A DNA stretch of 64,000 nucleotides, from NCBI GenBank assembly GCA_030674455.1, contig JAUSGQ010000044.1:13080-77079 (forward strand), read 5' to 3'. Source of the stretch: a bacterium. GTDB lineage: Bacteria > Patescibacteriota > Minisyncoccia > Phycocordibacterales > UBA2100. A model generated the notes under the pieces. It was not told where the DNA came from. It ran no database searches and saw only the letters and a list, made by a program, of their open reading frames with translations. Numbering within the stretch: the stretch's first letter is position 1; every line of letters starts with the position of its first letter. The translations under genes and the position numbers were made by a program. Below are positions 1-64,000 of this stretch, one piece after another.

Positions 1-48
1 GCGTCAATATATTATTCGACATAATGTTGTATTTAGAATTTATTAAAA

Positions 49-77
49 CCTATAACCTGACACCTATAACCTAAAAC
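49..77 (-). promoter_or_regulatory. AGGTTATAGG-type tandem leader motif before a probable rpsR start at the window edge
   Basis: Plus strand: aacctataacctgacacctataacctaaaac. Confidence 0.4.
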
Positions 78-529
78 GGTATATCCTCCGGATTAATATC
101 GTCTTTCGGATACTCGATACCGTTTCCTCCGCTCGCCGCTTGCTCCTCGCCTCGGCTTGCTTGCCCTCCGCCTGTCGAAGGGGTGCCGGAACTGCCGCTT
201 CCTTTTGGTCCGAATTGTACCCGTTCGGCAATAATCTCCGTTCTATATTTCTTCTCGCCGCTTGTCTTATCGTCCCAATTGCGCGTCTGCAAACGGCCTT
301 CAATAAATGCGGAGCTTCCCTTCTTCAAATACTGCGCCACCGTATCCGCTTGTTTGCCAAATATAACAATGTTGTGGAACTCGGTCTGTTCCTGTTTCTT
401 GCCGTCGCGGTCGCGATATACGCGGTTCGTGGCAAGTCCAAAGTTTACGACATTCATGCCGGACGGGAGCGCTTTTAATTCCGGATCGCGCGTCAAGTTT
501 CCAAATAGTAATACCTTGTTGATGTACAT
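71..529 (-). CDS. ssb: single-stranded DNA-binding protein
   Basis: 152 aa. OB-fold N-terminus (LTRDPELK..), Gly/Ser-rich linker and acidic C-terminal tail ending DIPF. Lies between rpsF and a probable rpsR start at the window edge, matching the conserved rpsF-ssb-rpsR order. Confidence 0.9.
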   Translation of the reverse strand: MYINKVLLFGNLTRDPELKALPSGMNVVNFGLATNRVYRDRDGKKQEQTEFHNIVIFGKQADTVAQYLKKGSSAFIEGRLQTRNWDDKTSGEKKYRTEIIAERVQFGPKGSGSSGTPSTGGGQASRGEEQAASGGNGIEYPKDDINPEDIPF

Positions 530-533
530 ACGA

Positions 534-566
534 GTAGGTTTTAGGTTTTAGGCACTAGGCAATATT
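534..566 (-). promoter_or_regulatory. AGGTTTTAGG/CACTAGGCAAT leader motif abutting the ssb start
   Basis: gtaggttttaggttttaggcactaggcaatatt. Confidence 0.4.
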
Positions 567-592
567 AGAACTCAAAATATAAAAAGCAACAT

Positions 593-1141
593 CTATTCAG
601 ACGTGATGTCTTTCAGGGCTTTCTCCAAATCTTCCTCCGATACCGGCACGGCGCTTTCTTCAGTCGCAGCTCGGCGTGGAGTCGACTTTATCGTATCTAC
701 GCGTTTCACTTCCCGCAATGTCGGGGCCTTTATTTTCGCGCGCGTATCCTCGCGGACGGTCCTCCAAATGACAAAACGGAGAATGCTGGGGTTTGCTTTC
801 AAAGAGTCATTCAAAATGGCCACAATTGAAGCCGGTGCTTCAAACTTTATCCATCCGAAATAACCGCGATCATATTCAGTATATTTCTCTCCCACGCGCA
901 CAGACATGGGGTACGCAAGCTTTAAGAGACTCGGTGCTCCTTCAGCAATAAATGCGGCCTTTCCTGTGGACGACTCGATAACCTTGCGGACCTCACCAAC
1001 CGTTTTCTCTATGTCTTCCTCTTTTACCGTAGGAATGATGTGATAGCCGATTTCGTATATGCGCGGCTCGGCGGGAACTTCCTCAATAGGTAGCGTGGCG
1101 GCCAAATCCGCGTCTAATAGTGTTGTTTCTTCTGTAACCAT
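593..1141 (-). CDS. rpsF: 30S ribosomal protein S6 (long C-terminal tail); start trimmed to internal ATG (MVTEETT..)
   Basis: S6-like core (YEIGYHIIP.., GWIKFEAP..). Immediately upstream of ssb. The 278-aa ORF in the track has an implausible 96-aa N-terminal extension. Confidence 0.75.
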   Translation of the reverse strand: MVTEETTLLDADLAATLPIEEVPAEPRIYEIGYHIIPTVKEEDIEKTVGEVRKVIESSTGKAAFIAEGAPSLLKLAYPMSVRVGEKYTEYDRGYFGWIKFEAPASIVAILNDSLKANPSILRFVIWRTVREDTRAKIKAPTLREVKRVDTIKSTPRRAATEESAVPVSEEDLEKALKDITSE

Positions 1142-1155
1142 GTAGCCGGCACTGT

Positions 1156-1187
1156 AACATAGGCAATGGGCACTAGGCAATAGGCTG
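1156..1187 (-). promoter_or_regulatory. related leader motif upstream of rpsF (shares TTGCCTAGTGCC with the ssb leader)
   Basis: acataggcaatgggcactaggcaataggctg. Confidence 0.4.
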
Positions 1188-1248
1188 TACGAGATGAGTA
1201 CATCGGCGAATTCTGACGATATTGGTCGTGAGGTGTTAATAACTAGCC

Positions 1249-1280
1249 ATAAACACTCACGGTCGTGATAGTTTATGGCT
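1249..1280 (+). repeat. 30-bp palindromic direct repeat, left copy (ccataaacaCTCACGGTCGTgatagtttatgg); overlaps start codon of the PaaX-like gene
   Basis: Near-identical copy at 1912..1945. The CTCACGGYCGTG core recurs on both sides of the paralog at 43.1 kb. Confidence 0.6.
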
Positions 1281-1859
1281 ATGGGGAATATCGAACGAGA
1301 AGCGAGAAGAAAGCGAGTCCGCGGATATGTACAAAAAGCCGTACTCGCAACCATAGCGATATCAGGAGTGCTGCTTGTTACCATGGCTGCGCCGAATACG
1401 TTACAGCTCCTAAAATACGTGCCCGGCATCAGACGCTACCGTTTTAACCAGCAGGCAGAAACTGCCCTTAGTCGCCTTGCACAGAAGAAGTGGATTACAT
1501 TTGAGAGGCACAATGGAAAGCGATTTGCTCGCATTACCGAGGCCGGGAGACATGCGTTCATGGCAGAGAACCGAAAAAACAAATTGATACCTCTCATAAA
1601 AAGACGATGGGATAAAAGATGGCGAGTAGTTATTTTCGATGTCCCAGAAAAACGCAGAGACGTGCGCGACCGGCTACGCTCCATGATGCGCGAGTTTGGT
1701 TTTGAGCATTTGCAAGACAGCGTATGGGTATATCCTTATGACTGCGAAGATATGGTTGCGCTTCTCAAGGCGGAACTTAAAATCGGATTTTCCGTACTAT
1801 ATATGGTTGTTGAACAAATCGAGAATGAGAAATACCTGAAAGAGAGATTCGACTTGTAA
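1275..1859 (+). CDS. PaaX-like small regulator with N-terminal TM helix (paralog of 43159..43728)
   Basis: 194 aa. TM helix, winged-helix-like segment (..RFARITEAGRHAF), then the motif RRWDKRWRVVIFDVPE..R..LR..GF..LQDSVWVYPYD shared with PaaX C-domains. Clear paralogy to the second copy. Confidence 0.6.
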   Translation: MAMGNIEREARRKRVRGYVQKAVLATIAISGVLLVTMAAPNTLQLLKYVPGIRRYRFNQQAETALSRLAQKKWITFERHNGKRFARITEAGRHAFMAENRKNKLIPLIKRRWDKRWRVVIFDVPEKRRDVRDRLRSMMREFGFEHLQDSVWVYPYDCEDMVALLKAELKIGFSVLYMVVEQIENEKYLKERFDL

Positions 1860-1911
1860 CAATAAAACCTGAAACAAGGTATCAGCCCTTTTCCCCCCCC
1901 CATCCCACTAA

Positions 1912-1945
1912 CCACAAACGCTCACGGTCGTAAGTATTTGTGGTG
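1912..1945 (+). repeat. 30-bp palindromic direct repeat, right copy (accacaaacgCTCACGGTCGTaagtatttgtggt)
   Basis: Direct repeat of 1249..1280. Hairpin-capable (accacaaa/tttgtggt). Confidence 0.6.
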
Positions 1946-2114
1946 TCCCTAGCAACTAGGTATACGGAATTGCGGGATGAGTACATGGGTGATTTTTATA
2001 AAAAATTGCCCGACCGAAGCCGGGCAAATACTATCAGCAAGAGGTTGCAAAAAAATGCCCGACCGCACGTGCGCATATCGAGCATTTTGAAAGAGCAAGA
2101 ATAGCTCTTCTTCA

Positions 2115-2267
2115 CTATCTTCTGCAGGTGTCGATGAATACCAACACCATCCCAACCAGGCCGACCACCACCACCAAAACAGTCAGGAGCGCAAGCAACC
2201 GCCCCATAAACGTTGGGGCAGAGAAAATCAATAGGACCATGTCCCAAAACGGAAGAAACAATTCCAT
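2115..2267 (-). CDS. candidate small hydrophobic membrane peptide (~50 aa from MELFLPFW..)
   Basis: Two predicted TM segments in an otherwise empty 570-bp gap. No recognisable family, so weak. Confidence 0.2.
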   Translation of the reverse strand: MELFLPFWDMVLLIFSAPTFMGRLLALLTVLVVVVGLVGMVLVFIDTCRR

Positions 2268-2432
2268 AGCGCCTCCTGAGGATGTAAAAGAGCCGCTGTG
2301 ACGCGGCTCGGGGTTCATGTAATTGTAGAGGTTTCCCTACAAAAAGATTCCACAGCCCACGGCATAACCGCGTCCTATGGAAAGTTTTTGAGAGAGGCTT
2401 TGACCTGATCCTCTACTAATAAAATTAGACGC

Positions 2433-3287
2433 CTATTGTGATGTCTTGTCAATCGCGAAAACGCGCTTTGTATTAAACATTATTTGAGCACTTACCTTTT
2501 CCACATCCTCCCCGCGGATTCTCGCTATGGCTCGCACGACTTCCTGAACATACTGCGGTTCGTTGCGCTTTCCGCGGTATGGGACTGGCGTGACATATGG
2601 CGCGTCCGTTTCTGAAAGGAGCATGTCGAGCGGAGCATTTTTGACGACTTCGTCGTAATCATGGGTAAACGTTAGAACCCCTGTAAACGAGAGCGTGAAG
2701 CCGATATCAAGAAACTTCTTCGCGGTATTCCAGTCCCCAGCAAAAAAATGCACGTCTCCCTTAACTTTTGCATGCGCTTTTAATAATTCGAGTGCATCCT
2801 CGTATGCGTTGCCTACTTCGCCAAGGCTTCGAAGGCCAGGCCTGATATGGAGCATCAAGGGCTTCTTTAATGTATTTGCAAGATCAATTTGCTGGATGAA
2901 TGCGTCCTTCTGAACAGATTTGGTGCTTGCGTCCGAGCGATAGTAGTCCAGTCCGCACTCCCCGACCGCTATCACGCGCGGGTTCTTGCCCAGTGCTTCA
3001 TAGGCAGCCATGTCAAAGACTTCCCCGCGGGATGTAAACTCTTTTCCTCCAACACCCAATTCTTGTACATCGTGATACGACTTTGTCGTGTGGACGGGGT
3101 GGAGACCGATAATGGCATACACGTTGTCGTATCTCTCTGCGAGTGCCACCGCAGCTTTGGATGTGTCTAACTGAGTTCCGACCACATTCATTCCCACGCC
3201 CGCATCCTTCGCGCGCAGAATCACCTCTTCGCGGTCCTCGTTGTAAGCGACAAAATTCGTATGAGTATGACTGTCAAAATATTTCAT
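2433..3287 (-). CDS. tatD: TatD-family metal-dependent DNase/hydrolase
   Basis: MKYFDSHTHT.. N-terminus, GLHP, GECGLDY and SETDAPY motifs. Start taken at the internal ATG (3285-3287). Confidence 0.85.
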   Translation of the reverse strand: MKYFDSHTHTNFVAYNEDREEVILRAKDAGVGMNVVGTQLDTSKAAVALAERYDNVYAIIGLHPVHTTKSYHDVQELGVGGKEFTSRGEVFDMAAYEALGKNPRVIAVGECGLDYYRSDASTKSVQKDAFIQQIDLANTLKKPLMLHIRPGLRSLGEVGNAYEDALELLKAHAKVKGDVHFFAGDWNTAKKFLDIGFTLSFTGVLTFTHDYDEVVKNAPLDMLLSETDAPYVTPVPYRGKRNEPQYVQEVVRAIARIRGEDVEKVSAQIMFNTKRVFAIDKTSQ

Positions 3288-3295
3288 ATTTTGAT

Positions 3296-3345
3296 GAAGC
3301 TCCAAAATCCAAGCTCCAAATCTCAAACAAAAAGAATGCAAAACT
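3296..3345 (+). repeat. ~50-bp repeat copy 1 (gaAGCTCCAAAATCcAAGCTCCAAATCtcaaacaaaaagaat..)
   Basis: Near-identical to 4645..4700 and inverted relative to 3711..3760. Contains a tandem 13-mer AAGCTCCAAAWYC. Confidence 0.7.
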
Positions 3346-3710
3346 CATAACTTAGATAAAATGGAGCTAAAAATCTTTAATAACTCGATTGATTCTCTGA
3401 TTAAACCATCGCGCTCCACGCCAAGCTCTTCTGGTATCTGTTCGAACATTTGCAACCAATATCGCGTTTCTTTAGCTTCCTTTCGACAAATCTTTACGCG
3501 CATACCAAAGTCTTTTTTACTCAGAGACTCGTTGGCCTCGATATAATTCGCACCAACATATCCCGAAGAGCGAACCACTTGCTTTGCGTCTTCATTGTTT
3601 ACGATATCTCTTGGCAACTTTTTGATGAAACGTCTGACATTCAGCGCGAGAAGTCGCGTGCGTTCTTCTAAATCATTTTTGTATTGTTTATGTTCTTGAG
3701 GTTTATTCAT
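3345..3710 (-). CDS. four-helix-bundle protein (23S rRNA IVS-encoded protein / bAvd-like family)
   Basis: 121 aa. Family motifs such as QMFEQIPEELGVERDGLIRESIELLKIF, GYVGANYIEANES and RYWL. Bracketed by inverted copies of a ~45-bp repeat. Confidence 0.8.
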   Translation of the reverse strand: MNKPQEHKQYKNDLEERTRLLALNVRRFIKKLPRDIVNNEDAKQVVRSSGYVGANYIEANESLSKKDFGMRVKICRKEAKETRYWLQMFEQIPEELGVERDGLIRESIELLKIFSSILSKL

Positions 3711-3760
3711 TTTGAGTTTGTTTGGATCTTGGAGCTTGAGTTTTGGAGCTTCTACTTTAT
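3711..3760 (-). repeat. ~50-bp repeat copy 2 (inverted); forms the 5' leader of the four-helix-bundle gene
   Basis: Reverse complement reads gaagctccaaaactcaagctccaagatccaaacaaactcaaa followed by ATG. Confidence 0.7.
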
Positions 3761-4636
3761 TCAGGATGAATAAAGTAGCCCTATTGCAAGGAATGATACG
3801 ACAATCGCGAGTATTTTGCGAAGGTTGATGTGGTCTTTATACCACCATACGGAAAGGACGATTGGTATAAGAATATAGTGCGCATGGATGACATACACGA
3901 GACTGACGAGGCCGGTAGTTAATGCCTTAATAAGTGTATACGTGGCAACAGTACCGAGGGCTGCTGCAATGAATCCTAGGTAAACATCCCTTTTGTCGAA
4001 TGTGATTCCTTGGGAAAGTCGAGTCCCTCTCTGCTTTACGAGAATTGCCGCGGAAGATACCGTACCTGCAATCTGCGATATTCCCACAATGAATAAGGCG
4101 GCCGATTCATATGAAGTCGCTTGTTTAACGAAAATCACCGAAGTTGCCGTGAGAATGGTCGAGAGAACGACGAATATCATTCCCTGACGCAGGTTGTTCT
4201 GACGATGATGTTCGGCCGAAGAGATGAGAAGAAGAGGTACAAGAAAACTCGTCCCGATTCCAATGTATTGTTGAGTCGTAAGCGGGTCACGCAACAGCAG
4301 TACCCCTAATATTACGACTAGGAGCGGTCCTAGAACCTTATTTATCGGGAAATATATAACGCTATCGATATGTTTTAGAGCTTCAATACGAAAGTAATTC
4401 CCGATTCCGTGTAGCGCTCCGCTTGCCAGCGCAAAAATTCCTATAATGAGCCATGCGCTCGGCACATCAGAGTAAAGGAACAAAATAATGAAAACTGTTA
4501 TGGCAGAAAACCCGTACATCAAGAGTCCGTTGAAAGCCGAGTCCCTTTTTTCTTGCGCGACAACTTTCTGGAAGAATAACTGTATGCCGCCAAATATAGT
4601 GGCAGCAATTGTCCAATAAAATGTCGTTTGGTCCAT
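3761..4636 (-). CDS. EamA/DMT-family transporter
   Basis: 291 aa, about 10 TM helices in a two-fold EamA-like arrangement. Confidence 0.65.
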   Translation of the reverse strand: MDQTTFYWTIAATIFGGIQLFFQKVVAQEKRDSAFNGLLMYGFSAITVFIILFLYSDVPSAWLIIGIFALASGALHGIGNYFRIEALKHIDSVIYFPINKVLGPLLVVILGVLLLRDPLTTQQYIGIGTSFLVPLLLISSAEHHRQNNLRQGMIFVVLSTILTATSVIFVKQATSYESAALFIVGISQIAGTVSSAAILVKQRGTRLSQGITFDKRDVYLGFIAAALGTVATYTLIKALTTGLVSLVYVIHAHYILIPIVLSVWWYKDHINLRKILAIVVSFLAIGLLYSS

Positions 4637-4644
4637 ATTTTATT

Positions 4645-4700
4645 AAATCCCAAAATCCAAGCTCCAAATCTCAAACAAAAAGAATTCAAAACTCATAATT
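4645..4700 (+). repeat. ~50-bp repeat copy 3
   Basis: ccaaaatccaagctccaaatctcaaacaaaaagaattcaaaactcataat. Sits between the metG stop and the DMT start. Confidence 0.7.
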
Positions 4701-4717
4701 TCGAAGAAACGGAGTTT

Positions 4718-6223
4718 TTACTCTTTGCGCGGAAAGAGGTTCTCGGGCTTTTTATTCCTTTTTATTGCATCAAGAATCTTCTCACTAGTTGATGGCATGC
4801 AGGGAGCAAGAAGGTAAGCAATTGAAGCTACGTCCCTCACAAATACAGATAAAACAAGACGCCCAAATTGAGGATCTTGTTTAATGATTTTAAACGGTTC
4901 TTTTACGGATATAGCTTTGTCTAACTCTTGAATTCTATTCCATATACTATCCATTGCGCGACTTACCTCGAAGGTTTCGAGGGCTTGTTTATACTTTTTG
5001 ATATATTCCTCATCAACATAAACATTCATATCTGGTAGCTCAGCTGGACTATCGAGGTATTTCTCTGACAGGGCCATGACTCGAGACACAAAGTTGCCTA
5101 ATCCGTTAGCAAGATTGGCGTTGTAGGCTTCCTTAAATTTCTCCATCGTGAAATCGGAATCTTCGAACGGATGAATATGACGCGCGAGATAGTAGCGCAA
5201 AGCATCAGCGCCGTATTCATCCACTATCGCTATCGGGTCGATGACATTTCCGAGCGATTTGGACATTTTCTGGCCGCCGACATTAATGAAACCGTGAATG
5301 AGTATTTGTTTTGACGGGGGCAAACCGGCCGACATGAGCATCGCCTGCCACATCGCCGCCTGTTGCCGTATCTGGTCTTTCCCAGCCATTTGAATGCCGT
5401 TTGGCCGTTCAACTGTTCCCCAAAACTTGGTGAAGTTTGCCTCGTCGTCAGGCCACCCGAGTGTTGAAATGTAATTTATGAGCGCATCAAACCAGACGAA
5501 CATCACATGCCCTGGATCATCCGGAACTGGAACGCCCCATGGCATTTTCTTTTTGAGGCGGGAAATGCTGAAGTCTTCCAGTCCCGTTTCTACAAATTTC
5601 TTTATCTCGTTGAAACGAAAATCCGGCACTACCAAATCCGGCTGCTTCTTGTAAAGCTCAAGCAGCTCCTTTTGATACTTTGACCAGCGGAAAAAATAGT
5701 TCTCCTCGTTGATGAGTTCGATTTCAAGGTTCGGATGTATCGGGCATCGGCCGTCCACGAGTTCCGAATCCGTTTTTTCCAATTCGCACCCGACGCAATA
5801 TTTCAGCTGATAATTTTTCTTGTAGATGTCGCCTTTTTTGAGACATCGGCGCCAAAATTCCTGCGCCGCCGCTTTGTGGTCTGCATCGGTAGTGCGAATA
5901 AAGTGCAGGTCTGGATAGAGATTCAGCTTCTCTTTGAGATTCCGGAATTTGTCGGCGTACTCGTCCACATACTTTTGCGTGTTTTTCCCCTCTTCAAGCG
6001 CTTTGCGATGAATTTTGATTCCGTGTTCGTCCGTCCCAGTATTAAAGAAGACTTCGTCCCCGCAGAGCTTGTGATACCGCGCAGCGATATCCGCGTGAAC
6101 TATCTCAAGCGCGAAACCGATATGCGGTTCCGCGTTCACATATGGAAGGGTGGTCGTGAGATAAAAGTTTTTGCTTGCCCCGTTAGAGGCAGGTCGCGAC
6201 TGTGTAGATTTCTGTGAAGCCAT
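4718..6223 (-). CDS. metG: methionine--tRNA ligase
   Basis: HIGH-type motif (PHIGF), KMSKS, and zinc-knuckle cysteines. ATG at 6221-6223 (MASQKST..) preferred; the longer ORF to 6298 uses TTG. The N-terminus is encoded inside a duplicated inverted-repeat module. Confidence 0.9.
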   Translation of the reverse strand: MASQKSTQSRPASNGASKNFYLTTTLPYVNAEPHIGFALEIVHADIAARYHKLCGDEVFFNTGTDEHGIKIHRKALEEGKNTQKYVDEYADKFRNLKEKLNLYPDLHFIRTTDADHKAAAQEFWRRCLKKGDIYKKNYQLKYCVGCELEKTDSELVDGRCPIHPNLEIELINEENYFFRWSKYQKELLELYKKQPDLVVPDFRFNEIKKFVETGLEDFSISRLKKKMPWGVPVPDDPGHVMFVWFDALINYISTLGWPDDEANFTKFWGTVERPNGIQMAGKDQIRQQAAMWQAMLMSAGLPPSKQILIHGFINVGGQKMSKSLGNVIDPIAIVDEYGADALRYYLARHIHPFEDSDFTMEKFKEAYNANLANGLGNFVSRVMALSEKYLDSPAELPDMNVYVDEEYIKKYKQALETFEVSRAMDSIWNRIQELDKAISVKEPFKIIKQDPQFGRLVLSVFVRDVASIAYLLAPCMPSTSEKILDAIKRNKKPENLFPRKE

Positions 6224-6294
6224 GGGATTAGTCAGGTGAGAATGAGCAACTTGAGATTGGAAATTGTTTTGCGCGACCGCGGCCTCTAATGGGG
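6177..6294 (-). promoter_or_regulatory. start-codon-spanning inverted-repeat module, copy A (CCCCGTTAGAGGC...GCCTCTAATGGGG) at metG
   Basis: 13-nt arms ~85 nt apart. Downstream arm encodes SRPASNG of MetRS. Second copy at 50178..50293. Confidence 0.6.
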
Positions 6295-6300
6295 ACAATG

Positions 6301-7359
6301 TTAATCCTCATTACTGGCGAACTTACGCTTGCTCTCGACATCCTTGATAAATTCTTGGAGAGCACCGGCCATTGGTACAGAAAGAAGTATGCCTAAAAAG
6401 CCCGCCAATTTCGCCCCCACGATGAGCGCCAAAATAACGAGAAGCGGAGGAACACCGACCACGCGAGTTACGACCAACGGATAAATCAGATGATTCTCAA
6501 ACTGCTGGGCAATGATGTACAAAGCAACGGTCAGCAATCCGAGTGTTGCGCCCCCGTCGACAAATCCGATGATAATTGCGGGGACGGAAGCAAGCGTTGG
6601 GCCGAATACGGGAATAATCTCAAATACCGCAGCAACGACGGCAAGAAAGAGACTGTGCTTTACTCCCAAAATCGTAAGGCCGAGATAAATCAGGACTCCC
6701 ATAATAACCGCGAGGAGGAGCTGCCCTTGCATCCATAGTCCGATTTTGTGCTGGGAACGGTTCCAGAGATTTAGAACGTATGTCTCATATTTTCTTGGGG
6801 TGACAATGCGCAGGAAATCCGTTACCCCTGTCTCAATCACGGCAAAATAAAATGAGAGGACGATGATTAGAATGAATGAAAGAACTCCTCCGAATATTTT
6901 GCTGACCGCGCTGAATGCATTGCCGAACGTGTCGCCTAGATTCAACACGTTGCGCACGGTATCCATGATTTCGTTCGTGGCTGCGCTTGGCGTAGCGACG
7001 CCCAAAATCCGCGCATAGTCATCAAATGCTCCCACGCGGCTGAACGCCTCAAGATAACTCGGGAGCGAAGCGACGAACGTCGCCAAATCCTCCAATACTG
7101 ACGGCAAAAAGAAATAGAAAATCCCAAAAAATACGCAGAATAAAAGAATGTAAATGATTATGACGGAGAGAAGCCGAGGCACTTTCCGCTTTACCAATCC
7201 CCTGATACCCGGCTCCATCGCTGATGCGAACACTACGGCAGTCACAACGACAAGCACGAGGTCGCGCAGGTAAAACAAAAGCCAAGCTCCGACGAGCAAA
7301 ACAACGATTTTTATGACCGTACCAAGCGTTATGGAGATGTTAAGCGGTCGGGATTCCAT
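6301..7359 (-). CDS. AI-2E family transporter (PerM/UPF0118)
   Basis: 352 aa polytopic membrane protein with typical AI-2E topology and conserved C-terminal region. Confidence 0.8.
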   Translation of the reverse strand: MESRPLNISITLGTVIKIVVLLVGAWLLFYLRDLVLVVVTAVVFASAMEPGIRGLVKRKVPRLLSVIIIYILLFCVFFGIFYFFLPSVLEDLATFVASLPSYLEAFSRVGAFDDYARILGVATPSAATNEIMDTVRNVLNLGDTFGNAFSAVSKIFGGVLSFILIIVLSFYFAVIETGVTDFLRIVTPRKYETYVLNLWNRSQHKIGLWMQGQLLLAVIMGVLIYLGLTILGVKHSLFLAVVAAVFEIIPVFGPTLASVPAIIIGFVDGGATLGLLTVALYIIAQQFENHLIYPLVVTRVVGVPPLLVILALIVGAKLAGFLGILLSVPMAGALQEFIKDVESKRKFASNED

Positions 7360-7414
7360 TAAGGCAATCCTAGCACAATCACAAAATTAGGGCTAAAGCC
7401 CTGCAATGAATGCT

Positions 7415-7452
7415 GTCATCATGTAATGTCCGGCCGGACATTACATGATGAC
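7415..7452. repeat. 38-bp perfect palindrome GTCATCATGTAATGTCCGGCCGGACATTACATGATGAC
   Basis: Read directly from the sequence. Lies in the perM-glyS spacer with no U-tract after it. Confidence 0.7.
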
Positions 7453-7498
7453 ATGAAGATCCAATGTAATTCTTTCGACGTTATTCACTGCCTTGTTT

Positions 7499-7538
7499 CC
7501 TGTACCATTCACTGACAGGTGTCAATGAATGGTACAGG
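7499..7538. repeat. 40-bp near-perfect nested palindrome CCTGTACCATTCACTGACAGGTGTCAATGAATGGTACAGG
   Basis: 13-bp outer arms plus an internal TGACAGGTGTCA palindrome. Confidence 0.7.
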
Positions 7539-7584
7539 AATAGACAAAACTTCCGTTCTCCCATTCCATATCTCCCTAGCCTGC

Positions 7585-8934
7585 TTAATTCACTTTGATT
7601 TGTTGCTCAAGCTCTGATACCGAAACCCGCTCCTGCTTACCCGTGTCGCGGTCGCGCACCGTCACGGTATCATCCTCGAGTGTCTGGAAATCAATGGTGA
7701 TGCAAACAGGCGTTCCTATCTCATCCTGCCGGCGATAACGCTTGCCGATGTTGCCGTTGTCGTCCCACATGATTTGCGGGACATTTTTCTTGAGACTCGT
7801 GTATACTTCGCGTGCTTTCGCGACAAGTTCCGGCTTATTTTTCAGCAAAGGAAACACGGCCGCTTTCACCGGAGCTACGGCCGGATTGAATTTGAGATAC
7901 GTCCTTGCTTCCTTTCCTAATGTGTCCTCCGTATACGCCGTTTGAAGTACTGCCAATATAATCCGCTCGACGCCGAACGAAGGCTCAATGACATGAGGAA
8001 TGAATTTGCCTTCCCCTTCTTCCAAATACTTGAGTTCAACTCCGCTCGAAGCTTCGTGTCTTGATAAGTCGAAATCCGTCCGGTATGCAAGACCGAACAG
8101 TTCTTTGCGTCCGAACGGAAAATCAAATTCAAAATCAATTGTTCTCTTGGAGTAGTGCGCGCGGTCTTCGGGCGATACTTCCAGTTCGTGAATAGAAGAT
8201 TTTTCTACCCCGATGCTTTTTAGGAAACCGAGAGACTGCTCGCGCCATATTTCAAAGCTCTCTTTCCATTCTTTCTCCCGAACAAAATATTCAATTTCCA
8301 TCTGCTCAAATTCGCGCGCGCGGAAAACGAAATCACGCGGGGCTATTTCGTTCCTGAATGCTTTGCCTATCTGTGCCATGCCGAACGGAAGCTTCGGATG
8401 GAACGAGTCGATAATGTTTTTAAAGTTGACGAATATTCCGCCGGCTGTTTCCGGACGCAGGTACGACGTTGATGATTCATCCTCCGTTGGGCCGACGTAC
8501 GTCTTAAACATCATGTTGAATTGGCGTACTTCAAACTTTTCATTATCTGCTCCGCAATTTTCACAAACCCATTTTTCTTTTCCAGCCAAAATCTTTCCCA
8601 GCTCGTTTTTTTGATACTTAATGCTCACGTGGTCTGCTCGGAATCGCCTCTTGCATTTCTTGCATTCCACCACGGGGTCGGAAAATCCGGCCACGTGGCC
8701 GCTCGCCTCCCACGCCTTCTTTTGCATGATGATTGCCGCGTCGACTCCGTACATATCGTCGCGCTCCTGCACGAACATTCTCCACCAGAGATTCTTGATA
8801 TTATTTTTTAGTTCCAACCCAAGCGGGCCGTAATCCCAGAACCCCGAAAGCCCGCCGTAAATCTCGGAGCCAGGATATATGAACCCACGCCTCTTAGCGA
8901 GCGACACTATCTTTTCCATTGTGACTTCAGTCAT
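7585..8934 (-). CDS. glyQS: glycine--tRNA ligase (class II, GlyQS type)
   Basis: N-terminus RRGFIYPGSEIYGGLSGFWDYGPLG is diagnostic, plus class-II motifs. Confidence 0.9.
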   Translation of the reverse strand: MTEVTMEKIVSLAKRRGFIYPGSEIYGGLSGFWDYGPLGLELKNNIKNLWWRMFVQERDDMYGVDAAIIMQKKAWEASGHVAGFSDPVVECKKCKRRFRADHVSIKYQKNELGKILAGKEKWVCENCGADNEKFEVRQFNMMFKTYVGPTEDESSTSYLRPETAGGIFVNFKNIIDSFHPKLPFGMAQIGKAFRNEIAPRDFVFRAREFEQMEIEYFVREKEWKESFEIWREQSLGFLKSIGVEKSSIHELEVSPEDRAHYSKRTIDFEFDFPFGRKELFGLAYRTDFDLSRHEASSGVELKYLEEGEGKFIPHVIEPSFGVERIILAVLQTAYTEDTLGKEARTYLKFNPAVAPVKAAVFPLLKNKPELVAKAREVYTSLKKNVPQIMWDDNGNIGKRYRRQDEIGTPVCITIDFQTLEDDTVTVRDRDTGKQERVSVSELEQQIKVN

Positions 8935-8935
8935 A

Positions 8936-9045
8936 GCATTAGTATTCTGTATTTTGTATTCCGTATTCAGTATATTGAACTGGAACCTTTGAATCTCCTA
9001 GTGTGGCCATACTGAATACTGTATACCGAATACCGCATACTGCAT
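8936..9045. repeat. large imperfect hairpin of GTATTCN heptad repeats (..GTATTCAGTAT ... ATACTGAATAC..) upstream of glyS
   Basis: Left arm agtattctgtattttgtattccgtattcagtat; right arm atactgaatactgtataccgaataccgcatactgca. Related copy at 36322..36396. Confidence 0.6.
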
Positions 9046-9048
9046 TTT

Positions 9049-11034
9049 CTACCTAACTACCACCGATTCCGTCGAACTAAATCCCGGGTCGCTCATCAGA
9101 TTGGTCGTTACATCTCTAGCCGTTCGAGAAACATCCGCGCCTGTCGCGGCATCGGTTCCCGTAAATGAAATGTTCTGCAAGATTACTGGCTGTGTCCCTA
9201 TCTGGCTCGTGGAAGGGGTAAACCCTATGGCAATTGCCGCCTGCCTCGGAGGCGCGCCGTTCACTCCCACCCCCGGCTCTATGTCGCCGATATTCCACGT
9301 AACTGAACCGTCATCCCTGTTGAACGTGATTTTTTCCGAGAGCGGTAAATACATCGCTGGCCCGAGCGAACGGATGTAGCTGGGCATGACTGCCGTAAGT
9401 TTGGCGTCAGTTATCTTGCTCGTGGTGTTGGTCACGACAAAACGTATCGCATACGTGGTCTCTTTTCCTGTTTGCGGCGGAACGCTGCCCGAAGAGCCGA
9501 ATGGATTGTTATGGTAGTACCCTTCAGCGGCAATGCCGAGGTCGCTTGCCACTTTTATAGTTTTGGAAACCGTGGATTGAAGACTTTCCGAAACCCCCGA
9601 TTCCGAGAGGCGTTTGCCCGCGGCGTGGACCGTGATGCTCAAACTTGGTTCTCTTATTGTTTGTAAAATCTCGCTCGGCGGCATCTGGAAATTGAATCCT
9701 ACCGCTCCGCTACCTCCTCCCGCAACAATAGCTAGCGTTCCTGAAGTGGTCGTCTTGTCCCACAGAACTGCATTGTCGGACGAGCGGTAAAATCCATCGT
9801 TAGATTTTACGGTTGTACCGTCTATCTCGAGACCCGAGAGGCGCGCGACTATGACTGCGTCTCTAATCTCCGTCGTTAAATTATTCTTCCATAGGACCGA
9901 TACGCCGACGTTGCCGCCGGGAGTAACGACAACGCTTCCATCGTTAGACCCGTTCACAGAAAGTGAAAGTCCCAAAAACGGTTTTGATATCGTTACGCGG
10001 AACGGCGATTCCGAAAACACCGTATCTATTCCCGAACTGTCTTTTGCTTTGCGCGTGCCGGCGGCGACCCGAAAGACACGCTCGTCTCCCGACTCGCCGA
10101 TGAGTGTGCCGCTCAATGTTATGAGAACGGATTTCCCCGGCATGATGTCTCCAATCTCCCAGACCCCTTCTTTTGCCTGTCGCGGACTTGCAGAGGAGAA
10201 CGCAAAGCCGAACGGGTATCCGATACTAAGAATGGCGTCTTTTATCGGGGCTGTTGCGTTGGAAGTGACGGTCACGGTAAGAGATGTCGGCTGTCCCGAA
10301 ACAATTTCGGAATTCCCGTCAATCGTTATAGCGAGAGGACTCGAACTGAATACAAGGTCATAATCCTGCGATTCAGCGACAAAAACCGCGCTTGAACCCG
10401 TAACTCGATACTCAAGCTGGGCTTTTAGGTTGGCTTGTCCTCCTTCCGCGCCCGCAAATACAGCTCGTATCGGAACATTCACAACGCCTCCGGAATTAAT
10501 AACCCCGATGGAAATTCTCTGGCTCGGCATATCGGTCGAACTATTCGGCGACGAGCGCGTTCCCGGAGGATACAGAACGACGAGGTCGGCAAGTTCAAGC
10601 CCGGATTTATTCTGATTGGAGACAGTAATTTGAAGCGTCGTCGGTTCGCCTCCGGAAACGCGCGAGGGTCCGGAAATCGTTATGCCGATATTGCCTGCAG
10701 ATCCCTGCGAAGCGCCTCCTCCTATCGTGAAATAGTATGCAAGGAATCCCGCAACACCGATAAAAAATGCGATGAGAGCGATGCCGAGCCACCGCGCGAC
10801 ACTTCTCCACTCCAGGTACCGAGGGGCGACCGTAGTGCCTTGCAGTTGGGGTTCCTGCCGTTTCCAATCTTCAGGCACAGATATTCCATCGTCTTCAAGA
10901 ACGCGCCTTTGATGCTCCTTCAATTTTGGAGAAAGGGAGCGCGAATACATCGCGCGGCGCAGGCGATTCATTTTCTCTTCGTCATTCGGCATAGGGTCTA
11001 CCATGTACTCAATAATACCAGAAATTCCAGTCAC
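9049..11034 (-). CDS. large membrane-anchored extracellular protein (hypothetical)
   Basis: 661 aa. Cytoplasmic N-terminus and one TM (GIALIAFFIGVAGFLAYYF), then a ~560-aa Thr/Ser/Gly/Val-rich beta-type ectodomain. Confidence 0.5.
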   Translation of the reverse strand: MTGISGIIEYMVDPMPNDEEKMNRLRRAMYSRSLSPKLKEHQRRVLEDDGISVPEDWKRQEPQLQGTTVAPRYLEWRSVARWLGIALIAFFIGVAGFLAYYFTIGGGASQGSAGNIGITISGPSRVSGGEPTTLQITVSNQNKSGLELADLVVLYPPGTRSSPNSSTDMPSQRISIGVINSGGVVNVPIRAVFAGAEGGQANLKAQLEYRVTGSSAVFVAESQDYDLVFSSSPLAITIDGNSEIVSGQPTSLTVTVTSNATAPIKDAILSIGYPFGFAFSSASPRQAKEGVWEIGDIMPGKSVLITLSGTLIGESGDERVFRVAAGTRKAKDSSGIDTVFSESPFRVTISKPFLGLSLSVNGSNDGSVVVTPGGNVGVSVLWKNNLTTEIRDAVIVARLSGLEIDGTTVKSNDGFYRSSDNAVLWDKTTTSGTLAIVAGGGSGAVGFNFQMPPSEILQTIREPSLSITVHAAGKRLSESGVSESLQSTVSKTIKVASDLGIAAEGYYHNNPFGSSGSVPPQTGKETTYAIRFVVTNTTSKITDAKLTAVMPSYIRSLGPAMYLPLSEKITFNRDDGSVTWNIGDIEPGVGVNGAPPRQAAIAIGFTPSTSQIGTQPVILQNISFTGTDAATGADVSRTARDVTTNLMSDPGFSSTESVVVR

Positions 11035-11101
11035 GTTTGTTTTTAAACTGCATGCTAGCGATATATACTGAAGGGGAGTTTATCAGTATAGATTCAATAT
11101 T

Positions 11102-11479
11102 ATGGAAATTCTACGATTGGTAACAAAAGCGTTTGCGATAGTCTTTTCTTTCATCTGGATATTGAGTCTTGTGATTTTCTTGTCCCCCACTGTATACCCA
11201 CCTATTGTAGGATTGATTGGCGGAGGAGGTCCTAGTAGTGGCATAGGTCTCGCTGGGGCTGGCCCTATTCCTACATTACTGGTGATTATTGTCAGTTTTG
11301 GCTGGCCATTTGTTTTGCTGAGCTGGGGATTCCATGGTGTTGTGGACGGATGGATAAAGAAAAGAAATGGGATTGAGCCCGTGTCACGAAATTACAATCG
11401 TCGCGTTCTTCTTGATGTCATTTTCCTAATCGCTTTTGTAATATGCATGTTTTTTGTTTTCCGATTTGGATTTGTTTGA
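11102..11479 (+). CDS. small Gly-rich membrane protein (hypothetical)
   Basis: 125 aa with 3-4 TM segments. Divergent from the large surface-protein gene. Confidence 0.35.
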   Translation: MEILRLVTKAFAIVFSFIWILSLVIFLSPTVYPPIVGLIGGGGPSSGIGLAGAGPIPTLLVIIVSFGWPFVLLSWGFHGVVDGWIKKRNGIEPVSRNYNRRVLLDVIFLIAFVICMFFVFRFGFV

Positions 11480-11514
11480 GATTCTTTGCTTGAAATCTGG
11501 TGCCTATTCCCTGC

Positions 11515-12090
11515 CTATAAGTGTGTTTCTGAAATGGCCTGATTGATGGATGAAAGAAGCTTTTCGCGTACAAGTTCGGCCTCGCGCAAATGTTCATCCG
11601 CGTATGCCGTGTGTGTAAGAAGAGCGCTTTTTAGCGCTTCATTGGAAATATATCCGAGCGCATAGAGAACACGCGCAACGCACACAAGTTCTATGGTCGC
11701 CCACGCTTCGCACTTCTCCTGCGCAAGGGTGGAGCGCGCTTCGCACAAAATATCGAAAAGCCCTTTGTTCGCCTCCTCTCCCGCGACAAACCGCACGACA
11801 AGTCCTGCGATGCGCGCGAATGCCTGCATGCCCTTTATGTCTCTCACTTTTGAACTTCCTAAAGCAGTTGCTCCCGCCAGGCGCCAGCCCTGCTTTCCTT
11901 TGACGAGAGAAATGCTTGCGAAAGAATAATTCTGCAGAGCATATCGCATTTTAGATTTTACCGAGCGGATTCCTCTGCCCCGCGCTCGCACAAGCCCGAA
12001 GTCGCGCGTGTAGAGCGCGAGCACGCGGTCTGATTCTCCGATTTCGCGGCTTGCGAGCACCAGCGCGTCGGTGTGATACTTTTGGTACAT
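11515..12090 (-). CDS. recO: DNA repair protein RecO (short form)
   Basis: N-terminal OB-fold signature (DALVLASREIGESDRVLALYTRDFG). Confidence 0.6.
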   Translation of the reverse strand: MYQKYHTDALVLASREIGESDRVLALYTRDFGLVRARGRGIRSVKSKMRYALQNYSFASISLVKGKQGWRLAGATALGSSKVRDIKGMQAFARIAGLVVRFVAGEEANKGLFDILCEARSTLAQEKCEAWATIELVCVARVLYALGYISNEALKSALLTHTAYADEHLREAELVREKLLSSINQAISETHL

Positions 12091-12094
12091 GCGG

Positions 12095-12130
12095 AGCAGG
12101 TTATAGGTTTTAGGTTATAGGTTTTAGGGA
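12095..12130 (-). promoter_or_regulatory. AGGTTATAGGTTTTAGG tandem motif between ileS stop and recO start (overlaps ileS last codons)
   Basis: aggttataggttttaggttataggttttaggg. Confidence 0.4.
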
Positions 12131-15094
12131 AATCTTTGTATTCGTTGCTTTTTGGATAGCATCGAGATTTTTTTCGATAACAGCACGGTTTTCTTGCGCG
12201 ACCGTAATGGAAACACTCCCGCGTTCTCCCGCTCTCATCTTTGCCGCTTTGCGTGCGTCTTGCACAAGGCGCACGACATCCCGCACAATTCCCTCTTCCT
12301 TTAACTCCGGCGTAAGTTCAATATCAAGCGATACAACGGATGTCCCGCCATCAGAGCTTTCCAACACGACTTCTTTTACGTTGACTTCATCGGCAATGAG
12401 CGGCGCCACATCCTTCCAAAAAGGAATTTCTGCCCCTTTGTGCTTTATGGTGAGCTTTGCGAGCGGCTGGCGAACTTTAATTCCCGCTTCTGAACGCTGC
12501 ATCAGAGCCATCGTGACAAAACCTCTTGCGGCCATCATGACGGCTAAAATTGCGGGCGCATCAAAATCAAGTTTCGGCATTTCCGGCCACGACGCGAGGT
12601 GTACGCTCTCCTCGTCTTCTTCCTCGCGAACATCCTGGAACAAATGCTCGGCAAGAAACGGCATAGACGGAGCAATGACCCGCGAGAGCGTGTGGAGCAC
12701 ATATCGCAATGTTGCGAGAGCGGCCTTTTTGTCTGCTCCGTCCTCTTTAATTCGAACGCGCGAGCGGCGCAAGTACCAAACGGAAAGGTCGTCAATAAAA
12801 AGCGCGAGCGGACGCACCGCCTTGTCCAACTGATACTTTTCATATCCTTCGGTAGTTTCTCCTATCAAAGCCGCGAGGCGGGTTAGAATCCATCTGTCCA
12901 AAATATTCGTACTCTTATAGTCGCGCGGGGTATCGTTTTCATAAAGTTTATAAAACGCGAGTACATTATTGAGCCGTCCGATATTTTTCTTTGCGACTTC
13001 ATTCACTCCGCTTTCCGCAAAGCACAAGTTTTCGGCTTGCACGACTGGCGATGATAATAGATAGAGCCGTAACGCGTCCGCGCCGTATTTATCAACAACC
13101 TCCATCGGGTCGGGATAATTATTGAGCTTTTTCGACATTTTCTTGCCGTCTTCGGCCATGACGATGCCTGTCACGATGCAGTGCTTGAATGCCTCCTTGT
13201 CGAAGAGCGCGCCCATGAGTACGTGCTGGTAGTAAAACCACGCGCGGCACTGGTCCTGCGCCTCGGCGATGAAATCAGCAGGTACGCGTTTTTTTAACGT
13301 CGCTTCGTTTTCCTTCGGGTAGTGGAGAATAGCAAACGGCACCGAGCCGGAATCAAACCATGTGTCCAGCACATCAGGAATCCTCTTCATTTTTCCGCCA
13401 CACTCGCACGATACCGTAATCTCATCAACAACATCCTTGTGAAGGTCTGTAACTTTTGTCCCGCTCGCTTTTTCTAGCTCTAGAGCAGAACCGAAAACTC
13501 GCTCCGCTTTGCACTTTTCGCATCTCCATATGGGAATGGTATTTGCCCAAAAGCGCTGGCGTGAAATTGACCAGTCGCGCGCGCCTTTGAGCCATTCGCC
13601 GAACCTTCCATCCTTGATGTGCGCCGGAGACCATTCGATATTTTCCGCAGTTTTCAAGAGTTTGTCTTTGATTTTCGTGACCGCAACAAACCACGAGGAT
13701 GTGGCATAGTTGAGAAGCGGCGTATCACAGCGCCAACAATGCGGATATGAGTGCGTAATATTTTCTTTTAAAAAGAGTGTTCCATGTTCCTGCAAATATT
13801 TCAGTATCGCAATATCCGCGCCAAGCCGAACCTTATCGTCTTCAGATTGAGGTTTAACCTCAATTCCCGCGAAATCAGCCACTTCCGGCCTGAATGTTCC
13901 GTCCATATTGACATGCTGAACGAATGGCAAATTCTTTTCTTTGCCAAGGGCCATGTCGTCTTCACCGAAAGCAGGAGCGATATGCACGATGCCGGTTCCC
14001 GTTTCTGTCGTCACGAAGTCTGCGGCATAAACTTTCCAACCGTTCTCGCGATTCTTGAGCGATTCATCTTTTGAGTAGTAATCAAAGAGAGGTTCGTATT
14101 CAAGGCCGACAAGTGCGTTTCCTTTTATTTTTTGCTTTATCTCAAATCTTTCTGGCACTCTTTCAAGCGCAACAATGTACTGTTCATCGTCATTCAACGA
14201 CATTCCAACATTCTCAAGAATGTTGGAATGTTCCGAGGAAATGGCGGAGGTGAGCGCATATGTAATATCAGCTCCAACCGCAAGAGCAACGTTCCCGGGC
14301 AGAGTCCACGGAGTCGTCGTCCACGCGAGTAGGTACACTTCGCCTTTCAATCCGAGCTTTTCCGGATTCTTTACCTTGAACTTTACCGTCACGGAAATAT
14401 CCTTCACATCCTTGTACCCGTCAGCAACTTCGCCCTGGCTCAATGTCGTCTCACAGCGCGGGCAAATGTGCATCGAGCGATAACTTTCGTAAATAAGTCC
14501 GTCGTCATAGAGCTTCTTGAAAGCCCACCACTCGCTCTCCATGTAGGCGAAGTCCATCGTGCGGTATGGATTCTCCATGTCGGCCCATCGGCCGAAGCGC
14601 GGAATGATGCGCTCCCATTCGTGAATGAATGTGAATATGCGCTCTCGGCAGAGGTCATTAAATTTCTTCACGCCCATCGCTACGATGTCTTTCTTCGATT
14701 TTGTGCCTATTTCTTTTTCGACGATGTTTTCGATAGGAAGCCCGTGGCAGTCCCAACCCCACTGACGCTCGACGTGAAATCCCTGCATCGTTTTATAGCG
14801 CGGAATTACGTCTTTAACCGCGCTCTGCAGAAGATGCCCGTAGTGCGGAAGCCCTGTAGCAAAAGGCGGGCCATCATAAAAAACGTAGTCGCCCTTTGGC
14901 GCGCTTCGCTCAAGCGATTTCTTGAAAATGTCATTTTTGAGCCAAAACTCCAAAATAGTTTCCTCGCGCAACGCTGTCTCGGATTTCTTCCCTTGCCCTC
15001 CTGTAGCTTTACTGTGTCCGTCCGTAGCCTTGTGCGGAGGAGGAGCGGAGGAGGGCTCGCGCTTCGCAGTTTCGCTCTTTGGAACCTCTTTCAT
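12110..15094 (-). CDS. ileS: isoleucine--tRNA ligase
   Basis: 994 aa with HYGH, KMSKK and an editing domain. The ~45-aa low-complexity N-terminal extension may be upstream of the true start. Confidence 0.9.
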   Translation of the reverse strand: MKEVPKSETAKREPSSAPPPHKATDGHSKATGGQGKKSETALREETILEFWLKNDIFKKSLERSAPKGDYVFYDGPPFATGLPHYGHLLQSAVKDVIPRYKTMQGFHVERQWGWDCHGLPIENIVEKEIGTKSKKDIVAMGVKKFNDLCRERIFTFIHEWERIIPRFGRWADMENPYRTMDFAYMESEWWAFKKLYDDGLIYESYRSMHICPRCETTLSQGEVADGYKDVKDISVTVKFKVKNPEKLGLKGEVYLLAWTTTPWTLPGNVALAVGADITYALTSAISSEHSNILENVGMSLNDDEQYIVALERVPERFEIKQKIKGNALVGLEYEPLFDYYSKDESLKNRENGWKVYAADFVTTETGTGIVHIAPAFGEDDMALGKEKNLPFVQHVNMDGTFRPEVADFAGIEVKPQSEDDKVRLGADIAILKYLQEHGTLFLKENITHSYPHCWRCDTPLLNYATSSWFVAVTKIKDKLLKTAENIEWSPAHIKDGRFGEWLKGARDWSISRQRFWANTIPIWRCEKCKAERVFGSALELEKASGTKVTDLHKDVVDEITVSCECGGKMKRIPDVLDTWFDSGSVPFAILHYPKENEATLKKRVPADFIAEAQDQCRAWFYYQHVLMGALFDKEAFKHCIVTGIVMAEDGKKMSKKLNNYPDPMEVVDKYGADALRLYLLSSPVVQAENLCFAESGVNEVAKKNIGRLNNVLAFYKLYENDTPRDYKSTNILDRWILTRLAALIGETTEGYEKYQLDKAVRPLALFIDDLSVWYLRRSRVRIKEDGADKKAALATLRYVLHTLSRVIAPSMPFLAEHLFQDVREEEDEESVHLASWPEMPKLDFDAPAILAVMMAARGFVTMALMQRSEAGIKVRQPLAKLTIKHKGAEIPFWKDVAPLIADEVNVKEVVLESSDGGTSVVSLDIELTPELKEEGIVRDVVRLVQDARKAAKMRAGERGSVSITVAQENRAVIEKNLDAIQKATNTKISLKPIT

Positions 15095-15152
15095 CGCTCT
15101 ATCCTAGCAGAAAAACCGCTATTCTGCGGGTTTAACTCTTTTCTAACAGCCA

Positions 15153-15374
15153 TTATGCGACGACTGTCGAAACTGGAATGCCGGAGCGAATAGTTTTATT
15201 GATACTTTTGCGCGGCATCTGCGAGGAAACGAAAAGAATTTCGACGCCGAGTGCGCGGCCTTTTTTATCAACATCAACAAGAATTGAGTCGCTTATTTCA
15301 AGCGTTTTATAGACTTTCCCGTTCTTGACGCGAATATTCATGGCGTCAGCTTCTTTGTCGTATGTAGCTTTCAT
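15153..15374 (-). CDS. DUF2283 family protein (orphan)
   Basis: MKATYDKEADAMNIRV...DVDKKGRALGVEIL matches the DUF2283 pattern. No DUF4258 partner is adjacent. Confidence 0.5.
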   Translation of the reverse strand: MKATYDKEADAMNIRVKNGKVYKTLEISDSILVDVDKKGRALGVEILFVSSQMPRKSINKTIRSGIPVSTVVA

Positions 15375-15522
15375 AAGTAGTACGCGGTGATTATATATCC
15401 TATTTTGGTCAGCTCTCGCTATTGCAGTCTTTTGCAAAACACTAGCATAGAAAAGAGTGCGCAGAAAAACCGAAGTATGGTTAAATATCTCTTGTCACTC
15501 TTCCCAGCTTCAGCGAAAAGAA

Positions 15523-15580
15523 CCCTGTGGTTTTTAACGGTGCGGGTTCATCTTCCGTTAAAAACTACAGGGTCTTTGAG
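15523..15580 (-). terminator. possible terminator hairpin downstream of argS (ACCCTGTGGTTTTTAACGG / CCGTTAAAAACTACAGGGT)
   Basis: 18-bp stem with one mismatch; weak U-tract. Confidence 0.35.
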
Positions 15581-15586
15581 TACCTT

Positions 15587-17311
15587 TCACATCTTCTCCG
15601 GTGCGGAAATGCCCAGGAGCCACAGACCGTTCTTTAGCGTTGCGCGGACTGCGTCGACTATCGCGACTTTGTGCGGTGCTTCTTTTGTTCCGTCCAAAAT
15701 ATGGACCTGTGCGTACCAACTATTGAACGCACCTGCGAGCCCAATGAGATAATTCACGAGAAGATGCGGTTCAAGTTCGTTCGCCGCATACAAGACAACT
15801 TCCGGAAAGCGTGTGACAAGGCGAGAGACATCCGCCTGCGCCAAGGCTCCGGCGGACAAGTCATTCGGCCATGCCTTTATATCCAACTTTGGTTTTATTC
15901 CTTCCGCGTGCGCTCTTTCAACTACCTGCTTTGCCCGCGCGTGCGCATATTGCAAGTACGGCCCCGAATCGCCTTCAAGAGAAAGTGCGCGCTCACGGTC
16001 AAATATTATGTCTCTGCCCGATGCCTGCCTCAAGATTTGATACTTAATGGCGGATATTGCTATCTGCTCCGCGAGCTGTGCGGGATTGTCCGAGCGGCTC
16101 ACTTTAGCTCGCGCGGTCGCACGTTCCTTTAGCTCCTCTATAAGCGACTCGCCAGTTATCACAACGCCTGTGCGTGATGACATCTTGCCGGAAGTGAGCC
16201 GCATCATGCCGTGCGATACGTGCTTCACTTTTGACGCAAGTTCCGGCAAAACTTCGCCGAGCGCCGCTTTAACCACCTGGAAATATTCGTTCTGCTCGTT
16301 GGCGGTTATCGTTACGGATTCGTCAAACGGCCACTTTTCCGCTTTCATTTCCAAAAGGCCGAGCTCTTTTGCTTCGTATGTCGGCAATCCGCGCGAAGTG
16401 ATGAACACACGGGTGTGCAGGCCGTGCCTCTCGCCCTTAAAGACGATAGCGCCATCGCTTTCCGGAAATACGTCTTTATTGGCTCGCACAATTTCCATTC
16501 CTTTCGGCGCTGTTTCACCTTCAAAGAAATAAAAATCAAATTTTGTGCCAAGAGTCTTGTAGATTTCCTCGAAATGTTTGAGGGATGCCTCGCGTCCGGC
16601 GTCGTATATCGCGTTTATTTCTTTGTCGGAGCGGTCATAGATTTTTGAATTGAGCGCATCAATTTCCGATTTCACATTCGTGTCGCTTTCATACGCTTTT
16701 GCTCCTTCCGCATATGCCTTTCCCAAAACTTTGGCGTCATGGGCATCCCATCCGTTCTTTTGGATACTCCAAATTGCTTTTGCGACATGCGGGCCGACAT
16801 CGCCCTGATAATTCGCACGCTTCACCTCCGCGCCTGAATATTGCACGAGGCGCGAAATTGATTCGCCGATTGCATTGCTCATCAAATGCCCGATGTGGAA
16901 TTCCTTGAAAGGATTCGGGTCTGTGTACTCAACCATCACGCGCGAACCTTTTTGCGATTTATTCTTTCCCCATGCTTTCTCATTTGAAATCACTTCTTGC
17001 AAGACTGCGTTGATAGCGTCGGGCGTGAGACGAAAATTGATAAAACCCGGCTTCACGACTTCAACGCTTTTGACGCCGTCCAGTGTTCCCAATCCCGCAA
17101 CTATCTTTTCTGCAAGTTTGATGGGCGGCATGCCGATTTGCTTTGCATACTGCAAAGCCGCGCCCGTAGCATAATCACCATGCGAAAGCTCCTTCGGCCG
17201 CTCAAGCGACACATTTTCGGCAACAACTTTGATTCCGACCGTATCCAAAGAGCGCACAAGCCCTTTTCTGATTATTTCGGCGACCGACATATCGGAATTG
17301 TAACAGAACAC
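15587..17311 (-). CDS. argS: arginine--tRNA ligase
   Basis: Class-I HIGH (FHIGHLMSNAIGESISR), a DALR anticodon-binding C-terminus and an N-terminal Arg-tRNA add-on domain. The start may be MSVAEII (17290). Confidence 0.9.
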   Translation of the reverse strand: MFCYNSDMSVAEIIRKGLVRSLDTVGIKVVAENVSLERPKELSHGDYATGAALQYAKQIGMPPIKLAEKIVAGLGTLDGVKSVEVVKPGFINFRLTPDAINAVLQEVISNEKAWGKNKSQKGSRVMVEYTDPNPFKEFHIGHLMSNAIGESISRLVQYSGAEVKRANYQGDVGPHVAKAIWSIQKNGWDAHDAKVLGKAYAEGAKAYESDTNVKSEIDALNSKIYDRSDKEINAIYDAGREASLKHFEEIYKTLGTKFDFYFFEGETAPKGMEIVRANKDVFPESDGAIVFKGERHGLHTRVFITSRGLPTYEAKELGLLEMKAEKWPFDESVTITANEQNEYFQVVKAALGEVLPELASKVKHVSHGMMRLTSGKMSSRTGVVITGESLIEELKERATARAKVSRSDNPAQLAEQIAISAIKYQILRQASGRDIIFDRERALSLEGDSGPYLQYAHARAKQVVERAHAEGIKPKLDIKAWPNDLSAGALAQADVSRLVTRFPEVVLYAANELEPHLLVNYLIGLAGAFNSWYAQVHILDGTKEAPHKVAIVDAVRATLKNGLWLLGISAPEKM

Positions 17312-17934
17312 TACTGCAATATCTTTCGCGCGATGTTCCAGACATCCGCATCTACCTCCTCTTTCGTACGATTTGAATTCACAACGTGCGCACTCGGCCC
17401 GATTACCTTTGCGAACTTCTTAAAACCGCTTTGCACCCGTGCTTGGTATGCCCGGTCTTTTTCGTCAAAACGGTCTTTTTGCGGCTTACGGCCTGCACGG
17501 CGCTTCTCTGCCGCGAGAACCGGAATATCAAGGACGATGTATGCGTCCGGCTCAAATTTCCCCAAAACCGCTTTGCGCGCTTCCCAAAAAAGTTTCTCGA
17601 GTTCCGGATGTTTTTCGCCAACAATTTGAAAGGCAAATGTCGAGGAGTCAAAGCGATCGCAAATAACATCTCGGCCTTCGCGAAGCGCCGGTACAATTCG
17701 CTCCCGCATATGCTCCGCGCGCGCTGTCCAAAAAAGGAAGAACTGGGTTGCAACATCCGTGGTAGGAATAATGTCTCCCAAAAGCAGTTTCCGGATTTTT
17801 TCCCCGAGCGGCGTTCCGCCCGGCTCATGCGTAAGCACGGTTCCTTTCTTCATCCTCGCATGCAGAAGTTTCGCGTGAGTCGACTTTCCGCACCCTCCGA
17901 TGCCGTCTATCACAATGAATCTTCCCTTTCGCAT
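17311..17934 (-). CDS. tmk: thymidylate kinase
   Basis: P-loop IVIDGIGGCGKST and a DRF/LID region. Start trimmed to ATG 17932-17934. Confidence 0.85.
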   Translation of the reverse strand: MRKGRFIVIDGIGGCGKSTHAKLLHARMKKGTVLTHEPGGTPLGEKIRKLLLGDIIPTTDVATQFFLFWTARAEHMRERIVPALREGRDVICDRFDSSTFAFQIVGEKHPELEKLFWEARKAVLGKFEPDAYIVLDIPVLAAEKRRAGRKPQKDRFDEKDRAYQARVQSGFKKFAKVIGPSAHVVNSNRTKEEVDADVWNIARKILQ

Positions 17935-17985
17935 TTGTGGATTATGCGCTAAAGGCGAGTCGCGGTCGAGGCATAAGATATGCGT

Positions 17986-18062
17986 GTCATTGCGAGCTAT
18001 GCGAAGCAATCTAGAGGACTCTGTTGAATCATTCTGGATTGCTTCGCTGCGCTCGCAATGAC
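17986..18062. repeat. palindromic repeat family member a (GTCATTGCGAGCtatGCGAAGCAATC...GATTGCTTCGCtgcGCTCGCAATGAC)
   Basis: 77-bp near-perfect hairpin downstream of the 18081..18731 gene. Family members also at 26488, 30089, 40403 and a degenerate one at 31296. Confidence 0.7.
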
Positions 18063-18080
18063 AGCACGTCCGATTCGTTA

Positions 18081-18731
18081 TTATGACGTGATCCGTTTGA
18101 TTGCAGAAAAGGCGCGATCGATATCTTTGTCAGCAAAAATAGTGCTGAATTCTGTCCCGATAGACATGACTTCCACGAGACTGATGCCATCCTCCGCAAT
18201 CGCTTTCAAAATCGGGTAGTACAGCCCCGGCACATTTAAGCTCGGCTCCGGCAGGCGCATGGTAATGGCCGAGAGGCCGCCCACTCGTTTCAAATACTTC
18301 TGATTGTCGAACGATGCCACCACTTCTTTTTCAATCTCTTGGCTCACGATAAGAAGCGACTCGTAGAGTCCGCGTGAAAAGTTGAGGAACACGCCTTTTT
18401 TATTTTTTGCGATGCGCGAGATCTTTCCTAATACGCCGGATAGATCTGCCGAGTTCGGAAAAACGAACTGCACCAAATTCGAGCGCACCGTGATGTCGCT
18501 CATCTGTTTTAAAAATCGCGTTCCGTACGGAACAACTTTGTAATCTTTCGCTATCCGGTGGAGTGCCATCGCGATTGACCCTTCGGAAACTTCCTCAAGC
18601 AAGATTTTCTCCACTTCAGGTTTTATCCTGCGGGCGATTTGCGCGTTGTTGGCCAACCCCTCGGCCATCGCCTCGGCTAGGAAGGGCGACCGGTGGATTA
18701 TGCCTTCAACGACTTGGCTTACAGTTCTCAT
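18081..18731 (-). CDS. hypothetical protein (possible ACT-like regulatory domain at C-terminus)
   Basis: 216 aa, divergent from asd-lysC. The C-terminus ISLVEVMSIGTEFSTIFADKDIDRAFSAIKRI resembles aspartokinase ACT ends. Its start codon coincides with the end of MITE copy 1. Confidence 0.5.
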   Translation of the reverse strand: MRTVSQVVEGIIHRSPFLAEAMAEGLANNAQIARRIKPEVEKILLEEVSEGSIAMALHRIAKDYKVVPYGTRFLKQMSDITVRSNLVQFVFPNSADLSGVLGKISRIAKNKKGVFLNFSRGLYESLLIVSQEIEKEVVASFDNQKYLKRVGGLSAITMRLPEPSLNVPGLYYPILKAIAEDGISLVEVMSIGTEFSTIFADKDIDRAFSAIKRITS

Positions 18732-18871
18732 ACCCGGTTAGTACAATTTCGAATAATTCCTGCCGTAGATGCGCCAGCGAATATTTGGAAAGACTGCTTA
18801 ATCAATTTTCTTTTCATATGATGTTGATTTGTTCATAACAAGGCGATTCGAAATTGTCCTACCGGGCATAT
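18729..18871 (+). mobile_element. MITE copy 1 (gene-less derivative of the GIY-YIG TIR element) with CATA target-site duplication
   Basis: TIRs CCCGGTTAGTACAATTTCGAAT (18733..18754) and ATTCGAAATTGTCCTACCGGG (18846..18866). Flanking direct repeats CATA at 18729-18732 and 18867-18870. The interior keeps an MPGRTISNR... remnant of the GIY-YIG ORF. Confidence 0.8.
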
Positions 18872-18983
18872 CGTTACAATTATAACAAACTGGTACAATT
18901 CTGTCAATATTCTCAAGAAATTTGGCTAAAAACGCGTTCGGGCGCACTATTGCCTCTTCTTAATAAATAGTAGCTTAATTACT

Positions 18984-20081
18984 ATGGCAAAAACAACACA
19001 AAAACTTTCCGTAGGAATTCTCGGCGCCACCGGCATGGTCGGCCAGAGATTCATAACATTGCTTGAAAACCACCCATGGTTTGAGGTACGTGCGGTTGCC
19101 GCATCAAGGAGCTCTGCGGGAAAGACCTACGCGGAAGCGGTTAAGGGCCGCTGGAAATATCCGACGCCGATTCCTTCGAGCGTGCAAGACTTAATCGTCT
19201 ACTCCGCCCCCGACGACGTGGAGAAGATAGTGAATCATGTGGACTTCGTATTCTCGGCAATTGAAATGGACAAGCATGCAATCCAAACCCTTGAAGAGTT
19301 GTACGCTTCGCGCGGAGTGCCGGTAGTTTCCAACAACTCCGCTCACCGATGGACAGCCGATGTGCCGATGATACTGCCCGAAGTAAATGCGTCCCATCTC
19401 GCCATGATTCCCATCCAGCAAAAAAATCGCGGTTGGAAGACGGGATTCATTGTCGTCAAACCGAACTGTTCGGTGCAATCATATATTCCCGCGCTAGAGG
19501 CGCTCAAACGTTTTGGTCCGCAGAAAGTGATTGTTTCAACTCTTCAGGCAATTTCGGGTGCAGGAAAAACCTTTGAAACAATGCCTGAAATCCTCGACAA
19601 CGTTATTCCCTACATCGGGGGCGAGGAAGAGAAATCGGAAAAAGAACCGATGAAAATCTGGGGTAGCATTGTGAAAGGAAAATTCAAACTCGCTACCGCG
19701 CCGAAAATCTCGGCCACCTGCATCCGAGTTCCCGTTGCCGACGGGCACATGGCATCTGTCGCGGTTTCATTCAAAACAAAACCGACCCGAGACGCAATCC
19801 TTAAAGCGTGGCGAACATACAAAAGCCCGCTCTCGGGGCTCGGCCTTCCATCAGCACCTGAAAAATTCCTGACGTACTTCGAGGAAGATAATCGCCCGCA
19901 GACAAAACTCGATCGCGACATCGGGCGCGGCATGGGTGTCTCCGTCGGCCGTCTGCGCGAAGACCCGATACTGGGATGGAAATTTATTTCGCTTTCTCAC
20001 AACACCATCCGCGGTGCAGCAGGCGGAGCCGTCCTCGGAGCAGAACTCTTAAAAGCCAAAGGATACCTGAAAGCCAGATAA
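18984..20081 (+). CDS. asd: aspartate-semialdehyde dehydrogenase
   Basis: [14 protein letters not shown].. N-terminus and an active-site Cys region. Confidence 0.9.
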
Positions 20082-20089
20082 ATTAATGT

Positions 20090-21445
20090 ATGGAAAAAAC
20101 TCCCAGCAACATCGTCATAAAATTCGGCGGCACTTCGGTCGCTACCAAAGAAGCGGTCCACGCAATCATCGCGATAGTTAAACGATACCGGAAATCGAAT
20201 CCCGTTGTCGTTGTTTCCGCCCTTCGCGGCGTAACCGAAGGATTGCTCGGGCTTTCCAAATGCCCTAAAGCCCAGCTTCCAGGCCGTATTTCGGCTCTGC
20301 GTGCCATGCATCAAAAATTGGCTTCCGACCTCTTCCCTACAGATAAAGACGTGGCCGAGGTGATGGCATATGTGGATGAGCAGCTCGCCGCAACGGAAAA
20401 AGTCGCGCGCAAAGGACGATTCAATCCCGCAGCTATGGACCAGCTCGTATCCGCCGGAGAAATCATGTCGTCATTTCTCATCGCAAAAGCGCTTGAGACG
20501 AACGACATCGCGTCAAGGCAGGTAGTCTCGACAGAAATAGTTGCTACCGACGACAATTTCATGCAGGCGGAATTCCAACCGAAAGAGACGGAGAAAAATG
20601 CGCGGAGAATTCTTGCCCCGCTTATTCGCCGCGGCATCGTTCCTGTCGTTACCGGATTCTTGGGTTCAACAAAAAAAGGACAGACGACCACGCTCGGACG
20701 CGGCGGCTCTGATTACTCCGCATCTATAATCGGGCGCTCGCTAGATGCAAAAGAAATACAAATTTGGACGGATGTCGACGGAATCTTTACGGCCGACCCG
20801 CGCGTCGTTAAAAACGCGCGCATTATTTCCGACATATCGTACCGCGAGGCGTCCGAAATGGCCGCGTTCGGAGCAAAAGTCTTGCACCCGAGAACCATCA
20901 GGCCGGCAGTCGAAAAAAACATTCCCGTGCGCGTACTCAACACTTTTAATCTTAAAGCTTCGGGAACCCTGGTGAGCCCGCGCTCAACCGGAACGGGACT
21001 CAAAGCGATAGCGTTCAAAAAAAACGTTGTGCTCGTCAACGTTTACTCGGATTCAATGCTTTTCTCGCGCGGATTTCTCGCCCGCATGTTCGAGGTATTC
21101 GCACGGCATCAGATCTCAATCGATTTGGTCTCGGTCTCCGAGGTAAGCGTTTCTGTAACTTTAGATAGCAACAACGGACACCTTGATGCCGCGGTAAAAG
21201 AACTGGAAGCGTTCTCCAAAGTGAGCGTACACAAAGATAGCTTCGGGATGATATCGCTCATAGGAGAGGGAATCGCCTCTGCGCAGGATATAATGACGAA
21301 TGTATCCGCACAGTTTAGCCGTCATCGAATTCCCCTGCGGATGATCTCTATGGGAGCGTCTGACATCAATATCAGTTTGGTAATACCCGCGGCAGATGTC
21401 GTGCGCGCGGCCAACATGGTTCACGATGAATTCTTGAGAAACTAA
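20090..21445 (+). CDS. lysC: aspartate kinase
   Basis: VIKFGGTSV.. N-terminus and C-terminal ACT domains. Confidence 0.9.
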   Translation: MEKTPSNIVIKFGGTSVATKEAVHAIIAIVKRYRKSNPVVVVSALRGVTEGLLGLSKCPKAQLPGRISALRAMHQKLASDLFPTDKDVAEVMAYVDEQLAATEKVARKGRFNPAAMDQLVSAGEIMSSFLIAKALETNDIASRQVVSTEIVATDDNFMQAEFQPKETEKNARRILAPLIRRGIVPVVTGFLGSTKKGQTTTLGRGGSDYSASIIGRSLDAKEIQIWTDVDGIFTADPRVVKNARIISDISYREASEMAAFGAKVLHPRTIRPAVEKNIPVRVLNTFNLKASGTLVSPRSTGTGLKAIAFKKNVVLVNVYSDSMLFSRGFLARMFEVFARHQISIDLVSVSEVSVSVTLDSNNGHLDAAVKELEAFSKVSVHKDSFGMISLIGEGIASAQDIMTNVSAQFSRHRIPLRMISMGASDINISLVIPAADVVRAANMVHDEFLRN

Positions 21446-21448
21446 TTG

Positions 21449-21588
21449 TATGCCCGGTAGGACAATTTCGAATCGCCTCATATGACTATTCGCCATCACA
21501 TGAAAAGAAGATTGTTGGAGCGGTCGTTACAGATGTCCGCAGGTGTAACTACGGCAGAAATTATTCGAAATTGTACTAACCGGGTATG
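21449..21588 (-). mobile_element. MITE copy 2 (inverted relative to copy 1) with TATG target-site duplication; exactly fills the lysC-dapB spacer
   Basis: TIRs CCCGGTAGGACAATTTCGAAT (21453..21473) and ATTCGAAATTGTACTAACCGGG (21563..21584). TATG at 21449-21452 and 21585-21588; the latter contains the dapB ATG. Confidence 0.8.
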
Positions 21589-22326
21589 AACATTGCACTG
21601 CTAGGACATGGAAATATGGGGCTGGAGATCGAACGGCTTGTTCGGGCTTCCGGCACGCACACAGTTTCCGTAATAGGAATGGAGGAGCCAAGCGGCGCGA
21701 TAGATACAGCTGGCCTCAAAAACGCCGAAGTTGTAATCGATTTTACGTCGCCGGAAATAGTGATGAACGATATTCGCACCGTGGCAAAAGAGGGGAAAAA
21801 TCTCGTCGTGGGAACTACGGGATGGCAGGAACACCTGCCGGAGGTGGAAAAAATCGTTCGCGAGAGCGGAATTGGCCTGATTTACGGCCAGAATTTCTCG
21901 ATAGGCGCGAATATCTTTTTCCGCGCGGTAGCTCATGCGACAAAACTATTCTCTGCATTTAAAGACTACGATGTGTACGGTTTGGAAATTCACCATGCCG
22001 GGAAAAAAGACAGTCCATCGGGGACTGCCCTGCGGACCGCGCAAGAAATTCTGCAGAACTCAAGCACCAAAAAAATCCTAACGACAGGTAAACTCGACAG
22101 AAAAGTACGTCCGGAAGAACTGCACTTCGCGTCCGTGCGAGGCGGCGTGAATCCCGGATTCCACGAAGTGGTTTTCGACAGCCCCGCCGATGCGGTTACT
22201 ATTTCTCATTCCGCGCACAACAGGGAGGGATTTGCGCAGGGCGCTATCCTTGCGGCAGAATTCATTCAAGGGAAAAAAGGCCTGTTTACATTTGATGACG
22301 TGATGAAAGCTCATGGCATAAAATAA
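21586..22326 (+). CDS. dapB: 4-hydroxy-tetrahydrodipicolinate reductase
   Basis: NAD-binding N-terminus (IALLGHGNMG) and HHAGKKDSPSGTA motif. Confidence 0.9.
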   Translation: MNIALLGHGNMGLEIERLVRASGTHTVSVIGMEEPSGAIDTAGLKNAEVVIDFTSPEIVMNDIRTVAKEGKNLVVGTTGWQEHLPEVEKIVRESGIGLIYGQNFSIGANIFFRAVAHATKLFSAFKDYDVYGLEIHHAGKKDSPSGTALRTAQEILQNSSTKKILTTGKLDRKVRPEELHFASVRGGVNPGFHEVVFDSPADAVTISHSAHNREGFAQGAILAAEFIQGKKGLFTFDDVMKAHGIK

Positions 22327-22327
22327 T

Positions 22328-23218
22328 ATGACTAAACTTCTGCTACAAGGCGCACTGACTGCAATCGTAACGCCGTTCACAAAAAGCGGCGCGGTGGATT
22401 TTCCCGCGTTCCGAAAATTGCTTAACCGACAAGTGAATGCCGGTATTAACGGCATCGTGGTGTGCGGCTCAACCGGCGAAGCCGTCACATTGAACGACAA
22501 AGAGTACGCTGCGGTAATTAAATTCGCGGTGAAAGAAGTCGGCGGCCGCGTACCCGTGATAGCGGGTGCCGGTTCGAACAACACGGCACGGGCAATCGAG
22601 CTCTCGAAAATCGCGCAGGCGCAAGGCGTTGTGGGGCTTTTGCACGTTACTCCCTTCTACAATAAACCGACGCCGAACGGCTTGGTCGCGCATTACAAAG
22701 CTATATGCAATGCCGTTCCCCTTCCCGTTATTCTCTACAACGTGCCCGGCCGCACCGGTTCAAATGTTTTGCCCGAAACCGTTATCCGAATTGCCAAAGA
22801 AGTCCCCGGTATGATCGCAGTGAAAGAGGCGTCCGGAAATATCAGCCAGATACGGGATATTATAAAAGGCGCTCCGCGCGGATTCACCGTGCTCTCGGGA
22901 GATGACGCCTTGACGTATCCTGCGATGAAGCTAGGTGCCTCGGGCTGCATCAGCGTCGTCTCGAACGAAGTGCCCGAAGAATTTACCGAGCTTTGCCAGA
23001 GTGCCTTAAGGGGCGACTGGAAAAGAGCGCGGGCACTCCATCTTCGGCTTCTGCCGCTCATGGACATTAATTTCATCGAATCGAACCCGCTTCCCGTTAA
23101 AGCCGCACTTTCCATGATGGGGCTTATCGAGGAATCTTTCCGGTTGCCGCTTGTACCAATGGAAAGCCGGAACAAACCGAAACTGAAAAAATGCCTGCAA
23201 AGTTTGGGGCTACTATAA
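22328..23218 (+). CDS. dapA: 4-hydroxy-tetrahydrodipicolinate synthase
   Basis: AIVTPF...GIVVCGSTGE; typical DapA length. Confidence 0.9.
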   Translation: MTKLLLQGALTAIVTPFTKSGAVDFPAFRKLLNRQVNAGINGIVVCGSTGEAVTLNDKEYAAVIKFAVKEVGGRVPVIAGAGSNNTARAIELSKIAQAQGVVGLLHVTPFYNKPTPNGLVAHYKAICNAVPLPVILYNVPGRTGSNVLPETVIRIAKEVPGMIAVKEASGNISQIRDIIKGAPRGFTVLSGDDALTYPAMKLGASGCISVVSNEVPEEFTELCQSALRGDWKRARALHLRLLPLMDINFIESNPLPVKAALSMMGLIEESFRLPLVPMESRNKPKLKKCLQSLGLL

Positions 23219-23415
23219 AGAAATTGTTATGCGCGAAGCAAATTACAAGTTCTTTACCCGCCCAAATTTCCAGCTCCAATCTGGTATGCACGGAACAACG
23301 TCTTCAGAGACCCATCTACACAGATTGCCGAAAGCAATGACATTAGCGGAAGCAGGAAATTTAGGCGGGTCTAAGATTTATTAAGCTCGCTTCGCTTACT
23401 AATTAAATCTAAGAC

Positions 23416-24612
23416 ATGGCAAAAATTAATTCGCGGTACCAAAAAGTCTCGCAGGGATATTTCTCCACCGAGATTGCAAAACGGGCCAAACCGTTCTTAG
23501 ATTCGCACCCCGGCGCGGAGATTTACCGGCTCGGAATCGGCAACACGACAGAAGCAATCGTCCCTTCTGTCATAGAGGGCCTTCGCAAAGGAGTCGAAAA
23601 ATTGGCCAAAACAGAGACTTATACGGGGTACGGAGATGAGCAGGGCGATTCACGACTGCGCGAAGCAATTTCCAAATGGTACGCAAAACGAGCGGTGAGC
23701 GTAGAGCCCTCGGCAGTTTTTGTAAGCGACGGCGCAAAGAGCGACTGTGCCAATATTCCCTCTATATTTTCCGATGACGCCGTCGTGGCCGTGAGCGACC
23801 CCGGATACCCGGTACATCGGGAAGCCGCTGTGATATCAGGAAAGAAAGTTGTCTCTATGGAATGCCTGGAGAAAAATAACTTCATGCCGACGATGCCCGA
23901 GCGTGCTGACCTGCTATACATTTGCAGCCCTAATAATCCGACTGGGACGGTCGCCACAAGAAAACAATTAGAGTCGTTCGTCGCATACGCAAGAAAAAAT
24001 AAAGCGATAATAATTTTTGACGCCGCCTATTCTGAATACGTTAGCGACCAAGCACTACCGCGCAGCATCTACGAGATAGAGGGCGCGAAATCGTGCGCCA
24101 TAGAAATACAGAGTCTTTCTAAAGCCGCCGGCTTCACGGGAGTGCGCTTGGGTTGGACTATCGTGCCGAAAGAGCTGCAAACCGAAGACGGCGCGGAAGG
24201 AATGTTGAATAGGTTCTGGTCGAGGAGGCAGACCACGATGTTTAACGGCGCTTCAAACATCGCGCAGGAAGGAGGACTTGCCGTTCTCTCCCCAAAAGGA
24301 CAGCGCGAGACGCACGAACAAGTCGCTTACTACATGGAAAACGCCCGCATCATACGAGAGGGACTTAGCGCCGCAAAAATGACGATACATGGAGGCGTAG
24401 ATGCTCCATACATCTGGTTGCAATGCCCTCGAGGCCTTTCCTCGTGGGAATTCTTCGACGAGCTACTCACGAAAGCACATGTTATTGCAACGCCGGGGAT
24501 AGTTTTCGGCAAAGGCGGCGAAGGCTACATGCGCATATCTGCATTCGGCCACCGAGAAGATGTAGAGAAGGCAGTACATTCAATACGGAAAAACTTTGGT
24601 ACTATTGCTTAA
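23416..24612 (+). CDS. dapL: LL-diaminopimelate aminotransferase
   Basis: 398 aa fold-type-I aminotransferase. The N-terminus INSRYQKVSQGYFSTEIAKR resembles DapL ([20 protein letters not shown]). Operon context with dapA/dapB/lysA. Confidence 0.75.
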   Translation: MAKINSRYQKVSQGYFSTEIAKRAKPFLDSHPGAEIYRLGIGNTTEAIVPSVIEGLRKGVEKLAKTETYTGYGDEQGDSRLREAISKWYAKRAVSVEPSAVFVSDGAKSDCANIPSIFSDDAVVAVSDPGYPVHREAAVISGKKVVSMECLEKNNFMPTMPERADLLYICSPNNPTGTVATRKQLESFVAYARKNKAIIIFDAAYSEYVSDQALPRSIYEIEGAKSCAIEIQSLSKAAGFTGVRLGWTIVPKELQTEDGAEGMLNRFWSRRQTTMFNGASNIAQEGGLAVLSPKGQRETHEQVAYYMENARIIREGLSAAKMTIHGGVDAPYIWLQCPRGLSSWEFFDELLTKAHVIATPGIVFGKGGEGYMRISAFGHREDVEKAVHSIRKNFGTIA

Positions 24613-24618
24613 ACACTT

Positions 24619-25854
24619 ATGAGCAAAGTACCATTCACAAAAACGCAGATTGCGGAGCTGATTAAAAAATACCCGACTCCTTTTTATATTTATGAGGAGG
24701 CCGGAATCCGGCAAGCTACGAATGACCTAGCGCGAAGTTTCTCATGGAATAAGGGATTCAAGCAATATTTCGCGGTGAAAGCTACTCCCAATCCGAGCAT
24801 TTTAGAAATCCTAAAAGAAGAAGGCTCCGGAGCTGATTGCAGTTCACTGCCGGAGCTTCTGCTATCGAAGAAAGTTGGAATTACAGGCGAGAACATTATG
24901 TTCACTTCCAACGACACGCCTGCTGAAGAGTTTGTAAAAGCACGCGAACTGGGAGCGATAATCAACCTCGACGATATACGGCACATAGAATTCCTTGAAA
25001 AAAACGCGGGACTGCCGGAGCTCCTTTCCTTCCGCTATAACCCGGGAACTTCGCGGAAAGGAAACGCCATTATCGGCAACCCGGCCGAGGCCAAATTCGG
25101 AATGACGAGAGAGCAAATATTGGAATCGTATGCGATTGCGAGGAAAAAAGGCGTGAAGCGCTTTGGTCTGCACACGATGGTCGCCACTAGCCAGCTGCAG
25201 ACAGAGTATCTGGTGATGAACGCAAAAATGCTTTTCGCATTAGCCCACGAGATACGAGAGAAAACTGGGGTGGAGTTTGAGTTCATTAACCTCGGCGGCG
25301 GGCTTGGTATTCCCTACCGGCCTGAACAGAAAGCCATAGATATCAAGGCAATATCGGCCGGTGTCCGCGAGGTGTACGAGGAAGCGGTACAAAAAGGATT
25401 GATGCCGCCTGTAAAGATATTCACGGAATGTGGACGATACATTACCGGTCCGTATGGATATCTCGTCTCTACGGTGCGGCACATGAAAGAAACATATAAA
25501 AAATATGTCGGGCTTGATGCATGCATGGCAAATTTGATGCGTCCGGCACTCTATGGCGCGTATCACCACATAACTGTTCTCGGGAAAGAAAACATGCCAT
25601 CGAATAATACGTACGACGTGGTGGGTTCGCTTTGCGAGAATAACGATAAATTCGCGATTGACAGAAAACTGCCCGAAATGGAACCCGAAGACATCGTGGT
25701 ATTCCACGACGCAGGCGCGCACGGCCACGCCATGGGCTTTAATTACAACGGCAAACTGCGCTCGGCGGAATTCTTGCTGTCGCCGAGTGGAGAATTCAAA
25801 ATGATCCGCCGAGCGGAAACATCAGACGATTATTTTGCTACGCTGAGCTTTTAG
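24619..25854 (+). CDS. lysA: diaminopimelate decarboxylase
   Basis: 411 aa fold-III PLP decarboxylase. Last gene of the lys operon. Confidence 0.9.
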   Translation: MSKVPFTKTQIAELIKKYPTPFYIYEEAGIRQATNDLARSFSWNKGFKQYFAVKATPNPSILEILKEEGSGADCSSLPELLLSKKVGITGENIMFTSNDTPAEEFVKARELGAIINLDDIRHIEFLEKNAGLPELLSFRYNPGTSRKGNAIIGNPAEAKFGMTREQILESYAIARKKGVKRFGLHTMVATSQLQTEYLVMNAKMLFALAHEIREKTGVEFEFINLGGGLGIPYRPEQKAIDIKAISAGVREVYEEAVQKGLMPPVKIFTECGRYITGPYGYLVSTVRHMKETYKKYVGLDACMANLMRPALYGAYHHITVLGKENMPSNNTYDVVGSLCENNDKFAIDRKLPEMEPEDIVVFHDAGAHGHAMGFNYNGKLRSAEFLLSPSGEFKMIRRAETSDDYFATLSF

Positions 25855-25894
25855 CTTCTATTCAGGCGTGAATGCCGTTAGTACCGCGAACCAT

Positions 25895-26152
25895 TTACGA
25901 ATACAATTCCGAATGGGTTCCGATGTTAACAAACACGACAACGTCGCCTCGTTGCTTGAATATGGCTCGGTAGTCGCCGGTCACGTTGATGCTTCTGCAA
26001 CCCGGATAGGCGCGTTCGACCGAATGATTATTGAGAATCGGATGAAATGGCGTATTTCGGAAAAGATTTTTCCGCTCAACGAATTTTACACGCACGTTCT
26101 TCGGCATTTTCTTAAACCTTTTGAGAAACAACCGATGAAGGATAATCTCCAT
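25895..26152 (-). CDS. type II toxin, RelE/ParE superfamily
   Basis: 85 aa. C-terminal ...GDYRAIFKQRGDVVVFVNIGTHSELY matches the RelE/StbE pattern. Lies immediately downstream of the antitoxin gene. Confidence 0.75.
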   Translation of the reverse strand: MEIILHRLFLKRFKKMPKNVRVKFVERKNLFRNTPFHPILNNHSVERAYPGCRSINVTGDYRAIFKQRGDVVVFVNIGTHSELYS

Positions 26153-26158
26153 GTACCC

Positions 26159-26434
26159 TTAAATCGAGAGCAGGTAATCGTCCATTGCTTTCGAGTTCTT
26201 GAAGGACACAAGATTCTTTCCCTTTTTTATATCGCGCAGTGCGGCGCGAATTTCCCGAGCCGTCTTCGCGTTGAAATGCTCTTCACTTGCAATATCGACA
26301 GTGAGGCGGCCTTCGGCGTATGCTTTCGTCGCAAGTTTCAATACGGATGCAAAAGGAACGCCTTCGCGCTTGGCGCGGCGCATCGCCTGCGATTTTACGG
26401 CAGGGTCAACCCGAAACATTACTTGAGTAGTCAT
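26159..26434 (-). CDS. type II antitoxin, RelB/DinJ-like
   Basis: 91 aa. N-terminal RHH-like segment (VMFRVDPAVKSQAMRRAKREGVPFASV). 6-bp gap to the toxin gene. Confidence 0.65.
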   Translation of the reverse strand: MTTQVMFRVDPAVKSQAMRRAKREGVPFASVLKLATKAYAEGRLTVDIASEEHFNAKTAREIRAALRDIKKGKNLVSFKNSKAMDDYLLSI

Positions 26435-26487
26435 ATGTGTATCTTATACATATCTAAAAGATATGTCAATCAACCAAAAAGTTCGAG

Positions 26488-26565
26488 GTCATTGCGAGCA
26501 ACGCGAAGCAATCCAGTGGATTGTACAAATTACTCTAGTTTGCTTCGCTAAGCTCGCAAAGACGG
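26488..26565. repeat. palindromic repeat family member b (GTCATTGCGAGCaacGCGAAGCAATCC...TTTGCTTCGCtaaGCTCGCAAAGAC)
   Basis: Directly downstream of rplK. Confidence 0.65.
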
Positions 26566-26590
26566 GTACGAGAACTATCGCTAAGCTCCG

Positions 26591-27013
26591 TTATTCGGTC
26601 GTGATACCCATCGAGCGCGCAGTTCCGGCGATGATTTTCTTTGCTTGTTCCAAATTATTCGCGTTCAGGTCTTCCATCTTCTCTTTCGCGATGTCTTCCA
26701 CTTGCTTGTTGGTGAGCTTCCCTACCTTGTTGGAATGCGGCTTGTCGGAACCCTTTTCGAGACCGGCGGATTTGAGAATCAAGCGAGATGCCGGCGGCTT
26801 CTTGATTATGAAATCAAACGAGCGGTCGCTGTAAACCTTCATTAATACGGGAAGGATGCTTCCGGCCATCGCCTTGGTCTTTGTGTTGAACTGGTTGACG
26901 AATTCGCCGATGTTGACGCCCGCAGGCCCCAAGGCGGTTCCCACTGGCGGAGCAGGAGTCGCGGCACCTGCCGGAATCTGAAGCTTTATGATTTTTGTTA
27001 CTTGTTTGGCCAT
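26591..27013 (-). CDS. rplK: 50S ribosomal protein L11
   Basis: [35 protein letters not shown].. Confidence 0.9.
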
Positions 27014-27192
27014 GTTAGATTTTGTTACGAGCGAAGCGAATTAGAAAATCTTACACCCAGCACCTTTTACGCCTAAAAAGCTGTTTGAACGATGATAATA
27101 CTTTGAAAATCTGTTTTGGGCAATGTGGTTCATAGTGAAGTTAAAGGTGCTGGGTAGTGAAAAATATACTTACTTCGTTCGTTATTTTTCTA

Positions 27193-27738
27193 CTATACCC
27201 TCTGCACCTGGTCGGCTTCGAGTTCGACTGGCGTCTCTCTTCCGAACATCGGAACTAACACCTTAACCTTTCCACGCTCTTCGTCAATCTCCCCCACTTT
27301 TCCTTCCAAATCTTTAAAAGGTCCGTCGATTATTACCACCGCATCGTCGAGTGCGAGATCAATCGCGTGGCGCACCGTGTCGCCGTCGGTCCGCTTCAAG
27401 ATTTTGTCCACCTCTTCTTGCGAAAGCGGGACCGCCTGATTTGCCGTGCCGACGAATCCGGTAACCTGCGGCGTGTTGCGGACAACGCTCCATGCATCGT
27501 CGGTGGCTATCATGTCCACGAGGACGTAGCCGGGGAAAATCTTCTCCTTCACCTCCGTCTTGCGGCCGTTCTTTATCTTTATTTTTTTTTCCGTAGGAAC
27601 TACGACGGAGAATATTTTGTCTTTCATGCCGAAGGAATCAATGCGCTGCTTTAGGTTGCGGGCTACCGCATCTTCATAGCCGGAATACGTGTGGATTGCG
27701 TACCATTGTCTTTCAGAACCGTGTGTTTGTTTGGACAT
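27193..27738 (-). CDS. nusG: transcription termination/antitermination factor NusG
   Basis: NGN domain (WYAIHTYSGYEDAV) and KOW (GKVGEIDEERGKVKVLVPMFGRETPVEL). Confidence 0.9.
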   Translation of the reverse strand: MSKQTHGSERQWYAIHTYSGYEDAVARNLKQRIDSFGMKDKIFSVVVPTEKKIKIKNGRKTEVKEKIFPGYVLVDMIATDDAWSVVRNTPQVTGFVGTANQAVPLSQEEVDKILKRTDGDTVRHAIDLALDDAVVIIDGPFKDLEGKVGEIDEERGKVKVLVPMFGRETPVELEADQVQRV

Positions 27739-27740
27739 AG

Positions 27741-27775
27741 GGGTAGGTTATAGGTGTTAGGTTACAGGTTATAGG
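27741..27775 (-). promoter_or_regulatory. tandem AGGTTAYAGGT motif abutting the nusG start
   Basis: gggtaggttataggtgttaggttacaggttatagg. Confidence 0.4.
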
Positions 27776-27778
27776 AAA

Positions 27779-28060
27779 TTACGGAGTGGTTGTGTCGGAG
27801 GTTGTTGCCGCTGCAGGAGTTGTAGTCGAGAGATTGATATTATCAATCGTAACTGCCGGAACGTTTGCTACAGGCAGGGTTTCTAGCACGCTGCGCAATC
27901 CGGTAGTAAAAATGTAGTCAAAGAGGCCGAGGTATAGAGCAATGAAAACGGAAAGCAAAATGACGATTATCGTATACACGATGGTCTGAAGCTGCGTAGG
28001 CCAAGCCACGTGCCGTAATTCCCCGCGCGTATCTTTGAGGTACTGAAAGAAGGATGACAT
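27779..28060 (-). CDS. secE: preprotein translocase subunit SecE (with Thr-rich C-terminal tail)
   Basis: 93 aa. TRGELRHVAWPTQLQT followed by a TM helix. Position upstream of nusG-rplK. Confidence 0.7.
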   Translation of the reverse strand: MSSFFQYLKDTRGELRHVAWPTQLQTIVYTIIVILLSVFIALYLGLFDYIFTTGLRSVLETLPVANVPAVTIDNINLSTTTPAAATTSDTTTP

Positions 28061-28105
28061 AGGTTACAGGTGCTAGGTTTTAGGGAATAGGTTATAGGTT
28101 ATAGT
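28061..28105 (-). promoter_or_regulatory. tandem AGGTTAYAGG motif abutting the secE start
   Basis: aggttacaggtgctaggttttagggaataggttataggttatag. Confidence 0.4.
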
Positions 28106-28130
28106 AAATTCGTCAAAACTCTCCCTAATC

Positions 28131-28150
28131 AAAAACCCCTCGCGGGGTTT
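28131..28150 (-). terminator. Rho-independent terminator (ccccgcgagggg + U-run on minus strand)
   Basis: GC hairpin 28136..28147 adjacent to an A5 run on the plus strand. Confidence 0.5.
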
Positions 28151-28214
28151 AAATACATGATAATCCAATGATGTTTAAAGTCAAGGGACAAAAAGTACTA
28201 CCATTGAGAACCAT

Positions 28215-28248
28215 TTAAAAAAACGTGGGGCAGATCCGGCTGCCCCAC
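28215..28248 (-). terminator. Rho-independent terminator (gtggggcagccggatctgccccac + U8)
   Basis: Perfect 9-bp GC-rich stem followed by 8 U on the minus-strand transcript. Downstream of the 28280..28618 gene. Confidence 0.7.
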
Positions 28249-28279
28249 ACAAAATCCCTGCCTGACCCGACGACCCTGG

Positions 28280-28618
28280 TCAGCGTCCGAACCCTGCTTT
28301 CAGCTGCACTGATTGTTTTTCTTTCTCGAGTGTCTCGAGTTTTTTGTCGATGATGGCCGCAGTTGAACGCACTTTGCGCGCCCATTCGGGCTCATGCATG
28401 CTCGTCAGCTTTCGAGCAACTTCGTGCAACCTATTGCTGGCCGGTTCGAGTTCCTCCGCCGTGAATTTCGCATGCTTTAGGGTTTCACACGCTTCGGTGA
28501 TGGTTTGCCCAATTCCGACCCTAACATCAACCGCGCTTTCGATAGCAGCGATTGCCGTACCTGTGACGTCGTCTGGCATAATTCCTCCAATAAGGACCAG
28601 TGGAAACACTTGCACCAC
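28280..28618 (-). CDS. hypothetical protein
   Basis: 112 aa, ordinary composition. Followed by two tandem terminators on its own strand. No recognisable family. Confidence 0.4.
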   Translation of the reverse strand: MVQVFPLVLIGGIMPDDVTGTAIAAIESAVDVRVGIGQTITEACETLKHAKFTAEELEPASNRLHEVARKLTSMHEPEWARKVRSTAAIIDKKLETLEKEKQSVQLKAGFGR

Positions 28619-28799
28619 GATATTCTGTGGCTTAAATTCACTCTATCAGCGGCAATTTCTGTGTCAATGTTGGGATAGTAAAAAAGCCGCCTCGCTATCT
28701 TCAATAGATAAACGCTCGAATTTCCCATCCCAATACTTAGTTTTTTAACTAAGTATTGGGATTCATAACAATGTAAATCTCCGAGGACTACCCTCGGAA

Positions 28800-29987
28800 T
28801 CAGACCACCCCGAATTTCTTGCCTACTTTTGTGAATTCTTCGACTGCCTTTTCAATATCTTTCTTTGTATGCGCGGCGGAGATTTGCACTCTGATGCGCG
28901 CTTTGCCTTTGGGGACGACGGGGAACGCGAAGCCGATGACGTAAATTCCTTCGTCAAAAAGCGCCTTCGCCATTTCAACCGCTTTCTTTTCATCGCCGAG
29001 CATTATGGGCGTTATCGGGTGCTGGGCGTTTGGTACGGCAAAACCATTCTTTTTCATCAAGTCGCGGAAGAGTTTCGTATTCTCCCACAAACGCTCGCGG
29101 AATTCCGCGTGCTTTTTCAGGTGATTGATTACGAAAAGAGATGTGCCGGTAACTGCCGTGTCCAGAGAATTTGAGAACAGGTATGAGCGCGAGCGATTGC
29201 GCAGATAATCGGCCGCCTCCGCGCGCGTGGCGATAAATGCTCCACCAGCGCCTCCGAGCGCCTTGCCGAATGTTCCAGTCACAAAATCCACGCGCCCGAC
29301 TACGCCGCAATGCTCCGGCGTGCCGCCGCCGTTCTTCCCCATCACACCCGTGGCATGTGCGTCGTCTACCATGACGAGGGCGTCGTATTTATCCGCAAGG
29401 TCGCAAATTTCTTTTAGCGGCGCGATGTCGCCGTCCATGCTGTAGACGCCGTCGGTCGCAACAACGCGCAGGCGCTTGCCACTAGACGCCTTAAGTTTTT
29501 CTTCCAAGTCGGCCATGTCCATGTGCTTATAGACCGCTCTCTCCGCTTTTGAGAGGCGCACCGCATCAATGATAGAGGCATGGTTCAGCTCATCGCTGAT
29601 GATTACATCCTGCTCGCCGAAGAATGTCTGAAAAAGTCCGACATTCGCCATAAAGCACGAAGAATACAAAACGGCATCTTCCGTGCCGACGAGTCTTGCC
29701 ACCGCGCTTTCCAAATCTTTGTGGACGGTTTGCGTCCCGCAAATAAATCGCACCGAGGCAAGTCCGAATCCCCACTTTTTAACTGCCTCTTCGGATGCTT
29801 TTTCCAAAAGTTCCGTGCCGGCTAGTCCCAAATAGTTATTCGCGCAGAAGTTCAGGTATTTTTTCCCGCCGACAGTTATCTCTCTGCCCTGCGAAGATTC
29901 GAGCACGCGCTCAACCTTATATGTGCCATTTTCCTTCGCGGCGGCAAGTTCAGCATCAAGAATCGGCTTCAATGTCTTGTACATCAA
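28800..29987 (-). CDS. kbl: glycine C-acetyltransferase (2-amino-3-ketobutyrate CoA ligase)
   Basis: 395 aa alpha-oxoamine synthase with ..NFCANNYLGLAG.., a PLP-lysine region and a GKALGGAGG motif. Confidence 0.8.
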   Translation of the reverse strand: MMYKTLKPILDAELAAAKENGTYKVERVLESSQGREITVGGKKYLNFCANNYLGLAGTELLEKASEEAVKKWGFGLASVRFICGTQTVHKDLESAVARLVGTEDAVLYSSCFMANVGLFQTFFGEQDVIISDELNHASIIDAVRLSKAERAVYKHMDMADLEEKLKASSGKRLRVVATDGVYSMDGDIAPLKEICDLADKYDALVMVDDAHATGVMGKNGGGTPEHCGVVGRVDFVTGTFGKALGGAGGAFIATRAEAADYLRNRSRSYLFSNSLDTAVTGTSLFVINHLKKHAEFRERLWENTKLFRDLMKKNGFAVPNAQHPITPIMLGDEKKAVEMAKALFDEGIYVIGFAFPVVPKGKARIRVQISAAHTKKDIEKAVEEFTKVGKKFGVV

Positions 29988-30088
29988 AAAATACTATCAC
30001 AGTATTTTTTGATGTACCAATTAACGCCCCTCACTTGGCGGTTGAACCGCCAAGTGACTTATCTTCCACAGATACGCCTTAAACTCCT

Positions 30089-30128
30089 GGATTGCTTCCC
30101 GCCACGCTATGCTCTCGGTCGCAATGAC
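30089..30128. repeat. palindromic repeat family member c (half element GGATTGCTTC...GGTCGCAATGAC)
   Basis: Shares AACTCCTGGATTGCTTC with member d. Preceded by the hairpin CACTTGGCGGTTGAACCGCCAAGTG (30031..30057). Confidence 0.55.
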
Positions 30129-30149
30129 GAGCGCTAGTTGGGAATGATA

Positions 30150-31244
30150 TTAGTTTGTCGTAAACGTTAAGTTATCTCCGCGAACCGTGCCGGAGGCATT
30201 TTGCGCCACGGTGCGGTAGTAATACGTAGTTGAAGCTGTAAGACCCGATATGCCGGCTGAAACTGAAACCGTGGTTGCGCCTGCTCCGGCCGACCGGTGC
30301 GGCGTCGATTTCAACGAGGCAGAAGCGAGAAGCGAATCCGTGCTGTATTCAAACCAGTACGTCGTCTGACTGCCGCTCGGATTAACCGTACCGCGCACGG
30401 TCGCCGAGCGTGTCGAAATAGAACTTGCGACCTGCGTCGTTACTACAGGAGAAACGGCGGCGGCGGGACCCGATGTCTTGAACGTAAGTATCGCGCCGTT
30501 CACGGTGCCGAATTGATTCTGTGCATTGAGGCGATAGTAGTAAGTCGTGGCAGGGTCGATATCGGCAATCGCGGCAGATGCCGAAATAATCGCGCCTCCG
30601 TTACCGATTGATGTGAGGCCGGTCGTAAAGCCAAGGTTGCCGTCTTTTCCATACTCAAACCAATACTGCGTCGTCGATTTATTAGGAGTCACATTTCCCG
30701 CCAAAGTGGCGCTTGTTCGTGTTATCCCGCTCGCAGATAATGTCTTTACCGTCGGGACACTTCCCACAGGAGGAGGATTGCTGTTGGTATTGAAGCCGAA
30801 TGTCGCGCCGTTTGCAGTGCCGTACGCATTATTCGCGCTTAAGCGGAAATAGTAGAGCGTGCCCGTGCGCAATCCCGTGATGTAGCCCGGAGAAGCAATT
30901 GATTGATAACCGGAGCCGATGGTCTGCGACGCGGTTTTCGCTCCGAGAGCTGTTGATACCCCATATTCATACCAATACGTTGTTGCGGCGCCGTTCGGCG
31001 TTACCGTTCCCGTTACAACCGCGGTTGAATTGGACGGTACCGCATCGGCTTTTGTAACGACAGTGGGAGCGCTCGCGGTCGGAGCGGAAGGAATGGGATT
31101 TGTGTTCCCATCAGTACTGGTATTGACGGTGGTCATAGGGGTCTCAACGGTATCCGAACCCGGGGCGTTCATCGTAAATAGATAATATCCGCCTATCAAA
31201 ATAACGGCAGCCAAAAGCACGCCGATTATAAGATTCTTATTCAT
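30150..31244 (-). CDS. secreted/anchored protein with three tandem FN3-like repeats
   Basis: 364 aa. Signal anchor, then three ~95-aa repeats each carrying T.YW(F/Y)EYG ... T.YY(Y/F)R..A.N..GT..G...TF.T. Confidence 0.7.
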   Translation of the reverse strand: MNKNLIIGVLLAAVILIGGYYLFTMNAPGSDTVETPMTTVNTSTDGNTNPIPSAPTASAPTVVTKADAVPSNSTAVVTGTVTPNGAATTYWYEYGVSTALGAKTASQTIGSGYQSIASPGYITGLRTGTLYYFRLSANNAYGTANGATFGFNTNSNPPPVGSVPTVKTLSASGITRTSATLAGNVTPNKSTTQYWFEYGKDGNLGFTTGLTSIGNGGAIISASAAIADIDPATTYYYRLNAQNQFGTVNGAILTFKTSGPAAAVSPVVTTQVASSISTRSATVRGTVNPSGSQTTYWFEYSTDSLLASASLKSTPHRSAGAGATTVSVSAGISGLTASTTYYYRTVAQNASGTVRGDNLTFTTN

Positions 31245-31570
31245 ACATTTGTTAATTGATTAATAATTGTGAGCTAATAAGCCTTTTCGGGAGCGAGTCG
31301 AATCACGCTTCGCAAAAGCGCTCGCATCATTGCATTTCCCTGCTGAAGCAATGATGAATCTTCATGAATTGGGTTCACGGATACTTCATCATGTGTCCTT
31401 TAGGATAAATGAAGTTTTGCATGAAGTGCGATTCTTTAAAGAAAATATTAAACACCCGAATAATCAAGTAAAAACGAGGTATTTTAAGACTTCACAATCC
31501 TTCATGATAAATTCATGTAGCCATAGTACACTGTAGCAATATTCAGTTTCTTAATGCTTTTTACATATTT

Positions 31571-32266
31571 ATGCGTCTTTTAATCGACGAGGATGAGGAG
31601 TCATTGGCAAAAAACCTGAAGCGGTTGCTTGAACTCAAGGGTTTCGCCGTCGATTGGCTCACAACCGCCGAAAAGGCGCGAACGCGGATAATGCTTTATA
31701 GGAATGAATATGGGGCAATACTTTTGGACCTTACACTTCCCGGAATGAGCGGCACGGAACTTACAAAGAGCGTACGGGCCGAAGGCGTGACGACACCCAT
31801 AATAATCCTGACTGGAAAAAGCGAAACGCAATATAAGATAGAGCTCTTAAACAGCGGCGCCGACGACTACGTCGTGAAGCCCTTTTCGTCTGACGAACTG
31901 ATAGCGAGAATCTCTTCGGTAGTGCGGCGACCCGTCCAGGAAATCCCTATCGTGCGAACTGTAGGCCAGCTTTCCATAGATTCGTCAGCGCGTCGCGTTA
32001 CTGCGAGCGGCACGCACTTAACGCTAACGCTCAAAGAGTATTCGCTTCTGGAATGTTTTATGCGCCGACCCAACGAAATCTTAACGCGCGAGGATCTCTC
32101 GAATCAGATATGGGACTTTAATTCCCTCACGATGAGCAACGTACTGGACGTACATATGAAGAACCTGCGCAAAAAAATAAGTTCGGCAGCCGGCAATGCC
32201 GCGAGGTTTGAGACCGTCCGCGGCGTGGGGTATCGCCTCGTCTTATCGCAGGACGAATATGCTTAA
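31571..32266 (+). CDS. OmpR-family response regulator
   Basis: Receiver plus winged-helix (..RFETVRGVGYRL). Ends in ATGCTTAA overlapping the kinase start. Confidence 0.85.
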   Translation: MRLLIDEDEESLAKNLKRLLELKGFAVDWLTTAEKARTRIMLYRNEYGAILLDLTLPGMSGTELTKSVRAEGVTTPIIILTGKSETQYKIELLNSGADDYVVKPFSSDELIARISSVVRRPVQEIPIVRTVGQLSIDSSARRVTASGTHLTLTLKEYSLLECFMRRPNEILTREDLSNQIWDFNSLTMSNVLDVHMKNLRKKISSAAGNAARFETVRGVGYRLVLSQDEYA

Positions 32267-34352
32267 AACCACGGCTTTTTCCACGATAACTTTTCCCATT
32301 TCATTCATCCGTTCAATCCCGCGCAGGCGCCTTCTTTTAGGTTCTCTTATTTTCTCGGCGTACCTCGTGGCGGCGGGCATCGGATTGCTCCTGCACCCTG
32401 CTGGCACGCTCCAGACCATCATCTGGCCGCCTACGGGCATCGCGCTTGCGGCCTTCGCGCTGTATGGCTACCGATTTTGGCCGGCCGTGGCGCTTGCGGT
32501 GCTTATCACCAATCTCTGGACCGGAGAATACTTTCTTTCCGCGCTCGGCGTCGCGGCAGGAAACACACTTGGTCCGCTTCTTGGAGCATTGGTATTGAAA
32601 CGATATTTTGGCTTCCTTCCACGAAGGATACGTTTGCGCGACAGCGTCGGCATTTTGGCCGCCGCATGTCTCTCCCCGCTAGTGACCGCCGGCATTGCGG
32701 CTGCGAGCCTGTGGCTGACAGGCGCTTTCGATAAAGAAAGTGTCGCCGCTACATGGGTCATGTGGTGGATAATTGCCGACGCTCTAGGCATACTCGTCTT
32801 CGGTTCGATGTTCATCAACTGGCTCATGCCGTCCCTCTATTCGAGAACAAAAAAACAATATCTTGAACTTGCGTGCGTACTCATTGCGACGGCGGTTGCC
32901 GCGTACTTTATTTTTTGGTTGCCGCAGAACCGTTTTTCCTACTATATATTTATCCCGCTTGGGTGGGCGGCACTTCGTACCGGACCGCGCGGCACATCGT
33001 TCGCCGTAATGCTTGCGGCCGCTATTTCGTCATGGGGGACGCTTGCCGGGTTTGGGCCGTTTGCCCACCTGAATGTTCTCTATCTTCAGGGATTCCTCAT
33101 CATAATGACAGTTCTGCCGCTCTTTTTCAGCGCTCTTGTTGAGGAAAACCGAAATAACGCAATGGCGCTCACCAAACACGTCAATGACCTTGAACGCGCG
33201 CTCTACAAAATAAGTTCCGAGGATGAAGCAAAAAAGGAATTCATAGCGATTCTCGCGCATGAATTGCGAAATCCCTTGTCGGCGATTTTGAGTTCGGTCG
33301 AGCTTCTTAAATTGCAGGGCACTGGCGCGTCAGACAGCCCGCAACAACTCCAGATGATAGACGAGCGAGTGCGCTCCATGGCAATCATTCTTGAGAACCT
33401 GTTGGATATTTCCCGCATATCGCACAATAAATTCAAGCTGGATAAAAAAGTCATCGCGCTCTGTGATGTTATTGAACGTTCCGCTTCAACACTTCAAACC
33501 GCCATGCATGCGCGTAAACAAACGCTATCCATTACCAAACCACCCGAAAAAATATACATAGAAGCGGACGCTACTCGCTTTGAGCAGGTAATCAACAATC
33601 TCCTTTCTAACGCGATTAAATACACCGCTCCCGGCGGCGCCATCGAAATTGTAATCACGCGCGAGGACGCAACCGCTGTCATCCGCGTGCGCGATAGCGG
33701 AATCGGTATCCCGCAGACCATGTTGACGCGCATCTTTGAGCCGTTCTTCCAGATCAACCGGGCGAACCGTACATCGGCCGGCCTCGGAATCGGACTCTCG
33801 CTCGCGCGCCAACTCGTGGAAATGCATGGCGGAACGATAGAAGCGGTAAGCCAGGGTGAAAGCAAGGGTTCTGAATTCATTGTGCGCTTGCCGATTATCG
33901 TGCATCCCAACTTAGAGCCCGCCACCGACACAAAAACATTGGGTGCGAGTCCTAATCGCACAGTGCGGCAGGCTAAGAACTCCTTAAGAATTCTGGTCGT
34001 CGATGACAACGAACCTGCCGCTGAATCGCTCGGACGATTGCTCTTTCTTCGCGGCCATACGGTCGAAGTCGCATTCAATGGGGCAGAAGCAATAGAAAAA
34101 ACGCGCCGCTTGCGGCCACAGGCCGTGATATTGGATATAGGATTGCCGGATATGGACGGGTACGCTGTCGCGCACATGATAAGGCGCAGCAAAGGTCCGC
34201 AGCCATTTCTCATAGCGCTTACCGGCTACGGGCAACGCGAAGATAAAGAACAGGCGCGAAAGGTCGGATTCGACAGGCATCTCACTAAGCCCGTCGGTCT
34301 TAAGGAGGTGGAAGCGGCGCTGCGAAAAATGCCACGAACCAGCGAGGACTAA
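32259..34352 (+). CDS. hybrid sensor histidine kinase (MASE1-like 8-TM sensor, HisKA, HATPase_c, C-terminal receiver)
   Basis: IWPPTGIALAAFALYG.. MASE1-like N-terminus, H-box ILAHELRNPLSAI, N/G boxes, then a REC domain (ILVVDDNEPAAESL..DIGLPDMDG). Confidence 0.85.
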   Translation: MLKTTAFSTITFPISFIRSIPRRRLLLGSLIFSAYLVAAGIGLLLHPAGTLQTIIWPPTGIALAAFALYGYRFWPAVALAVLITNLWTGEYFLSALGVAAGNTLGPLLGALVLKRYFGFLPRRIRLRDSVGILAAACLSPLVTAGIAAASLWLTGAFDKESVAATWVMWWIIADALGILVFGSMFINWLMPSLYSRTKKQYLELACVLIATAVAAYFIFWLPQNRFSYYIFIPLGWAALRTGPRGTSFAVMLAAAISSWGTLAGFGPFAHLNVLYLQGFLIIMTVLPLFFSALVEENRNNAMALTKHVNDLERALYKISSEDEAKKEFIAILAHELRNPLSAILSSVELLKLQGTGASDSPQQLQMIDERVRSMAIILENLLDISRISHNKFKLDKKVIALCDVIERSASTLQTAMHARKQTLSITKPPEKIYIEADATRFEQVINNLLSNAIKYTAPGGAIEIVITREDATAVIRVRDSGIGIPQTMLTRIFEPFFQINRANRTSAGLGIGLSLARQLVEMHGGTIEAVSQGESKGSEFIVRLPIIVHPNLEPATDTKTLGASPNRTVRQAKNSLRILVVDDNEPAAESLGRLLFLRGHTVEVAFNGAEAIEKTRRLRPQAVILDIGLPDMDGYAVAHMIRRSKGPQPFLIALTGYGQREDKEQARKVGFDRHLTKPVGLKEVEAALRKMPRTSED

Positions 34353-34355
34353 ATG

Positions 34356-35570
34356 TTAGTAGGAAACGGAGGAAGTAGGTGAGGAAATGGGAACAACGAG
34401 AGGAAATGAAGTTCTGCCATTAACGTCGGGCGAATTCTCAGCGTCAGTGCTCGTTTCGCTATTGTTGGTTCTTTCGGAATTCCCGGATGTTGATGTGGTG
34501 AGCGATGCCTTTTCTTTCGATTGTTCGGGAAACTTCTCATTCCCGTTTCCCTTTCGCAGCTTGTTGTTGTCGGAACCATCCTTGTTCGGCTCGGTAATAA
34601 GCAATCCGGTGCTTTTGTGAATGCGGGAGCTGGTCTGCAAGAGAACATGTATCTTTTCCGTGTCGGAAAGGGCGTTTTGGAACGCGCCAAGCGCCTGCGG
34701 CTCTGCGTCAATGCCGAGGAAATTCTCTCCGGCCGAAATCGTGGCGCTCGCATGCGCGAGATTCTGCGCGATAGTTTCTGCAGACGAAGAGGCAAACGCG
34801 GCATGGACTTCGCCCGATAATTTCACAGAGTCATCCAATCCTTTTTTTGCGGCATCGCGCATACGAGCCACCGCCTCTGCTTTAGCTGCGGTTGTTCCCG
34901 ATTCTGCGCGCACCTGCGCACGTACCAATATGGAGGACACGCGTTCGCGTTCCGCTTGAACGGATGAAGCGAGCGTGCTGGCGGATCCACCTTTCGCGCT
35001 CCCCACTTCAACGAGAACGCGCTCGTATTCGGAGAGTTGGGCTTCAAAACGGACTGCCGCCTCGGCGCTTCGGCCGGGGCTTGTTTCCGACCGTTGTCCC
35101 ATATTATCGCTCGCTTTGCGCGCATGCTCCTCGAAACTTGCCCGCAGTTCCAGCTCCGTATTTTCATCCAAGCGGCCTTGTGCGGCAAGCGTTGCGGCCT
35201 CCTTCAAGCGCTCGCCTGCAACGCTCATCGCCAACTCTTGTTTCGCATCCGTAGATATGGCAAGCGCTTCTTTTAGAGGCTCATTCACCTCCGTCTTTAT
35301 CGCATACAGAACATCTCCCGGAAGCGCACTGCGGGCGGCATAGGAAATCCCGGCTGAAGAAGCAAATACCGCAAGTGCCAAAACGGCGGCAACCGGTCGA
35401 AGCAGGCTGAAACCCCAGAACGATATCTCCGCAGACACTTCTGTGGGTGTACGCAGAGGCTTCATAGCCATGTATTCGCGGAGCATGCCCTTCATTTTTT
35501 CGCGCTCCGCGCGCGTGAGAGAGATGTTTTCTCCGGACTTTTTGATGTATGTGTTGAATTTGTTATTCAT
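34356..35570 (-). CDS. putative anti-sigma factor (DUF5667-like, single TM, coiled-coil/Ala-rich ectodomain)
   Basis: Immediately downstream of the ECF sigma gene, with the topology and composition expected of an anti-sigma partner. Confidence 0.5.
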   Translation of the reverse strand: MNNKFNTYIKKSGENISLTRAEREKMKGMLREYMAMKPLRTPTEVSAEISFWGFSLLRPVAAVLALAVFASSAGISYAARSALPGDVLYAIKTEVNEPLKEALAISTDAKQELAMSVAGERLKEAATLAAQGRLDENTELELRASFEEHARKASDNMGQRSETSPGRSAEAAVRFEAQLSEYERVLVEVGSAKGGSASTLASSVQAERERVSSILVRAQVRAESGTTAAKAEAVARMRDAAKKGLDDSVKLSGEVHAAFASSSAETIAQNLAHASATISAGENFLGIDAEPQALGAFQNALSDTEKIHVLLQTSSRIHKSTGLLITEPNKDGSDNNKLRKGNGNEKFPEQSKEKASLTTSTSGNSERTNNSETSTDAENSPDVNGRTSFPLVVPISSPTSSVSY

Positions 35571-35579
35571 ACTTGATAT

Positions 35580-36110
35580 TTATATTTGACAGAGTGCGCG
35601 CAATTTTGCGATTCCACGATGCAGACGCACGGAAACGACATTTTCGGAAACGCCGATTGTCCTGGCGATTTCTCCGATGGAAAAATCATCAATGAAACGG
35701 AGCGTGACAGCGACGCGATACTGCTCGGGCAATTCCGGTATGTGCGAACGAATTTTCTCAACCAATACTCGTTCGTCAATGCGCTCCTCGTTTTCGCGGC
35801 CGTCATCATTTGAGAGAAGCGCCTCCACAGCCGGCGCGCTCGCCTCATCTTCAAGCATTTCATCGAGAGAAACGGAATATTTCTTACGGTATTCATCGAT
35901 AATGAGATTGTGCAGGATCCGATAGAGGAAACTTTTGTAATGTGCGACAGTGCCTCCTCCCCTAAGATAATTCCATGCTTTGAGAAATGTTTCTTGAGTA
36001 AGGTCATACGCACGTTCTCGGTCACCGATACGGAATGATGCGTGCCGAAACAATGCATCGGCATTTGTGTCGAACGCTTCAAGTAAGGCCCGTTCCTCTT
36101 TCGTTTCCAT
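35580..36110 (-). CDS. ECF-subfamily RNA polymerase sigma factor
   Basis: Sigma-70 region 2 (..YDLTQETFLKAWNYL..) and region 4 HTH (FSIGEIARTIGVSENVVSVRLHRG). Start trimmed to METKEE (ATG 36108-36110). Confidence 0.8.
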   Translation of the reverse strand: METKEERALLEAFDTNADALFRHASFRIGDRERAYDLTQETFLKAWNYLRGGGTVAHYKSFLYRILHNLIIDEYRKKYSVSLDEMLEDEASAPAVEALLSNDDGRENEERIDERVLVEKIRSHIPELPEQYRVAVTLRFIDDFSIGEIARTIGVSENVVSVRLHRGIAKLRALCQI

Positions 36111-36228
36111 TGTCGGGTCCTGCCACTTAAGACGCGGTGGGAAGAGACTTCTTACCCGCGCTCTAACCGGAAGGTAGAAGCATAGTACATTACGCTCTCC
36201 GACGCGGAAAGCTCCGCGAGACAAATTT

Positions 36229-36267
36229 AAAAAGCCCGTGAATCCAAGGTCCTAAGGATTCACGGGC
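36229..36267 (-). terminator. Rho-independent terminator (gcccgtgaatcc..ggattcacgggc + U5)
   Basis: 12-bp stem followed by a U-run on the minus strand. Separates the RR2-HK2 operon from the sigma gene. Confidence 0.65.
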
Positions 36268-36321
36268 TTATATGTATAAGACGACCGGGTGCGCGGCAAC
36301 TTACCGGGAATCTGGAATCGG

Positions 36322-36396
36322 TATTCTGTATATAGTATTCAGTATGCTTTTTCTGCATTTATACTGAATACACGATACTGTATATACACGATACTT
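36322..36396. repeat. second GTATTCAGTAT...ATACTGAATAC heptad hairpin, upstream of the ECF sigma gene
   Basis: ggtattctgtatatagtattcagtat...atactgaatacacgatactgtatatacacgatact. Confidence 0.6.
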
Positions 36397-36691
36397 CGCT
36401 AGCATTTGCGCCGGAGGCCGCGCGCCCCGTAGGACTGCACGGCCTCCGACTCACATGATTAGTTTCCTTGTTCGCTCGCAACTCGCTTCATCTCCAACAA
36501 TAGGAGAAAGTGCGTCGTGCATATGGACCTTTATATTATTCTAGTAACCATGCGCGCTCATGGAGTCCCGGTGGACCGCAGTGTCAGGCACTTTTTGGCC
36601 GTTTTATAGACACTGCGGACGGGACTTGCGCAAAGAACGTCTATATCAATAGTACGTATTGAAGATGAGGCCTTTATGAAGTTGACGGTTA

Positions 36692-37900
36692 TCAGGCTTT
36701 ACGACGTACATTGTGCGAGTAGTCAACGGCTATTTCGCTCGCTGTGTCGTTTTCATCACGCACGGAATCTCTTATGCCTACAAACTGTTTTCCCGCAGGG
36801 AACAAGATGGTGACAGTAGTGCCGCGCCCCTCGGCGCTCCTGACGGTAATTTTCCCGTTGTGGAGTTTTACGAGTTCGGAGACGATTGCCAAGCCCAATC
36901 CGCTTCCGCCGTTCCCGCGGGTTCTTGATATATCCACCCGATAGTACGGCTCAAAAATACGGAACAAATTCTTCCGCGCGATGCCTGTCCCCGAATCCTG
37001 CACAGTAAATTCTATATAATCCGGATATACCGGTTCCACGGTGATTAAAATGCGGCCGCCGCGCGATGTATAGACGATGGCGTTCTTGACGATGTTCATG
37101 GCAATCTGCTCGAGCGCGGCCGGGTTTCCGTGAACGCTCCGGCGCTCGCTCATGCGTTCCGTGAGCTCAAGTTGTTTTTGCTGCGCAAGCCCGGTAAGCT
37201 TGCCCATTACCCTTTGGATAACATTACCCAAATCCACGTCGCTGAATTCTATCCGCTCCGGACGAATGGAAGCGGAGAGCGAGAGCAGGTTGTTTATTAT
37301 CTCCGAGATTCGGTCCAATTCTTCCACCGTACTCTCAAATGTCTTTCTGGACTCCGTCGTTATATCCACAGACATGAGGGCGACTTCGGTATTGGTTTTG
37401 ATGATAGAAAGAGGGGTTCTAAGCTCGTGGGCAATATTGCCGATAAAACGCTTCTGCGATTCGAGTGCGTCGCGCGTTGGTTGTAGGGCGATGCGCGCGA
37501 TGACGTAACCAAAGATAAGCGTGATGCCTATAATGGCAAAGGCTGCGATCGCAACAGTGCGCGAGCGCAGCGAGCTCAGCTGCGCCGTAATCGCATCTCC
37601 TATGGAAATAGGCGTTGCGTCCGGAGCGAGCGCCTTGCTGATACCCTCGGTGACCGCGACTGAAACATCTCGATAGAGAGTGCCTGCGATCGCCGCGAGA
37701 ATAAGAAATATAATGCAGGCAAAGCCGATTTGGAGCGCAACCACGCTCACCTCTGTGCGAAAAAACGGGTCAAAGCGGTAGCTATGTGCAAAGCCGGTAA
37801 CCAATCCCGCGAATCGTTTCCAATAAGCGATCAGAGTCTTCCCCAAGCTTTCGACGAAGGTTTTTGACATGGACATCAACGACATTACTAAATCCCGCAT
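36692..37900 (-). CDS. sensor histidine kinase (2 TM, HisKA, HATPase_c)
   Basis: H-box IAHELRTPLSII, N/G1/G2 boxes. Start uncertain: the ORF overlaps the upstream regulator by ~90-119 nt, and an internal alternative start is possible. Confidence 0.8.
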   Translation of the reverse strand: MRDLVMSLMSMSKTFVESLGKTLIAYWKRFAGLVTGFAHSYRFDPFFRTEVSVVALQIGFACIIFLILAAIAGTLYRDVSVAVTEGISKALAPDATPISIGDAITAQLSSLRSRTVAIAAFAIIGITLIFGYVIARIALQPTRDALESQKRFIGNIAHELRTPLSIIKTNTEVALMSVDITTESRKTFESTVEELDRISEIINNLLSLSASIRPERIEFSDVDLGNVIQRVMGKLTGLAQQKQLELTERMSERRSVHGNPAALEQIAMNIVKNAIVYTSRGGRILITVEPVYPDYIEFTVQDSGTGIARKNLFRIFEPYYRVDISRTRGNGGSGLGLAIVSELVKLHNGKITVRSAEGRGTTVTILFPAGKQFVGIRDSVRDENDTASEIAVDYSHNVRRKA

Positions 37901-38453
37901 AATTAAAATCCCAAAGATGAGTAAGTAGATCCTCCCGATTCACGACCTGATTCGGGTGGCGCATGAAATACTCCAAGAGGCTGAATTCCTTAAGGGTTAG
38001 TAAAATGTTGCGCCCCGAGCGCGTTGCCCGCCGCGTGCCGGGGTCGAGTTCGATATCCGCAACATGCAATATTTCCGGCAGGCTGTCGGAAGGTCTGCGC
38101 AAAAGCGCGCGTACGCGCGCGGAGAGTTCTTCGAAAGAGAACGGCTTGACCAAGTAATCATCCGCGCCCGCCGAAAGCAAAGTTACTTTGGTGTCCGTTT
38201 CCGCGCGTGCGGTCAAGACCAAAATCGGAAGCGTGATGTTCCGCGAACGCACTTCCCTGCATATTTCAAGTCCGTCCATGGATGGGAGCATAAGGTCAAG
38301 AATAATCAGGTCATAATCGCTACGATGCAGCGATATTCGAGTCAATGCTTTCTTGCCGTCCTCCACGATATCGACGGCATATCCCCCAATTTCAAGTCCG
38401 CGTTTTAGTGCGTCCGCAAGCTTTTGTTCATCTTCAACGACCAGTATCTTCAT
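37782..38453 (-). CDS. OmpR-family response regulator (paralog of 31571..32266)
   Basis: MKILVVEDEQKLADALKRGLE.. receiver and wHTH (..IRGIGYRL). Confidence 0.85.
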   Translation of the reverse strand: MKILVVEDEQKLADALKRGLEIGGYAVDIVEDGKKALTRISLHRSDYDLIILDLMLPSMDGLEICREVRSRNITLPILVLTARAETDTKVTLLSAGADDYLVKPFSFEELSARVRALLRRPSDSLPEILHVADIELDPGTRRATRSGRNILLTLKEFSLLEYFMRHPNQVVNREDLLTHLWDFNYAGFSNVVDVHVKNLRRKLGEDSDRLLETIRGIGYRLCT

Positions 38454-39018
38454 AATTTATGCGTTTCCCCGGACTAAATAAAAATATCCGCTGTAATGCA
38501 ATCATAAAGCGGCGATAGTGAAGTTTTCATGAGTACACTCGGTATTAGACGCGTGGCACGCATGTTGCTTACAGTTGTCAGTCAGTTGTCCAGTTGTCAA
38601 TTCACATTTTCTCCATGGTCAGTAATAGATACTGTACGCATGCGTCTTCCGTAAGTAAGCCAGATAAAAAAGAAGAACGCATATGCCTATGAAACACATT
38701 AGCGAATTTCTTGTCATTCGAAGACGCGAACTTGAAAGAGTCCGCCAGATTTCTTTGTTCGATGCGACTCCCGAAAAAGGAAGCGTTGAGTGGGGTACCT
38801 TTAATTCTCTGCGCGATGACACAATCGACGGTTATCCTGTACTCATCTCACAGAAGCCCATCGTAGTTGCAGAGCCGCACCACATATTGCGCATTGTGTA
38901 TCCTCGACCAAAGCAGGCTTAAAAAAACAATCCGCTAGGAGGCGACTTGGGGGTTGAACCGCCAAGTGAGAACCTACAAGTCAAAGAGCGGTAAGAACTT
39001 TCCTTCTCGAGCGTCTTC

Positions 39019-40356
39019 ATGAGTATGATGTCCACGATAGCCTTACTCTTAGCATCTGTATTTATTGCGGCTTCGGGTGCATATATAGTAAACGCGCAAA
39101 CGAGCAGCGTCTCATCTTCTTTGCAGGGTGCGGTATCGAGTAGCAACCCCGCGCGACCGTGTAAAGCACTCGCTATCGGCCTGCGTTTTGGCATGCGCGA
39201 CCAAGCGCCCGGTGGAGATATTGAATATCTTCAGAACTTTTTGATACAGGAAGGCTACCTCAATGTGAATGCTACCGGATTTTTCGGCCCACTAACATTT
39301 CGCGCAGTCACAAACTTTCAGGCAAGTAATGGAATATCGGCTATAGGACTTGTCGGCCCCATGACGCGCGCCGCCATCAATGCGCGGCGCTGCGGAAATC
39401 CTCCGCCCTTTTCCTCGGTAAGTATCTCTAACATCAACCCTTCATCCGGAGCGGTCGGCACGGTAGTAACCATCACGGGTTACGGGTTCACGAATGACAA
39501 CACAGTTAACTTCGGCTATGGCGCAATTGTGCATGTCCCCATCGCAACGAACGGCATTCGACAAACGCTTGTCTTCAGCGTCCCTGAATCGCTGACGCCT
39601 GCTTGTTTCTACAGCGCGCCCCGCTGTCTCTTGCCTACGCGGCAAACCTCACCCGGCGCTTACAATGTTTCCATAACAAATGGAAACGGAACGAGTAACG
39701 CATTCACGTACACCGTGACAGCGCCTGGCGTCCCGGCCCCAAACATCTCGTCCATCACTCCAAGTTCCGGCCCCACAGGAACTTTGGTCACGCTTTCAGG
39801 TTCCGGGTTCAGCAGTAACGACATCGTGCTTATTGACGGAGGAATGATTACTGCTAATTCGATCGGAAGCAATCAGATTTCTTTCATTCTGCCGGAAAGC
39901 GTCGGACCGTATTGCCCAACCGGCTTTATGTGCGCGATGTATATGCGCCTCCTTACTCCCGGTATGTATCAAATCTCGGTGAAAGATACCGCGAGCGACA
40001 AGACGAGCAATAGCGTTGCGTTCACAATCACACCTAGGAACACAGCAGGCGGCATTTCGATAAGCGGAATTGACGGGCCTCCGGTACTTTCTCTGGGAAT
40101 AACCGGAACCTGGACGGTACGAGCTTCCGTGCAAAGTAATTTCTCCGGCAATCTCCGCTACAGTGTCGTGTGGGGTGACGAAAACATCTACGCGGTTGGG
40201 ATTATGGCGCCACGCGTCGAAACCGTGCAGACGTCCGCATCATTTACGCACAGCTACCAGCGCACCGGAGTATATAGCCCTACGTTCACAGTATCCGACG
40301 AGTTCGGACACTCGGCGACAGTAAGTTCTTCCGTAAGTGTGACGCCTCTCTATTGA
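39019..40356 (+). CDS. secreted protein with peptidoglycan-binding domain, two IPT/TIG-like domains and a C-terminal PKD-like domain
   Basis: Signal peptide; PG_binding_1-like DIEYLQNFLIQEGYL..GFFGPLTFRAVTNFQ; ISNINPSSGAVGTVVTITGYGF and ISSITPSSGPTGTLVTLSGSGF. Confidence 0.7.
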   Translation: MSMMSTIALLLASVFIAASGAYIVNAQTSSVSSSLQGAVSSSNPARPCKALAIGLRFGMRDQAPGGDIEYLQNFLIQEGYLNVNATGFFGPLTFRAVTNFQASNGISAIGLVGPMTRAAINARRCGNPPPFSSVSISNINPSSGAVGTVVTITGYGFTNDNTVNFGYGAIVHVPIATNGIRQTLVFSVPESLTPACFYSAPRCLLPTRQTSPGAYNVSITNGNGTSNAFTYTVTAPGVPAPNISSITPSSGPTGTLVTLSGSGFSSNDIVLIDGGMITANSIGSNQISFILPESVGPYCPTGFMCAMYMRLLTPGMYQISVKDTASDKTSNSVAFTITPRNTAGGISISGIDGPPVLSLGITGTWTVRASVQSNFSGNLRYSVVWGDENIYAVGIMAPRVETVQTSASFTHSYQRTGVYSPTFTVSDEFGHSATVSSSVSVTPLY

Positions 40357-40402
40357 TAGACCGGCCGGCGACAAATCTTATACCATCTCCAAGTAGCCTT
40401 TC

Positions 40403-40490
40403 GTCATTGCGAGGAATGAGGAGGAACGACGAATGACGAAGCAATCCAGGGTAACCTTCAGAACTCCTGGATTGCTTCGCTTCGCTCGAC
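40403..40490. repeat. palindromic repeat family member d (GTCATTGCGAGG...GAAGCAATCCAGG...CCTGGATTGCTTCGCTTCGCTCGAC)
   Basis: Sits between two convergent genes. Confidence 0.65.
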
Positions 40491-40503
40491 TCGACGAGTG
40501 TGA

Positions 40504-41148
40504 TTAAAACGTGCTTCTTCCGTCCCCCGTCAGGGGAATTTCGTCGCCCAAGTATTTCGGCTTCCTGTCTACCATCAAATCAATGATTGCTTTCTCGTTC
40601 GCAAGAATTTCACGCACATAGTTTTTTGAAAGCGAAGGCTCGGAATTGGCTTTCAGGCCGTAGGTTTTGAGCCCAAGTGAGCGCGCCAGAAAGATGGCTC
40701 TCGGCAGATGAAACGATTGGGTAGCGATAATGAGGGAATCTGCTCGAAAAATCTCGCGCGCGCGGTACATCGTGCTGTATGTGTCGAATCCCGCATGGTC
40801 AAGAAATATATCTTCATCCGGAATACCGGCCGCGAGAAGATACTTCCGAACGGGATTTACTTCGTTGTGGCTCACCGTGCTGTTGTCGCCCGAAACAAGG
40901 ATTTTGGAGACTTTTCCTGCCCTATATAAAACTACGGCAGTATCCGCGCGGTCTTTAAAAATAGGAGATAGCTCGCCTTTTGAGCTGACGGCGGCTCCCG
41001 GAATAACCGCGGCCTGCGCACTCGGAATACCTTCGGCGGATTCATACACGTATGGTTTGGAGGCGGCGTAAATATACGCATTGACTAAAAGAACGCTTAG
41101 CATGAGCGCAATCGATGCTCTTGCCAAGAATGAACATATCGGTGTCAT
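40504..41148 (-). CDS. SanA/YdcF (DUF218) family protein
   Basis: N-terminal TM plus a DUF218 core (..VLYRAGKVSKILVSGDNS..). Confidence 0.65.
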   Translation of the reverse strand: MTPICSFLARASIALMLSVLLVNAYIYAASKPYVYESAEGIPSAQAAVIPGAAVSSKGELSPIFKDRADTAVVLYRAGKVSKILVSGDNSTVSHNEVNPVRKYLLAAGIPDEDIFLDHAGFDTYSTMYRAREIFRADSLIIATQSFHLPRAIFLARSLGLKTYGLKANSEPSLSKNYVREILANEKAIIDLMVDRKPKYLGDEIPLTGDGRSTF

Positions 41149-41202
41149 ACGGCAAAAATACCACTATGACACGTGCGCGGATAGAGGCCTATTCCCTGAG
41201 GC

Positions 41203-41706
41203 CTATTCCCTGATGAAGTCCGCATTTATAATCGGCTCTGAACCTCCTCCAATAAGTTTTCCCGTTACTTTTATGATATCGCCGGCGGTGATGTCTGAAA
41301 GTTCTGCTTTTTCGCCCTTCTGTGAAAAGATTTTTGTATACTTTTCGGTTTGCACTGTCCACATGAAACGCTGTCCGCCCCAATTTTGGCCGATGCGAAT
41401 GCGCTTGCCTTCAATCGAAAGCACCTGCGCACCGCGCAAAAGAACGAGGCCATTGTTCGCGATATGCATTTCAAGCATCGGAGCATTGGCGGATGAGGTT
41501 GCTCCCGTTGCCGGAGAATCAGATGCTGTCGCCCCCACCGAAGAAACAAAACTTGCTTTGTCGGAGCGCGCGCGTGAAAGAGCCTTATCGTTAATATTAA
41601 AGAAAAGTAAGCCGGTAACAGTGAGAAGATACGCAATAGAAAGTGCCGAGACTGAAAGTGTTTTGCCCGATAAGCCGTACCTTTGTATTGCCAAATTCAT
41701 GTTCAT
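41203..41706 (-). CDS. hypothetical exported/anchored protein
   Basis: 167 aa. N-terminal TM/signal and a Ser/Ala/Thr-rich linker; no recognisable family. Confidence 0.4.
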   Translation of the reverse strand: MNMNLAIQRYGLSGKTLSVSALSIAYLLTVTGLLFFNINDKALSRARSDKASFVSSVGATASDSPATGATSSANAPMLEMHIANNGLVLLRGAQVLSIEGKRIRIGQNWGGQRFMWTVQTEKYTKIFSQKGEKAELSDITAGDIIKVTGKLIGGGSEPIINADFIRE

Positions 41707-41833
41707 ATAAAAATATTTTTGTGGCTGTCTCTCATGTATACAATGTCACGATGAATCAATCGTGAAATCAACTGCCGTTTTCGGCAATTTTTGGTAGGAG
41801 TTTTTCTTCTGAAAGCTTTCTAAACCAAATTTG

Positions 41834-43036
41834 TTAGCCGTTCACCTTAAATAGTATCTTCGGATTCGATTCCATCGCCTTTTCAAAACTCTGCGGCGTG
41901 AATTTATGGAAATCCAATATTGTTCCCTTCCCTTTTTTCAGAATAACGTTCCATATCGCGTCCTGGACGCCGTTTGATTTGTCGGAAAGCACGCGCTGTG
42001 CAATTTGCCATGTGCGGAAAATGCGGCGGCCGATAATGCCGTGGATTGTGAGGCCCCGCACGATTACGTTGCGCGAGAAATTCGGGATTGTAAACTCGCC
42101 ATCCTTTATGCCGAAGGCGACAACATCTCCGCCGCGACGCGTGGAAAGAATACAGTTGTTGAGCGATGATGGCGGTCCGGCCATTTCCATTGAGATGTCC
42201 ACCCCTTTGCCATAGGTTAGCTCCATTATTCGGTCAACAACTTTCGCATCGGCTTCCCAGCCGTGAACTTTCTTGCTCTTTTCGATGAGAATTGTTTCGT
42301 GCGCGCCCAACTGTTTTGCCATTTTTAGGTTTTCTTTGCTGATGTCTATTGCGATGACCTTGGCCGCGCCGAAATTGCGCGCGAGAAGAATGGAGAAAAG
42401 TCCTACGGGGCCGCACCCGAAAACCGCCGCGCGCTGCCCGCGGAAATCGACGCATGTCGTCGCGTGTACCGCGTTACCGAGCGGGTCAAAAATAGAGCCA
42501 ATCTCCGGGCGAATTCTTCTTTCATCAATTGCCCAGAGATTCCTCGCAGGGATTTTTACATATTCCGCAAAAATTCCGTCTATTGAAATTCCCAGTATCG
42601 CTTCATTGAGGCATACGTGCCCCTCGCCGATGCGGCATTGGTAGCATCGTCCGCAGGTCACGTGCGAATCGCCGGATACCAAACTCCCAACTTCAATCTT
42701 GGCGGGATTCTTTTCGTCAGGGTCGTAATACAAGCGCTCGACCATCGAGCCCACCTTGATGACTTCTCCCAAGAATTCGTGTCCCGTGATGCGTGTGGTT
42801 TTTTTCTCGCGTTTCAGAGAGTCGTGAACCATGTCTTTGAACGCGGTACGGTACCAGAGCCCGCGGTCGGAACCGCACACTCCCGCGTAACGGATTTTCA
42901 GGATGACAGAAAGCGCGTCTTCCGGATTCTTCTTCTCGTCCAAAACGGGCATTGGAACATCCCGCATCACAAACCCGCGGCTACCGTCCCACGCGTCCTT
43001 TTTGAGGTCTATTGTTAGTGCTCTAACCTTTTTCAT
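41834..43036 (-). CDS. tdh: L-threonine 3-dehydrogenase (zinc MDR family)
   Basis: GVCGSDRGLW, GHEFLGEV, CGRCYQCRIGEGHVC zinc site and Rossmann GCGPVG. Start trimmed to MKKVRAL (ATG 43034-43036). Confidence 0.8.
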   Translation of the reverse strand: MKKVRALTIDLKKDAWDGSRGFVMRDVPMPVLDEKKNPEDALSVILKIRYAGVCGSDRGLWYRTAFKDMVHDSLKREKKTTRITGHEFLGEVIKVGSMVERLYYDPDEKNPAKIEVGSLVSGDSHVTCGRCYQCRIGEGHVCLNEAILGISIDGIFAEYVKIPARNLWAIDERRIRPEIGSIFDPLGNAVHATTCVDFRGQRAAVFGCGPVGLFSILLARNFGAAKVIAIDISKENLKMAKQLGAHETILIEKSKKVHGWEADAKVVDRIMELTYGKGVDISMEMAGPPSSLNNCILSTRRGGDVVAFGIKDGEFTIPNFSRNVIVRGLTIHGIIGRRIFRTWQIAQRVLSDKSNGVQDAIWNVILKKGKGTILDFHKFTPQSFEKAMESNPKILFKVNG

Positions 43037-43125
43037 ATATGTACACCGCAGACTAACAGAAAATAGGAGAACAGAAAAGGTTGCGGCAGATTGCCGATCC
43101 GTAATCCGTTGCATTACATCCGTTC

Positions 43126-43146
43126 CACAATCCCTCACGGCCGTGT
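43126..43146 (+). repeat. direct repeat, left copy (caatccCTCACGGCCGTG) overlapping a -10-like TATAAT 8 nt before the ATG
   Basis: Repeated at 43745..43766 and related to 1249/1912 through the CTCACGGYCG core. Confidence 0.55.
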
Positions 43147-43158
43147 ATAATCGTTGAC

Positions 43159-43728
43159 ATGGGTAAATTGGAGTCCGAGTTCCGTTTGGAACGGCGAAAA
43201 GGATATGTGCGCGATGGCCTTCTTCTCGCCCTTGGGTTATCCGGTGCAATACTTTTTCCGTCCATAGCACTCGCTACACTCCAAATCATCGGTATAGCAG
43301 ACAGAAATAAACGCAAGTTCAGTTACCAGATAAAAAATGTTGCTTCCCGCTTGGCCAGTCAAGGTCTTGTTCGATTCAAGAACAAGGGATTTATCGAACT
43401 GACTGAAAGTGGACAGCGAGAATTTCACCGTTTAGAGCTGGAAATGGTACTGCGTTCCAACGTACGGCGAAAATGGGACAAAAGGTGGCGCATGGTCATA
43501 TTTGACATCCCGGAACGCTACCGGAATATCCGCGACAAACTTCGAGTGACACTTCAATCCTATGGATTTCACCAACTTCAACAAAGCGTTTGGATTTTCC
43601 CATACGACTGCGAGGACGTGGTTACGCTTCTGAAAGCTGATCTGGGTGTTGCTGGCTCGGTATTGTATGCAATAGTCGAGAAGCTCGAGAATGATTCGCG
43701 CCTTAAGCAGGAGTTCGGACTTCGGTAA
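43159..43728 (+). CDS. PaaX-like small regulator with N-terminal TM helix (paralog of 1275..1859)
   Basis: 189 aa. RRKWDKRWRMVIFDIPERYRNIRDKLR..GFHQLQQSVWIFPYDCEDVVTLLKADL is close to collinear with the first copy. Confidence 0.6.
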   Translation: MGKLESEFRLERRKGYVRDGLLLALGLSGAILFPSIALATLQIIGIADRNKRKFSYQIKNVASRLASQGLVRFKNKGFIELTESGQREFHRLELEMVLRSNVRRKWDKRWRMVIFDIPERYRNIRDKLRVTLQSYGFHQLQQSVWIFPYDCEDVVTLLKADLGVAGSVLYAIVEKLENDSRLKQEFGLR

Positions 43729-43744
43729 CGATGTCAACAATCCC

Positions 43745-43775
43745 TCACGGCCGCGAGGGATTGTTGACACGAGAG
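43745..43775 (+). repeat. direct repeat, right copy, palindromic (caacaatccCTCACGGCCGCGagggattgttgaca)
   Basis: Perfect 13-bp inverted arms around CACGGCCGCG. Same CTCACGGCCG core as the upstream copy. Confidence 0.55.
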
Positions 43776-43801
43776 TTGCACTGCGCGCTTTGCTCGCCAC
43801 G

Positions 43802-46180
43802 TTATGCTTTGTTATCCCTTTTGGCAAGATAGGACGCAAGGCCGCCCGGGCGCGAATATGCAAATACATTTTCGATTCCTGCATCTCTGGCAAGTACAAT
43901 CACTGCTTCAATTAGGCGCTGAGAGACTGGCGCATCGTCGTGAATGCGCACATCACCTTTAGGCTCCGGGTATTGCAGAAGCATGTTGTATCCGAGAGAA
44001 CTTTTGTCTTCCGGCCGGCCATTCGGGATGAGACCGACGAAATGTGCGCCTTCCGAAAGCCCCGCCTTCGGCTTTTGGTGGAATTTAAAAACGGCATCCT
44101 GCGGAACGTACGCGAGCACTTCTTTTTCCGAGGGCCGTCTACAGGTGCCGATGCCTATCCCATCGGCCATTTTAGAAACTTCCGGCACCGGCCTCGGCCT
44201 ATAATCAGCACTGCAGATTGAAATGCAGACGATATTTTTTCCCTGCGGAGCTAATACTTTCGGCGTAAGGAGTTCATCGTAGGTGATGCCGAGCAATTCT
44301 TTGCCCGAGAGGTCGGTGCGCACGAGCGCGATCTGCCCGGCGATGTGTTCGGCACTTGGCCGATGGGTTGGCATCGGCACCTGTCGACGGTCCGCGGCAA
44401 GAATAATGACCTGCTTCGGGATATTTTTTTCATACGCGGTCTTTTCCGCCATGAGCGGCTCCCAGCAGTGGTTGTAAAGTTCGTACGATTCCTTAACCCA
44501 TCGCGAATACCGATGAAGCACCGTGAAGCGATACTCCGGAGTTTTAAACAATCCATAGATCGATTCAAAGCTCTCGTATGGAAGCTGCTGTTTAAGGATT
44601 GTACGCTGAACTTTTCCCGTCGAGGTCGTCGGGAGTTCCGCGACAGTCATCGAAGTGATGTACTTCGGCGTTTCGTATGCGCTCAAGTACGGCGTACCGC
44701 ATAAAAGCGCCAATTTGAGCCGTCTTTTGGCGGCATCAGTATCAACTCCCTCTTTCCACGAAATCACGGCGCCGCATTCCTCGCCGTAGCGCTCATCGGC
44801 TACCGACACAACGTGAACCTGCGCGATGTCGGAAGATATTTTCTTGAGAGAATTTTCCACGGCAATCGGCGAAATGTTGATGCCGCCTTTGATGATAATT
44901 TCGCGCTTGCGCCCTTTGAGATAAAAATACGGCCTCCCCTCCTCAATGCGGAAATAGCCGATGTCGCCCGTCAAAAAATATCCGCGTGCCTCTGTAGGCA
45001 GGTCGCAAAACGCAGGCTCGCCGCCGACATACCCTTCCATCAAGGCTTCGCCTTTGACGATGATTTCTCCTTCTTCTCCCTCCCCCTGGAATTTCCCATT
45101 CTCATCTGCAATGCGCACATCCGCCCACGACATCGGAGCGCCGATCGAGTTTTCTTCCACGAGACGTTCATACAACTCTTCCGATAGTCCCATCGGCACG
45201 CCCGTCACGCGAAGCGCAGTTTCCGTCTGCCCGTATCCCTGATAGAGCGAGATGCCGAATTTCTTTCTGAATTCTTGCACCGTGCTGGCGATGACGGGAG
45301 CCGAACCTATCTGTATGCGCGAGAGAACGACATTTTTTCTCACCGCTGCGTATTCTTCCTCGCGGTTCAACTGGTCAAAGAGAATTGACTGCACGATAGA
45401 TGTAATCGTCGCGGAGGTCGCGGCTATCTGCTGCCAGAAGTGCGAGTTAGAGTATGCTGGTGGAATCGCGATGGAGCCGCCGGCAAGCAGCATCGCGAGG
45501 CAAAAGGTCGTTGAGTTAATGTGGTGCAGCGGGAGATTGACCAGGAACCTGTCTGTCTCGGTAATTCGAAGCCACTCGCCAATAGCCTCCGCATTGACGA
45601 TGAGATTCTTGAGCGAGAGCTTCGCACCCTTCGGATGCGCCGTCGTGCCGGAAGTAAATAAGACGAGAGCTTGATGCGAAAGCCCCGTTTCCCAAACAAC
45701 CTCTGTATCCTGCTTTTTAGGAAAGTCTGAAAATTCTTTGATATTCACTCCGCTTAAATGCGATTTATCTGCGTCTTTGAGCAAGCCTTTCTGTGCTACT
45801 AGTACTTTCGCACCGTTCAGTTTGATTTTGTATGCGTGCTGTTCGCCCGTGTCGCGTTTCGTGTCGAGCGGAATAGTAATGATTCCGGTACTCCACGCCG
45901 CCCACGAGATTATGAGAAGTTCGGCAGAATTCTTGAACGCGAGCGCGGCCCTGTCCCCTTTGCGCAGGCCCAATTCAGACAGATAGGAGGCAGCTGATTC
46001 CACTTCTTTAGCCAGCTCCCCAAAATTTATTTCACGCAGGATTTTCCCGGTCTCATCGCAACTCACAAGAGCTGCGCGAGAAGGATGCATTTGAGCAAGA
46101 TGTGCGATATGTTCGTGCAGACTTTTGATGCGTTTTTCGTGCATGTGGCTTACTTTACTCTTGAGGCCTCTTGCGCGCAA
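43802..46180 (-). CDS. acyl-AMP ligase (AMP-binding superfamily) fused to a ~280-aa C-terminal domain of unknown function
   Basis: 792 aa. TSGTTAHPKG, GYGQTE and ..TSTGKVQR.. adenylation motifs occupy the first ~510 aa. The remainder has no recognisable motif. Confidence 0.7.
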   Translation of the reverse strand: MRARGLKSKVSHMHEKRIKSLHEHIAHLAQMHPSRAALVSCDETGKILREINFGELAKEVESAASYLSELGLRKGDRAALAFKNSAELLIISWAAWSTGIITIPLDTKRDTGEQHAYKIKLNGAKVLVAQKGLLKDADKSHLSGVNIKEFSDFPKKQDTEVVWETGLSHQALVLFTSGTTAHPKGAKLSLKNLIVNAEAIGEWLRITETDRFLVNLPLHHINSTTFCLAMLLAGGSIAIPPAYSNSHFWQQIAATSATITSIVQSILFDQLNREEEYAAVRKNVVLSRIQIGSAPVIASTVQEFRKKFGISLYQGYGQTETALRVTGVPMGLSEELYERLVEENSIGAPMSWADVRIADENGKFQGEGEEGEIIVKGEALMEGYVGGEPAFCDLPTEARGYFLTGDIGYFRIEEGRPYFYLKGRKREIIIKGGINISPIAVENSLKKISSDIAQVHVVSVADERYGEECGAVISWKEGVDTDAAKRRLKLALLCGTPYLSAYETPKYITSMTVAELPTTSTGKVQRTILKQQLPYESFESIYGLFKTPEYRFTVLHRYSRWVKESYELYNHCWEPLMAEKTAYEKNIPKQVIILAADRRQVPMPTHRPSAEHIAGQIALVRTDLSGKELLGITYDELLTPKVLAPQGKNIVCISICSADYRPRPVPEVSKMADGIGIGTCRRPSEKEVLAYVPQDAVFKFHQKPKAGLSEGAHFVGLIPNGRPEDKSSLGYNMLLQYPEPKGDVRIHDDAPVSQRLIEAVIVLARDAGIENVFAYSRPGGLASYLAKRDNKA

Positions 46181-46865
46181 TTATCAGAAGACCGGTTCCG
46201 AATGGCAACGAAATGAATCTTATGAGCATAGATTCAATTTTTACAACAGCGAAAAAAATCGCGTTGAGTAAGCGCGGCATCCTCAAAGAGCTGTCGCCTG
46301 ACCTTCCCAAGAGGCGCATGAGCGCGGCAGGAATGAAAAGCAGCATGTTCCAGTAACTCGCGTATTCAACTTCAAATCCGGCGTCATTCAATACAGCGCG
46401 CATTGAGGCTTTCGTATACCTTCGGAAATGATGGTGGTTAACATCATGAATGCCCCAGAGAAATTGGAACGCGGGCACTGTTATTGCGAGGTGGCCGCCG
46501 CTCTTTAGCGCCCCGTGGGCTTTTACCAGAAACTCCCTGTCATGCTCGATGTGTTCAACAACATCAAATAGCCCTATCAAATCGTACGCTCGTCCCAGTG
46601 CCTCGCTTTCAGTTGATAATGCACGCAGATAGCCGCGCTTGCTGGCGGCTTCTCGCGCTTCCGCATCCGGCTCGTAGGCATATATATTCTTTCCGATGCG
46701 CGAAAGGTCTTTATACATTCCTCCGTAACCCGCGCCGAAATCAAGAACATCTTCTGCCCGCTTCGCGCCGCACTTCGCAAGCCCGGCGTGAATTGCCGCG
46801 GCACGGCCTCGGTACCACCAGGATTTCTCCATGTCACTCAAAAGTTTAAAAGCGTTTCTCTCCAT
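46155..46865 (-). CDS. class I SAM-dependent methyltransferase
   Basis: VLDFGAGYGG motif I. The start ATG lies inside the left terminus of the GIY-YIG element. Confidence 0.8.
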   Translation of the reverse strand: MERNAFKLLSDMEKSWWYRGRAAAIHAGLAKCGAKRAEDVLDFGAGYGGMYKDLSRIGKNIYAYEPDAEAREAASKRGYLRALSTESEALGRAYDLIGLFDVVEHIEHDREFLVKAHGALKSGGHLAITVPAFQFLWGIHDVNHHHFRRYTKASMRAVLNDAGFEVEYASYWNMLLFIPAALMRLLGRSGDSSLRMPRLLNAIFFAVVKIESMLIRFISLPFGTGLLIIARKRPQE

Positions 46866-47172
46866 ACCCGGTTAGTACAATTTCGAATTATTCCGTCCGT
46901 AATAATCTTTCAATCGCTTTGCAAGAAAGCGACGGCCTCCCGTGGTTTTGAAATATTGTTCTCGACGTTTTGCGTCAACCAGAGAACGACATGCTTCGTA
47001 GTACGCAAGTATAAAAGGCCGTCGTGGTGCTGTGGCAAAACTTTTACCCTGCTGGTGTTGATCCATGCGCTTTCGCAGATCACTCGTATATCCAATATAT
47101 TGCTTATAGTCTTTCATACTCTGCAAGACATAGACATAATAAAAGCGATTCGAAATTGTCCTACCGGGCATA
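46863..47172 (-). mobile_element. TIR-bounded GIY-YIG element (autonomous-looking copy): 22-bp terminal inverted repeats, 4-bp CATA target-site duplication, single 99-aa GIY-YIG gene
   Basis: TIR-L CCCGGTTAGTACAATTTCGAAT (46867..46888), TIR-R ATTCGAAATTGTCCTACCGGG (47148..47168). CATA at 46863-46866 and 47169-47172. The first 8 codons of the GIY-YIG ORF (MPGRTISN) are encoded by the TIR itself. Confidence 0.8.
46872..47171 (-). CDS. GIY-YIG nuclease family protein (YhbQ/UPF0213-like)
   Basis: YYVYVLQS..YIGYTSDLRKRMDQHQQGKS..RRPFILAYYEAC..AKRREQYFK matches the GIY-YIG motifs. Confidence 0.8.
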   Translation of the reverse strand: MPGRTISNRFYYVYVLQSMKDYKQYIGYTSDLRKRMDQHQQGKSFATAPRRPFILAYYEACRSLVDAKRREQYFKTTGGRRFLAKRLKDYYGRNNSKLY

Positions 47173-47174
47173 TA

Positions 47175-47876
47175 TTATTTTGAAATTACGTTTCTAATTC
47201 TAAACATGGCCCGTAAAGCACCGACACTGTCACGCAAAAGAACAAGTTTGCTTTTCCTGTCTTCGAACCGGTGTTCATTCCAATGAACCGGCACTTCTTT
47301 GATGCTAAGCCCTGCACGTTCAGCGCGCGCAAGAAATTCCATATCAAGGAACCATCCCTTTTCCGTACAGCCCGCAAGGATTTTTCTCCCTCGCGCATTC
47401 ATTATCTTCAGCCCGCACTGGGTATCTTCCACACTCCTCACCCCTACTATCATCTTTCTCAATATGTTGAATGCCTTGGATGACAGCGTTCGAAATGCGC
47501 CGCGCTTAACCATCGTGGTTTCGATAAGGCGCGAACCGATTGCAATATCAAAACCGCTCTTCTCTACCAACGGGAGAAGGTTCAGGATGTCTTCGGGGTC
47601 TGCGGAAAGGTCGGCATCAATAAATCCGAAAAAATCAGCGCCAGAATGGCGCGCGGCAGCGGCGACAGCCGCTCCCTTTCCCCGTATAGGGATTGATAAG
47701 ACGGATACGCCTGGAATGCCCTTTGCGGCGCTTGCCGTACCGTCCGTTGAATCATTGTCGGCAACAATGACAGCAACATCCTCGCCTGTTTTTTGAAGTA
47801 CGCGCAGTACCGCGCCCGCAGATTCCGCAATAATGCGCTCTTCGTTGTAAGCGGGAATGCAGATTTCAATGGCCAT
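47175..47876 (-). CDS. family 2 glycosyltransferase (polyprenyl-phosphate sugar synthase-like)
   Basis: CIPAYNEERIIAESA..VADNDSTDGT..IDADL; DPM1-like GT2. Confidence 0.85.
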   Translation of the reverse strand: MAIEICIPAYNEERIIAESAGAVLRVLQKTGEDVAVIVADNDSTDGTASAAKGIPGVSVLSIPIRGKGAAVAAAARHSGADFFGFIDADLSADPEDILNLLPLVEKSGFDIAIGSRLIETTMVKRGAFRTLSSKAFNILRKMIVGVRSVEDTQCGLKIMNARGRKILAGCTEKGWFLDMEFLARAERAGLSIKEVPVHWNEHRFEDRKSKLVLLRDSVGALRAMFRIRNVISK

Positions 47877-49386
47877 AATGTTTCCTCATTCGTTTGACTA
47901 GCTCATGAGCCCCTGCGGCTGCGAGAATTAGAAGATACGGCTCCGCAGGAATCCGGTACCGCGAATTGGACATGGGGCCGGTAAGCGCCGCAAAATACGC
48001 AACTAACACAAATAACAGAAGTATCGCAAAATCTCTGCGGCGCAATACGGTAGCAACAAGCGCCAAAAGCGTAATGCAGAGCCACCAAAATATTTCCAGC
48101 GCTATGGGCGAAAGATTCCGCACAGCACTGATAAATGAACTCGCACTTTCGGGATGGCGAATTTTCCGCAACGAATCAAGGATTGAGAGCGTTACCGGTG
48201 CATAGAAACCCTCATTATCGCGCAGCTGTCGTTCGATTTGCTTATATGAAGCAACACTGCTGGATATAAAAAACGGTATCGTATTCACCGTATGAAAATA
48301 CGCGTATCTCACAGGGTCGCGCATGATGTAGTAAATGGCAAGTTTTCCTTCATAGTTATCGGAGTCCTTTCCCGGTGGAGTTATCTCAGCGAGCCTTTTT
48401 GCCACGTCCGTATCAACAACAGAAAACACGGGATCATTAAAATGTCTCATGGCGAGAATCGCTGGCAATTGCTCGGGAGTCCCCGCAAGAGTTCTCCACG
48501 CAAGAAATCCGCGTACGTTGTTTATTAGAAGATTATGTCCGCCAAGAGGAGATATTTCGAAAGATTCGAACTGCGAGTAGTTGCGCGCAATCCACGGGGT
48601 CACGATGACCGCAAATCCTAAAATGCACGCGATAATGACTTTCAGCCGAGAAACTTTTTCGCTCACTACTGTCGGATCCGCCTTTTTCGAAGCCATCGGG
48701 TTCGACGAGCTCACCGTGAACCATTCGCGTAAAAGGTACATTGCAGGAAATACAAACACTAGAAATTGCGCGATTGGTCGGATCATCGTTATCGCGCCAA
48801 GCAGAAGCCCTACAAGCCCCCACCGAGCGATTCCTTTTAATCGAGATTGTTGGCCTGCCTGCCTCGCTCCGCTTGGCGTAGGCAGGAAAAATGCGAAATA
48901 GACTATGAATATAAGAAGAGAGCTAAAAAGTCCGTCAGTCATAATTGCGGAATCCGTAAAAACAGCCATGGGGTCTATCGCGTATGCGAGCGCTGGCACA
49001 AGCGCATACGCACTCGGCACAAGAGTGCGCGCCATTCTATAGATAAGTACCGCGGCATATGCAGAGAGGATAATTTGCAGGATGACAATGGGCGCCATGC
49101 TTCCGGTGAGAGCCTTCGTTGCCGCAAGCAAGGCGGGATATCCTGGAGGCGCGGCGTGCAGGGGTACTCCCTTCGGGTTTTCATAGGCGTGAAATTCTAG
49201 AAGGTTGTCGGCCCAGAGCGCGTAATATGAAGAGTCGCCGGACACGACCGGGTACGGATGCGCGGCGGGATTCGTGCTCGCGAGCGATGAGAGATATCCG
49301 AAAGACAGCAGGCGCGCGCATATGGCGAGCACTACAAGGATAACCACAATCGCAGACTCATTTGATACGCGCTCAAATAATTTCAT
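47866..49386 (-). CDS. GT-C family membrane glycosyltransferase (ArnT/PMT-like)
   Basis: 506 aa, >10 TM with a large periplasmic loop. Overlaps the GT2 gene as in polyprenyl-P-sugar donor/transferase pairs. Confidence 0.6.
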   Translation of the reverse strand: MKLFERVSNESAIVVILVVLAICARLLSFGYLSSLASTNPAAHPYPVVSGDSSYYALWADNLLEFHAYENPKGVPLHAAPPGYPALLAATKALTGSMAPIVILQIILSAYAAVLIYRMARTLVPSAYALVPALAYAIDPMAVFTDSAIMTDGLFSSLLIFIVYFAFFLPTPSGARQAGQQSRLKGIARWGLVGLLLGAITMIRPIAQFLVFVFPAMYLLREWFTVSSSNPMASKKADPTVVSEKVSRLKVIIACILGFAVIVTPWIARNYSQFESFEISPLGGHNLLINNVRGFLAWRTLAGTPEQLPAILAMRHFNDPVFSVVDTDVAKRLAEITPPGKDSDNYEGKLAIYYIMRDPVRYAYFHTVNTIPFFISSSVASYKQIERQLRDNEGFYAPVTLSILDSLRKIRHPESASSFISAVRNLSPIALEIFWWLCITLLALVATVLRRRDFAILLLFVLVAYFAALTGPMSNSRYRIPAEPYLLILAAAGAHELVKRMRKHYGH

Positions 49387-49395
49387 ATAGATGCG

Positions 49396-50223
49396 CTACA
49401 TTCTTCCATGATCATCCTCAATGCGCACGATGTCGTCCTCGCTGAAATCTCCGTAGGCAACTTCTACAACGACCCCACCGTACTTGGAGAACAGCCTGTG
49501 TACCTGCTTTTTCACGACCCGGAAGACTTCGCCTTTTTTGAGCGCGACCGTCCGCTTTCCGGAAGAATCATGAACAATCGCGGAAGCATCGCCTTCCACG
49601 AGCAACCACCACTCCTCGCGGTTATGGTGGTACTGCAGGCTCAAGCGTTGCGCCGGTTTTATGTAGATTGTTTTCAGGTTCCACCCTTCTCCGTTATCCC
49701 ATCCGTAATATTCACCCCACGGGCGCACCGTCTTGGATGCGTGGCGGCGCGAAGCCTTAATCATCCACGACGACGATTGCACTTTGCCGCCCTCGCCGAC
49801 GTTGAAAACCATTCTTGTGCCGAGCTTTTTGCATGTGGCTACTTCCGGTATGTTGCTTTTGAATCGGTCCCCGCCGTTGGCAAAAACAGCCGGCTTCAAT
49901 TTCTCTATCGCACGGCATACGCTCGTATCAACATCCCCCTTTTTGTGGTCGGTAATCACCACCTTATCTACAGTGGGCAACGAGCGCAGGAGTTCGGCCC
50001 GCTCTTTCTGCGGCATGAAAACAAATCCCTTTTTTGCCTTCAGCCAATGGTCATTATTGAGTATCACCACGAGTCTGTCGCCGAGCTTTCGGGCCTCCTT
50101 GAACATGCGGATGTGTCCGATATGCAGCGGATCAAAGCCACCGGAAACGGCTATCCAGCGAGTTGAGTTCTTCTTCACCCCGTTAGAGGCAGGGCGCGGT
50201 CGTTTTGATTCTTTGGTATTCAT
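49396..50223 (-). CDS. cytidylyl/adenylyltransferase (HIGH nucleotidyltransferase) fused to a cupin domain
   Basis: IAVSGGFDPLHIGHIRMF (HxGH), then a C-terminal cupin (..LQYHHNREEWWLLVEGDA..). The N-terminus MNTKESKRPRPASNG is encoded within the duplicated inverted-repeat module. Confidence 0.7.
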   Translation of the reverse strand: MNTKESKRPRPASNGVKKNSTRWIAVSGGFDPLHIGHIRMFKEARKLGDRLVVILNNDHWLKAKKGFVFMPQKERAELLRSLPTVDKVVITDHKKGDVDTSVCRAIEKLKPAVFANGGDRFKSNIPEVATCKKLGTRMVFNVGEGGKVQSSSWMIKASRRHASKTVRPWGEYYGWDNGEGWNLKTIYIKPAQRLSLQYHHNREEWWLLVEGDASAIVHDSSGKRTVALKKGEVFRVVKKQVHRLFSKYGGVVVEVAYGDFSEDDIVRIEDDHGRM

Positions 50224-50293
50224 ACTGACATCAATAGTATTGATACGTTGCCGTTCTTAAGATATGTAAGTGCGGCCGCGGCCTCTAACGGGG
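50178..50293 (-). promoter_or_regulatory. start-codon-spanning inverted-repeat module, copy B (CCCCGTTAGAGGC...GCCTCTAACGGGG) at the cytidylyltransferase-cupin gene
   Basis: Same arms with a diverged spacer. Downstream arm encodes RPRPASNG. Confidence 0.6.
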
Positions 50294-50372
50294 TTCATAT
50301 GAGGATTAAGATATCACACAACGAATCAAGAATGTACGAGGCAACCCCTGGGACTCCCCTGATAGTATCGCG

Positions 50373-51116
50373 TTATGATAAGCGCTTTATTTCATCGTCA
50401 AGAAACGCGAGAGTCTCCTCTTTGAGTATGTGCCGAACCTTTTGGAATTGATCGGGCAACAAAAGCACGTTGAGATCTTGGGTAATGATAGCGTCAGTAA
50501 CATGGCTCGAAATAAATGTGCGGAGCTCTTTCAAATATTCCAGGGCCGGCACTCCGCGCCGGTCCTGCAACACACCGCTGTCATAGGAGAAACCGTTCAG
50601 AAAGAAATGGTGGATGTCGTAGACATCACGCCCCGCGATGGAGCCGTGCCGCTCGTACCGATCCACGAGTGCAACGAGCTTGTGTGCAAACATTGTCCCA
50701 ATCGTCTGGCACGAAAATACTCGGTCAATATCCGCGAGTCGCACCTTCTCGATTTTATTGGCAGTACTCATGAGTGTCGTCGCCTCAAACTTAAGCGTAT
50801 TGCGCCTATGCTCGCCCGCCGGATACTTTAAGAAATATTGCGGCACCTCTTTGCTTGCGTCTTTCACGGTAAGCCCAATATCGGAAAAAGATTTCTCCAG
50901 TCGCTTTCGTATCGCGATTGTTTCATCCGCACTTCCGATATAATCAAAATCAAGGTCAACCGAAAAACGGTCGAGAAAATCGCGCATTGCAGCGCACGTC
51001 CCGCCTTTAAAAACGAGTACTTTCGTGAGGTTCGCGTCATCAGCGACTGCGCGCAGGACTCGGAACATCCACGCCTTGTGTATCGCGTCTTTTTTGTCGG
51101 GAAGGATCAGTGTCAT
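50373..51116 (-). CDS. AbiEii/AbiGii-family nucleotidyltransferase toxin (DUF1814)
   Basis: FKGGTCAAMRDFLDRFSVDLDFDY matches the GGT...RFSxDxDF signature. Confidence 0.7.
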   Translation of the reverse strand: MTLILPDKKDAIHKAWMFRVLRAVADDANLTKVLVFKGGTCAAMRDFLDRFSVDLDFDYIGSADETIAIRKRLEKSFSDIGLTVKDASKEVPQYFLKYPAGEHRRNTLKFEATTLMSTANKIEKVRLADIDRVFSCQTIGTMFAHKLVALVDRYERHGSIAGRDVYDIHHFFLNGFSYDSGVLQDRRGVPALEYLKELRTFISSHVTDAIITQDLNVLLLPDQFQKVRHILKEETLAFLDDEIKRLS

Positions 51117-51123
51117 ACGTTAT

Positions 51124-51723
51124 TCATATATTCTTGTTACGCGTAATTACGTATCCGACATCTTTTTGTATACGATTCACCTCGCTCCAATCAATATGTG
51201 CAGACGCATCAAAATGATACCGCGGATTGAAGTGCAGCATATCAGCAATTGCGCGCAGAGAAGACGCGATGCGTACACTTCCCGCGCGCTCTATTCCCGT
51301 CTCATTGAATAGGTATATGTCCCTCAGACGGCGTGAACGGAAATTATGCCCGGCGAGCCTGAATTGCCTGCTTACTGAACTCACGAGTGTGACACGCAAC
51401 ACCTGCTGTTGAATGATGCCGGCACGTGAAAGAACAGTCTCCGTACTCACATAACAAAATCCGTGTATCGCCTTACTTCCGATAAGAAGCGGGTCAAGCG
51501 CGTGATGAGGTTTTATGGAATAGAGGCCGTTTTGCAAACGAAACAAGAGTCCCGCTCGCGCATAGCGTGAGAGTATCGTGTGGAGCGTGTTTACGTTTGT
51601 GATTCCCCAGATAACAGCCGCGTCGCGAGCATGAAATACTATCTCGCCCATGCGGGCCAGTGCGGCAAATCGAGCATCCACAGCAGATGATTTGGGAGGT
51701 ATGGTGTGTTTTCCTGTACGCAT
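51124..51723 (-). CDS. AbiEi-family antitoxin/transcriptional regulator
   Basis: 199 aa immediately upstream of the AbiEii gene. FHARDAAVIWGI..LSRYARAGLLFRLQNGLY matches the AbiEi N-terminal wHTH. Confidence 0.6.
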   Translation of the reverse strand: MRTGKHTIPPKSSAVDARFAALARMGEIVFHARDAAVIWGITNVNTLHTILSRYARAGLLFRLQNGLYSIKPHHALDPLLIGSKAIHGFCYVSTETVLSRAGIIQQQVLRVTLVSSVSRQFRLAGHNFRSRRLRDIYLFNETGIERAGSVRIASSLRAIADMLHFNPRYHFDASAHIDWSEVNRIQKDVGYVITRNKNI

Positions 51724-51851
51724 GTGTACAGATTACCATAACGTTTCTGCCTTGCAAGGCGTAATCGTGCCTTGAACAATATCTTTACCGTGTACTTTTA
51801 AGAAAGAATCCGGCAAAGGGAATGCTCTTGAGCTTACGCGCGCACGCGTCC

Positions 51852-52685
51852 TTACGGCAAAATGAGCACGATTGAGGCACCGAGCATAAGCACGAGAAAG
51901 AGCTTGATGAGGATATGGCTCTCGTGAAAATAAATCCTGCCGGAGATGAGCGACCAGGAGACTTCCCCAATGCGTTTCAAGGCAGTGATGATGGAAGCCG
52001 CGCCATAGAGGTATGCAAAGCTTATGAGTACGGCGGCTATACCAATCGTGAACGATTGCGCAAAGAATCCTACTTTGCGAAAAGCGCGGAAAGAATTCTC
52101 CTTGAGCACTAAAAGATTGTAAAAAAAGAGTAAGATAAGCATGATGAGGTAGGCCAAGAACTGTTCCGCTTCCAGAGAGTTGTAGTGCGTGATGTCATAT
52201 TTGAATAAAGATAACGTAATGGCGGCGCCCACCGTGAGTACTGCCACAAGGAACGCGCCTCGTTTATCTATGCCTTTACTGAATGCTAAAACTACGATTA
52301 CTGCGCAAAATAATAGAATGCCCGCGAGTTGGCTCGGGGATATAGCGTATCCAAGAAATATATCAATCGCGAGGAGAAGAGGTATCGTCCCGCTATGAAT
52401 GAAAGAAAAAGTCGAGCGGTCCGCGAGAGCGATGGCCTTAAGTCCGACGATAAGAATGGCAAACTCTAATATGATCCTTGTCCCAAATACCGGAAGCGAC
52501 TCGAGGGCGAAAACAAAATTACCGCTATACAATATAATGGACAAGAAAAATAACGTTACAAAAAACAAATTGAGAAAACCGGCTGTGTATACGCTTTCTC
52601 TGCGGTCCGATATTCCCTTTTTCGTGAAAACGCTTGAAACCTCTTCAAAGAAAGTCGCGCTTAGGATTAGAACGAGCGTCAGCAT
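51852..52685 (-). CDS. polytopic membrane protein (EamA/DMT-like; putative sugar/nucleotide-sugar transporter)
   Basis: 277 aa, about 9-10 TM. Confidence 0.5.
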   Translation of the reverse strand: MLTLVLILSATFFEEVSSVFTKKGISDRRESVYTAGFLNLFFVTLFFLSIILYSGNFVFALESLPVFGTRIILEFAILIVGLKAIALADRSTFSFIHSGTIPLLLAIDIFLGYAISPSQLAGILLFCAVIVVLAFSKGIDKRGAFLVAVLTVGAAITLSLFKYDITHYNSLEAEQFLAYLIMLILLFFYNLLVLKENSFRAFRKVGFFAQSFTIGIAAVLISFAYLYGAASIITALKRIGEVSWSLISGRIYFHESHILIKLFLVLMLGASIVLILP

Positions 52686-52714
52686 ATCTTAGGTAGTCTG
52701 AAAACCGATTGTGG

Positions 52715-54253
52715 TTACGCGCGCACCTTTGATGCGATGAGGCCAGCGAATGCCGAAAGTTGTTTTTCCCTTTCGGCTCCCCCGCCAAACTCCCAAATAT
52801 TGAGCATGTCCGCTTTCACGGAGTCTTCAAATATCGCGGCAACAAAACGAACGAGTGCATCCTCGTCAAAGGTAAAGTTCACGAGCTTCTCTCTCACAAG
52901 CGCCGGCAACTCTTCCGGCGTACTCGAACGCGTAACCGAAGGCAGTGCATTGTAGAACACGTTGCCGAACGTGATGACCGGCTTCCCGAAAAGCGCCGCT
53001 TCCCATCCTGCGGTTCCAGCAACCAACGTAACGAGCGCTGCGCGCGCAATCACGTCAAATCCAGAAATCTCCGGGCGGATGAGCATTACGTTTGGGATTT
53101 TCTTTATTTCTTTGTAAAAACGGCGGGGACGAAAGGACACCATCTGCGGATGTTCCTTGACGACGAGCTTCATTCCCACGGGAAGAGATTGCGCAACACG
53201 GCGGATTAAAACAACCTGGTCGATATCGAACCGGGCCATAAGAAGAAGATTCAATTCAGGCTCCAGATGAAGCGGGTAAAACGCAAACGGGTGGGAATAA
53301 TTCCAATCATCATACAAATCGTCGAATCCAATCAAGTTGCGTGTTTTACGTCTCATGGCGTCACGGATAAAATTCCATGGACGAATGGTTGAGTAATCGC
53401 CGCGCGCCTCTCGGTTGTTCCACCACTCTCGAGTCATCTCGAGAATCCAACCAAGCATGGGCGCGAACTTTTGTGGTGCGAGAAAACTGAAGTGCTGGCG
53501 GCGCGTGAATTTCCTTCGAGCCGGCTCATGTACTGCGGAGTAGACGCGCGGCCTCTCTCGAAATTCACGAATAAAGCTTCGTGCGTCCTCGAAATGCGGG
53601 ATGGTTTCAGTCGGCTGTTTTTGATGCTTCTCCACGAATGATTCAACGAACGTGAAGCGGTCGTACCACTCCGAAACAAGTGCACGGTTGCGAATACACG
53701 GAAACCCCATGATAAAGATCCGAACATCCATCTTTTTTGCAATGTGGTGAAAAAGAACCGTACACATTGCGCCGGGAGGCGAAGAAAAGAGGAATGTGGG
53801 TTTTTCCTTCTCAAGAAAAACAATTATCGCTTTCGCGTAGCATTGGAGCATTTTCAGCATATCTTCGTGGCTGTAGTGTGGCGTATCGTGCGGATATTCG
53901 CGAACGAGTTGTCCAAAGCGAATTACCCGATCCACATTTATATACGGCCACAGATTGGGCATTCCATATTCACGCTCCAGCCATTGGAGATACGCCCAAT
54001 CTATAACTTCGTCCCGATAGCGGCGCTGTATGTCCTCGTCGAGGAGAAGCTCCGAGTAAGAAACGTCTTTTTGCCGCAACAGAAATTTGAGACTCGTCCT
54101 TGTAGAGACAAGAGCGCAAAACTCTTCAATACCGTGCTCGCGTCGCAGAATTTTTACGATATCGTGGCCCACATACGCGAAGCGGCGTTGTAGAATGAGA
54201 CAAGCTTTTATTCTTCTGTGTGGAGTATTCATATCGTATGAAGACGCGTGCAA
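52715..54253 (-). CDS. capsule polysaccharide biosynthesis protein family (KpsS/KpsC-like); candidate transferase for the nonulosonic acid
   Basis: 512 aa with overall resemblance to PF05159-type proteins. Context next to the NulO genes. Assignment is tentative. Confidence 0.5.
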   Translation of the reverse strand: MHASSYDMNTPHRRIKACLILQRRFAYVGHDIVKILRREHGIEEFCALVSTRTSLKFLLRQKDVSYSELLLDEDIQRRYRDEVIDWAYLQWLEREYGMPNLWPYINVDRVIRFGQLVREYPHDTPHYSHEDMLKMLQCYAKAIIVFLEKEKPTFLFSSPPGAMCTVLFHHIAKKMDVRIFIMGFPCIRNRALVSEWYDRFTFVESFVEKHQKQPTETIPHFEDARSFIREFRERPRVYSAVHEPARRKFTRRQHFSFLAPQKFAPMLGWILEMTREWWNNREARGDYSTIRPWNFIRDAMRRKTRNLIGFDDLYDDWNYSHPFAFYPLHLEPELNLLLMARFDIDQVVLIRRVAQSLPVGMKLVVKEHPQMVSFRPRRFYKEIKKIPNVMLIRPEISGFDVIARAALVTLVAGTAGWEAALFGKPVITFGNVFYNALPSVTRSSTPEELPALVREKLVNFTFDEDALVRFVAAIFEDSVKADMLNIWEFGGGAEREKQLSAFAGLIASKVRA

Positions 54254-54272
54254 GAAACGATTCCTATTTGGA

Positions 54273-55067
54273 TTACCAGGTGGTTTGGCCGCCGTCCATG
54301 ATGAGCGTTTGAGCCGTCATGAAGGCAGACGCATCGCTCGCAAGAAATACGAGCGCTCCATGATATTCATCCGGGCTCGCGGGGCGGCCGAGCATATTTC
54401 GTCCCTTGAGTTTCTCCAAAAGTTCGGGAGTAATTTCTTTGAAATTGACCGCGCCGAGGCATAATGCGTTGACGCGGACATCCGGTGCGCCCACGGCGGA
54501 GAAATACGATGCCCATGCGCGCGTGAGGCCTAAAAGTCCGGTTTTGACCGTTGGGTATGCGGCCGACTTGAAACGCCCCGCCGGATACTTGGAGTGATTC
54601 GGAGCTGTGATACCGGAAGTAGAAGAAATTTGTATGACAGACCCTTTCTTCTGCTTTATCATGATAGGTGCCACCGCCTGTAGAGAATACTGCGCACCAG
54701 AGAGGCCAACACTAATCTCCTTCTCCCACTGCGCTTGTGGAAATTCCGGATATGCTTCCCAGCCCGCTTCGCCTTCTTTCGGCAGGGGCGGGTCAATGAC
54801 AGCGTTATTTACAAGAATATCAATGCGGCCCGAATCTTTGATGACCTGCGAGACGGCGCGAGCAATCTGTTCCGGCTCCGTGATATCAACATCAATGTGT
54901 GTCGCTACTTTCGCGAGCGCATCCGAACGGACTGTATCAAATGAATACACAGTGGCGCCCGCTACGCTCAATGCTTTTGCATGCTCAATGCCAAGACGCC
55001 CGTCGCCGCCTGTCACAATTGCGACGCGTCCCTCCAGTGAAAAAAGATTTTTGATTTTGTTTGTCAT
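54273..55067 (-). CDS. SDR-family oxidoreductase
   Basis: VAIVTGGDGRLG, NNAV, and a catalytic Y..K region. Start trimmed to ATG 55065-55067. Confidence 0.8.
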   Translation of the reverse strand: MTNKIKNLFSLEGRVAIVTGGDGRLGIEHAKALSVAGATVYSFDTVRSDALAKVATHIDVDITEPEQIARAVSQVIKDSGRIDILVNNAVIDPPLPKEGEAGWEAYPEFPQAQWEKEISVGLSGAQYSLQAVAPIMIKQKKGSVIQISSTSGITAPNHSKYPAGRFKSAAYPTVKTGLLGLTRAWASYFSAVGAPDVRVNALCLGAVNFKEITPELLEKLKGRNMLGRPASPDEYHGALVFLASDASAFMTAQTLIMDGGQTTW

Positions 55068-55165
55068 GATATTTCTAAATCTCAACCATAGTATACGCCG
55101 AAGGTCTCCGGTGCCAATGCTTTTCCAACTTGCCACGAGAGGAGTTAGTAGTAGAGTGTGACGAT

Positions 55166-55951
55166 ATGGAAAATAAAGACCTTAAAAAGATCTACGAAAA
55201 AGCCTATAAAAAAGGAGAAAATAAGCACTTTACCAATCTTATCGAGGGACTTCATTCCGAGGAGCGCGAGATTCTTAATGCAACACAATGGAAGGGTAAG
55301 AAAGTGCTGGATGTGGGATGCGGGACAGGTCTCTTTGTACATGAAGCGGCAAAACGCGGCGCGTTTGTGATAGGGCTCGACTACGTGCCACAGGCAATCG
55401 AAATTGCCAAGCGAACACACAAACATCCCAATATTGAATTTCGTTGTGAAGATATTCATAAAACAATCAACAAATATAAGGGGCGGAAATTCGACGTGGT
55501 GGTGTCTGTGGGAACGGTAGAACACTTGGATAAACCATTCGCCATGCTGAAACTTTTCAAACAGATTGTTAAGCCTCGGGGAGAAATCATTTTTACTTGT
55601 CCCAACTGGATAAACCCCCGCGGACTCATACTCCAGACCATGCGGTACTTGTTTGACGCGCCCATCACACTTGCCGATCTGCATTATTTTTCTCCAAGAA
55701 TCTTTGAACGGTGGGCAGCAAAAAATAAACTGCAACTGCGTTGGAAGACCTTTGATACGTCGTGGGGTGCGGGAGACATGCTTTTGCGCGATCTTAAGCG
55801 CCGGCTTCCCAATGTGCTGCGCGATATGGGACTGAAGAATGACCGGGGCATAAAGAATTTCCTTAAATGGCTTAAAGACGAAGCTCTTCAGGTCCCGTGG
55901 ACAGGGAAATATGTGGGAGTGAACACGCTTTACCACGTGAAGAAGAAATAG
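55166..55951 (+). CDS. class I SAM-dependent methyltransferase
   Basis: VLDVGCGTGLF. The ATG at 55166 is preferred over the TTG at 55130. Confidence 0.8.
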   Translation: MENKDLKKIYEKAYKKGENKHFTNLIEGLHSEEREILNATQWKGKKVLDVGCGTGLFVHEAAKRGAFVIGLDYVPQAIEIAKRTHKHPNIEFRCEDIHKTINKYKGRKFDVVVSVGTVEHLDKPFAMLKLFKQIVKPRGEIIFTCPNWINPRGLILQTMRYLFDAPITLADLHYFSPRIFERWAAKNKLQLRWKTFDTSWGAGDMLLRDLKRRLPNVLRDMGLKNDRGIKNFLKWLKDEALQVPWTGKYVGVNTLYHVKKK

Positions 55952-56026
55952 CTTCTGCGTTTGCCATGCGATTTGACCGTTGTCTCCGCCAGTAATAACG
56001 GCAAGCGATCTTTGAGCGGAAATAAA

Positions 56027-56845
56027 TCAGAGGCATTCTTCGATATATTTTTTATACTGCGCATTAAGCGCCAGCTCTCCCCCGTCTTCTTTCCGCGCGC
56101 CTTGCAAGATAAGAGGTCTCCGGTAGCCGATATCACGCAGAGCATTCAGCGCGGCGGGAAGGTCTGCGCACCCTTCTCCAAATGGTACCGACGTGCTTTC
56201 CTCATTAGGGTCTGTATTAAGTAAACGGTCTTTAATGTGAACTCCAGCTATTTTTGTATTGAGCAGCCGTATTTCGTCCACCACAGGGAATCCGCACGCA
56301 AACTGATTGCCCAAATCATAATATGACCCGAACGCAGAAGGGGTTTCAGATTGCATAATAAAATCCAAGACGGTCTGCGCAGGAAGCTCTGCCTCTATAC
56401 CAAGGGTGATGCCAAGCTGTGCGGCATGCCTTGCCGCGGGAGCAAGAAGTTCATGCGCGCGCTTCCATGTTGCGTCAGGCAAGATTCCAAGTTTCTTCTC
56501 ATGAAAGAACGACACTAGTATTACTTTCGCGCCAAGGTCCGCCGTCGCGTGGACAATGTCGAACAAGTCTTTCGCATACCCATCTTCCGGCACGTAGTAA
56601 CCGTGAACAGAAGGAATGGCAATGTGAGTCGTATCCCTAATCTCGCGCAGTCGGGTACGCCCCGCTTCTGTCATAAGAGGGTGTTCGCGCAAACCTTTCG
56701 GGCGCATTAGAAGTTCGATTGCGCCCAGCCCGATCTCGCGCGCATCGCTGAATTCCTGCTCCCAATTATCTTTGGGAAAAAACTGTATGCCGCGTCCGCT
56801 GCTCGGCGTGAGCCTTCCCTGCAATATACCTATGAGCGGTTTCAT
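56027..56845 (-). CDS. sugar phosphate isomerase/epimerase (xylose-isomerase-like TIM barrel)
   Basis: 272 aa with AP-endonuclease-2/XylA-like barrel motifs. Confidence 0.7.
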   Translation of the reverse strand: MKPLIGILQGRLTPSSGRGIQFFPKDNWEQEFSDAREIGLGAIELLMRPKGLREHPLMTEAGRTRLREIRDTTHIAIPSVHGYYVPEDGYAKDLFDIVHATADLGAKVILVSFFHEKKLGILPDATWKRAHELLAPAARHAAQLGITLGIEAELPAQTVLDFIMQSETPSAFGSYYDLGNQFACGFPVVDEIRLLNTKIAGVHIKDRLLNTDPNEESTSVPFGEGCADLPAALNALRDIGYRRPLILQGARKEDGGELALNAQYKKYIEECL

Positions 56846-56846
56846 A

Positions 56847-57512
56847 TCACCGCGGTTTTGTACCAGTGCCGAGGATCATTAGCTCGCGCGACCAACGGAT
56901 AAACTTATTTCTGTGGAGTTTCTTAACAGGCCCCAAGAGTTGCAACAATTTTGACACGAACATGATCGACGGGTAGCGCCAAAGAACCGGCAACTGGTAA
57001 AAAAGCATTGCCTGCACATCTACAACTTCCATAATCCGCAGAAGGTCGCGCATGCCCCGAATGGTGAACGGACGCTGATGCGTGTGATCGTCCCAAAAAA
57101 TATACATCTGCGTGTACCAGTCGGGCGTGAGGCATATGAGCCTGCCACCGGGTTTCAGCACACGCAAATTCTCTGCAATAAAATGTTCGGGGTTAGTGAC
57201 GTGCTCTATAACTGATTTTGAAAAGACAATATCGAACGTCCCATCTTTGTACGGGAGCGGCTCGTACACCAGATCAGCCGCAGTGAAAGTAACTGAGTTA
57301 GGAAAATGTCCTGCCCTCTCGCGATCAACACCATGCACAATAAGCCCCGCTCCCGCGAACGCTTCGGCAAAATCGCCCCGCCCACAGCCGATATCAAGAA
57401 TGGTCATGCCATCCTTGAGTTGAAACATCTCTTTAAGATGCAGCGCGAGTTCGTTTGGGTAATCCGTTTTTGGCCGTGCGGCGTGCGAATAAATAGTCTC
57501 AAGGTAACTCAT
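56847..57512 (-). CDS. class I SAM-dependent methyltransferase
   Basis: ILDIGCGRGDF. Confidence 0.8.
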   Translation of the reverse strand: MSYLETIYSHAARPKTDYPNELALHLKEMFQLKDGMTILDIGCGRGDFAEAFAGAGLIVHGVDRERAGHFPNSVTFTAADLVYEPLPYKDGTFDIVFSKSVIEHVTNPEHFIAENLRVLKPGGRLICLTPDWYTQMYIFWDDHTHQRPFTIRGMRDLLRIMEVVDVQAMLFYQLPVLWRYPSIMFVSKLLQLLGPVKKLHRNKFIRWSRELMILGTGTKPR

Positions 57513-57528
57513 ATATTAAGTTTTAATA

Positions 57529-58479
57529 TTAAGCTTTTTTAGGCCAGCGCGCAGGGTCCACTTCTCCTGGATCTTTAATAGCCAGAGCTTTGAGGGCGTC
57601 GACCGCGTCTTTCGAGAGCGGGCCTTTTTCCATCGCGGCACATGCGGCCTCAACGTGCGCAACATTTGACGTTCCGATGAGAGACACCGCTATCGCCGAC
57701 TCCGACAGCGTATAACGAAGGGCGAGTTCCGGCAATGTTATACCCGCATCATCCGCTATTTTCTCCGCAACCGCGACCGCCCACTTCAGTTTGACAAGAT
57801 TTTCTGGAAGATGATTTGCCTTACCTGCAAACGCCCCTTTCAAGTACACGGAGCGATTGACGACGCCTACTCCCCGTTCCACAGCTCTCGGAAATATTCG
57901 CGCAGACATGCGCTGGTCGGCAATGCTGAATGCGACCTGCACAACATCAGCCCAATTGCGTTTCATCAAGGCGAGCGGCGGCTCTTCTCCGCGGGTGGAA
58001 GCGCCGGAAAAACGGATTTTCCCCTCCGTCTTCAGCTTCCCAATAATCTCTTCCAAAATCCCTTCTTCAATCTGCTCTGCGGAGGGTCCGTGCAAAAGAA
58101 GTAGCGGCAGTATTTCAATTCCCAATGTTCTTAAACTTCCTTCCACCTGTTCAAAAATCTTCTTCTCCATCTGCGCCGGGGTAAGGACTTCTCCATCCTC
58201 AAGGAATTTTGCGCACTTGGTGCATACGACGACGCGCGGGTCTTTTAATATGCCGGATTTCCCTATCCTATCCTCCGCAAGGCCGTAGTAATTTGCGGTA
58301 TCAAAGAAAGTAACCCCAAGTTCCACAGCAGTTTTCAAAAGTTTTATTGCGTCGGCCTCGCTCGGAAGCTCCGGCACTCCGAGTCCGTAGGCAAATCCGA
58401 TTTCCGCGGTTCCGAGTCCGAGACGCGACACCGCAAGGCCGGTTTTTCCCAGTGTTCCCTGCGTACGTGCGACTGTCAT
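57529..58479 (-). CDS. aldo/keto reductase
   Basis: GLGTAEIG, ..FFDTANYYG... Start trimmed to MTVARTQ (ATG 58477-58479). Confidence 0.8.
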   Translation of the reverse strand: MTVARTQGTLGKTGLAVSRLGLGTAEIGFAYGLGVPELPSEADAIKLLKTAVELGVTFFDTANYYGLAEDRIGKSGILKDPRVVVCTKCAKFLEDGEVLTPAQMEKKIFEQVEGSLRTLGIEILPLLLLHGPSAEQIEEGILEEIIGKLKTEGKIRFSGASTRGEEPPLALMKRNWADVVQVAFSIADQRMSARIFPRAVERGVGVVNRSVYLKGAFAGKANHLPENLVKLKWAVAVAEKIADDAGITLPELALRYTLSESAIAVSLIGTSNVAHVEAACAAMEKGPLSKDAVDALKALAIKDPGEVDPARWPKKA

Positions 58480-58506
58480 TGGCCTATCATAGAAGAAAAC
58501 GCGCCA

Positions 58507-59808
58507 ATGACAAACCGGAATGAATACCGTACAATCGCCCATATGGCGATTAAAACAAAATATCGAAACATCAGGGCCGATTTCAAACTGCGCGAAACTC
58601 CGCTCTTTAAGAAGCTCGTCTCGCTTGAGCCTGCTTCAACCAAAAACACGCTGCCAATCACGTGGGCCAAGGCGAAAGATTTCTCTGTCTGGGACGACAA
58701 GGGCAACAAATGGATAGATATGACCTCCGGCATCTTCGTCGCAAACGCAGGACACGCTAATCCCAAAATAAAAGCGGCTATCAAAAAACAGCTTGATAGC
58801 GATCTTCTGTTCGCATACAACTACCCGACAGAAATAAAAAAGAAATTTATAGAGAAACTGCTTGCCATTTCACCAAAACATTTCAACGCGACAACACTGC
58901 TTAACTCTGGCTCGGAGGCAATGGACACCGCCTACAAGCTCATCAAACTCTATGGCAATAAAACGGGGAAGAAGTATGTCGTGAGCTTCACGGGCAACTA
59001 CCATGGCCGCGGGCTAAGCAACGAATTGATTTCCGGCGGACCGAAAAGCGCAGCGTGGGCGGGCGTTACGGATTCGGACATCGTATTCTTGGATTTTCCT
59101 TACGATATGAAAGCAGAGTTTGATTACAAGAAACTTCCGCAAGGCACGGATATCGCTGGGTTCGTCATAGAGACATTTCAGGGCTGGGGGTGCTGGATGT
59201 ACCCGAAAAAATTCCTGCGCGACTTATACACCTTTGCCAAAAAGAACAAGGCGTTGGTCTGCTTCGATGAAATGCAGTCGGGCTTTTACCGCATGGGCCC
59301 GCTTTACGGATACATGACCTACGGCGATTTCAAGCCGGATATTTTGGGTCTGGGAAAAGGCATCTCCTCTTCTCTTCCGCTGTCCGCCGTACTGTCTAGG
59401 AAAGAATTGTTTGATATCGACAAGAATGCCGACCTTCACGGCACGCACTCCGGAAATGCCTTATGCGTAGCGGCCGGACTCGCTAACTTGGAATTCTTGA
59501 GTTCGCACGAGGAAATCGCGCGGCGCAAAAAGACTTCGGCAATTTTTGAAAAAGAATTGCTGGCGCTGGAAAAGTCCCCGCTCGTTCGCCAAGTCAATGT
59601 AAGCGGGCTCATCGCCGGCATTATTTTTGAGGACAAAGAAGATTCAATGGCTATCGTGCGCGAGTGCGTTAATCGCGGCGTACTCGCGATGCTCATTCCG
59701 CGCAACTCCATCAAGCTAGCGCCTCCGATGACTATCACGCCACAGGCGCTCACGGAAGCCATGGGTGTCCTTCGCGAAGCGATAGCGAAACGCGAAGCGA
59801 ACGCCTAA
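58507..59808 (+). CDS. class-III PLP aminotransferase
   Basis: GSEAMDTAYKLIK.., DEMQSGFYRMG and GKGISSSLP motifs. Start could be 58543. Confidence 0.8.
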   Translation: MTNRNEYRTIAHMAIKTKYRNIRADFKLRETPLFKKLVSLEPASTKNTLPITWAKAKDFSVWDDKGNKWIDMTSGIFVANAGHANPKIKAAIKKQLDSDLLFAYNYPTEIKKKFIEKLLAISPKHFNATTLLNSGSEAMDTAYKLIKLYGNKTGKKYVVSFTGNYHGRGLSNELISGGPKSAAWAGVTDSDIVFLDFPYDMKAEFDYKKLPQGTDIAGFVIETFQGWGCWMYPKKFLRDLYTFAKKNKALVCFDEMQSGFYRMGPLYGYMTYGDFKPDILGLGKGISSSLPLSAVLSRKELFDIDKNADLHGTHSGNALCVAAGLANLEFLSSHEEIARRKKTSAIFEKELLALEKSPLVRQVNVSGLIAGIIFEDKEDSMAIVRECVNRGVLAMLIPRNSIKLAPPMTITPQALTEAMGVLREAIAKREANA

Positions 59809-60539
59809 GAGAAATTCTTTTTCAGATAGTCGTATATCTCCCACGAACCATTCTTGAGCGTGTATTCCGCGAATGCGAAGTCTTCTTGCTTGTCTATCTC
59901 GCCGGTATCTGGGCTTACAAACGCGAGAATTTTATTGCCATGCATCACGTGTGTCTTTTGTATAAAATCTGTCCTCAAAACATCCACGTACCCGTCTGGC
60001 TGATAGACCGGCGGAAATGTCTGGCGTGGCAGATTCCAATATTCCGGTCGCGAGTCCTGCGGGAAAAGTCCCGTAAAATATCCGTCTTTAATACCGAATA
60101 GTTTAAACGGCGACTCGCGAATTTCGTGGCCTGAGCGAAGAGAAGTCGCATCCTTATGCTCTGTGAGCATTTCTATTGCACTATCGATGTCATTCGGTTT
60201 GCGCAGAGGAGTCGTCGGCCGCAAATGCACTAAATATTCCGGAACTTGGTTCTCATTCTCCTTCAACCACTCTATCGCATGCCGGACAAATTCAATGTCG
60301 GGAGAATCATCGCGCGCAAATTCCGCTGGACGCATGAATGGTGTTTCTGCGCCAAAACTTCTGGCAACTTCGGCCATCTCTTCGCTATCGGTGGAAACAA
60401 TAACACGTTCTACTTTCTTTGAGAGTTTAGCAACAGCTATTGAATACGCGATAAGCGGAAAACCACCCAAAAGGGCGATGCTTTTTTTGGGCAATCCTTT
60501 CGAGCCGCCACGCGCCGGAATGATTGCGAACGCATTCAT
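59805..60539 (-). CDS. acylneuraminate cytidylyltransferase family (CMP-nonulosonate synthetase), copy 1
   Basis: AIIPARGGSKGLPKKS.. N-terminus typical of NeuA/PseF/LegF. Confidence 0.8.
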   Translation of the reverse strand: MNAFAIIPARGGSKGLPKKSIALLGGFPLIAYSIAVAKLSKKVERVIVSTDSEEMAEVARSFGAETPFMRPAEFARDDSPDIEFVRHAIEWLKENENQVPEYLVHLRPTTPLRKPNDIDSAIEMLTEHKDATSLRSGHEIRESPFKLFGIKDGYFTGLFPQDSRPEYWNLPRQTFPPVYQPDGYVDVLRTDFIQKTHVMHGNKILAFVSPDTGEIDKQEDFAFAEYTLKNGSWEIYDYLKKNFS

Positions 60540-61495
60540 TTTCGGCGCAACTTCTTGATAACATCAACTTCTTCTGGATGAATATTCTTTTCTCCGTCGC
60601 CGAGAGAGATATGATGCTCGCGAATCCAGCGGCATAAGCTCAAGAACGGCCCAGGTTCCACTGAACTTGCCTGGTCACTCCCCCACATCCCGCGCTCAAG
60701 CGTGAGATGTTTTTCTACAAGCACGGCACCCATAGCGACCGCGGCAAACGTCGGCACAATACCTGAGTCATTTCCGGAGAAACCGACTGGGACATTAGGG
60801 AATTCTTTCTGAAGGGTGTGTATTCCGCGCAAGTTAATCATCGAGAGCATGCGCTCCGATTCAGCCTTAGGATACACGCCAGTACACTGAAGCACGACAA
60901 GGTCGTTGGTACCTAGCACTTCAACCGCATGCCGCACCATGGCGAGGTTGCTCATTCCTGTTGAAAGAATGACCGGGCGGCCCTTTGAGCGTATGTGCCG
61001 AAGAAGCCCGTCATCGGTGAGCGATGCGGATGCGATTTTGTATGCGGGCGGGTCGAACTCCTCAAGAAAATCGACGGCTTCCTCGTCCCACGGCGAAGCG
61101 AACCACAAAATACCTTTCTCTTTGCAATAGCGGTCAATCTCCGCGTACTCTTCCTTGGTGAACTCAAGCGCATACTTCTGGTCGCCATTTCGCGTATCTT
61201 TGAAATCGCTCGCCTTGAGTCGCTTAACCGACTCTTGCGGAAGAACACCGCGCGCGATTGCGTTTTCTATTATAAATCGCGGTACCTCGCGCGGCTTGTC
61301 GCGCTCCCCCGGCGAGAAGACAATATCAACTGTCCGCTTCTGAAATTTCACCGCGTCAGCTCCTGCCTCAACTGCTTTATCTATGAGTTTCTTGGCAATC
61401 TGTATATCGCCGTTGTGGTTTATGCCGAGTTCGGCAACGATAAAAGCCGGTTCAGAATGGCCGACGACTTTATGCGCGATTGATACTTTTGCCAT
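60536..61495 (-). CDS. N-acetylneuraminate synthase family (NeuB/PseI/LegI-like), copy 1, short C-terminus
   Basis: PAFIVAELGINHNGDIQIAKKLID..ADAVKFQ TIM-barrel core. At 319 aa the SAF domain looks truncated or absent. Confidence 0.8.
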   Translation of the reverse strand: MAKVSIAHKVVGHSEPAFIVAELGINHNGDIQIAKKLIDKAVEAGADAVKFQKRTVDIVFSPGERDKPREVPRFIIENAIARGVLPQESVKRLKASDFKDTRNGDQKYALEFTKEEYAEIDRYCKEKGILWFASPWDEEAVDFLEEFDPPAYKIASASLTDDGLLRHIRSKGRPVILSTGMSNLAMVRHAVEVLGTNDLVVLQCTGVYPKAESERMLSMINLRGIHTLQKEFPNVPVGFSGNDSGIVPTFAAVAMGAVLVEKHLTLERGMWGSDQASSVEPGPFLSLCRWIREHHISLGDGEKNIHPEEVDVIKKLRRK

Positions 61496-61579
61496 ATGCG
61501 AAAGGCTTTCATTATACCCCGCCTCGTATTCTTTGGAAACTTATTGTTCATGAAACTTATTTCAAATCCAGAATAGCGG

Positions 61580-62260
61580 TCACACGTCCTTGCGGCGCAG
61601 TATTTCTTCAACTTTCGCAAAATCTTCAGGATAATCAACGTCAATGTTCTCATCTGACTCCATGAGAAGCACCCGCGCATGGTCAGCGACTAGTTGTTTG
61701 CGCACAATGGATGCGCGAGTCATATAGATGGCGCCGTTCTCCTTGAACAGAGGATGTTGGTACTGGCTGTTTACGAGCTCAATCGGATACAGCCGTTTCC
61801 ACGCATCGCCCTCTTGTATCCAGTAGTGGCCCTTATCGTAATGCCCGCTTATGACCGAATCGGCGTCCGTCTTGACTGCCAGCGCGATAGCCTGCTCAAT
61901 ACGCTCGCGCGATAAGAGGGGGGATGTCGGATAGAGTAAGAGTACATAGTCCGGCTGGTATCCTTCTTGCGATTTAAGCGTATCGAGAGCGTGCATGAGC
62001 ACTTCCTGGGACGTCGCTGCATCCGTAGTGAGTTCTTGTGGGCGGAGAAATGGAACCTCAGCGCCATAACGTTCGGCGACTTTTTTTATCTCCTCGGACT
62101 CGGTAGTGACAATTACACGGCTCACTCCCCGTGCAGATTTCGCTGTCTCAATGATGTACGCCATCATCGGCTTGCCACAAAGGTCTTTCAGGTTCTTGCC
62201 GGGAATACGCGTTGAGCGCGCCTTAGCCGGAATAACAACGAGTACGGAATGGTTTGTCAT
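61580..62260 (-). CDS. acylneuraminate cytidylyltransferase family, copy 2
   Basis: VVIPAKARSTRIPGKNL.. N-terminus. Confidence 0.8.
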   Translation of the reverse strand: MTNHSVLVVIPAKARSTRIPGKNLKDLCGKPMMAYIIETAKSARGVSRVIVTTESEEIKKVAERYGAEVPFLRPQELTTDAATSQEVLMHALDTLKSQEGYQPDYVLLLYPTSPLLSRERIEQAIALAVKTDADSVISGHYDKGHYWIQEGDAWKRLYPIELVNSQYQHPLFKENGAIYMTRASIVRKQLVADHARVLLMESDENIDVDYPEDFAKVEEILRRKDV

Positions 62261-62273
62261 GATATGCCCAATG

Positions 62274-63323
62274 TTACGCTATCAAATTGCGTCGCAAAGG
62301 GGTTGCACGCGCAATGTCGCGCGCAGCACGCTTCCCCATTATAAAACGATAGAACTTGGGAGCGAGCCCGTTGCCAGGGCGGATTGAGCGCACGTTCTCT
62401 GGCGTAAACCTTTCACCTTTTTTGATATCTTTCACGACAAAAAGCGATTTGCGAAAAACAATATTCTTTTTCTCGTCCGTGCTTTGTTTATATGAAGGTT
62501 TGCCGAGTGCCGCTTCTACTAATCGTACCGAGCTTACAAGAGAGGCAAATTCCTTCGGCTCAAGAGAGAAGCTTGAGTCCGGCCCTCCATCTTTCCGTCG
62601 TAACGTAAAGTGCTTTTCTATAATGGCGGCGCCAAGAGCAATTGCGGCAACCGCAACATTAGTGCCGAGAGTGTGGTCAGAGAGTCCAACTTGCACGTTA
62701 AAACGCTTATGCATGTCGGAAATGGTAGAGATGTTCATGTCGGTTGAACTTGCCGGATATGCACTCACGCAATGCAAAAGAATGATGTCCTTGGTCCCGA
62801 ACCTCCGTAACGTCTTCATGGCCAGCCGGATTTCTTCAACAGACGCCATTCCGCGCGACATGATGACAGGCTTTTTTGTTTTCCCGATTCTCTCCAATAA
62901 GGGAATATCCACTATCTCAAATGAGGCGACTTTGTACACAGGATTATCTAATGTCTCCAAGAAATCGACTGCCGTCGTATCGAACGGCGTAGAAAAGCAC
63001 ATGAGTCCGCGTTTTTTTGCATGAGCAAATAAGTCTTTGTGCCACTTCCATGGTGTATGCGCCTCTTCGTACAAATCATAAAGTGTACGGCGCTTGCCAT
63101 TCCACGTAACCATAAACGGCTTCGTGTCAGAATCTATCGTGAGCGTATCCGGCGTGTAGGTTTGAAGTTTTATTGCGTCAGCGCCCGCCAGTGCGGCAGC
63201 GTCTATTATTTTAAGCGCCCTTTTAATGTCGTGATTATGATTGCCGGACATCTCCGCAATGATAAGCGCAGGTTCTCCCGACCCAATAATGTGCTTGCCA
63301 AGCTGTATATTTGTCGTGCGCAT
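62274..63323 (-). CDS. N-acetylneuraminate synthase family, copy 2 (with SAF domain)
   Basis: PALIIAEMSGNHNHDIKRALKIID..ADAIKLQTY plus a C-terminal SAF (..VVKDIKKGERFTPENVRSIRPG..). Confidence 0.85.
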   Translation of the reverse strand: MRTTNIQLGKHIIGSGEPALIIAEMSGNHNHDIKRALKIIDAAALAGADAIKLQTYTPDTLTIDSDTKPFMVTWNGKRRTLYDLYEEAHTPWKWHKDLFAHAKKRGLMCFSTPFDTTAVDFLETLDNPVYKVASFEIVDIPLLERIGKTKKPVIMSRGMASVEEIRLAMKTLRRFGTKDIILLHCVSAYPASSTDMNISTISDMHKRFNVQVGLSDHTLGTNVAVAAIALGAAIIEKHFTLRRKDGGPDSSFSLEPKEFASLVSSVRLVEAALGKPSYKQSTDEKKNIVFRKSLFVVKDIKKGERFTPENVRSIRPGNGLAPKFYRFIMGKRAARDIARATPLRRNLIA

Positions 63324-63326
63324 AGG

Positions 63327-63977
63327 TTATTTTGACCCTCCTCTCTTGGAGATATTGATGATATAGGTGTGTCCGCGATGAGTAAAGAATGCCGGATACC
63401 GCTCATTGTCAGCGACTCGCAACTGATTGAAAAGCTCCACTAAAGATTTGTTCGGGTCCAACTCGCTGTCTTTGGGTGTTCGCTTCGGGTAGAAGCTCTC
63501 ATCGCCCTTTTGCGGCGTGCCAACGACATCGGGATATCTGTCTGCAAACCATAGCGCAAGCTTGATAATAGCTTCCCCTTCCTTTTGCCGCATTTCATCA
63601 ATGAGTTCATGTCCCTCAAAAAGAATTGTCGCAGTCGCGTATACTTCTCCGGCATCAACTTCATCGGCCGCTTCAAATAGCGTGAGCGTAATTTCATTCT
63701 TTCCTTCCAAAACTTGCCAGCTAAGAGGAGACCATCCCTTGCCCTGCGGTAAGGCGCTCGCGTGTATAACGACGCTGTGCGTATTGCGATTCCGAAAGTC
63801 TTTTTTTATGAGATGTTCGCAACTGAGAAAGAAAACGATATCACCCTGCGGAATATCCTGCGGACTCAATACATTAACTACCTCGTGACCGCGTTCGCGC
63901 AACTGACGGGCGAGCTCCTGCCCATAGGGCACGGCCCAGCTTCCGGGATTGTCTATAAGTATCGATATTTTTGCCAT
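63327..63977 (-). CDS. formyltransferase (Fmt/PurN N-terminal-domain family); probable sugar N-formyltransferase
   Basis: 216 aa with ..HASALPQGKGWSPLSWQV.. N10-formyl-THF transferase motifs. Sits at the head of the glycan locus. Confidence 0.7.
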   Translation of the reverse strand: MAKISILIDNPGSWAVPYGQELARQLRERGHEVVNVLSPQDIPQGDIVFFLSCEHLIKKDFRNRNTHSVVIHASALPQGKGWSPLSWQVLEGKNEITLTLFEAADEVDAGEVYATATILFEGHELIDEMRQKEGEAIIKLALWFADRYPDVVGTPQKGDESFYPKRTPKDSELDPNKSLVELFNQLRVADNERYPAFFTHRGHTYIINISKRGGSK

Positions 63978-64000
63978 GATTGTTATTTGAAATTGTACGT

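What the first reader, a model, noticed from the sequence alone, without database searches (positions are those of the whole stretch)
1249..1945. PaaX-like small membrane-anchored regulator gene bracketed by 30-bp palindromic direct repeats (locus 1)
The gene 1275..1859 is flanked by ccataaacaCTCACGGTCGTgatagtttatgg (1249..1280, overlapping its ATG) and accacaaacgCTCACGGTCGTaagtatttgtggt (1912..1945). Each repeat is itself hairpin-capable. A paralogous gene at 43159 is bracketed by repeats with the same CTCACGGYCG core. Conserved direct repeats on both sides of both paralogs suggest an autoregulatory operator duplicated with the gene, or a small site-specific cassette. The protein combines a TM helix, a winged-helix region and a PaaX-C-type domain (WDKRWRVVIFDVPE..LQDSVWVYP). 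This small-protein architecture is abundant but functionally uncharacterised in Patescibacteria-like genomes.
Basis: seen in the sequence. Interest (0 to 1): 0.6.

Follow-up and report, generated by a model that had tools for sequence, protein, structure and literature searches.

The report
Self-flanked mini-PaaX regulator gene cassette
A small PaaX-like DNA-binding protein gene in an uncultured Patescibacteria genome sits between two copies of its own 36-38-bp palindromic binding site, an arrangement shared by the whole family, and the unit comes and goes between related genomes as one roughly 750-bp block.

Summary
Both paralogs (1281-1859 and 43159-43728) are bracketed by 34-38-bp palindromes. 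Exact CTCACGGYCG occurs only four times in 64 kb, always at these flanks.

In 76 homologous loci from Kaiserbacteria and Paceibacterota MAGs, nearly every gene has the same layout. The arms are specific to each locus, the centre is CGnnCG or CTATAG, and the outer block is ATCC..AA. The four half-sites at a locus resemble each other equally, which fits recognition by a protein better than hairpin pairing.

The upstream palindrome covers a leaderless promoter: TAnnnT lies 6 nt before the ATG in 66 of 81 loci. The protein is a truncated PaaX (winged helix plus Cas2-like PaaX_M, no PaaX_C). E. coli PaaX binds a 39-bp inverted repeat and represses its own promoter.

Best reading: two cognate operators, one for autorepression. 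The role of the downstream copy is unproven (roadblock, loop anchor or, in some relatives, operator of the next gene).

The roughly 745-bp unit is missing from syntenic sites in close relatives. It sits elsewhere in its nearest homologue and, in several loci, is flanked by target duplications of about 56 bp. The insertion mechanism is unknown.

This is a new variant of a known kind.

The parts
1172..1212 (+). Outer direct repeat, copy a (41 nt, core GATGAGTACAT). Its first 13 nt match host sequence upstream of rpsF. From 1185 onward it is shared with the sister cassette in L081.
1185..1241 (-). Left arm of the cassette, conserved with L081. It carries a candidate outward promoter (TTAACA 1239-1234, 18 nt, CAGAAT 1215-1210) facing rpsF.
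   Evidence: consensus match only; function inferred
1244..1281 (.). Upstream palindrome Pa1 (TAGCCATAAACACTCACG GT CGTGATAGTTTATGGCTA). Proposed operator covering the -35 to +1 region.
1269..1274 (+). -10-like hexamer TAGTTT, 6 nt before ATG 1281 (leaderless layout).
1281..1859 (+). Mini-PaaX gene 1 (192 aa): hydrophobic N-terminal segment, winged helix, Cas2-like PaaX_M domain.
1911..1944 (.). Downstream palindrome Pb1 (ACCACAAACGCTCACG GT CGTAAGTATTTGTGGT). Proposed second operator.
1955..1995 (+). Outer direct repeat, copy b (71% identical to 1172-1212). Aligns with the cassette-free site of L088.
43124..43159 (.). Upstream repeat Pa2, a degenerate palindrome. It contains TCCACA (43124-43129), 16 nt, then TATAAT (43146-43151), 7 nt before ATG 43159.
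43159..43728 (+). Mini-PaaX gene 2 (189 aa), 42% identical to gene 1.
43732..43769 (.). Downstream palindrome Pb2 (TGTCAACAATCCCTCACGG CCGCGAGGGATTGTTGACA; 19-nt arms, 95% complementary).

Best explanation
Each repeat is a binding site (operator) for the dimeric mini-PaaX protein encoded between them. The protein has a winged-helix DNA-binding domain and a Cas2-like PaaX_M domain, which is the dimerisation module in PaaX. It lacks PaaX's ligand-binding C-terminal domain.

A dimer would read a bipartite half-site twice: an outer ATCC..AA-type block 11-18 bp from the centre and an inner CG 2-3 bp from the centre. Together these span 36-40 bp, the geometry of the E. coli PaaX operator.

The upstream site lies over the -35, the -10 and the start of a leaderless mRNA, so occupancy would shut off the protein's own gene (negative autoregulation by occlusion, as PaaX does at Px).

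The downstream site lies 0-30 nt after the stop codon and is a second cognate site without promoter elements. I infer that it acts as a protein roadblock or insulator, or as a loop anchor. In some relatives it is also the operator of the next gene's promoter.

The promoter, gene and two operators form a self-contained unit of about 745 bp that has been inserted as a block at different chromosomal places over evolutionary time.

Shown: the repeat architecture, its generality across the family, the promoter overlap, the fold, and the presence/absence of the unit. Inferred: binding, repression, the role of the downstream site, and the insertion mechanism.
For: 1. Generality. In 76 loci the up- and downstream flanks of one gene match each other far better than flanks from different loci (mean score 22.0 against 8.2). 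Palindromes with at least 13 of 19 paired positions occur in 50 of 76 upstream and 51 of 76 downstream flanks (background mean 10.0, 95th percentile 12).

2. Fixed positions. The upstream centre lies at about -18 (29 loci between -17 and -21) or at -38 to -45 relative to the ATG. The downstream centre mostly lies 15-30 nt after the stop.

3. Bipartite half-site. C at position 3 is invariant, position 2 is G, and an outer ATCC..AA block is conserved. Positions 5-10 are variable.

4. Equal similarity of half-sites. All four half-sites at a locus are equally alike: 0.59-0.68 at variable positions against 0.30 between loci, and 0.84-0.91 against 0.56 in the outer block. This is what a shared protein recognition code predicts. 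It is not what hairpin pairing or a simple duplication predicts.

5. Promoter overlap. TAnnnT starts at -12 or -13 in 66 of 81 loci (background 0.9% per position). At locus 2 the repeat itself contains TCCACA-16-TATAAT.

6. Protein identity. PaaX_M scores E 4e-21 and 2.5e-22. The TIGR02277 PaaX model aligns residues 59-163. The best Foldseek matches are E. coli PaaX 8A39 and Rv0674 3KFW, then Cas2 proteins.

7. Precedent. E. coli PaaX binds TGATTC-N27-GAATCA (39 bp) and represses its own Px promoter by steric hindrance (PMC9493321).

8. Specificity tracks the protein. Clades with different recognition-helix sequences have different outer blocks. This is confounded by shared ancestry.

9. Extra copies at other promoters. 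In L068 a third copy of the locus-specific palindrome lies in front of a gdh gene. In several class-B loci the downstream copy is followed by TATAAT or TATACT, then 7-12 nt, then the ATG of a conserved PD-(D/E)XK nuclease gene.

10. Cassette behaviour. The closest homologues sit in unrelated contexts. Syntenic sites in L088 and L091 lack the unit. Similarity between cassettes starts and stops at the outer palindrome edges in dozens of pairs.
Against: - No binding data exist. Everything about binding rests on sequence patterns and analogy with PaaX.
- A regulator whose only detectable sites in 64 kb flank its own gene has no evident target.
- The hydrophobic N-terminal 19-mer (mean Kyte-Doolittle hydropathy 2.2) has more K+R on its N side in 57 of 60 sequences. 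By the positive-inside rule this would put the DNA-binding part outside the cell.
- AlphaFold gives pLDDT below 50 for residues 7-50, so the first helices of the winged-helix domain are not confidently modelled.
- The Pfam PaaX N-terminal model and PaaX_C are not detected.
- The role of the downstream copy is not established. It retains a -10 at the same offset in only 5 of 46 loci. My rough ORF-based gene calling (unreliable for short genes, and it miscalled the neighbours of both window loci) found the downstream neighbour convergent in about 40% of loci.
- The invariant Asp in FD[IV]PE, at the position of the Cas2 catalytic Asp (the Cas2 role is from my own knowledge), hints at an enzymatic activity that a plain repressor would not need.
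Confidence: 0.6

Rival explanations
1. The palindromes work as RNA or single-stranded DNA hairpins. The downstream one would be a terminator or 3'-end stabiliser, and the upstream one would sequester the start codon.
For: Pa1 and Pb2 fold strongly as RNA (-19.7 and -27.7 kcal/mol, z about -6). The ATG lies inside the right arm of class-A upstream palindromes. Some downstream copies in orthologues are perfect palindromes with compensatory differences, for example L081 and L082. The gene has no canonical terminator of its own.
Against: Pa2 does not fold better than shuffles (z +0.9) and Pb1 folds only weakly (z -2.6). Variable stem positions 5-10 are paired in only 50-70% of palindromes. Left and right arms of one palindrome are no more alike than arms of different palindromes at the same locus. 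With a -10 box 6 nt before the ATG, the upstream copy is mostly not transcribed. No T-run follows the downstream copies, although canonical terminators do occur in this genome. No Rfam family matches.
Confidence: 0.1
2. The palindromes are the recognition ends of a minimal mobile element. Its single protein (winged helix plus a Cas2-like nuclease domain) would catalyse or direct insertion, producing target duplications of about 56 bp.
For: The unit is present or absent between close relatives. A 92%-identical homologue sits in another context. There are outer direct repeats of 55-58 nt with 740-761 bp between them in several loci. These include insertions inside the spc operon and into the 3' ends of beta-CASP, epimerase and obg genes. 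The Cas2-type Asp is invariant.
Against: Identical proteins seen on 23 contigs each always sit in one context, so there is no recent movement. Paralogs within a genome are old and divergent, and the same classes recur across species, often with conserved synteny. The ends of the inserted DNA are 10-120 nt away from the palindromes and carry no shared motif. No relatives were found on viral contigs. Outer repeats were seen in only about 10-13 of 64-80 loci.
Confidence: 0.1
3. The two repeats are directly oriented recombination sites for a host recombinase (lox-like or dif-like), making the gene an excisable cassette.
For: They are two similar 34-38-bp palindromes with a short central spacer flanking one gene. 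Presence/absence varies between relatives. Solitary palindromes of similar style occur in the window at 7414-7453 and in L068 and L013.
Against: The cassette-free site in L088 has no palindrome left behind. The centre is symmetric in 21 loci and oppositely oriented in 6 of 24 loci with asymmetric centres, so the sites have no fixed direction. The arms differ between paralogs in one genome, which a single host recombinase could not read. No recombinase gene is linked to the cassette.
Confidence: 0.04
4. The C-terminal domains face outward from the membrane and act as a sequence-specific receptor for extracellular DNA carrying the gene's own flanking palindromes, a self-promoting uptake signal.
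For: The hydrophobic 19-mer has more K+R on the N side in 57 of 60 sequences. The layout, an N-terminal anchor followed by a DNA-binding domain, resembles the competence protein ComEA (my own knowledge).
Against: The upstream palindrome coincides with the promoter at fixed positions in the whole family. PaaX is a cytoplasmic repressor with the same operator geometry. The palindromes are not spread through the genome as uptake sequences are. The net charge of the two flanks is nearly equal (+3.4 against +2.9).
Confidence: 0.03

Closest known systems
PaaX, the phenylacetyl-CoA-responsive repressor of E. coli and Pseudomonas (PDB 8A39, 3L09; Rv0674 3KFW)
   Same: It has a winged-helix domain followed by the central Cas2-like PaaX_M domain. 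Its operator is a long inverted repeat with recognition blocks at the outer ends (39 bp against 36-40 bp here). It represses its own promoter by occlusion.
   Different: The protein here has 190-197 aa instead of about 305-316. It has no PaaX_C ligand-binding domain, and no Pfam PaaX N-terminal match was detected. It has a strongly hydrophobic N-terminal segment. There are no paa genes nearby. A conserved CG-nn-CG centre is an extra feature of the site. A second operator lies after the stop codon. Several paralogs occur per genome, each with its own site. The Cas2-type Asp is retained, whereas Rv0674 has no Asp at the aligned position.
Cas2 (CRISPR adaptation protein) and VapD
   Same: The C-terminal domain shares the ferredoxin-like fold and the sequence motif (V/I)(F/Y)D(I/V)...R...G...Q.SV(W/F). 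Structural matches come directly after PaaX. NCBI names many members 'CRISPR-associated endonuclease Cas2'.
   Different: The domain is fused to a winged helix. The tandem-repeat scan found no CRISPR-like array in the window, and no cas gene appears among the called genes listed for related loci. The Pfam Cas2 score is below the gathering cut-off (21.6 against 23.8). The sequence is much closer to PaaX_M.
AspA of Sulfolobus plasmid pNOB8 (winged-helix centromere-binding protein)
   Same: There is a weak sequence match in the recognition helix and wing (E 0.15-0.27). AspA binds a palindrome next to its own operon (my own knowledge).
   Different: The match is not significant. AspA has no Cas2-like domain and no partition genes occur here.
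REPtron (a RAYT transposase gene flanked by REP palindromes) and IS200/IS605 ends
   Same: A single gene is bracketed by palindromes that its own product is thought to recognise (my own knowledge).
   Different: No HUH or Tyr motifs are present. The palindromes are not spread through the genome. The half-site statistics argue against hairpin recognition.

Membership tests
PaaX family transcriptional repressor | Central Cas2-like domain (Pfam PF20803, PaaX_M) | tested here: met
   E 3.8e-21 and 2.5e-22, 75-79 bits against a cut-off of 24.
PaaX family transcriptional repressor | N-terminal PaaX winged-helix domain (Pfam PF07848) | tested here: inconclusive
   PF07848 is not listed at E <= 1. However, TIGR02277 aligns residues 59-163 to model positions 37-138, which include the recognition helix and wing. 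AlphaFold shows a helix followed by a beta-hairpin at 50-85, and residues 7-50 have low confidence.
PaaX family transcriptional repressor | C-terminal helical ligand-binding domain (Pfam PF08223, PaaX_C) | tested here: not met
   There is no match, and the protein ends about 10 residues after the Cas2-like domain.
PaaX family transcriptional repressor | Equivalog-level match to TIGR02277 | tested here: not met
   50 and 38 bits against a cut-off of 264.55.
PaaX family transcriptional repressor | Long inverted-repeat operator overlapping its own promoter | tested here: met
   A 36-40-bp palindrome covers -37 to +1 or -60 to -22 of a leaderless promoter. For comparison, E. coli PaaX binds TGATTC-N27-GAATCA. 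Actual binding was not tested.
PaaX family transcriptional repressor | Response to phenylacetyl-CoA and linkage to paa genes | not testable with these tools
   No paa gene appears among the ORFs and called genes I inspected around either locus or in related loci, but I did not run a systematic search for paa genes. Ligand response needs an experiment.
Cas2 (CRISPR-associated endonuclease) | Match to Cas2 models above the curated cut-off | tested here: inconclusive
   TIGR01573 scores 25.4 and 26.6 against a cut-off of 24.5 (just met). Pfam PF09827 scores 21.6 and 20.5 against 23.8 (not met).
Cas2 (CRISPR-associated endonuclease) | Stand-alone protein of about 90-110 aa next to cas1 and a CRISPR array | tested here: not met
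   The domain is fused to a winged helix in a 192-aa protein. The tandem-repeat scan found no CRISPR-like array in the window. No cas gene appears among the called genes listed for related loci.
Transposable element with terminal repeats | Several near-identical copies, or identical copies in different contexts | tested here: not met
   Identical proteins on 23 contigs each always have the same neighbours. The paralogs in the window are 42% identical.
Transposable element with terminal repeats | Target-site duplication and empty sites | tested here: inconclusive
   Empty sites were found in L088 and L091. Outer repeats of 55-58 nt occur in 5 loci and shorter ones in others, but only in about 10-13 loci overall.
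Membrane-anchored one-component regulator | Transmembrane helix with the DNA-binding domain in the cytoplasm | tested here: inconclusive
   The 19-mer has mean hydropathy 2.2 in all 60 sequences. Flanking charges slightly favour N-in, and AlphaFold does not model the segment as a confident helix.

The most novel reading that the evidence does not exclude
The unit would be a new kind of minimal mobile genetic element. A single protein, built from a winged helix and a Cas2-like nuclease domain with the catalytic Asp retained, would recognise the paralog-specific palindromes near the element's two ends. It would direct insertion with an unusually long target duplication of about 56 bp. This would give it the ability to land inside operons such as spc while supplying its own insulated, self-repressed promoter. 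It would be a Cas2-lineage counterpart to the casposon/Cas1 story.
Probability: 0.1. Interest if true: 0.9.

Novelty: new variant of a known kind. Interest (0 to 1): 0.62.

Why it matters
Almost no transcription factor from Patescibacteria (the candidate phyla radiation) has been characterised. Here a widespread family comes with its predicted operator at every locus, including paralog-specific half-sites. That gives a ready-made set of matched protein/DNA pairs for working out a recognition code and for testing regulation in these organisms.

The dual-operator, leaderless, single-gene unit is also a compact, self-contained regulatory module. Its presence/absence pattern, its insertion into ribosomal-protein operons and the recurrent target duplications of about 56 bp point to an insertion process that current categories of mobile elements do not obviously cover.

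The analysis also shows that many database entries naming these proteins 'CRISPR-associated endonuclease Cas2' are misleading.

Tried and rejected
- **Shared family-wide motif.** CTCACGGYCGTG is not conserved across the family. Only the CG-nn-CG or CTATAG centre and the outer block are shared.
- **Extra copies in the window.** Searches with the arm sequences found none. The near-match at 29085 lies inside a coding region (kbl-like gene) and is probably chance.
- **Known RNA family.** Rfam gave nothing at the repeats.
- **Hairpin model.** Rejected as the main explanation.
- **Downstream copy as a duplicated promoter.** It keeps the -10 at the same offset in only 5 of 46 loci.
- **Preferred orientation of neighbours.** My crude ORF-based gene calling showed no bias (46/34 upstream, 48/35 downstream). 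It is unreliable for short genes and miscalled the neighbours of both window loci.
- **lox-like directional sites.** The centre orientation is not fixed.
- **Phage or plasmid vehicle.** No relatives were found in viral contigs.
- **Defence-system membership.** PADLOC returned only weak Cas2 hits.
- **Recent transposition.** Identical proteins always have the same context.
- **Rest of the source contig.** The look-up failed because the protein is not on record in that index.
- **Literature.** No paper in the searched library combines PaaX with Patescibacteria or with 'Cas2-like'.
- **Conserved terminal motifs.** I inspected the ends of the inserted DNA by eye and found none.
Full report
**1. 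The observation**

The gene and the four repeats are present. The repeat finder reports 1242-1278 and 1907-1943 as direct repeats (78% identical). Each is itself a palindrome:
- 1244-1261 / 1264-1281, 89% complementary
- 1911-1926 / 1929-1944, 81% complementary

The second gene (43159-43728) is bracketed by 43124-43159 and 43734-43769 (81% identical). Its downstream copy is a near-perfect 38-bp palindrome at 43732-43769.

Exact CTCACGGYCG occurs four times in 64 kb, all on the + strand and only at these flanks. The proteins are 42% identical and there is no third paralog in the window.

The start codon is more likely ATG 1281 than 1275. The 192-aa product is identical to a deposited MAG protein. 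Homologues are 190-197 aa and begin MG. The -10 spacing also fits 1281.

**2. The protein**

Pfam finds only PaaX_M, the central Cas2-like domain of PaaX (E 4e-21 and 2.5e-22). Matches to Cas2 and to winged-helix models fall below their cut-offs. PaaX_C is absent.

The NCBIfam PaaX model aligns residues 59-163, but at 50 bits against a cut-off of 264.55. The cas2 model only just passes, which explains why NCBI names many members 'Cas2'.

An AlphaFold model built from 60 sequences has mean pLDDT 71.6. It shows a helix plus beta-hairpin (residues 50-85) followed by a beta-alpha-beta-beta-alpha-beta domain. Residues 7-50 score below 50. The best Foldseek matches are E. coli PaaX (8A39) and Rv0674 (3KFW), followed by many Cas2 structures.

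The hydrophobic 19-mer at about residues 20-38 is real (mean hydropathy 2.2 in all 60 sequences). Its flanking charges do not settle the topology.

The protein is therefore a truncated, PaaX-like regulator. It is not a PaaX orthologue and not a CRISPR Cas2.

**3. The architecture is a property of the whole family**

The family has 805 cluster representatives at E <= 1e-5 and 580 confirmed stretches in GTDB species genomes. All of the 80 loci kept come from Patescibacteria-type MAGs, mostly labelled Kaiserbacteria or Paceibacterota, and there are often three or more paralogs per genome.

In the 76 usable loci, the upstream and downstream flanks of one gene resemble each other far more than flanks from different loci (mean score 22.0 against 8.2). 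Both flanks hold a palindrome: at least 13 of 19 positions are paired in 50 of 76 upstream and 51 of 76 downstream flanks. The background mean is 10.0 with a 95th percentile of 12.

The upstream centre sits at about -18 relative to the ATG (29 loci between -17 and -21; class A, with the ATG inside the right arm) or at -38 to -45 (class B). The downstream centre is mostly 15-30 nt after the stop.

The arms differ completely between paralogs. The shared features are:
- a centre of CG-(GT/AC/GC/AT)-CG or C-TATA-G, with C at position 3 invariant
- an outer block reading ATCC..AA at positions 18-11

**4. Protein site or hairpin?**

Positions 5-10 of the arms vary between loci and are complementary in only 50-70% of palindromes.

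At a given locus, the four half-sites are all equally similar to one another. This holds for upstream-left, upstream-right, downstream-left and downstream-right. The values are 0.59-0.68 at variable positions against 0.30 between loci. Selection for a hairpin would make the two arms of one palindrome the most alike. A simple duplication would make left-left and right-right the most alike. Equal similarity fits four copies of one recognition sequence.

RNA folding is also inconsistent across the four window copies (z -6.3, -2.6, +0.9, -6.5). No Rfam family matches.

Clades with different recognition-helix sequences have different outer blocks. Shared ancestry confounds that comparison.

**5. 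Promoter overlap**

A TAnnnT hexamer starts at -12 or -13 from the ATG in 66 of 81 loci, against 0.9% per position at control ATGs. This leaves 6-7 nt before the ATG, which is the layout of a leaderless mRNA.

At locus 2 the repeat itself reads TCCACA-16-TATAAT. At locus 1 the -10 is TAGTTT at 1269-1274.

The class-A palindrome thus covers -37 to +1. E. coli PaaX binds TGATTC-N27-GAATCA (39 bp) and represses its own Px promoter by steric hindrance (PMC9493321). Negative autoregulation through the upstream repeat is therefore the best-supported mechanism.

**6. The downstream copy**

It rarely keeps a -10 at the equivalent offset (5 of 46 loci), so it is not simply a duplicated promoter.

In several class-B loci (L039, L045, L047, L061, L077, L056) it is followed by TATAAT or TATACT, then 7-12 nt, then the ATG of a conserved PD-(D/E)XK nuclease gene. 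There it could be the operator of the next gene.

In both window loci, however, the next gene is convergent. Neither gene has a canonical terminator of its own.

I infer a second operator that acts as a roadblock or insulator, or as a loop anchor. This step is not shown.

Third copies are rare. One precedes a gdh gene in L068, and one lies 337 nt upstream in L013.

**7. Cassette behaviour**

The closest homologues sit in unrelated contexts:

| Locus | Identity to window protein 1 | Neighbours |
|---|---|---|
| Window | - | rpsF \| unit \| small gene, TatD |
| L081 | 92% | rplS \| unit \| acylphosphatase |
| L082 | 74% | rplC \| unit \| RNase T |
| L084 | 68% | different again |

Nucleotide similarity between the window and L081 runs from 1185 to the end of Pb1 and stops there.

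Two relatives keep the order TatD, small gene, rpsF, ssb with no such gene in between. Their S6 proteins are 86% (L088) and 80% (L091) identical to the window's. Window 1141-1183 and 2000-2029 align to L088, with only 80 nt between them there instead of 816 nt.

In dozens of pairwise comparisons, similarity begins at the left edge of the upstream palindrome and ends at the right edge of the downstream one.

**8. Duplicated target sequence**

In the window, a second pair of direct repeats (1172-1212 and 1955-1995, 71% identical) brackets the unit. Exact GATGAGTACAT occurs only there.

Thirteen of the 83 loci screened by BLAST give an outer-repeat hit. Three of these look like something other than duplicated target. 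In the remaining hits the repeat is a duplicated end of a neighbouring gene:
- the 3' end of a beta-CASP gene (L008, L011, L016)
- the 3' end of an epimerase gene (L010)
- the 3' end of obg (L001)
- the 5' end of comEC (L080)
- the 3' end of rplE, where the unit sits antisense inside the spc operon between L5 and S14 (L030, L072; the unit also occupies this site in L066, where no repeat was detected)

The best-preserved repeats are 55-58 nt long, and the DNA between them is 740-761 bp in seven loci. L030 and L072 carry different paralog classes at the same rplE site.

I could not identify the mechanism:
- No recombinase is linked to the unit.
- The ends of the inserted DNA show no shared motif and lie 10-120 nt outside the palindromes.
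- The central dinucleotide has no fixed orientation between the two copies (18 same, 6 opposite, 21 symmetric).

Movement is rare. Proteins identical in sequence, found on 23 contigs each, always have the same neighbours. No relatives were found on viral contigs.

**9. Verdict**

The protein is PaaX-like, but through PaaX_M rather than PaaX_C. The operator reading is the best explanation for both repeats. The 'cassette' reading is supported as presence/absence of a block, not as site-specific recombination at the palindromes.

Relative to PaaX this is a new variant: truncated, with a hydrophobic N-terminus, dual operators flanking a leaderless gene, paralog-specific sites, and block-wise insertion. 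No description of it was found in the searched literature.

The most novel reading not excluded is a Cas2-lineage mobile element. I put it at about 10%.

Noticed in passing
window 7414-7453 and 7497-7540: Two solitary long palindromes lie in the intergenic region between an AI-2E-type permease gene (6301-7359, -) and glyS (7585-8934, -). One is a perfect 40-bp palindrome (TGTCATCATGTAATGTCCGGCCGGACATTACATGATGACA), whose CGGCCG centre resembles the family's sites. The other is a 44-bp palindrome. No mini-PaaX gene is nearby. They could be operators for a paralog encoded elsewhere, relics, or unrelated.
   Followed up: partly
L008, L010, L016, L030, L072 (coordinates); window 1172-1212 / 1955-1995: Duplicated target segments of a recurrent length (55-58 nt) flank about 740-761 bp of inserted DNA. 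There is no recombinase and no terminal motif, so the insertion mechanism is unexplained.
   Followed up: partly
L030 2526-4252; L066 and L072: The unit sits antisense inside the otherwise conserved spc ribosomal-protein operon, between rplE (L5) and rpsN (S14) or rpsH. L030 and L072 carry different paralog classes at the same site.
   Followed up: partly
L008, L011, L012, L016, L022, L036, downstream of the unit: The orphan copy of the beta-CASP gene's 3' end keeps an open frame and a conserved ending (..KDSVKKI*) across species. This ending is more uniform than the tails of the functional genes. In L016 it forms a 24-codon ORF starting with ATG. Gene conversion or some function may maintain it.
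   Followed up: partly
81 homologous loci; window 1269-1274 and 43146-43151: TAnnnT occurs 6-7 nt before ATGGG in 81% of loci, implying leaderless mRNAs in these Patescibacteria. The library search returned no paper that has this as its subject.
   Followed up: yes
window 1185-1241 (- strand); L081 592-648: The left arm of the unit, conserved between the window and L081, carries an outward-facing promoter-like site. In the window this is TTAACA-18-CAGAAT. In L081 I read TTCACA-17-TAAACT by eye. In both cases it points at the adjacent ribosomal-protein gene (rpsF, rplS). The unit may supply a promoter to its neighbour.
   Followed up: partly
L039, L045, L046, L047, L056, L061, L077, downstream flank: The downstream palindrome is followed by GATAGTC-TATAAT or TATACT, then 7-12 nt, then the ATG of a conserved PD-(D/E)XK nuclease gene. 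This is the same geometry as the regulator's own class-B promoter.
   Followed up: partly
L068 695-728; L013 2664-2695: Third copies of the locus-specific palindrome occur here. In L068 the copy lies just upstream of a glutamate dehydrogenase gene, 2.3 kb from the regulator. In L013 it lies 337 nt upstream of the ATG, after a terminator.
   Followed up: partly
window 40-70, 536-565, 1160-1185, 12098-12128, 28059-28104, 41184-41213: Short repeated motifs (TAGGCAAT(G/A)GGC, AGGTTATAGGTTTT, ATAGGTT, GAGGCCTATTCCCT and their complements) recur. The copies I inspected lie in intergenic leaders, for example upstream of ssb and rpsF. The rpsF copy is conserved in L088 and L091.
   Followed up: no
window 2000-2029 and 2049-2078 (- strand): Two similar terminator-like hairpins with T-runs lie on the minus strand after the convergent small gene. 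The first is conserved in L088. Weak sRNA hits (SorX, Ysr49) fall below their gathering scores and are probably chance.
   Followed up: no
public annotation of the family (P0004, P0005, P0016, P0042, P0058, P0082, P0108): Many members are named 'CRISPR-associated endonuclease Cas2' in NCBI records, although they are winged-helix/PaaX_M fusions. No cas gene appears among the called genes of the loci where such lists were returned.
   Followed up: yes

Follow-up and report, generated by a model that had tools for sequence, protein, structure and literature searches.

Several families of small mobile repeats are close in form to the element described here. Correia elements (CREE/NEMIS) of Neisseria and the ERIC/YPAL-type MITEs of enterobacteria are 100–150 bp long, with terminal inverted repeats and short duplications, and when co-transcribed with their neighbours they form long mRNA hairpins that can alter stability or expression. 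Correia elements duplicate TA, are essentially intergenic and supply promoters or RNase III sites. Transposons of the IS1380/piggyBac type make a 4-bp duplication with T..A ends (TTAA for piggyBac), and their termini are rich in C, 5'-CC(C)...GG(G)-3'. For piggyBac, TTAA specificity and seamless excision have been described (PMC7351741). General points on the Correia/ERIC/YPAL-type MITEs are covered elsewhere (PMC10969869), together with the Rickettsia palindromic elements (RPEs), which are palindromic mobile repeats of about 100–150 bp that add a peptide to unrelated host proteins. RPEs lie inside the coding regions of Rickettsia genes, where the start codon is not replaced, and they are tolerated because they are read in frame (PMC10969869).

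We analyzed a 64,000-nucleotide stretch of bacterial DNA (hereafter the window), in which the same module occurs twice on the minus strand, at metG and at a cytidylyltransferase-cupin gene (Table 1). We conclude with good confidence that this module, here in ultra-small (CPR) bacteria, is a non-autonomous small transposon (MITE) that lands on start codons, bringing with it a replacement start and a short N-terminal peptide, and that it is not by origin a riboswitch-like regulator. This reading draws on the inverted repeats and duplications, the number of copies, orthologous sites that are empty, an association with start codons, a fixed orientation and an internal ATG in frame with the host gene.

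The repeats stand out clearly within the window. A search for GCCTCTAACGGGG with at most 2 mismatches returned five matches where 0.93 are expected, a count that none of 100 shuffles reached, and four of the five are the two inverted pairs. In both copies the arms are complementary over an outer 13 bp, a 3–4-nt bulge (CCT on the mRNA strand) and an inner GC-rich stem (CGCGGTCGC/GCGACCGCG), with an A.C mismatch in the mRNA sense in copy 1 (CCCCATTAG vs CTAACGGGG). Identity between the two copies is 40/43 in the arms and 42/80 in the interior, and in each an ATG lies exactly 11 codons ahead of GCC TCT AAC GGG. The preliminary description had placed the module at these same two genes and quoted near-identical N-terminal peptides for their products, both correctly; its arm separation of ~85 nt is actually 90–91 nt, and its ~13-bp stem covers the outer 13 bp but not the full arm, complementarity reaching 22–25 nt per arm. 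The interior of copy 1 is nearest to that of elements found at metG in two other loci (L069/L123, identity 0.73–0.74). When both copies and their surroundings were scanned for sigma-70 promoters and for terminators, no promoter was found inside the elements.

The two insertions differ in how well their edges can be read. No target-site duplication was recognisable in the flanks of copy 1, which counts against the MITE reading. The AI-2E transporter gene upstream of metG ends with a stop codon at 6301–6303, and the annotated metG product (P0001) begins at the loop ATG of copy 1. Because none of the 39 codons of the element closes the metG frame, the TTG just upstream offers an alternative start; the junction GTG has mutated to GCA and therefore cannot be one. 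The ribosome probably begins metG at either the internal ATG or this TTG. Copy 2 is bounded by catA-TGAA on one side and TGAA-GAAGAAC on the other. The presence of TGAA on both sides indicates that the gene originally started ATG AAG AAG AAC (MKKN), and the old ATG now heads a 13-codon uORF (MNPVRGRGRTYIS, then stop).

Table 1. Positions in the window of the two copies of the probable MITE, their parts and their host genes.
Feature	Position	Strand	Details
Copy 1 of the probable MITE, 117 nt, 5' end of metG	6178..6294	minus	flanks ..cattgt / caagca..
Copy 1, left (gene-distal) terminal inverted repeat	6272..6294	minus	CCCCATTAGAGGC + CGCGGTCGCG
Copy 1, right (gene-proximal) terminal inverted repeat	6178..6199	minus	TCGCGACC-T-GCCTCTAACGGGG; translation ..RPASNG
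Copy 1, loop ATG	6221..6223	minus	in frame with metG; likely start, product N-terminus MASQKSTQSRPASNGASKNFYLTTT
In-frame TTG	6296..6298	minus	2 nt upstream of copy 1; possible alternative metG start
metG (methionyl-tRNA synthetase) CDS	4718..6223	minus	from internal ATG
Copy 2 of the probable MITE, 116 nt, start codon region of cytidylyltransferase-cupin gene	50178..50293	minus	
Copy 2, left terminal inverted repeat	50272..50293	minus	CCCCGTTAGAGGC + CGCGGCCGC
Copy 2, right terminal inverted repeat	50178..50202	minus	CGACCGCGCCCT + GCCTCTAACGGGG; translation RPRPASNG
Old ATG and upstream TGAA duplication copy	50294..50298	minus	ATG (50296-50298) overlaps TGAA (50294-50297)
Downstream TGAA duplication copy and element's last G	50174..50178	minus	TGAA (50174-50177) + G (50178) = in-frame GTG, then AAG AAG AAC
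Copy 2, loop ATG	50221..50223	minus	in frame; product N-terminus MNTKESKRPRPASNGVKKN...
Cytidylyltransferase-like + mannose-6-P isomerase/cupin gene	49396..50223	minus	from internal ATG

A pattern search for both arms 75–105 nt apart identified 66 further loci in MAGs of Patescibacteria, Omnitrophota, Planctomycetota and Elusimicrobiota, with the highest load, 14 loci, in a single MAG (H32-bin145_1). Together with the window, these loci form a genome-scan set of 69 copies. In 43 of them the CCCC...GGGG ends are directly abutted by an exact direct repeat of 4 bp, compared with 0–1 of 69 in shifted controls, and the flanking 4-mers match at 3 or more of 4 positions in 51 copies. The duplicated target has the consensus TNNA. 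All copies share the outer 13 nt (CCCCGTTAGAGGC / GCCTCTAACGGGG), and those of the CPR carry longer repeats of 22–25 nt. Elements are 52–184 nt in length, mostly 101–123, and hold no transposase gene. Their host genes are functionally unrelated (metG, valS, the cytidylyltransferase, a dxr-like gene and a PemK toxin), and their interiors are alike across unrelated genes and within one MAG, as with the 0.85 identity of L010 and L020 at different genes, which fits transposition. Copies are also found between genes, at stop codons and within ORFs whose frame they preserve, an rpoN-like gene being one example (in-frame intragenic insertions at L014, L030, L034, L040 and L054); each arm has two of three frames open (PVRG/PLEA and ASNG/PLTG).

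Wider searches returned little other than the element itself. A metagenome scan with the 22-nt left arm gave 45 matches, 44 of them elements of 52–184 nt, while the remaining one has no right arm within its 1.4-kb contig. The 44-aa translation of copy 1 had no match among 1.84 billion protein representatives, and a concatenated query of the tags found one protein, a PemK-family toxin bearing the tag. Neither the arm sequences nor a comparable MITE in CPR turned up in literature searches, and within the limits of the literature searched the family appears to be undescribed.

Comparison with orthologues reveals sites both with and without the element. Among the 120 closest MetRS orthologues, most begin M(S/G/A)K(N/A/P)FYLTTT (four exactly MSKNFYLTTT), and the ..ASNG tag is present in only 7, the window's own entry counted. 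Two empty metG sites (L067 and L071) keep the synteny of the AI-2E transporter gene followed by metG, and the same metG start codon in L120 is occupied by a member of another subfamily, whose arms have co-varied (AGAAGC/GCTTCT) and which is flanked by a perfect duplication of TGAA. For the cytidylyltransferase-cupin protein, 118 of the 119 homologues listed (65–78% identical) lack the extension and typically begin with MKK or similar; the tag occurs in 2 of the 120 proteins listed, the window's own entry included. An orthologue of the copy 2 locus (L072) has an empty site that reads ATGAAAAAGAAAAAC, and at another (L073) a different subfamily is inserted at the same ATGAA, with TGAA again duplicated. 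The empty counterpart of the copy 2 site in the same strain was also sought in metagenomes, with no match.

Insertions are strongly associated with start codons. Of the 47 oriented copies in the CPR lineage, 18 coincide exactly with a start codon, and all 18 share a single orientation (p = 8e-6). An internal in-frame ATG is open to the exit in 17 of these 18 copies, compared with 2 of 18 when they are read from the opposite end (p = 6e-7). The right arm is read in frame as GCC TCT AAC GGG G, and the peptide RPASNG(V) is shared because the internal ATG reads in frame through that arm. When empty sites were reconstructed, 17 of 43 copies fell on an ATG starting an ORF of at least 80 aa, whereas only 13 of 7432 TNNA sites in the window are such ORF starts. 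The enrichment is at least 30-fold over a model where only non-coding sites tolerate insertion, and a survival filter alone may be insufficient to explain it. The spacing between the uORF stop and the internal ATG ranges from -20 to +40 nt, and a signature of tight coupling was not found. Many host genes carry a -10-like box 6–7 nt upstream of the ATG, with TGCTAAGAT conserved there in valS orthologues. As a sign of leaderless promoters, the enrichment of A at -11 (23/35 host genes vs 21/50 window genes, p = 0.047) is too weak to support a claim.

We propose the following course of insertion. Both window copies are members of a lineage that is common among Patescibacteria (CPR), has 22–25-nt repeats and is found mostly on start codons. 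This lineage is polar, its internal ATG opening a frame that exits via the right-hand repeat (..CCT GCC TCT AAC GGG G). Integration would take place in A|TG(A/G)A, with TG(A/G)A duplicated, so that the old ATG would be left 5 nt upstream of the element, heading only a short uORF (M-N/D/S-PVRGRGR..). The element's last G and the duplicated TG would rebuild an in-frame GTG, and the internal ATG would automatically be in frame with the host gene; the gene would thereby remain expressed and gain a hydrophilic N-terminal extension of 12–27 residues ending ..R-P-(R-P)-A-S-N-G-V. The conserved arms would be transposase recognition sites, the shared peptide would be the right arm translated and nothing more, and the 20-bp mRNA hairpin around the start codon would be a by-product of the inverted repeats. 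Inverted repeats together with a 4-bp TNNA duplication point to a cut-and-paste transposase, probably of the DDE type, supplied in trans.

The strongest competing explanation, though an improbable one, is that the module is primarily a cis-regulatory mRNA element, in which a hairpin enclosing the start codon serves as a translational switch or binds a protein and selection acts on pairing. The preliminary description had favored this origin because the spacers have diverged while the arms are conserved. Both regions are indeed predicted to form strong hairpins when folded, as it had anticipated (-37.8 kcal/mol, z = -4.2, at copy 1 and -45.4 kcal/mol, z = -5.5, at copy 2). Moreover, the arms pair over 17–26 bp in nearly all CPR copies, are conserved far better than the interiors, and show compensatory differences between subfamilies (GGTCGC/GCGACC vs GATCGC/GCGATC vs GTGCGC/GCGCAC, and AGAGGC/GCCTCT vs AGAAGC/GCTTCT). 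However, inverted repeats recognised by a single transposase should show such compensatory differences just as readily, and mismatches between the arms are A.C in the mRNA sense, with G.U on the antisense strand only. A regulatory origin is further opposed by the target-site duplications, by patchy occurrence among close MetRS and cytidylyltransferase-cupin orthologues with clean empty sites, by host genes that share no function, and by copies in several phyla that are intergenic, at stop codons or in frame within ORFs. Rfam 15 yielded nothing in the window at gathering scores and nothing around either copy at E <= 1.

As an account of where the module came from, the cis-regulatory reading is largely refuted. 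The alternative raised in the preliminary description, in which a small mobile module contributes a 5' UTR and an N-terminal peptide, was essentially right: it had held that further copies with terminal repeats and target-site duplications would make the module a MITE, and these hallmarks recur among the 66 loci. The orthologous MetRS proteins, which it proposed to check for the RPASNG peptide, for the most part lack the tag. Its argument for selection on pairing is unneeded for the pair in the window, whose members come from different subfamilies, and survives in a weaker form for insertions that appear to be inherited, where the arms change much more slowly than neutral sites.

Less probable still is a REPIN-like doublet of REP sequences mobilized by RAYT, an IS200-like tyrosine transposase. 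A size of about 100–120 nt and two inverted, short conserved units would suit such a doublet, as would the Planctomycetota and Omnitrophota copies, in which a single unit CCCCGTTAGAGGCAGG is followed by its own small hairpin. Yet REP/REPIN sequences and IS200/IS605 relatives make no target-site duplications, in contrast to the exact, variable-sequence 4-bp duplications of most copies here; the arms are also without the conserved GTAG head, and a superficial look at the loci revealed no RAYT-like gene. The reading was rejected on the duplications and the missing head. A site-specific recombination substrate, the least probable of all, would accommodate inverted repeats around a roughly 90-bp segment holding the start codon, as well as the GTTAGAG and CTCTAAC in the arms that come near the attC core consensus GTTRRRY/RYYYAAC (R'/R'' cores), but an inverton flipping the start codon is rejected on the uniform orientation at gene starts, and an integron attC-like site on complementarity that continues 4 bp past the putative core, core boxes in reverse order relative to the gene when compared with integron cassettes, and single housekeeping genes as hosts with no cassette array, while both conflict with 4-bp duplications flanking the whole unit and with the lack of a recombinase or integrase among the eight window proteins scanned against Pfam.

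Besides the missing duplication at copy 1 and the size of the start-codon enrichment, some further observations weigh against the MITE reading itself. We found no autonomous element or transposase with the same ends in the 66 + 42 loci or in viral contigs. Within the loci, no arm pair 1–3 kb apart encloses a transposase-like ORF, arms that occur singly or in wider pairs across the 66 loci lead only to host genes (an ABC-type binding protein, rpsM and others), and all-against-all clustering of ORFs did not find a multi-copy transposase; a scan of viral contigs for the 16-nt end produced only 4 chance single matches. In addition, the insertions in valS and metG that appear to be vertically inherited have nearly invariant arms where 4-fold sites are saturated, which is not predicted by neutral decay of a dead transposon.

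These features leave room for two extensions of the MITE reading, which are non-exclusive and which we put forward as possible rather than probable: the transposition machinery actively targets start codons, or the host has put retained copies to use as a 5' expression module. Active targeting might be directed at the downstream edge of the open promoter complex at leaderless genes. A co-opted module could consist of a hairpin at the 5' terminus, the short uORF that the old ATG opens and a start codon displayed in the loop, and co-option would explain why the arms are almost invariant in inherited insertions with saturated synonymous sites. If either extension is true, a mobile, self-contained start-of-gene cassette would be rewiring translation initiation and adding N-terminal tags across CPR genomes.

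Identification of the module as a probable MITE removes a tempting but false riboswitch or leader candidate. It also accounts for the recurrent ..RPRPASNGV N-termini of predicted Patescibacteria proteins, and start-codon annotation in this group therefore needs care. The element suggests a way in which a transposon can persist in extremely compact genomes, by occupying start codons and offsetting the damage with a regenerated GTG, its own ATG and a peptide. As such, it would provide a natural system in which to study start-codon turnover, how essential enzymes (MetRS, ValRS) come to acquire N-terminal extensions and, possibly, the conversion of leaderless to leadered mRNAs.

Among described systems, REPIN/RAYT resembles the element in its paired inverted short units, a hairpin of roughly 100 nt and many dispersed copies, but REPINs are extragenic and without target-site duplications, whereas copies of the present element typically have them and many are translated. 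The IS1380/piggyBac type shares a 4-bp duplication with T..A ends and C-rich termini; the present element targets TNNA rather than TTAA, its repeat sequence is not known to be related, and because no transposase was found this kinship serves as a lead only. Correia/ERIC/YPAL-type elements are alike as MITEs of 100–150 bp with terminal inverted repeats and short duplications, although Correia elements do not target the start codon and donate no N-terminal peptide. A further parallel is with the RPEs, whose resemblance is functional only: each is a small palindromic mobile repeat that is translated in frame. Unlike RPEs, the element described here is found chiefly at the start codon, supplies an ATG itself, restores a GTG, is flanked by clear duplications of 4 bp and is present in CPR as well as other phyla, and in this sense it may be regarded as the counterpart, at start codons, of the Rickettsia palindromic elements that are read in frame.

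Both minus-strand copies of the module, at two unrelated genes, are present as the preliminary description had it, and the N-terminal peptides it quoted for the two proteins are correct. Its 13-nt arms form the outer part (13 bp, CCCC(A/G)TTAGAGGC / GCCTCTAACGGGG) of a pairing that runs longer, past a bulge of 3-4 nt (CCT on the mRNA strand) into an inner stem, CGCGG(T/C)CGC / GCGACCGCG-like. The 13-mers are spaced 90-91 nt apart in both copies, and the window holds five matches to the 13-mer at up to 2 mismatches versus 0.93 expected, a number reached in 0/100 shuffles; four of these five are the two inverted pairs. Folding of both regions in mRNA sense gave strong hairpins of -37.8 and -45.4 kcal/mol (z = -4.2 and -5.5). 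The copies are identical at 40/43 arm and 42/80 interior positions, and in both genes the loop ATG lies exactly 11 codons 5' of GCC TCT AAC GGG. Their right arms (window 6166 and 50166) are exactly 44,000 nt apart and their left arms 43,999, a spacing that we take to be coincidence.

Copies of the module and other repeats and genes in the window
Feature	Position	Strand	Remarks
Copy 1	6178-6294 (117 nt)	minus	ahead of and overlapping metG 5' end
Copy 2	50178-50293 (116 nt)	minus	5' end of cytidylyltransferase and cupin gene (domains by Pfam)
AbiEii-type nucleotidyltransferase toxin	50373-51116	minus	directly upstream of copy 2; Pfam PF08843, E = 3.6e-19
89-nt direct repeat (82%)	3290-3378, 4638-4726; inverted partial copy 3717-3752		flanks EamA transporter gene just downstream of metG; one copy overlaps metG stop region
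105-nt inverted repeats (81% complementary)	18728-18832, 21485-21589; third partial copy near 46863-47173		bracket asd and aspartokinase pair (18984-21445); probably another repeat or MITE family
Heptamer-periodic repeats, (AGGTTAT/AGGTTTT)n	35-77, 531-569, 12093-12135, 27740-27780, 28049-28115	both	clustered, intergenic
Palindromic repeat GTCATTGCGAGC...GCTCGCAATGAC	17985-18063, 26488-26563, 40403-40495		arms ~30 nt, 87% complementary; resembles a REP or terminator

A search for further copies, which the preliminary description had proposed for the genome, was run on 185,579 species genomes with the pattern CCCCRTTAGAGGC-N(75-105)-GCCTCTAAYGGGG and returned 66 loci, the majority in MAGs of Patescibacteria (CPR), comprising Kaiser-, Adler-, Azam-, Wolfe-, Sung-, Campbell- and Paceibacteria and bins labelled Saccharibacteria, with others in Omnitrophota, Planctomycetota, Elusimicrobiota and Endomicrobiales. 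The MAG H32-bin145_1 carries 14 loci of a 101-102 nt version with a conserved interior, and two loci of one MAG (L010 and L020) are 0.85 identical at different genes. A second, independent sample, metagenomes searched with the 22-nt left arm only, yielded 45 copies at 42 loci; every one is a short element except for a single match without a right arm within its 1.4-kb contig. Subfamilies with conserved interiors were found at unrelated genes and in different MAGs. Copies from Planctomycetota and Omnitrophota (L005, L014, L038, L040, L049, L053, L059, L062) have one end reading CCCCGTTAGAGGCAGG, followed by a small hairpin of its own (e.g., GTCGCC-nnnn-GGCGAC); solo units also occur, and the target preferred by non-CPR copies is tgTCAAccc / gggTTGAca.

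A 4-bp direct repeat abuts the CCCC...GGGG termini exactly in 43/69 copies, and at least 3 of its 4 positions match in 51/69. When the comparison was shifted by 1-6 nt only 0-1/69 copies showed a repeat, and no flanking repeats of 2, 3, 5 or 6 bp were found in the 69 copies. The duplicated sequences vary (TGAA, TGGA, TCAA, TTGA, TTCA, TAAA, TATG, CAAG and others) around a T-N-N-A consensus. Given its terminal inverted repeats, variable 4-bp duplications, small size and dispersed subfamilies, the module is very probably a MITE, a class to which the preliminary description had said that further copies with such hallmarks would move it; its preferred reading, a translational switch or binding site, is not supported as the module's origin, and the finding is no new riboswitch-like leader. 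All the structural features of a MITE are present and the parent insertion sequence alone is missing, no transposase having been found across the 66 genome and 42 metagenome loci. The 4-bp T..A duplication and C-rich termini are reminiscent of IS1380/piggyBac-type transposases. On account of the duplications, the fixed orientation and the gene context, we reject readings of the module as a REPIN/RAYT system, an integron attC site or an inverton. No Rfam family matches. MITEs are a known kind of element, and this family appears undescribed: the literature within the library searched mentions neither the arm sequences nor such a MITE in CPR.

Filled and empty sites can be compared at both window genes. 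Copy 2 is flanked as cat-A-TGAA-element-TGAA-GAAGAAC, and removal of the element with one TGAA restores ATG AAG AAG AAC, or MKKN. The N-terminal extension is absent in 118/119 homologues among the matches listed (65-78% identical), which typically start MKK or similar, e.g., MKKNNALIRWVAVSGGFDP. One related locus, L072, is an empty site (ATGAAAAAGAAAAAC), while at another, L073, the same ATGAA is occupied by a shorter relative of the element (arms CCCCGTTAGAAG/CTTCTAACGGGG), flanked by duplicated TGAA; this insertion is independent. Five homologues of the protein encoded at 49396-50223 (P0131, P0137, P0150, P0170, P0194) have a further, different insert at the N-terminus, recurrent and in frame, WAPDLSAR(R/S)AATNR(S/H).., which probably stems from another repeat element that is translated in related genomes.

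At metG, the majority of the MetRS proteins listed (the 120 closest) start M(S/G/A)K(N/A/P)FYLTTT (exactly MSKNFYLTTT in four), and only 7, the window protein included, carry an ..ASNG tag; most orthologues lack the RPASNG-type peptide. In L067 and L071 the site is empty and the AI-2E transporter gene again precedes metG; L069 and L123 are filled, cATGA-element-TGA(C/A)... The metG start of L120 is occupied by a further subfamily, whose arms have co-varied (AGAAGC/GCTTCT) and whose TGAA duplication is perfect, and in L121 the copy is rearranged and its left arm lost. In a neighbour-joining tree, metG genes with the element are interspersed among those without. Copy 1 itself is atypical, with no duplication (flanks cattgt / caagca) and an A at arm position 5. 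Its codon after ..AAC GGG is GCA, where relatives have GTG, so the regenerated GTG has been lost; judged from the reading frames, translation would have to begin at the internal ATG (6223) or at an in-frame TTG (6298), from which all 39 codons of the element are open.

The element favors start codons. After removal of element and duplication, 17 of 43 copies lay on an ATG opening an ORF of at least 80 aa, 2 on stop codons, 3 within genes and 21 elsewhere. Forty-seven copies could be oriented by the CCT bulge, and in 18 of them an ATG overlaps the duplication (A|TGAA, A|TGGA, A|TGAG or A|TGAT). All 18 share one orientation (p = 8e-6), an ORF of at least 100 aa follows 16, and 17 contain an exit-frame ATG with no stop before the element's end, versus 2/18 read from the other end (p = 6e-7). 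Because the top strand ends ...GGGG whichever way the element lies, both orientations regenerate a G|TG start; that only one occurs among these copies implies that the internal ATG and its frame keep the gene alive, or that integration is directional. An internal ATG and a tag are conserved within each subfamily and particular to it (MKNQNNQKE..RPRPASNGV, MKNNHYKSG..RSRSASNGV or M(A/S)LQ..TRPRPASNGV), and the RPASNG peptide common to both window proteins is the translated right inverted repeat. Two of three frames are open in each arm, which makes in-frame intragenic copies possible, as in an rpoN-like gene (L014). At L003 and L051 the element sits within an ATGA start/stop overlap, where the duplicated TGA preserves the upstream gene's stop and the downstream start comes from the element. 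Only 13/7432 TNNA sites in the window are ATGAA/ATGGA gene starts. Were all coding insertions lethal, start sites would make up ~1% of tolerated targets, as against an observed 40-60%. The bias is probably more than a survival filter could produce by itself. Descriptively, the start-codon mechanism has good support; the start actually used and the reason for the preference we infer.

The old ATG, the host start before insertion, now opens a short uORF (M-(N/D/S)-PVRGRGR.., 7-37 codons), which in three cases continues across the entire element and into the gene. The distance between the uORF stop and the internal ATG varies from -20 to +40 nt and shows no sign of tight coupling. A -10-like box lies 6-7 nt 5' of the ATG in many host genes, and valS orthologues have a conserved extended one (TGCTAAGAT-type) at 6 nt, clear in four and less so in L086. 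As a lead, this suggests that host-gene transcripts, valS included, may be leaderless or near-leaderless, in which case the hairpin would sit at the very 5' end of the mRNA. An A at -11 is only modestly enriched (23/35 host genes versus 21/50 ordinary window genes, p = 0.047).

Retained copies bear on whether the arms have gained a function. The element lies on the valS start (ATGGA-element-TGGAGC) in five lineages (L019, L032, L056, L086, L098) whose ValRS proteins are 54-83% identical. Their 4-fold sites are saturated (0.29-0.47 identity), and similarity in the interiors and upstream DNA is close to random, with the pair L032/L098 as the one exception (interior 52/71 identical in the pairwise table, or 56/75 with other arm boundaries). 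Across L032, L056, L086 and L098 the arms differ at 2/92 positions left free by the search patterns; exact-arm searches are an ascertainment that inflates apparent arm conservation. For metG, the window and L069 share 0.47 of 4-fold sites, 0.74 of the interior and 42/43 arm positions. One explanation that fits these values is that the insertions are old and inherited, with purifying selection acting on their arms and to some extent on their interiors; the copies would then have been co-opted as a hairpin in RNA or DNA or as a protein site. The values also fit repeated strikes on particular start codons by family members with identical ends, and metG has demonstrably received at least three different subfamilies. 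We regard secondary co-option of retained copies as possible, though rather unlikely.

A MITE that occupies start codons and donates a start codon and N-terminal tag is unusual, and this habit is well supported. Rickettsia palindromic elements are tolerated via in-frame translation (PMC10969869), as is this MITE. Like Correia/ERIC-type MITEs, it puts a long hairpin into mRNAs. In contrast to both, its preferred niche is the start codon, which its terminal G and the duplicated TG rebuild, and it brings its own ATG and exit frame.

Follow-up and report, generated by a model that had tools for sequence, protein, structure and literature searches.

Two MITE copies beside asd and lysC are probably independent start-codon insertions derived from a small GIY-YIG element

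The two small MITE copies on either side of asd and lysC in the window (the whole 64-kb stretch of DNA analysed) are best explained, at a probability of roughly 0.78, as independent start-codon insertions of a MITE derived from a 302-bp GIY-YIG element, each translatable and co-oriented with the host gene that it abuts. The GIY-YIG element family resides in Candidatus Kaiserbacteria and other Patescibacteria.

Anatomy of the two small copies

Scanning the window with the terminal inverted repeat (TIR) pattern CCCGGTWRGKACAATTTCGAAT (up to 3 mismatches) returned exactly six matches, at 18733/18846, 21452/21563 and 46867/47148, against 0 expected from 100 shuffles. Copy 1, copy 2 and a full-length element thus have 21/22-bp TIRs in common, as the preliminary description of this DNA had stated. 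Copy 1 occupies 18733..18866 on the minus strand (134 bp; nhmmer against the MITE profile, E=1.9e-34), and its TIRs read CCCGGTAGGACAATTTCGAAT at the 5' end and ATTCGAAATTGTACTAACCGGG at the 3' end in element orientation. Copy 2 occupies 21453..21584 on the plus strand (132 bp; E=2.3e-34). Compared as reverse complements, the two copies align over 105 nt at 81% and 30 nt at 100% identity, which bears out the mutual complementarity reported for their interiors; the internal strings quoted there are also present, with one mismatch in copy 2, and the reported MPGRTISNR remnant opens both copies.

Each copy is flanked by its own target-site duplication (TSD). Read on the minus strand, copy 1 has TATG (CATA on the plus strand) at 18867..18870 on its 5' side and at 18729..18732 on its 3' side; copy 2 has TATG on the plus strand at 21449..21452 and 21585..21588, respectively. 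The copies had been credited with two different duplications; a separate duplication for each stands, but CATA and TATG are one tetranucleotide read on opposite strands, and it flanks the full-length element as well. In all three window copies, the 5' TATG provides the ATG of the element ORF, and the 3' TATG holds the start codon of a host gene in the same orientation, namely orf216, dapB and a methyltransferase gene.

The ATG at 18869..18867, inside the 5' duplication of copy 1, starts a remnant ORF of 43 codons that reads MPGRTISNRLVMNKSTSYEKKID, a stop, AVFPNIRWRIYGRNYSKLY and a final stop, so that one stop is internal. The ATG at 18731..18729, inside the 3' duplication, is the start codon of orf216 (18081..18731, minus strand; 216 aa), which adjoins copy 1. 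This start is supported by the orthologues in the relatives L123 and L154, which align from residue 1; Pfam and NCBIfam searches gave no match for the protein. A putative sigma-70-type promoter precedes copy 1 at 18879..18907 on the minus strand, with 12/12 matches to the consensus TTGACA-17-TATAAT and a TG. The predicted transcript start would lie about 2 nt before the duplicated 5' ATG, because the -10 box ends 7 nt ahead of the ATATG that leads into copy 1. The TTGACA box is kept in relatives with an empty site.

For copy 2, the 5' duplication lies 3 nt past the lysC stop, and its ATG opens mini-ORF1 (21450..21485, plus strand; MPGRTISNRLI and a stop), whose TGA overlaps the ATG of mini-ORF2 (21482..21589, plus strand; 35 codons) in an ATGA. 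The TGA of mini-ORF2 (21587-21589) in turn overlaps the dapB ATG (21586-21588), which is held by the 3' duplication. The dapB gene (21586..22326, plus strand) adjoins copy 2 with its start codon, and its product matches DapB_N from residue 1 and also DapB_C. Read nucleotide by nucleotide, the spacer runs from the lysC stop (21443-21445) through ttg, TATG, copy 2 and a T to the dapB ATG at 21586, and the claim that copy 2 fills it is correct. The label "gene-less" given to the copies is apt in that they have no transposase gene, but they are not ORF-free, given the mini-ORFs of copy 2 and the selected open frame that the family retains (see below).

The full-length element and its nuclease

The full-length element (46867..47168, minus strand; 302 bp) has the same TIRs as copies 1 and 2 and is flanked by TATG/TATG on the minus strand at 47172..47169 (5') and 46866..46863 (3'). 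Its sole ORF (46872..47171, minus strand) encodes a 99-aa GIY-YIG nuclease. Inside the TIRs this ORF lacks an ATG of its own; it begins with the ATG in the 5' duplication, 3 nt after the end, at 47175, of an upstream glycosyltransferase gene. The TIRs encode both termini of the nuclease (N-terminus MPGRTISN; C-terminus NSKLY and the stop), and the TAA lies inside the 3' TIR, 6 nt before the host ATG and in the same frame. That host ATG (46865..46863), in the 3' duplication, starts the methyltransferase gene (46155..46865, minus strand).

The nuclease matches PF01541 over residues 11-79 of 99 aa (53.5 bits, cut-off 22.6; 3e-14), and an NCBIfam search returned no family above the cut-off. A total of 330 homologues were found, and Y14, Y25, G27, R35, H39 and E71 are invariant in 16 of them, at identities down to 54%. 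The best matches of the family profile are the UPF0213 structures 1zg2 (2.6e-11) and 1ywl (4.4e-8), followed by SLX1 (3e-4), while B. subtilis yazA was the only match in a search of a plasmid collection. A profile of 120 MITEs aligns to the full-length element only over its first ~40 nt and last ~75 nt, and the small copies are therefore internal-deletion derivatives. Their description as MITE-type, non-autonomous derivatives of the GIY-YIG element is supported by the TIRs, the TSDs, the many copies elsewhere and the presence/absence polymorphism.

An unrelated transposase from another part of the genome could instead move such TIR-bounded units in trans, leaving the GIY-YIG ORF as a passenger or an addiction or homing module. 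GIY-YIG nucleases have no known strand-transfer chemistry, the 4-5-bp TSDs resemble those typically made by DDE transposases, and the host genomes were viewed in fragments only, all of which would fit this explanation. Against it, no larger TIR-bounded element occurs among 170 loci, where only the two main size classes of ~130 and ~300 bp are found; the window itself holds a full-length copy beside the MITEs; and the TIRs encode the nuclease termini and diverge along with the nuclease in distant lineages. Full-length homologues at 58-68% identity, found before rplR (L171), folD (L172) and a HAD hydrolase gene (L173), have other TIRs that are internally complementary and an unchanged ATG-flanked position, and TIRs co-vary with the protein lineage of the nuclease. 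We therefore regard mobilisation by an unrelated enzyme as unlikely.

Insertion sites across the family

TIR scans identified 39 loci in genomes and at least 120 in metagenomes. The unique insertion sites number 131, in contigs of Candidatus Kaiserbacteria and other Patescibacteria. These sites come from MAGs and metagenome contigs, and some are orthologous and so not independent events (e.g., L005 and L016). The elements measure ~130-137 bp at 120 of the sites, ~300 bp at 10 and 163 bp at one. The 3' flank is TATG at 120/131 sites. At 116/131, an ORF of 80 codons or more starts from the 3' ATG; the corresponding share among 4972 further TATG sites is 24% (binomial p ~4e-55). The 121 host proteins fall into 102 clusters, and 80 of 118 sites lie no more than 30 nt downstream of a co-directional ORF.

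Exact TSDs number 86 of 4 bp and 10 of 5 bp. TATGA is one variant, and duplications without an ATG also occur (TACG/TACG, TGTA/TGTA, GTAA/GTAA and CATA/CATA). At 24 sites a 5' CATG accompanies a 3' TATG, the opposite arrangement being never seen, and a simple 4-bp duplication leaves these sites unexplained. No target motif extending beyond (T/C)ATG was found at the family insertion sites. Taken together, the element lands on (T/C)ATG, sometimes (T/C)ATGA, with 4-5 bp duplicated, and the occupied ATG is almost always the start codon of a gene with which the element is co-oriented. Purifying selection on compact genomes, rather than target choice, could account for much of this enrichment.

Reading frames and the RNA stem

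The MITEs carry either one through-ORF or two short ORFs relayed via an ATGA overlap. The relay from the upstream ATG to the host ATG is complete in 83 of 97 MITEs, compared with 16/97 when the interiors are shuffled and 0/97 when the element is reverse-complemented; it is broken in 14/97, and copy 1, with its internal stop, also lacks it. The frame of the conserved internal ATG is stop-free in 97/102 MITEs (0.0018 stops per codon), while the remaining two forward frames are stop-free in 4/102 and 36/102, and those of the reverse strand in 23-48/102. The pairwise identity of the interiors is just 44%. By these measures, the reading frame that the MITE family keeps open is under selection.

The two element ends form 20 conserved base pairs, and TIR position 10/145 is U-A in 79 members, C-G in 40 and broken in one. 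As RNA, the TIR stem is computed to be very stable (-42 and -46 kcal/mol), and if not unwound it would impede initiation at the two ATGs. A single end, as read from the three window copies, shows no self-folding beyond a 6-8-nt TTCGAA palindrome.

The strong and conserved stem, the selected frame with its conserved internal ATG and the location between the initiation signals and the ATG would also suit regulatory cassettes selected by the host, in which an mRNA hairpin or leader peptide tunes translation or mRNA stability and the distribution reflects function. Several unrelated-looking MITE families on the same start codons in relatives may be counted on the same side. However, presence varies among close relatives at the essential genes dapB, lysC, mreB and rpsH, and nothing there suggests a conserved requirement; neither structure nor sequence is conserved in the interior, and an Rfam search gave no match; and the nuclease-coding copies have an identical layout. 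A role as host-selected cassettes is accordingly quite unlikely to explain the distribution, and it is compatible with a selfish origin rather than exclusive of it.

Occupied and empty sites in relatives

The gene order tmk-orf216-asd-lysC-dapB-dapA is collinear in L123, L175/L176, L177/L178 and L179. The orf216 site is empty in L123, L175 and L179, and the dapB site is empty in L175 and L179. Conversely, the TATG at the lysC start (20089..20092, plus strand) is unoccupied in the window and filled by a MITE at the orthologous site of the syntenic relative L123. Elsewhere, the site at an mreB-like gene is filled in L024 and empty in L037, and the rpsN-rpsH junction is filled in L025 and empty in L006. 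In L177/L178, other MITE families sit on the orf216 and dapB start codons. Since both sites are empty in relatives and the lysC site is filled in L123, copies 1 and 2 are two independent insertions. Their opposite directions follow from those of the abutted genes: copy 1 faces the same way as orf216 (minus strand) and copy 2 the same way as dapB (plus strand).

The preliminary description had compared the arrangement to a composite transposon. In such a unit, the asd-lysC block would be, or have been, mobilised or inverted by the two inverted MITEs acting jointly. The two copies do bracket these genes 2.6 kb apart, and recombination between inverted repeats of 81-100% identity could in principle invert the segment. 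But a separate duplication flanks each copy, and the outermost tetranucleotides, CATA at the left end and TATG at the right, form no direct repeat; close relatives are empty at both sites, whereas a third site, at lysC, is filled in another relative; and the orientation of the copies is fully accounted for by that of the abutted genes. The bracketed segment (18984..21445, plus strand) comprises asd (18984-20081; stop TAA at 20079-20081) and lysC (20090-21445), and is collinear with its neighbours in L123 and L175-L179 regardless of the MITEs. These are ordinary resident operon genes and not cargo. The suggested variation in the presence of the two MITEs was thus observed, with empty sites at both positions, and the suggested rearrangement or inversion was not seen in the relatives compared. 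We consider a composite unit very improbable. Still more improbable is a free-standing homing endonuclease gene comparable to phage T4 seg/mob, cleaving empty alleles and spreading by recombinational repair: the GIY-YIG nuclease and its intergenic position within operons recall one, but homing fills one and the same locus whereas the sites occupied here span at least 102 different host gene families, TIRs and TSDs are present, non-coding derivatives spread as well, the protein has no DNA-binding extension beyond its Pfam domain (residues 11-79 of 99 aa), and its nearest solved relatives are UPF0213/SLX1, not I-TevI.

Discussion

In the start-codon insertions favoured here, the upstream duplicate serves as the start codon of the element ORF and the downstream duplicate stays that of the host gene. 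The following mechanism may be proposed. Ribosomes from the original initiation signals of the host gene, or from the upstream cistron, would cross the element and re-initiate at the host ATG, and translation of this kind would explain how start-codon insertions are tolerated and the nuclease is expressed. The cuts may be made by the nuclease after recognition of its own TIRs, perhaps folded into a hairpin or cruciform. GIY-YIG enzymes hydrolyse DNA and are not known for strand transfer, which leaves the joining of the ends without a known precedent. At slightly less than even odds, the family may represent a new class of prokaryotic transposable element, with a stand-alone ~100-aa GIY-YIG nuclease as its only protein and mobilising enzyme in place of a DDE, HUH, serine or tyrosine transposase, start-codon targeting, a borrowed ATG and harmlessness by translational coupling.

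The closest described system is the Ssn family (NTS-ssnA-NTS, SsnA), whose arrangement its authors likened to an insertion sequence and which is discussed as having been domesticated to modulate transformation (Chenal et al. 2025, Nat Commun 16:2388, PMC11893778). Both systems have a single-domain GIY-YIG gene of ~94-100 aa (99 aa here) flanked on either side by related repeats, numerous solo repeats in the same genomes, and co-diversification of repeat and enzyme (PMC11893778). The flanking repeats of Ssn (NTS/SRM) are each a self-folding hairpin of 20-50 nt (PMC11893778), whereas the element ends here are halves of one inverted repeat that pair mutually and overlap the start and stop of the ORF, and 4-5-bp duplications flank the element. 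Start-codon association, TSD, empty sites and translational coupling are not described for Ssn (PMC11893778), and the literature searched yielded no description of start-codon targeting, TSDs or translational coupling. The Ssn family corresponds to cd10448; the nearest sequence relatives found for the nuclease are UPF0213 proteins.

The UPF0213 proteins (YazA/YhbQ; BH0048 1zg2 and EF2693 1ywl) share the small single-domain format and give the best profile matches, although sequence identity between UPF0213/SLX1 and the nuclease is low (about 40%, across 70% of the protein). UPF0213 genes are known as single-copy genes of a housekeeping type and are not known to have TIRs, and SLX1 is known as a subunit of a structure-specific nuclease in eukaryotes. 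The small copies resemble bacterial MITEs and their parent insertion sequences (e.g., Correia/NEMIS, MITEAba12 and RPEs) in that they are short, non-autonomous and TIR-bounded, have the same ends as a coding parent, are flanked by TSDs, and occur in many copies whose presence varies at a given site; they also resemble the Rickettsia palindromic elements in being tolerated inside translated sequence. They differ in having a parent of only 302 bp that encodes none of the known transposase classes, in targeting the start codon itself, whose duplicated ATG is borrowed by the element ORF, and in being selected for an open frame that still leads to the host gene. With IS200/IS605 and REP/RAYT the family shares a very small size, a strict tetranucleotide target, an orientation fixed relative to the target, hairpin-forming DNA as the likely recognition feature and amplified non-coding repeats. 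Those systems have no TIRs or TSD, use a Y1 HUH transposase with covalent intermediates, and insert 3' of the target without duplicating it. The family does not fit an IS200/IS605-type single-strand transposon, since it has TIRs and TSDs and its ORF encodes a GIY-YIG protein.

The elements also have practical effects. They break assemblies, the Logan contig of this dapB starting 25 nt upstream of the gene, at the place that the MITE occupies in the window, and they mislead gene callers about starts, with DapB calls that are N-terminally extended or truncated.

Mobility of small GIY-YIG nucleases has so far been raised only as a hypothesis, for the Ssn family. If the proposed reading is true, the TSDs, empty sites and non-autonomous derivatives would be the missing genomic evidence of mobility for repeat-flanked, stand-alone GIY-YIG nucleases, and Ssn/UPF0213-like small nucleases would appear to be, or to descend from, transposases. 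The nuclease-TIR pairs may also yield new sequence- or structure-specific nucleases. The parasitic strategy would be to land on a start codon, take over the initiation signals of the host gene and then deliver the ribosomes to that gene. It would be common to several MITE families of Patescibacteria and could explain how repeats persist in their very compact, operon-dense genomes.

Structure of the element copies

Six matches to the terminal inverted repeat (TIR) motif were identified in the window, where none is expected by chance, and they form three inward-facing pairs. Two of the pairs bound the small MITE copies on either side of asd-lysC (copy 1, 18733-18866; copy 2, 21453-21584), and the third bounds a full-length copy of 302 bp (46867-47168) with a single ORF for a 99-aa nuclease. 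The preliminary description of two small copies that share their TIR-bounded ends with the GIY-YIG element is thereby confirmed, and, as it had also reported, the two copies are reverse complements of one another and both start with the remnant MPGRTISNR. The 99-aa protein consists of a GIY-YIG domain and little besides (PF01541, 3e-14), and both its N-terminal and its C-terminal residues come from coding sequence within the TIRs. Because a profile from 120 family members aligns with the first ~40 nt and the last ~75 nt of the 302-bp element, the small copies represent internal-deletion derivatives. Profile search with nhmmer revealed no additional or degenerate family copies in the window besides the known three.

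Read in the orientation of the element, all three copies have the arrangement TATG, element, TATG. The element ORF takes its ATG from the 5′ TATG, and within the 3′ TATG lies the start codon of a host gene in the same orientation: orf216 (a 216-aa gene; minus strand, 18081..18731) for copy 1, dapB (21586..) for copy 2, and a methyltransferase gene (minus strand, 46155..46865) for the full-length element. Each small copy has its own target-site duplication (TSD), as first proposed; the distinction then drawn between CATA/CATA and TATG/TATG does not stand, since these are one and the same duplication read from opposite strands. The opposite orientation of copies 1 and 2 follows from that of orf216 and dapB.

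Insertion at start codons across the family

TIR scans identified 39 loci in genome collections, the majority titled Candidatus Kaiserbacteria and some labelled Saccharibacteria or Patescibacteria, and at least 120 loci in metagenome collections. Pooling yielded 131 unique insertion sites, all drawn from MAGs and metagenome contigs and some of them orthologous, occupied by elements of ~130-137 bp (120 sites), ~300 bp (10 sites) and 163 bp (one site). No larger autonomous element with these TIRs was found in 170 loci, which contain two main size classes only. TATG forms the 3′ flank at 120 of the 131 sites, and at 116 of the 131 an ORF of 80 codons or more begins at the 3′ ATG, versus 24% of 4972 other TATG sites on the same contigs (p ~4e-55). 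Clustering of the 121 downstream proteins gave 102 groups, and the insertions are thus mostly independent events. At 80 of 118 evaluable sites, a co-directional upstream ORF ends no more than 30 nt away, mostly 1-6 nt, placing the element in a tight operon junction. We infer that the enrichment at start codons combines target preference with purifying selection and, for the autonomous copies, also reflects the need for an acquired start codon.

Exact TSDs measure 4 bp at 86 sites and 5 bp at 10 sites. The existence of rare non-ATG flank pairs (TACG, TGTA, GTAA and CATA) shows that the flanks are true duplications and lie outside the element. No target motif beyond (T/C)ATG and no Shine-Dalgarno signal was detected in the flanks, the 5′ flank being weakly A-rich and G-poor. 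The 5-bp TSDs are all TATGA, CATGA or TATGG (e.g. in L030, L056, L069, L156 and L157; L-numbers denote loci from other contigs), and in those of the ATGA type, which lie at overlapping stop/start junctions, the upstream gene retains its TGA stop in the 5′ copy thanks to the fifth base. A CATG 5′ flank accompanies a TATG 3′ flank at 24 of the 131 sites (e.g. L024, 5608-5749) and the reverse pairing never occurs; L037, the empty orthologue of one such site, has TATG. These 24 flank pairs are not explained by a simple 4-bp duplication.

Empty sites and synteny of the asd-lysC region

The region was compared with related loci for the presence or absence of the MITEs, as had been proposed. L123, which is syntenic with the window at 74-79% nucleotide identity, has one CATA and a 111-bp spacer at the position of copy 1. 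In this locus a family member sits between the stop of asd and the ATG of lysC; the window has unoccupied TAAattaatgTATG there. Further related loci (L175/L176, L177/L178 and L179), reached via DapB homologues at 83-84% identity, have the identical gene order tmk-orf216-asd-lysC-dapB-dapA-aminotransferase-lysA. Both window sites are empty in L175 and L179; the dapB site reads tatATGAgaatc in L175 and atatATGaacatc in L179, the end of lysC overlapping or abutting the dapB ATG. Elsewhere, the site at an mreB-like gene is filled in L024 and empty in L037, and the rpsN-rpsH junction is filled in L025 and empty in L006. With TIRs, TSDs, empty sites and deletion derivatives all found, the MITE interpretation is supported.

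The bracketing of asd-lysC had been read as a composite-transposon-like arrangement, in which the enclosed segment might be rearranged or inverted in related genomes. This reading is unsupported, because each copy has a separate duplication, the outer flanks form no direct repeat, and the six related loci are collinear, with neither rearrangement nor inversion of asd-lysC in any of them. A composite transposon around asd-lysC is rejected on TSD logic together with this synteny.

Other MITE families and assembly effects

A second MITE family of ~115 bp (TIR CCCGTTAGAGGC...GCCTCTAACGGG) occurs twice in the window, at 6179-6293 and 50179-50292, both in minus orientation and each at the 5′ end of an ORF (4718..6298 and 49396..50223, respectively). 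Its internal ATG reads in frame via the 3′ TIR (...RPASNG) into the host protein without a stop, and the copy at 50292 is flanked by ATGAAC and GTGAAG. This looks like start-codon insertion yielding an N-terminal extension, not coupled stop and restart. In L177/L178, other MITE families occupy the same orf216 and dapB start codons (1143-1260 and 3854-3969), the dapB-site copy of L177 having a 39-codon through-ORF with the end TAA CGGG ATG. Yet another family lies at the dapA start of L175/L176 (L175 about 4742-4885; TIR ACCCCGACACTAAGTTTG), where the 47-codon through-ORF of the L175 copy ends in an ATGA overlap. For several MITE families, start codons are apparently hot spots. An inverted-repeat element of ~115 bp (window 23256-23370; arms ACCCGCCCAAATTTCCAGCT and AGCAGGAAATTTAGGCGGGT, 90% complementary) lies in the 197-nt dapA-aminotransferase spacer (23219-23415) and does not abut the ATG; the spacer is ~205 nt long in L177, and just 1 nt separates the two genes in L175 and L179.

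An exact-protein look-up of the window DapB for population variants returned solely L174, a short-read contig (Logan SRR13727527) that begins 25 nt upstream of dapB and is thus broken at the position of the MITE in the window. Predicted DapB lengths in relatives vary from 236 to 261 aa (homologues P0122, P0127-P0130 and P0132). The contig break and this spread in length suggest that MITE repeats break up assemblies and displace the start sites that gene callers predict.

Open reading frames leading to the host start codon

In the full-length element, the TAA of the nuclease ORF lies in the 3′ TIR, 6 nt ahead of the host ATG, whose frame it shares (TAA CCG GGT ATG). Copy 2 carries an 11-codon ORF whose TGA overlaps an internal ATG, from which a 35-codon ORF runs to a TGA overlapping the dapB ATG. 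A relay of this kind, a chain of short ORFs linking the 5′ ATG to the host ATG, is present in 83 of 97 MITEs; shuffling the interiors lowers this to 16 of 97, and reverse-complementing the element to 0 of 97. The internal ATG is conserved at 90% or more, and its frame is stop-free in 97/102 copies (0.0018 stops per codon), as against 4/102 and 36/102 for the other two forward frames and 23-48/102 for the reverse-strand frames; pairwise identity of the interior is just 44%. As the open frame is kept while the sequence drifts, these statistics indicate that the MITE family is probably under selection for being translated rather than for its peptide sequence. Copy 1 departs from this pattern: a single TAA interrupts its 43-codon frame.

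Directly upstream of copy 1 lies a putative promoter that matches the sigma-70 consensus perfectly (minus strand, 18879-18907; TTGACA-17-TATAAT with TG, 12/12), and its -10 box ends 7 nt ahead of ATATG. Given this position, the orf216 transcript would begin almost at the 5′ duplicated ATG, and we infer that it may be nearly leaderless, now beginning with the ATG of copy 1.

Element ends and relatives of the nuclease

Single-strand folding of the copies gives a long stem between the TIRs (-26 and -24 kcal/mol as DNA, -42 and -46 kcal/mol as RNA; z about -4.2 to -4.9). RNAalifold analysis of 120 copies recovered the TIR stem as the sole conserved structure, with no conserved secondary structure in the MITE interior, and no Rfam match was obtained at E≤1. 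One stem position switches from U-A (79 copies) to C-G (40 copies) with a single break among the 120, a pattern compatible with base pairing but also with recognition of identical ends.

In full-length homologues that share 58-68% protein identity, the TIRs are different yet internally complementary, and the ATG-flanked position is the same: ahead of rplR in a Candidatus Sungbacteria MAG (L171), of folD in a Patescibacteria-group MAG (L172), and of a HAD hydrolase gene in another MAG (L173). By computation, the TIRs co-vary with the nuclease protein, whose N-terminal MPG(R/S)T(I/T)SN is kept in homologues down to 54% identity. The family profile is nearest to UPF0213 proteins, then to SLX1 structure-specific nucleases, and not to I-TevI-type homing enzymes. 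For the nuclease, no NCBIfam family scored above cut-off, and tblastn against a plasmid collection matched only B. subtilis yazA.

Discussion

The TIRs, TSDs, empty sites, deletion derivatives, start-codon position, co-orientation and the selected open frame, or relay, that leads up to the host ATG are established computationally. In the mechanism we propose, the nuclease would recognise its TIRs, which may be extruded in hairpin or cruciform form; its affinity to SLX1/UPF0213 points this way, as does the cleavage of single strands by Ssn enzymes under the guidance of hairpins. The nuclease may cut the element ends and the (T/C)ATG target with a 4-5-nt stagger, the gaps being filled by host repair. 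Translation of the element ORF would then start from the upstream ATG in the initiation context of the host gene itself, and terminating ribosomes would re-initiate at the host ATG. The joining chemistry is the weakest step of this scheme.

Among described systems, the Ssn family comes closest: its members are single-domain GIY-YIG nucleases of ~94 aa that act on single strands, and hairpin repeats stand on both sides of their genes and also occur many times on their own. The authors of that work liken this architecture to an insertion sequence (PMC11893778). The start-codon element differs in having one TIR pair instead of two self-folding hairpins, and its TSDs, empty sites, specificity for start codons and putative translational coupling have no counterpart reported for Ssn (PMC11893778). 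Beyond the Ssn paper, the literature searched yielded no GIY-YIG-only transposons, start-codon-targeting elements, or MITEs in CPR/Patescibacteria. The small copies display the defining features of MITEs, with the GIY-YIG nuclease as their putative mobilising enzyme; by their features they fit neither IS200/IS605 nor the homing endonucleases. We give slightly less than even odds (roughly 0.45) that the GIY-YIG element is a genuinely new transposon class, and rate it as a variant resembling known IS/MITE and Ssn-like modules. The start-codon phenomenon is of more interest than the composite arrangement first flagged.
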